Assembly (NCBI GenBank): GCA_003221005.1
Contig: QHTZ01000012.1
Location: forward strand, 1-11,276
Reading direction: 5' to 3'
DNA length: 11,276 bases
Source of the DNA: Gemmatimonadota bacterium
Lineage (GTDB): Bacteria; Gemmatimonadota; Gemmatimonadetes; Gemmatimonadales; GWC2-71-9
Program-made: the position numbers and the translations under genes
In this document: positions 1-11,276 of the stretch, piece after piece
How the letters are laid out: every line of letters starts with the position of its first letter
How positions within the stretch are numbered: position 1 is the stretch's first letter
Notes under the pieces: model-generated
What the model was told of the DNA's origin: nothing
The model's input: the letters and a program-made list of their open reading frames with translations, nothing else
Database searches by the model: none

Positions 1-2
1 AT

Positions 3-800
3 GAGCAGGTCGCGCTCGTTCACACGGCCGACTACATGCGGAAGATCCAGACGGGGGCGCTGAGCCTCGAGGACCAGCTGGTGCTCGAGGTCCCCTTCTC
101 CGCCGCGCTACGCGAGGCCGCGTGGATCTGCGCGGGCGGGACGACGCTCGCCGCACGCCTGGCGCTGGAGCGAGGGGTTGCGGTGCATCTCGGAGGCGGC
201 TTTCACCACGCCTTCCCCGATCACGGCGAGGGGTTTTGCCTCATCAACGACGTCGCGATCGCGATTCGCGCGCTGCAACGCGAGGGAATCGTGCGGCGGG
301 CGGCGGTCGTCGATCTCGACGTCCATCACGGCAACGGGACGGCCGCAATCTTCCGGGACGATCCCCACGTCCTCACCTTCTCGATGCACCAGGAGCGCAA
401 CTACCCGGCTGCCAAGCCGCCGAGCGGCCTGGACTTGGGGTTGGAGGACGGGACCGGAGACGCAGAGTATCTCGCCCTGCTGGAGCAGCACCTGCCGGAC
501 ATCCTCGGCCGCCACCGGCCCGATCTCGTCCTCTATCTCGCGGGAGCCGATCCGTACCGGTTCGACCAGCTCGGCGGTCTAGGTCTCAGCCTCGAGGGGC
601 TGCGCCAGCGGGACGAGCTGGTGTTCCGACAGGCGGCGAGCGCGGGCGTGGCCGTGGCCGTCTGCCTCGCAGGCGGCTACGCGCTACGCACTGAGGACAC
701 GGTGGAGATCCATTGCAACACAGTCAGGACCGCAAGGCAGGCGCCGGCCCGCGCGCCTCAGGCGGACCGGCACCCGCACCGCGCGTCGAGCGGGCAGTAG
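3..800 (+). CDS. Histone deacetylase / AcuC-AphA family Zn-dependent deacetylase, 5'-truncated by the window edge
   Basis: Motifs GGGFHHA, GFC, DLDVHHGNG, SMH, AGADP and GGY are present. The frame is open upstream of Met at 36 (EQVALVHTADY, the conserved 'VH..dY' segment), so the true start is before the window. Confidence 0.93.
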   Translation, partial: EQVALVHTADYMRKIQTGALSLEDQLVLEVPFSAALREAAWICAGGTTLAARLALERGVAVHLGGGFHHAFPDHGEGFCLINDVAIAIRALQREGIVRRAAVVDLDVHHGNGTAAIFRDDPHVLTFSMHQERNYPAAKPPSGLDLGLEDGTGDAEYLALLEQHLPDILGRHRPDLVLYLAGADPYRFDQLGGLGLSLEGLRQRDELVFRQAASAGVAVAVCLAGGYALRTEDTVEIHCNTVRTARQAPARAPQADRHPHRASSGQ

Positions 801-2080
801 TTCGGCATCCACGCCGGCTCGCATGCGGGTAGTTGGTCGGGCGTCGCGCCACCCTCGAGCAGCGCCAGCCGCCGGTCCGCTTCGGCGCTGATGTCCGCGA
901 GGCTCCGGAAGTACACGTCGTACACCATGAACTTGTCGTCCTTCACGGCCTCGTAGTAGATCACCACCCGCCCCGTCTGGTGACCGCTCAGGGCGCACTC
1001 GAATGCGATGCGGTCGAAGTAGTAAGGGAACTCCTCCACCAGCTGTGACCGGTCGACCATCTTGGTCTTGCGCGTGGCGCGGAAGATCGTGGGAACGCCG
1101 CGGAACGTTCCCACCTTGCCTCTGAGACTGCGGAGCGACACGGGGATGCGGGCGAACGCGCCGGGCACGCCGTACCACAGGGCATCCTTGAGCGCGTCGC
1201 CGAAGCCGAGCCGTTCCATGCCCGCGAGCGCGGCGTCGAGGTCCGGGTCTGCTTCCTCGGGCTGCGCCTCCGCGACGGCCTGGCGTTCGATCACGGCCCT
1301 TCTCGGAAACACGAGATCGTTCAGGCGGAACTCTCGACCCCGCGGGGGGGCGTCGGTGAGGAGCGCCGTCATGGCGGCGACGCGCTCGCCGTTCTCGACG
1401 ATGCGCACCGCGGCCGCCGGTACGACGCGGCCCAACGGATCGGCCGTGCCGCAGCCGCACACCGCGCGGTAATCGCACCGCAGGTCGAACCATTCGCAGC
1501 GTGGCAGGGCGCTCGGGTCGTTGCGGGCGAGCGCGTCGCGGAACAGATCGCGGCGCCGCACCATCTCCCGCTCGACCTCCCTCAGATTCCGGAAATGGAG
1601 GTCGAACCCCTTGAGGGCACCGGGGCGGCCGTACAGCGCGCGCTTGTACACGAACAGCCGGCCCTCGTCGCGGCCCGTCATGGTGCAGTACATACCCAGC
1701 TGATCGATGTAGCTGGGCCGGGCCGCGGCGGTGCCGGCGGGGAGCGAGGCGGTCGTCTTGAGCTCCACGGGGATGTCGTCGTAGATGTCGATCTTGCCTA
1801 CGATCCCCTGGAACTCGACGAACTGCTCCACGAACTCCTCGGTCGAGACCGCGCGGCCGAACACTTCGTGGAACCCGGTCCCGGCGAGCATCGCCTGCTT
1901 ACGCTCGGGGTCGGGCTGGATGTCGGGCCGGGTGCGCTGGAAGAAAGCCTGGCGCGGGTTGACGAGGTCGGTGACGGAGAGGCGGCGGCGCCGGCCCTGG
2001 CGGGTCAGCGCCGCACTGAGCTCGTCCTTGATGGTGCGGTTGGCGTCGAGCCCCGAGACGACGCGTTCAGCGAGGGACAT
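758..2080 (-). CDS. Tandem Cas4-like / PD-(D/E)XK (RecB-like) nuclease, 440 aa: N-terminal domain apparently active, C-terminal copy degenerate
   Basis: Domain 1 has SVTDLVNPRQ, GTGFH71, E85, GKID98, VE106LK108T, Q127LGMY131 and C195-x6-C202-x5-C208-G-C210. Domain 2 aligns by eye along its length and ends C420-x8-C429-x5-C435-G-C437. Confidence 0.85.
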   Translation of the reverse strand: MSLAERVVSGLDANRTIKDELSAALTRQGRRRRLSVTDLVNPRQAFFQRTRPDIQPDPERKQAMLAGTGFHEVFGRAVSTEEFVEQFVEFQGIVGKIDIYDDIPVELKTTASLPAGTAAARPSYIDQLGMYCTMTGRDEGRLFVYKRALYGRPGALKGFDLHFRNLREVEREMVRRRDLFRDALARNDPSALPRCEWFDLRCDYRAVCGCGTADPLGRVVPAAAVRIVENGERVAAMTALLTDAPPRGREFRLNDLVFPRRAVIERQAVAEAQPEEADPDLDAALAGMERLGFGDALKDALWYGVPGAFARIPVSLRSLRGKVGTFRGVPTIFRATRKTKMVDRSQLVEEFPYYFDRIAFECALSGHQTGRVVIYYEAVKDDKFMVYDVYFRSLADISAEADRRLALLEGGATPDQLPACEPAWMPNYCPLDARCGCRSA

Positions 2081-2087
2081 GTGAGGA

Positions 2088-2093
2088 ATGTTA
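2088..2093 (-). promoter_or_regulatory. Putative -10 hexamer (TAACAT) for a leaderless transcript of the Cas4-like gene
   Basis: Minus strand reads TAACAT-tcctcac-ATG: a TAnnnT hexamer 7 nt before the start codon, with no Shine-Dalgarno. Confidence 0.45.
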
Positions 2094-2129
2094 CAGCGGC
2101 GGCGTGAGGGAAGAGCGGCTCGCGAACGC

Positions 2130-2142
2130 TAAGTCGTTGATT
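2130..2142 (-). promoter_or_regulatory. Match to the IHF consensus in the divergent intergenic region
   Basis: Minus strand AATCAA-CGAC-TTA matches WATCAANNNNTTR exactly. Confidence 0.4.
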
Positions 2143-2211
2143 CACAAGAGCGCGTTACACGCGGCGCGGGCGTCGCATCTTCACCACACACCCCAACGGA
2201 GGCGCCTCTAT

Positions 2212-2760
2212 ATGCGCGACTCCGCACCTCAGAGACTCACCGAACGACATCAAGCAATCCTGCGCCAAGCAAGCGCGGCCCTGCGGGGGCGACTCGTGAC
2301 GTTGTGGCGTATGGCGAGCGGCTGTGCGGTGGCCGAGGCAGCGAGCGAGTCGGATCGGCCGCTGGACATGATCGACATCGACGTAGCCGGAACCTTGCAG
2401 ACGTGGGGCCGGGCGGTACGTGAGGGGAGTCTGTGGATCGTGTGCTGTCTCGCCCCGGGCCGCTGGCACGTGGCCCCGGTGCGGCGCGACGTGCCCGCGC
2501 CGCCGCCCCATGGTGTCGAGCGGCGCAGTCCAGAGCGACTGATTCTCGAGCTCGCTGGCCTGCTGCTCGGCGCGCTGGACCGCGTCTGGGCGGTGGCCGA
2601 CCAGGCGACGGTGTTTCTGTGCACGGCGCTCGCCGTGATCGAAGTGTCTCTGGGGCGCGTGCAGGAGGCGCGCGGCCTGAGCACCGCGACGCGGGCGCAC
2701 CTGCTCGCCGATCTCGCGATCATCTCCCAGGCGATCGAGAGCGCGTTAGGCGCGGCGTAG
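2212..2760 (+). CDS. Hypothetical protein, about 182 aa
   Basis: GGAGG at 2198-2202 lies 9 nt before ATG 2212, a better start than GTG 2104. Composition is protein-like and the stop falls 4 nt from the convergent ogt stop. No family recognised. Confidence 0.65.
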   Translation: MRDSAPQRLTERHQAILRQASAALRGRLVTLWRMASGCAVAEAASESDRPLDMIDIDVAGTLQTWGRAVREGSLWIVCCLAPGRWHVAPVRRDVPAPPPHGVERRSPERLILELAGLLLGALDRVWAVADQATVFLCTALAVIEVSLGRVQEARGLSTATRAHLLADLAIISQAIESALGAA

Positions 2761-2764
2761 ACGC

Positions 2765-3289
2765 TCAGCGGAGCGCCAGCAACGCACCTTCGTGCTCCAG
2801 GAGCCAGCGCTTGCGGTCCAAGCCGCCGCCGAAGCCGGTCAACTCGCCGCGCGCGCCGATCACGCGGTGGCAGGGGACGATGATCGGGATGGGGTTCTTG
2901 CCGTTCGCTGCGCCGACCGCACGCGTCGCTCGCACGTCGCCCAGGCGGCGCGCCAGCTCGCCGTAGCTCACGGTCGTGCCGTAGGGGATGGCGCGGAGGG
3001 CGGCCCACACCTGGCGCTGGAAATCGGTCCCCGGCGGGTCGAGGGCCAGTTCGAACGTCGTGCGCGCGCGGGCGAAGTATTCGCTCAATTGCTGGCGGGC
3101 AAGAGCGAGTACGTCCGCACCTGTCCCGCTCTCCCCATCGTCGTCCTTTCCCCCTGGCCCCCTCTCCACGACGTGGAGAGGGGGGACGTGGCGGGAAGTC
3201 GGGAAATAGACGCCCGTGAGCGCCGTCTCCGAGGCCGTGAGAACAAGCTCGCCCAGCGGGCTTGGGAAGCGAGCGAACGTCGTGGGCAT
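2765..3289 (-). CDS. ogt: Methylated-DNA--protein-cysteine methyltransferase
   Basis: SPLGEL, GTDFQRQVWAALRAIPYG, SYGELA, RAVGAANGKNP and the active-site PCHRV, followed by GFGGGL..KRWLL.HE. Confidence 0.95.
   Translation of the reverse strand: MPTTFARFPSPLGELVLTASETALTGVYFPTSRHVPPLHVVERGPGGKDDDGESGTGADVLALARQQLSEYFARARTTFELALDPPGTDFQRQVWAALRAIPYGTTVSYGELARRLGDVRATRAVGAANGKNPIPIIVPCHRVIGARGELTGFGGGLDRKRWLLEHEGALLALR
3158..3184. repeat. Perfect palindrome (REP-like) inside ogt
   Basis: CCCCCTCTCCACG-A-CGTGGAGAGGGGG: 13-bp perfect inverted repeat around a 1-nt centre. Confidence 0.7.
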
Positions 3290-3291
3290 GG

Positions 3292-4483
3292 TCAGCGGTC
3301 TCCGTCCCGGAGCTCCTCCAGCCGACGCTCGAGGAACCGCCGCTCCGGCTCCTGCCGCGCGAGCTCGAGGGCTCGCTCATAGGACGCGCGGGCTTCAGCC
3401 GTTCGCCGCAGACGCCGGCACAGGTCGGCCCGTGCCGAGTGCGCCAGATGATAGTCTGCGAGATCGCCGCGCGCGAGAATGCCGTCGATGAGGGCGAGCC
3501 CGGCCTCCGGCCCCGTACAGACCCACGATCTGGGCCCAGTCGGTCGCCGCAGCCGTGGACGCCTCGGCGTGCACCGCCGCGATCGCTGCCTGGAGTGTGT
3601 AGGGACCGAACCGGCGCGACTCCAGGGCTCGCTGCACCAACTCCCTCCCCTCCGCGATCTGGTCCCGATTCCAGAGCGAGCGGTCCTGATCGCCCAGCAG
3701 GACCAGCGCGCCTTCGGGAGTCGTACGCGCGGCGCGCCGCGACTCGTGCAGCAGCATCAACGCCAGGAGCCCCCCTGCCTCGGGCTCCGGCAGCAACTCG
3801 AACAGGAGGCGCCCCAGACGAATCGCCTCACCCGAGAGATCGCGCCGCGTGAGCGACTCCCCCGACGACGCGGAATACCCCTCGTTGAACACGAGGTAAA
3901 CCACGCGCAGTACGGTGTCGAGCCGCTCCGGTAGGTCGGCCACGGACGGCACCTGGTAGGGAATTCGCGCATCGCGGATCTTTGACTTGGCGCGCACGAT
4001 GCGCTGGGCCACCGTGGGAGCCGCCGTGAGGAAGGCATGCGCGATCTCCTCGGTCGTGAGGCCGCACACCTCGCGCAGCGTCAGCGCCACCTGAGCGTCC
4101 GGCGGCAGGGCGGGATGACAGCACGTGAAGATCAGCCGCAGCCGGTCATCCTCGACGCCCTCATCGTCCCACACGGCAGTCTCCGGGACGTCGGACTCGA
4201 GCCGCTCGGCGATCCCCGCCAGCGACTCGTCGAATCGCGCCCGCCGGCGCATGCCATCGATGGCCTTGAAACGCCCCGTCGACACCAGCCACGCCCGCGG
4301 GTTCGTCGGCACGCCGTCCCGTGGCCACTGCTCCACGGCCGCAGCAAAGGCATCTTGCAGCGCCTCCTCGGCCAGGTCGAAGTCGCCGAGCAGGCGGATC
4401 AGGGTGGCGAGGACCCGGCGCGAGTCCGAGCGATAGACGGCATCCACCATCTCGCGCGCCCGCTCGGCCGACTCCTCGCTCAT
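3292..4483 (-). pseudogene. ECF sigma factor of ECF42 type (C-terminal TPR-like extension), disrupted by deletion plus frameshift at about 3514
   Basis: Sigma2 (DLAEEALQDAF, WL...R.KAID..RR), DDRLRLIFTCCHPAL, sigma4 and YLVFNEGY run to ...DWAQIVGLY (aa 323). The family-type tail GPEAGLALIDGILARGDLADYHLAHSARADLCRRL...ERRFLERRLEEL continues in another frame (3513 to TGA at 3292), ending 2 nt before the ogt ATG. Confidence 0.85.
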
Positions 4484-4503
4484 CCGTGTGGTGCCCCACC
4501 CGG

Positions 4504-4860
4504 CTACGGCTGGGGAACCTCCGCGATTGGCCTCACCTCGACGCTGCCGTGGCGGGCGCCAGGATTCCGCGAGGCGACCTGGATGGCCTCATTCAAGTCC
4601 CTGGCTTCGATCAGATAGTATCCGCCGAGCTGCTCCTTGGTCTCGGCGAAGGGGCCGTCGGTCGTGGAAAGTTTGCCATTGCGCACCCGCACCGTGGTGG
4701 CGCTCTGCGTCGGCTGCAGCCGGTTCGACCCGACGTAGTGACCGCTCTGCTTGATGCTGTTGGTGAACTCCATGTACTCACCCATCCACTTGTCCGCTTC
4801 GACCTTCGGCAGCTTCGGCCATTGGGTCTCGTCTGAGTAGATCAGGCACAGGTATTTCAT
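4504..4860 (-). CDS. YciI family / DGPF-domain protein, 118 aa
   Basis: MKYLCLIY start with GGAGG(GGAG) upstream at 4865-4873. Contains TTDGPFAETKEQLGGYYLIEA and VEVRP. DGPF genes are the typical upstream neighbours of ECF42 sigma factors. Confidence 0.93.
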   Translation of the reverse strand: MKYLCLIYSDETQWPKLPKVEADKWMGEYMEFTNSIKQSGHYVGSNRLQPTQSATTVRVRNGKLSTTDGPFAETKEQLGGYYLIEARDLNEAIQVASRNPGARHGSVEVRPIAEVPQP

Positions 4861-4906
4861 CGCTCTCCCCTCCGAATCGTCGTCGATTGGCTGTGAACAC
4901 GAGGTA

Positions 4907-4933
4907 GTCGTTCTGGGGAAGCCAAAATCGACA
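4907..4933 (-). promoter_or_regulatory. ECF42-type promoter of the yciI-sigma-ogt operon (probably autoregulatory)
   Basis: Minus strand TGTCGA-ttttggcttccccagaa(17 nt)-CGAC, 46 nt upstream of the yciI ATG. Fits the ECF42 consensus as I recall it (-35 TGTCGA, -10 CG[A/T]C). Confidence 0.75.
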
Positions 4934-5073
4934 ACGACCAAAGTAACGTTCGTCGCCGCGAGCGAGTTCGCTACTGAACGGCGGCGCCCGCATACCTGTC
5001 CAAACGTCCAATACCGCTCCCGCATCTCAGCCCGCCATCTTCCCGCCAGAACCCTGAACCGAGGCAGTGCTTC

Positions 5074-5979
5074 ATGGATACGCTACAGATGTTGTCCGAC
5101 AACTTGGCTGATGCGGTGGACCACGCCGCCGCCTGGGTCGTGGCCGTCAACGCCCGGCCGCGCATCGCCGCGAGCGGCGTGCATTGGAGGCCGGGCGTCG
5201 TCGTCACCACCCATCACACCGTGCGACGGGAAGAGGACATCACGGTGACGCTCAGCGACGGTCGCACCGTGCCCGCTACCCTCGCAGGGCGTGACGCCGC
5301 CACCGATCTGGCAGTGCTCAGGATCGATGGATCCGGCGTACCGCCGGCCAGCTTCGCCGAGCCGGGCTCGCTCAAGGTGGGGCACGTGGTGCTCCAGGTG
5401 GGCCGCACGGGGAGTGCCGGGCACTCGGCGAGCTTCGGCGTTGTTAGCACGATCGTGGGGCCGTGGCGTACGTGGCGCGGGGCCGAGATCGACCAGCTGT
5501 TTCAGCTCGACCTCGCCATTCACGATGGTTTCTCCGGCAGTCCGCTCGTGGACTCCCAGGGCAACGTGGTGGGACTCAATACGTCGGGACTGCTGCGGGG
5601 CACCCCGGCAGCGCTGCCGCTCTCGGTGGTGAACCGCGTGATGGATGCGTTGCTCACCAAGGGCCGCATTGCGCGCGGGTACCTCGGGGTCGGCCTGCAG
5701 CCGGTCGAGGTGCCGTCCGCGCTGGGCGGCAAGCTCGACCCGCCGCGGCGCACCGGCCTCATCGTACTCGCGGTCGACGCGGACAGCCCCGGTGGGCGCG
5801 GCGGGCTGCAGCTCAGCGACGTCATCGTCGCGGTCGACCACCAGTCGGTGGCCGACGTGCGCGACCTGCTCGCACTCCTGGCGCCGGAACGGGTCGGCTC
5901 GACCGTAGCCGTGGAAGTGCTCCGCGGCGGCACTCCGCACACCATTCGCGTCACCATCGCCGAGCGTCCGACGCGATGA
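5074..5979 (+). CDS. S1C/HtrA-like serine protease with one C-terminal PDZ domain, no signal peptide
   Basis: Triad segments TTHH, ATDLAVL and GFSGSPL. PDZ begins RGYLGVGLQPV, with DVIVAVD and VEVLRGG. Confidence 0.9.
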   Translation: MDTLQMLSDNLADAVDHAAAWVVAVNARPRIAASGVHWRPGVVVTTHHTVRREEDITVTLSDGRTVPATLAGRDAATDLAVLRIDGSGVPPASFAEPGSLKVGHVVLQVGRTGSAGHSASFGVVSTIVGPWRTWRGAEIDQLFQLDLAIHDGFSGSPLVDSQGNVVGLNTSGLLRGTPAALPLSVVNRVMDALLTKGRIARGYLGVGLQPVEVPSALGGKLDPPRRTGLIVLAVDADSPGGRGGLQLSDVIVAVDHQSVADVRDLLALLAPERVGSTVAVEVLRGGTPHTIRVTIAERPTR

Positions 5980-6539
5980 CGCTCGCGGACCAGCTCGCGG
6001 CCGTAGTTGCGCAGCTGCGTCGCTCCACCGTGCAAGTGCGCGGACGCGGGGCTGCGGCAGGCAGCGGCTCCGGGATCGTATGGAAGCCGGGCGTGATCGT
6101 GACCAACGCGCACGTGGCGACCAAGGGGTTCACCCTCGTCGAGCCCGCGGACGGGTCGGTCCGTGAAGCGCGGGTCGTGGCGAGCGATCCGCGCCGGGAC
6201 CTCGCCGTGTTGGGGGTCGATACGACCGGTCTCACCCCGGCAGACATTGCCCCCGCGGGCACGCTGCGGGTAGGTTCGCTCGTGCTCGCCGTCGGCAACC
6301 CATTCGGCCTCAGCGGGGCCGTTACGACGGGGATCGTGCACAAGCTCTCGGAGCGACGCCGTCGCACACGCCTCATCCTCGCGGACGTCCGACTCCTGCC
6401 TGGTAACTCCGGAGGACCCCTGGGCGACGCGGCAGGGCGCGTGGTGGGTGTCAACGCCATGATCCTGCGCGGTCTCGCGGCAGCGATTCCCAGCGACGTC
6501 GTCGAACGATTCGTCCGCGAGGCCCAGCTCGCGGCGTGA
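5976..6539 (+). CDS. Trypsin-like (S1C) serine protease without PDZ, 187 aa
   Basis: ATG 5976 overlaps the upstream TGA (ATGA). Motifs GSGIVW, VTNAHV, DLAVL, AVGNPFG and PGNSGGPL. The track start at 5463 is over-extended. Confidence 0.9.
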   Translation: MTLADQLAAVVAQLRRSTVQVRGRGAAAGSGSGIVWKPGVIVTNAHVATKGFTLVEPADGSVREARVVASDPRRDLAVLGVDTTGLTPADIAPAGTLRVGSLVLAVGNPFGLSGAVTTGIVHKLSERRRRTRLILADVRLLPGNSGGPLGDAAGRVVGVNAMILRGLAAAIPSDVVERFVREAQLAA

Positions 6540-7174
6540 TTCGCGTCTTGGTTGTGACCGACTCGGCGACGGCGGGGGCCAGGCTCGCTGCCCGGCTGGC
6601 GGGCGACGACCGGCTTGAGGTCGCGGGACACGCGCTGTCGCCGGGTGATCTCGAGCGGCTCGTCGGCATTGGCAGCGCCGACGTCGTTGTCGCGGCAGTG
6701 AATCCGGACGACGAGCGCGCGGCAGGCGCGCTGCTCGCGCTGGCGGCCGAAAGCACGGCGCCGCCACTCGTGGCGGTCGTGGACGACGAGGCCGGACCCT
6801 GGACGAGCGAGGCGCTACAGGCAGGGGTGCGAGCCGTGCTGCCGCTCGACGTGAGCGCCGCGGAGCTCTGCGCCGCCGTCGCAGCTGCCGCGGCAGGCTT
6901 CGTGGTCACGCGGCCCGAGGACGCGGCAGCCGGGGGTCGAGCGGGGCGCCCCCGGCAAGCGCTTCCGGCACTGGGCCCGCTCCTCACGCCGCGCGAGCTC
7001 GAGGTGCTGGGCCTGCTGGCCGAGGGTCTCGGCAACAAGGGCATCGCAGCACGTCTCGCCATTAGCGAGCGCACCGTGAAATTTCACGTAGGAGCGATCT
7101 TCGAGAAGCTCGGGGTCACGAGCCGCACCGAGGCCGTGACCGCGGGCTTGCGCCGCGGGCTTATCCTGCTGTAG
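6536..7174 (+). CDS. NarL/LuxR-family response-regulator-like transcription factor with an atypical receiver
   Basis: GTGA overlap with the upstream stop. LuxR HTH: LTPRELEVLGLLAEGLGNKGIAARLAISERTVKFHVGAIFEKLGVTSRTEAV. N-terminal REC-like fold. Confidence 0.92.
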   Translation: MIRVLVVTDSATAGARLAARLAGDDRLEVAGHALSPGDLERLVGIGSADVVVAAVNPDDERAAGALLALAAESTAPPLVAVVDDEAGPWTSEALQAGVRAVLPLDVSAAELCAAVAAAAAGFVVTRPEDAAAGGRAGRPRQALPALGPLLTPRELEVLGLLAEGLGNKGIAARLAISERTVKFHVGAIFEKLGVTSRTEAVTAGLRRGLILL

Positions 7175-7395
7175 GGGGGGCCGCACCCCCTGCACCTCCC
7201 CGCTGAATCAACCCAAGGAACAATTACGTATCGCGAACGGGTTGTTCGGAGACCCTTGAGGGACCCGAATGCCGTCCAAGAAACCCGTCGCCAGTGACAC
7301 GACATCATCCCAACCGGGTGCCTTGCCACCAACGCTGCTTCGGGATATGTTCGGGTTCCTGTTACTCCAATAAATCCGGCGATGATCTGCTCCCC

Positions 7396-7422
7396 TGTCG
7401 ATTTGAACCAGCCGCGTTCGAC
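7396..7422 (+). promoter_or_regulatory. Second ECF42-type promoter, upstream of the RND-TolC gene
   Basis: TGTCGA-tttgaaccagccgcgtt(17 nt)-CGAC, 62 nt before ATG 7485. Elements and spacing are the same as at 4907-4933. Confidence 0.7.
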
Positions 7423-7484
7423 GACTTGTGGGAGTCGAACACTTACCGCTTAGCGCCCGATCGGGACGAGACCAGGAGAGCCTG

Positions 7485-10400
7485 ATGCGATTCGTAGAGA
7501 CGTTTATCCGCCGCCCCGTGCTCGCCAGCATGGTGAGCCTGGGCCTCGTCCTCGTCGGCGCGATCGGGTATTCGCGCCTGCCGGTGCGCGAATTCCCCGA
7601 CGCCGACGCGCCCATCGTCTCTGTCACCGTGCAGCTACCGGGCGCGAGCCCGCAGGTGGTCGAGTCCTCGGTGACCGACGTGCTCGAGGAGGAGCTCTCC
7701 AGCGTCGAGGGGCTGCGCACGATGACCAGCGCCAGCCAGGAACAGATCAGCACGATCACCCTCGAGTTCAACCTGGATCGCGGCATCGAATCAGCGGCTC
7801 AGGACGTCCGTGACAAGGTGGCGCGGGCGCGCGGGCGCCTGCCGGAGGACATCGAGGAGCCGGTGGTGGCGAAGCAGGAGGCGGACGCCTTCCCGATCAT
7901 GTTCCTGGCTCTGACGTCGCAGAGCTACGGCCTGATGGAGCTGTCGGACATCGCCGACCGCCAGGTCAAGCCGCGGCTGCAGACGATTCCGGGCGTATCG
8001 GGCGCCCCCATTTACGGCGAGCGGCGCTTTGCCATGCGGGTGTGGCTCTCGCCGAGCGAGCTAGCCGCGCGCGGGCTCACGGCCCAGGACGTCGAGCAGG
8101 CGATCAAGACGCGCAGCGTCGAAGTTCCGGCCGGACGGATCGAATCGAATCGACGTGAGTTTTCGGTCCGCTACCTGGGCGAGATGCGCACGCCGTCCGA
8201 GTTCGCGGACCTGACGGTGTCAGGCACGGGCGCACAGCTCGTCAAGCTCGGCGACGTCGCGCGCGTGGAGCCCGGGCCGAAGGACGAGCGGTCGGTCACG
8301 CGTTACTCGCAGCAGCCGGGCGTCTTCATCGGGGTGGTGCGGCAGTCGAAAGGGAACGTGCTCGACGTGGCGCGCGCGGTGCACACCGAGCTGCCCGCGA
8401 TACAGCGGTCGCTCCCGAGCGGCGTGCAGCTGTCCATGGCGTTCGACGCGTCCGTGTTCGTGCAGCGCTCGATCCAGGAGGCGCGCGAGACCCTGTTGCT
8501 GACTGCTGGACTCGTCATCCTCATCATCTTCCTGTTCCTCGGCACGCTCCGCGCCACGGTGATTCCGGCGCTTGCCATCCCAGTCTCGATCATCGCGACG
8601 TTCGCCGTACTGTCGGTGCTCGGGTATTCGGTGAATTCGCTGACGTTGTTGGGCTTGATCCTGGCGATCGGCATCGTGGTGGACGACGCGATCATCGTGC
8701 TGGAGAACGCTTACCGGCACCAGGAAGAGCTGCGCCAGGACCCAGAGCGCGCGGCCATCGACGGGACGCACGAGATCGCGACGGCGGTGATCGCTACGAC
8801 CGTGGCGCTGATCGCCGTGTTCTCCCCCCTGCTCTTCCTCACGGGTGCCACCGGCCGGCTGTTCAACGAGTTCGGGGCTGCGGTGGGAGGATCGGTGCTG
8901 GTCTCGGGGATCGTGGCCCTGACGCTGACCCCGATGCTGTCTGGCAAGATCCTGCGGGTAGCGGGCGGAGAATCGCGGTTCCGTCGCGCCGTCGCCGCGG
9001 TGCTGCGCACCGTCACGACGCGCTATGGCAATGCGCTGGCAGGCGCGCTCAAGCGCCCGTTCCTGGTAATCGCCGGCGCGGCGGGCCTCACGCTCGCGGG
9101 CGCCGCGTTGTTCTTCGCGCTCCAGCGGGAGTTTGTGCCGCCCGAGGATCGTGGCTTCTTCTTCACGTTCGTCGTCGCGCCCGAGGGCGCGACCGTCGCC
9201 TACACCGATGAGTACGTGCGCCAGATCGAGGCGATCGTCCATCACACCAAGGACGTGCGGTCGTCGTTCGCGGTGATCGGGTTCGATGGGCCGCCCAATA
9301 TCGGCGTCGTCGGCCCGATCCTGGAGGACTGGGACCGGCGGCACCGCTCCGCGCAGGACATCATCGCGGAAGTGCAGCCGCAGTTCTACTTCGGCGTGCC
9401 CGGCGTGTTCGCGTTCGCCACCAATCCGCCCGCGTTCGGCGGCTTCAATCCACCGGTGCAGTTCGTGGTGAAGAACCGGGACTTCGACGCCCTGGTGCGC
9501 GGCATGGATACGCTGGTCGCGCGGGCGCGCACGATTCCCGGACTCCTGAACGTAGACACGGACCTGCGCGTGACTAAGCCGGAGCTGGTCGTGACGATGG
9601 ACCGGGACCGCGCCGAGGACCTCGGCGTGCCGGCGCGCGACATCGCATTGACGCTGCAGACGCTCTTGGGAGGCCGCGACGTGTCGCGCTTCACGTCGGA
9701 CAACAAGCTGTATGACGTGATGCTGCGGCTCGATCCCGCGGAGCGCGCCACGCCGTCCGACATCAGCGGCCTTCAAGTGCGCGGGCGCAACGGCACCCTG
9801 GTGCCGCTCGACGCGGTGACCCGCACCCAGGAGCGCATCGGGCCGCGCCAGCTCAACCACCACGACCGGGTGCGGTCGTTCACGCTCTCGGCCAGCATGG
9901 CGCCCGGGTTCACACTGGGCCAGGCTCTGGACTCGTTGAACGCGGCGGCCGCCGCGGTGCTCCCCCCGGGGAGCACGGTGGACCTGGCGGGCGAATCGCG
10001 CGAGTTTCGCGAGAGCGGCAGCACGTTGTACTTCGCGTTCGCGCTGGCGCTGATCTTCGTGTTCATGGTGCTGGCGGCGCAGTACGAGTCGCTGGTGCAC
10101 CCCTTTACGGTCCTCCTGGCCGTGCCCCTGGGCGTGACCGGCGCCCTGGCGGCCCTGTGGGTGGCGCGCTCGACCCTCAACGTGTACAGCCAGGTCGGGA
10201 TGATCCTGCTCATCGGACTCGTGGCGAAGAACTCGATCCTGCTCGTGACGTACGCCAATGGTCTGCGTGAGCGAGGCCGCGACGCCGTGGCGGCGATGCT
10301 CGAGGCCGGCCGGATCCGGCTGCGGCCGATTCTCATGACGTCGGTCGCCACGGTGTTCGGCGCGCTCCCCATCGCGCTCGGCCTCGGCGCGGGCGCCGGC

Positions 10401-11276
10401 AGCCGGCGGCCGCTCGGCTACGTCATCATCGGCGGCATGATCGTCTCGACGCTGATCACCCTGTTCCTCGTGCCGGCGGTGTTCGTCGTGCTGGAGCGGC
10501 TGCGGAGCCGGCGTCCCGCGGCGCTCACCCAGACGGCCGACGCGCTCCCAGCGCTGCCCGCCGTGCTGCTGGCGCTCGCGCTCGGGGCCGCACTCCCGTC
10601 GCGCCTCGCGTCGCAGCAGGTACCCGTGGTGACGCTGGTGGAGGCGCGGCGCCTGGCAGTCGTGGTGGATCCGACCGCCGTGGCCGCCCTCGCCGACGTC
10701 TCAACGGCGTCGTGGGAGCGGCGCGCCGCGCTCGCGGACCTGCTCACGCCCCATCTCACCGCGGCGAGCAGCTACGTGAAGTTTTCGGACCCGTTCTTCA
10801 ACTTCGGCACGGGCGCCATTAGCCCCACGGCGTCGAGCGCGACCGTGGAGGCGCGTTACACGCTCTTTGGCGCTGGGAAGTTCGCAGAGCTGGGGCGCTC
10901 GCGCGCCGCGGTGGCGAGCGCCGAGGCCAACGAAACGGCCGCGCGGCTGCGCACTGCGCTGGCGGCGGACGGCGCGTACTATGCGGTCCTCGCGGAAGCT
11001 GACCTGTCCCGCGTGGCCGCCGACCGGCTGCGGCGCGCGACGGAGCAGCTGGGCGTGGCGCGGGTGCGCGTCCAGGCTGGCGCCACCATCGCGACAGATT
11101 CGTTACAGTTGCTGCTCGAAGTGAATCGCGCGCGGCTGGATATCCTGCGCCGCGATTCGGCACTGGCGGTATCCCGGGTCCGGCTGGGCCGCCAGGTCGG
11201 GGTGGAGGGCCCGGTGGATGCCGCCCGGCTCGACACGACCGCGCCCCCGGCGCTGCCGATCACGCTCGCTGCGGCC
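7485..11276 (+). CDS. AcrB/AcrD/AcrF-family RND permease fused in frame to a TolC-family outer-membrane factor; 3'-truncated, at least 1264 aa
   Basis: AGGAG at 7474-7478, then MRFVETFIRRPVLA...LPVREFPD...PGASPQVVESSVT, GIVVDD(400,401)AIIVLEN, GLVAK(915)NSIL, RLRPILMTS and TLFLVPAVF. I read no stop from 10440 to the window end; the ORF track lists no closed plus-strand ORF in this frame, consistent with one open frame. From 10614 the sequence is OEP-like (VTLVEARRLA; AYYAVLAEADLSRVA; ARVRVQAGATIATDSLQ). Confidence 0.9.
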   Translation, partial: MRFVETFIRRPVLASMVSLGLVLVGAIGYSRLPVREFPDADAPIVSVTVQLPGASPQVVESSVTDVLEEELSSVEGLRTMTSASQEQISTITLEFNLDRGIESAAQDVRDKVARARGRLPEDIEEPVVAKQEADAFPIMFLALTSQSYGLMELSDIADRQVKPRLQTIPGVSGAPIYGERRFAMRVWLSPSELAARGLTAQDVEQAIKTRSVEVPAGRIESNRREFSVRYLGEMRTPSEFADLTVSGTGAQLVKLGDVARVEPGPKDERSVTRYSQQPGVFIGVVRQSKGNVLDVARAVHTELPAIQRSLPSGVQLSMAFDASVFVQRSIQEARETLLLTAGLVILIIFLFLGTLRATVIPALAIPVSIIATFAVLSVLGYSVNSLTLLGLILAIGIVVDDAIIVLENAYRHQEELRQDPERAAIDGTHEIATAVIATTVALIAVFSPLLFLTGATGRLFNEFGAAVGGSVLVSGIVALTLTPMLSGKILRVAGGESRFRRAVAAVLRTVTTRYGNALAGALKRPFLVIAGAAGLTLAGAALFFALQREFVPPEDRGFFFTFVVAPEGATVAYTDEYVRQIEAIVHHTKDVRSSFAVIGFDGPPNIGVVGPILEDWDRRHRSAQDIIAEVQPQFYFGVPGVFAFATNPPAFGGFNPPVQFVVKNRDFDALVRGMDTLVARARTIPGLLNVDTDLRVTKPELVVTMDRDRAEDLGVPARDIALTLQTLLGGRDVSRFTSDNKLYDVMLRLDPAERATPSDISGLQVRGRNGTLVPLDAVTRTQERIGPRQLNHHDRVRSFTLSASMAPGFTLGQALDSLNAAAAAVLPPGSTVDLAGESREFRESGSTLYFAFALALIFVFMVLAAQYESLVHPFTVLLAVPLGVTGALAALWVARSTLNVYSQVGMILLIGLVAKNSILLVTYANGLRERGRDAVAAMLEAGRIRLRPILMTSVATVFGALPIALGLGAGAGSRRPLGYVIIGGMIVSTLITLFLVPAVFVVLERLRSRRPAALTQTADALPALPAVLLALALGAALPSRLASQQVPVVTLVEARRLAVVVDPTAVAALADVSTASWERRAALADLLTPHLTAASSYVKFSDPFFNFGTGAISPTASSATVEARYTLFGAGKFAELGRSRAAVASAEANETAARLRTALAADGAYYAVLAEADLSRVAADRLRRATEQLGVARVRVQAGATIATDSLQLLLEVNRARLDILRRDSALAVSRVRLGRQVGVEGPVDAARLDTTAPPALPITLAAA

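Follow-up and report, generated by a model that had tools for sequence, protein, structure and literature searches.

The analysed window is a stretch of 11,276 nt from a Gemmatimonadota bacterium (assembly GCA_003221005.1, contig QHTZ01000012.1, positions 1 to 11,276), in which an open reading frame on the minus strand (758..2080, stop codon at 758-760) encodes a two-domain Cas4/RecB-like protein of 440 amino acids (P0001), hereafter the target. Its N-terminus is consistent with those of homologues on sequence comparison, and the genome holds one copy of the gene. A convergent gene of the histone-deacetylase family (3..800, plus strand; PF00850, E 2e-57), open at its 5' end, overlaps the target by 43 nt at the 3' ends. 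On the other side, the target is separated from ogt, encoding an O6-alkylguanine-DNA alkyltransferase (2765..3289, minus strand; PF01035, E 2e-37, and PF02870), by a divergent hypothetical gene (2209..2760, plus strand) called from the GC-frame plot; ogt thus lies 685 nt upstream of the target, on the same strand, with an opposite-strand gene in between. The start of this intervening gene is uncertain, the first GTG being at 2104 and similarity to relatives beginning at ~2212. It shares 60% amino acid identity with the ORF at 9991-10608 of loci L001/L004 (tblastx) and has no match in Pfam or PADLOC.

A consensus scan of positions 600-3500 returned no promoter or terminator, Rfam had no match in the window, and neither a repeat array nor, among the window ORFs, a Cas family was found. 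The statement in a preliminary description of this DNA that the window contains no array and no cas1/cas2 was thus borne out, and the genome (94% complete) likewise lacks a match to cas1 or PF01930.

Internal duplication

Two ranges of the protein, aa 34-210 (nt 1451-1981) and aa 251-437 (nt 770-1330), had been described as homologous. Both nucleotide conversions are right, the five segment pairs quoted in support are all present in the translation at the residues given, and the ranges align by BLASTP with an E-value of 6e-15 (25% identity, 190 columns). The repeat extends beyond them: when compared as profiles with hhalign, the halves aa 4-213 and aa 220-440 (half 1 and half 2) align over 205 columns with E 2.2e-33 and a probability of 99.9%, and the whole protein therefore amounts to two units of ~220 residues. 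Profiles restricted to domain 1 and domain 2 gave E 9e-24 when built from 19 sequences and E 2e-31 when built from 82, with probabilities of 99.6-99.9%.

Along the chain, all on the minus strand, an N-terminal segment (aa 1-29; 1994..2080; dN/dS 0.11), whose DANRT.KDEL motif is invariant in the close clade, is followed by domain 1 (aa 30-215; 1436..1993), a PD-(D/E)XK domain of the RecB/Cas4 type identified through PF12705, PDB entry 4r5q and hhalign and predicted to be catalytically competent. An inter-domain segment (aa 216-247; 1340..1435; dN/dS 0.27) then leads to domain 2 (aa 248-440; 761..1339), which BLASTP, hhalign and the family alignment identify as a paralogue of domain 1 in which the acidic active-site residues are missing. 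The inter-domain segment is homologous to aa 1-29, which align with it and are therefore part of repeat unit 1. The distance from C210 to D255 is 43-50 residues in 82/82 family members, a tight length constraint, and purifying selection is equal in the two halves (dN/dS 0.115 in half 1 and 0.131 in half 2; 91 pairs). The origin of the target is best read, from these alignments, as a tandem duplication of a unit of ~220 amino acids.

Half 1: predicted active site

Residue counts refer to an alignment of 82 diverse family members; 12 further full-length members, outside that alignment, were checked for the same residue pattern, giving a total of 94. The RecB/Cas4 set that the preliminary description had assigned to domain 1 is almost completely invariant. 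E85 (1826..1828), the putative metal-binding D98 of the VGKID motif (1787..1789), E106 and K108 of the catalytic ExK motif (E106-L-K108; 1757..1765), and Q127 and Y131 of the segment Q127-LGM-Y131 (1688..1702) are each present in 82/82 sequences, and H71 of the GTGFH motif (1868..1870) in 78/82, all coordinates being on the minus strand. The QxxxY motif formed by Q127 and Y131 is typical of RecB-type nucleases. H71 aligns with the His of the Cas4 structure 4r5q, D98 with the Cas4 Asp, and the ExK motif with the EIK/EYK of Cas4.

Similarity to curated families is remote. The whole protein had 0 matches in Pfam, NCBIfam and PADLOC, and its sequence search of the PDB yielded chance-level matches only; neither an HTH nor any other regulatory domain was found in it with Pfam. 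Half 1 alone matched PF12705 (PDDEXK_1) with E 5e-4 at 20.4-20.5 bits, below the gathering cut-off of 22 bits. The same family was matched by 11/25 close half-1 sequences at E<=0.1 and by 10/20 distant relatives at E<=0.01, with 5/20 of the latter reaching the cut-off (22.1-24.2 bits). The domain-1 profile matched Cas4 4r5q with E 0.0035, and against 24 Cas4 sequences half 1 scored a probability of 51% with E 1.5e-4 (hhalign). At E<=0.01, PF12705 matched nothing else in the source genome.

Half 2: degenerate copy

The D...(D/E)xK motif of the PD-(D/E)XK superfamily, present in half 1, is missing from half 2. The acidic catalytic residues are gone from half 2 in 82/82 sequences, in agreement with the loss proposed for domain 2, and the 12/12 additional full-length members repeat the pattern of catalytic residues in half 1 and their absence from half 2. 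The column corresponding to D98 is variable, that of E106 is occupied by L/I/V in 72/82, and those of Q127 and Y131 by E/R, so that QxxxY is lost; the equivalent of K108 is still basic (R/K in 74/82). Half 2 retains its Cys cluster, P259-R260 (the N-terminal PR motif) and, from what was once the PxExK strand, the Pro (P330) and a basic residue at position 334. By itself it had no Pfam match, a PDB profile search gave nothing meaningful, and its comparison with the 24 Cas4 sequences gave a probability of 1% (hhalign), that is, no detectable Cas4 likeness. Residue conservation across the family thus bears out the earlier proposal that one polypeptide combines two paralogous nuclease-like domains, one putatively active and one putatively inactivated.

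Cysteine clusters

Each half ends in a Cys cluster. In domain 1 (C195-x6-C202-x5-C208-x-C210; 1451..1498, minus strand) the cysteines are conserved in 81-82/82 sequences, with a spacing of x6/x7/x1 in 69/82 and of x6/x5/x1 in 11/82; C195, C202 and C208 align with the CxxCx5C of Cas4. In domain 2 (C420-x8-C429-x5-C435-x-C437; 770..823, minus strand) C420, C429 and C435 are found in 82/82 members and C437 in 51/82. The assertion that domain 2 keeps all four terminal cysteines is therefore accurate for this protein, but not family-wide.

In Cas4, one Cys near the N-terminus and three near the C-terminus coordinate an Fe-S cluster, and the N-terminal ligand defines the 'iron staple', as reported in the available text of PMC12094033. 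The corresponding 'CPR' Cys of Cas4 aligns here with N41 (N/D in the family) in half 1 and with F258 (Y/F) in half 2; a Cys anywhere in the N-terminal portion is found in 3/82 first halves and 7/82 second halves. Each half has an extra Cys two residues past the last canonical one. Since the N-terminal Cys is replaced and a C-terminal one is added, each half has all four ligands within its C-terminal ~16 residues. Each half is predicted to bind a metal cluster, probably [4Fe-4S], although it could hold Zn instead of Fe-S. For the Solo-Cas4 of M. mazei, the part of PMC12501428 consulted describes the cysteines as dispensable for cleavage.

Distribution of the family

Members of the family number in the hundreds, and almost all of them have two domains. 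Among the best 150 of 677 representatives, both halves are present in 93/93 full-length rows, as they are in the target protein, and the two-domain architecture thus holds across these homologues. When the half-1 profile was used to look for relatives with a single domain, it returned 96 matches, mostly fragments or frameshifted two-domain genes; the short matches P0284 and P0303 still include the start of half 2, and P0338 (255 aa, 38% identity, PF12705, C-x4-C-x2-C-x5-C) looks like a genuine single-domain relative. P0293 is a further short match, of 232 aa. A search of the range 878-2505 aa for longer, fused forms was negative, which is weak evidence of their absence.

The homologue search extended to archaea, and the family reaches them: it is common in one archaeal group, and its largest clade is archaeal. 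A quick IQ-TREE run provided the family tree, which served only to choose clades. The family is rare in soil bacteria, and its presence in bacteria is sporadic, with the gene in 4/201 Gemmatimonadota genomes (one of them the unpublished G181), in 2/201 Chloroflexota genomes and, within the window's own family, in 3/96 genomes. Identity across phyla is 52-57%, and around the target of G138, a genome of the same genus, none of the genes that flank it in the window is matched. Bacteria appear to have gained the gene sporadically through horizontal transfer. No relative was found by tblastn in collections of phages (50,697 records) and plasmids (72,556), nor in viral contigs scanned with the alignments of clades A, B and C, these being pattern-seeded scans of limited sensitivity.

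Genomic neighbourhood

Besides the window, 9/14 Gemmatimonadales loci have ogt no more than 5.1 kb from the target and on the target's strand. In three species (L003, L009 and L010) the target and ogt share a 4-nt stop/start overlap (ATGA/GTGA) and are translationally coupled; in L001 they form part of a tight DinB_2-ogt-X-target array. The linkage is absent from 26 bacterial loci outside the Gemmatimonadales and from 80 archaeal loci and, being confined to one bacterial order, may in part reflect shared ancestry. In an Armatimonadota locus (L013) the target overlaps by 1 nt an ERCC4-HhH gene, encoding an ERCC4/XPF-type nuclease.

Defence or toxin-antitoxin genes occur within three ORFs of the target in 8/25 bacterial loci scanned. 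They comprise a type I RM system, PDC-S11 and an RmrA-like protein (L037), SoFic and PIN (L013), AbiEi (L014 and L026), PIN with antitoxins (L016 and L020), DarT together with transposases (L024), and a PLD nuclease (L025). No Cas family was present among the 140 neighbouring ORFs of these 25 bacterial loci or among the archaeal neighbours scanned, and in the bacterial and archaeal loci scanned there was neither a conserved helicase nor any recurring integrase, replication or structural gene beside the target.

The archaeal contigs have a high GC content and a syntenic housekeeping locus. The upstream neighbour is a NadB-like gene in 36/42 loci, the downstream neighbour a GNAT gene in 28/49 and a PRPP synthetase gene in 13/49, and genes for eIF2-gamma and S6e are nearby; such a stable neighbourhood is as expected of a vertically inherited gene. 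No partner gene conserved across lineages was found. The preliminary description had regarded the protein as a candidate new system, which is overstated for a single gene without such a partner: on present evidence, it is not a new kind of system.

Relation to known nucleases

Judged by its sequence, the target is Cas4/RecB-like and not a Cas4 proper. The earlier term 'Cas4-like' is apt for the remote similarity of half 1 to 4r5q, but the protein has no PF01930 match at E<=1 and departs from the Cas4 Cys rule. It resembles Cas4 in the motifs of half 1 (His, Asp, ExK, QxxxY and the C-terminal Cys triad), each of which aligns with its Cas4 counterpart, and in its likely metal cluster; its gene, like that of Solo-Cas4, lies apart from CRISPR-cas. 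Whereas Cas4 is a single domain, the target has two, the second predicted to be catalytically dead, and it has a fourth C-terminal Cys in place of the N-terminal ligand of Cas4. The target is presumably monomeric and pseudo-dimeric, unlike Solo-Cas4, which is reported as a high-order oligomer in the accessible portion of PMC12501428. RecB/AddB-type domains (PF12705) are the best curated-family match of half 1 and have QxxxY and a C-terminal Cys cluster in common with it, but the target has no helicase module in cis.

Pseudo-dimeric nucleases that arose by internal duplication, in which one copy of the fold is catalytic and the other copy in the same chain is structural or DNA-binding, are known from Sau3AI and from the tandem-repeat archaeal tRNA-splicing endonucleases. 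These belong to other families and have no metal-cluster motif, and the analogy with the target is functional only.

The preliminary description had not recognised the architecture as described. A literature search for two Cas4-like domains in one protein found ZomB alone among the texts available, namely a polypeptide of the Streptococcus pneumoniae element ICESp23FST81 in which two Cas4-like nuclease domains, with predicted 4Fe-4S clusters, stand behind a UvrD-like helicase (bioRxiv 10.1101/2020.06.16.154153). Two such domains have thus been reported once, and no helicase-free form is described in the literature found. Compared with ZomB, to which it is likened by the description in that preprint only, and with UvrD-Cas4 proteins, the target has no SF1 helicase domain, its 440 aa being filled by the two repeats. 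The main text of a Cas4 phylogenomics paper (PMC5704561) contains 0 occurrences of 'duplicat' or 'tandem', and its supplements may list such clusters. A catalytically dead RecB-type fold kept beside an active RecB nuclease has a precedent in RecBCD, where, according to the part of PMC1185551 consulted, the C-terminal nuclease-like domain of RecC is an inactivated RecB-like domain that serves DNA handling. In RecBCD, however, the active and the dead domain sit on separate subunits of a helicase-nuclease, whereas in the target they are fused within 440 aa, and both target halves keep a Cys cluster, unlike the RecB/RecC arrangement.

Possible function

Cas4/RecB-type nucleases, which have a central part in the processing of DNA ends and in CRISPR adaptation, usually work as oligomers or within helicase-nuclease machines. 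The target family would represent a compact alternative, a fixed tandem of a predicted active and a predicted dead copy in one 440-aa chain, with putative metal-cluster ligands whose arrangement departs from the canonical 'iron staple'; for all its hundreds of members, it is annotated in none of Pfam, NCBIfam and PADLOC. With modest confidence, we favour a stand-alone metal-cluster nuclease that folds as an intramolecular pseudo-dimer and most likely acts in DNA repair. The halves would pack against each other, half 1 cutting and half 2 holding or positioning DNA, be it an end, a flap or a second strand, and this pseudo-dimer would stand in for the homo-oligomerisation or the partner subunits on which other Cas4/RecB-type nucleases rely. 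We lean towards DNA repair because of the ogt linkage in Gemmatimonadales and the archaeal housekeeping synteny, and also because of the overlap with the ERCC4/XPF-type gene in Armatimonadota. As to the specific role, the processing of damaged or broken DNA is a tentative assignment, with a probability slightly short of even.

The neighbourhoods also bear on an anti-phage or anti-plasmid role, which we consider less likely. The target would then be a single-gene defence nuclease moving in defence islands, with half 2 sensing or binding foreign DNA and half 1 degrading it, and, if this were true, it would constitute a new single-gene system. The patchy bacterial presence (4/201 Gemmatimonadota, 2/201 Chloroflexota), the 52-57% identity across phyla, the G138 locus without the window's flanking genes and the defence or toxin-antitoxin neighbours in 8/25 loci are consistent with it. 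However, PADLOC-DB 2.0 gave 0 families at E<=1 for the protein, there is neither a conserved partner nor any evident module for telling self from non-self, archaea make up the largest clade, which occupies a fixed housekeeping locus, the gene is coupled with ogt in Gemmatimonadales, and the phage, plasmid and viral-contig collections (the last scanned for three clades) contained no relatives.

A mobile-element origin, with the target as remnant or cargo in the form of a phage-type Cas4-like/RecE-type exonuclease serving recombination or replication of the element and not the host, is quite improbable. A language-model feature search placed viral single-domain PDDEXK_1/Cas4 clusters at 0.95-0.97, matches to be taken as leads only, and L024 is flanked by transposases; against this stand the absence of relatives from the phage, plasmid and viral-contig collections and of recurrent integrase, replication or structural neighbours, the strong purifying selection on both halves and the stable archaeal synteny. 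Still less probable is a redox- or metal-cluster DNA-binding sensor or regulator that has nuclease-like motifs without being primarily a nuclease: the two conserved Cys clusters per protein would suit it, and cleavage by half 1 is a prediction from sequence, but the invariance of E85, D98, E106, K108, Q127 and Y131 in 82/82 members is characteristic of a functional active site, and no HTH or other regulatory domain accompanies it. A CRISPR-associated Cas4 for spacer acquisition (PAM selection, prespacer trimming) with Cas1-Cas2 encoded elsewhere, for which only the remote resemblance of half 1 to Cas4 speaks, was rejected as having a negligible probability, given a 93.9%-complete genome without cas1 (PF01867) or a PF01930 match, a window without an array, the lack of Cas families among the 140 ORFs near 25 bacterial loci and the scanned archaeal neighbours, and the departure from the Cas4 Cys rule.

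If the ogt coupling is functional, the stand-alone repair nuclease that we favour would provide an unstudied nuclease step in alkylation-damage repair. A more far-reaching version is a rather long shot. It proposes an undescribed group of Fe-S nucleases built as one-chain heterodimers, in which a duplication within the gene would have taken the place of oligomerisation or of partner subunits. The dead half, carrying a relocated cluster of four cysteines, would sense DNA lesions or ends and gate the active half. Such nucleases would belong to core genome maintenance in a Thermoplasmatota lineage, from which the gene would have passed to soil bacteria, and there, translationally coupled to Ogt, they would open up a new way of excising alkylation damage or alkylated-Ogt-DNA complexes.

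The gene occurs in 20 soil-metagenome sequencing runs from 15 studies, and no RNA run was among those listed as containing it.

Internal duplication and family assignment

The open reading frame at window positions 758-2080 (reverse strand) encodes 440 amino acids, and its frame is supported along the full length by the third-codon-position G+C pattern, with G+C across the window ranging from 65 to 73%. The N-terminus (MSLAERVVSGLDANRT...) agrees with those of homologues. The preliminary description had read the protein as two homologous Cas4-like nuclease domains, one active and one inactivated; the five segment pairs it had aligned were all found in the translation, each correctly placed, and BLASTP of the two proposed domains against each other returned an E-value of 6e-15 (25% identity, 190 columns). 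The domain profiles also matched each other, at E 9e-24 when built from 19 close homologues and at E 2e-31 when built from 82 diverse ones, with probabilities of 99.6-99.9%. When the protein was split simply in two, residues 4-213 aligned with residues 220-440 over 205 columns (E 2.2e-33); it follows that the first 30 residues and the stretch between the domains are also mutual copies, and that the protein consists of two units of ~220 residues only.

The whole protein had no match in Pfam, NCBIfam or PADLOC, and the family is without annotation in all three. Half 1 alone, the N-terminal unit, scored 20.5 bits against PF12705 (PDDEXK_1), slightly below the 22-bit cut-off, and apart from this sub-threshold half the model had no match at E ≤ 0.01 in the window's genome. 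PF12705 was matched at E ≤ 0.1 by 11 of the 25 half-1 sequences drawn from related loci, and at E ≤ 0.01 by 10 of 20 distant full-length relatives, five of which reached the cut-off. The half-1 profile also retrieved the solved Cas4 4r5q (E 0.0035), with His, Asp, ExK and QxxxY aligned. Both halves were further compared with 24 Chloroflexota Cas4 proteins taken from PF01930 matches; of 30 loci, six were set aside, five of them because their frames were cut short or fused into long ones and the sixth as part of the unpublished genome G243. In this comparison half 1 matched at 51% probability (E 1.5e-4, 157 columns) and half 2 at 1%. The Cas4/PDDEXK_1 similarity expected for both halves was recovered, remotely, for half 1 but not for half 2. 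From the PF12705, 4r5q and Cas4-alignment matches, half 1 is thus predicted to be a remote yet consistent RecB/Cas4-like nuclease, while half 2 (C-terminal) is connected to this fold through half 1 only.

Catalytic residues and cysteine clusters

An exhaustive profile search yielded 677 representatives at E ≤ 1e-3 (136 at E ≤ 1e-30). The best 150 comprised 93 full-length rows (416-501 aa) and 57 fragments (93-376 aa) placed outside the analysis; the family alignment (n = 82) contained the target and 81 of the full-length rows. Inter-domain spacing was constant, at 43-50 residues in 82/82 sequences. E85, D98, E106, K108, Q127 and Y131 of half 1 were invariant (82/82), and H71 was present in 78/82. 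At the equivalent positions of half 2, D98 was variable or gapped, E106 was replaced by L/I/V in 72/82, and E/R stood in place of Q127 and Y131, with P104 retained as P330 (80/82) and K108 as R/K (74/82). Adding the 12 remaining full-length rows, 10 reported as two matched stretches and two shorter N-terminally, gave the same pattern. The proposed pairing of an active with an inactivated half was therefore borne out: the protein is a RecB/Cas4-like unit in duplicate, whose active site is intact in the first copy only.

The two halves have similar dN/dS values across 91 Gemmatimonadales sequence pairs (half 1, 0.115; half 2, 0.131); the N-terminal segment is at 0.11 and the linker at 0.27. Half 2 is without decay: it is conserved, has basic rather than acidic character, and retains a cysteine cluster of its own.

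Cas4 is defined by one N-terminal and three C-terminal cysteines holding an Fe-S cluster (PMC12094033, section 8). In place of the Cas4 C-P-R motif, half 1 has N41-P-R (N or D across the family) and half 2 F258-P-R (Y/F across the family), and any cysteine in the N-terminal part was found in only 3/82 members for half 1 and 7/82 for half 2. Half 1 carries four C-terminal cysteines, C195, C202, C208 and C210, kept in 81-82/82 and spaced C-x6-C-x7-C-x-C in 69/82, with a middle x5 in 11/82, the target among these; the Cas4 CxxCx5C triad aligned with the first three. In half 2, C420, C429 and C435 were universal (82/82), with the spacing C-x7-C-x5-C-x-C in 69/82. All four terminal cysteines are present in half 2 of the target, as described, but family-wide C437 was kept in only 51/82, being otherwise D/E/S. 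The extra last cysteine may substitute for the lost N-terminal Cas4 ligand, in a cluster whose metal would be Fe-S or Zn.

Distribution of the family

A word-indexed search returned 264 relatives, and nearly all of its best 120 are 436-461 aa long. Forty loci (42-86% identity) were found in the genome collection, from Gemmatimonadales, Armatimonadota, Chloroflexota/Dehalococcoidia and unclassified bacteria. The gene occurred in 4/201 genomes sampled over the window's phylum (the window's own and the unpublished G181 among them), in 3/96 of its own family, in one of two other genomes of its genus and in 2/201 Chloroflexota genomes, and was single-copy where present. The G181 copy (C237:12742-14064) is interrupted by a single in-frame TAA within the match and is possibly a pseudogene.

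The search for taxonomic spread, suggested to include archaea, did reach them. One distant representative was labelled a Thermoplasmata archaeon, and a language-model atlas, used as a lead only, lists two clusters, one of 96 members and one of 64, mainly Thermoplasmatota. In a quick tree of the 82 sequences, 15 rows made up the window's bacterial clade and 49 rows a clade containing the Thermoplasmata protein, the rest falling into two smaller ones. Scanning metagenomes with the 49-row clade located 80 loci (66-75% G+C). These are archaeal, as eIF2-gamma, ribosomal protein S6e and archaeal phosphopantothenate synthetase are among the genes beside them. A divergent NadB-like flavoprotein gene lies upstream in 36 of 42 with a called neighbour; downstream (n = 49) are a convergent GNAT gene (28) or PRPP synthetase (13). 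This synteny is fixed, no likely operon partner stands out among these genes, and the archaeal gene looks chromosomal and vertically inherited within one lineage.

A probable single-domain relative, P0338 (255 aa; 38% identity to half 1), matches PF12705 and has four C-terminal cysteines (C-x4-C-x2-C-x5-C) without the N-terminal one; it may resemble the pre-duplication form.

Genomic context and proposed role

Half 1 would carry out metal-dependent DNA cleavage, and half 2 would provide a second DNA-binding surface within a putative pseudo-dimer, by analogy with RecC, whose dead nuclease domain lies beside the RecB nuclease (as outlined in PMC1185551). Estimates of the role are less certain than those of the mechanism.

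Neighbours of the bacterial loci vary, with two recurrent themes, repair genes and variable/defence regions. A role in DNA repair or end processing is the one we tentatively favour, at somewhat less than an even chance. In 9/14 Gemmatimonadales loci and in the window, the O6-alkylguanine-DNA alkyltransferase gene ogt shares the strand of the nuclease gene and is no more than 5.1 kb away, upstream of it in L001, L004, L011 and the window and downstream in L003, L006, L007, L009, L010 and L027. In three Gemmatimonadales species the nuclease-gene TGA overlaps the ogt start codon (ATGA/GTGA; L003 and L009 at 9341-9344, L010 at 9326-9329), which implies probable co-transcription and translational coupling. 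L001 holds a tight array (6526-9323, forward strand) of a DinB_2-family gene, ogt, a 145-aa ORF (P0357, with a C-terminal hydrophobic stretch and no family match) and the nuclease gene. The repair theme also includes L013, where an ERCC4-HhH nuclease gene overlaps the downstream end of the target's homologue. In the window, a divergent hypothetical gene (~2209-2760, forward strand; homologues elsewhere in L001/L004) separates the target from ogt (2765-3289, reverse strand), and a convergent histone-deacetylase-family gene downstream overlaps the target's 3' end by 43 nt; given the divergent gene, the target is monocistronic there and ogt is not co-transcribed. Neither the 26 bacterial loci outside Gemmatimonadales nor the 80 archaeal ones have ogt nearby.

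Defence, the other theme, is rather unlikely as the role. Defence or toxin-antitoxin genes lie within three ORFs at 8/25 loci scanned. L037, in a Gemmatimonadota genome (3377-10612), is a defence island, with a type I RM methylase/specificity pair and a DUF4268/PDC-S11 candidate defence gene on one side and an IrrE/HTH (RmrA-like) gene on the other. On the Armatimonadota contig L013 (1632-4772, forward strand), a Fic/SoFic-like gene overlaps the nuclease gene by 8 nt upstream and an ERCC4-HhH (XPF-type) nuclease gene by 1 nt downstream, followed by a PIN toxin-antitoxin pair. Other neighbours are AbiEi (L014, L026), PIN with antitoxins (L016, L020), DarT with transposases (L024) and a PLD nuclease (L025).

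A mobile-element function, to which the transposases at L024 might point, is improbable; phage, plasmid and viral-contig searches found no relatives. A non-nuclease sensor, against which the invariant residues of half 1 speak, is more doubtful still. CRISPR adaptation, the familiar setting of Cas4, is scarcely credible: the reported lack of cas1 in the window extends to the genome (93.9% complete), which also has no Cas4-model match.

The literature we searched does not describe a double Cas4-like protein that lacks a helicase, and the main text of a Cas4 phylogenomics paper (PMC5704561) mentions neither duplication nor tandem arrangement. The one relevant case found, pneumococcal ZomB, is described as carrying two Cas4-like domains in one polypeptide behind a UvrD-like helicase (bioRxiv 10.1101/2020.06.16.154153), whereas the present family is helicase-free. 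Judged from sequence, the family appears to comprise RecB/Cas4-like nucleases whose fixed architecture is new and whose ligands are unusually arranged.

Other features of the window

Beyond ogt, together with a YCII-domain gene, lies an ECF sigma-factor gene (Sigma70_r2/r4 and DUF6596; 3310-4483, reverse strand). It is apparently frameshifted near 3513, with 71 nt missing relative to its homologue in genome G173 (L155), and the typical C-terminal sequence runs on in another frame to ~3310; the gene has either become a pseudogene or been misassembled. Within 5074-7174 (forward strand) stand two tandem genes for trypsin-like serine proteases, the first (5074-5979) with a PDZ domain and the second (ORF 5463-6539) with a Trypsin_2 match at ~6066-6452, followed by a GerE/LuxR-type regulator (6536-7174). 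Positions 7428-11276 (forward strand) form one open frame of 1283+ aa, open at its 3' end, which encodes an entire AcrB-type RND pump (ACR_tran, positions 22-1022) and, further along the same frame, an outer-membrane-factor OEP domain (1097-1254); either pump and OMF are fused, or a stop codon is missing from the high-GC sequence.
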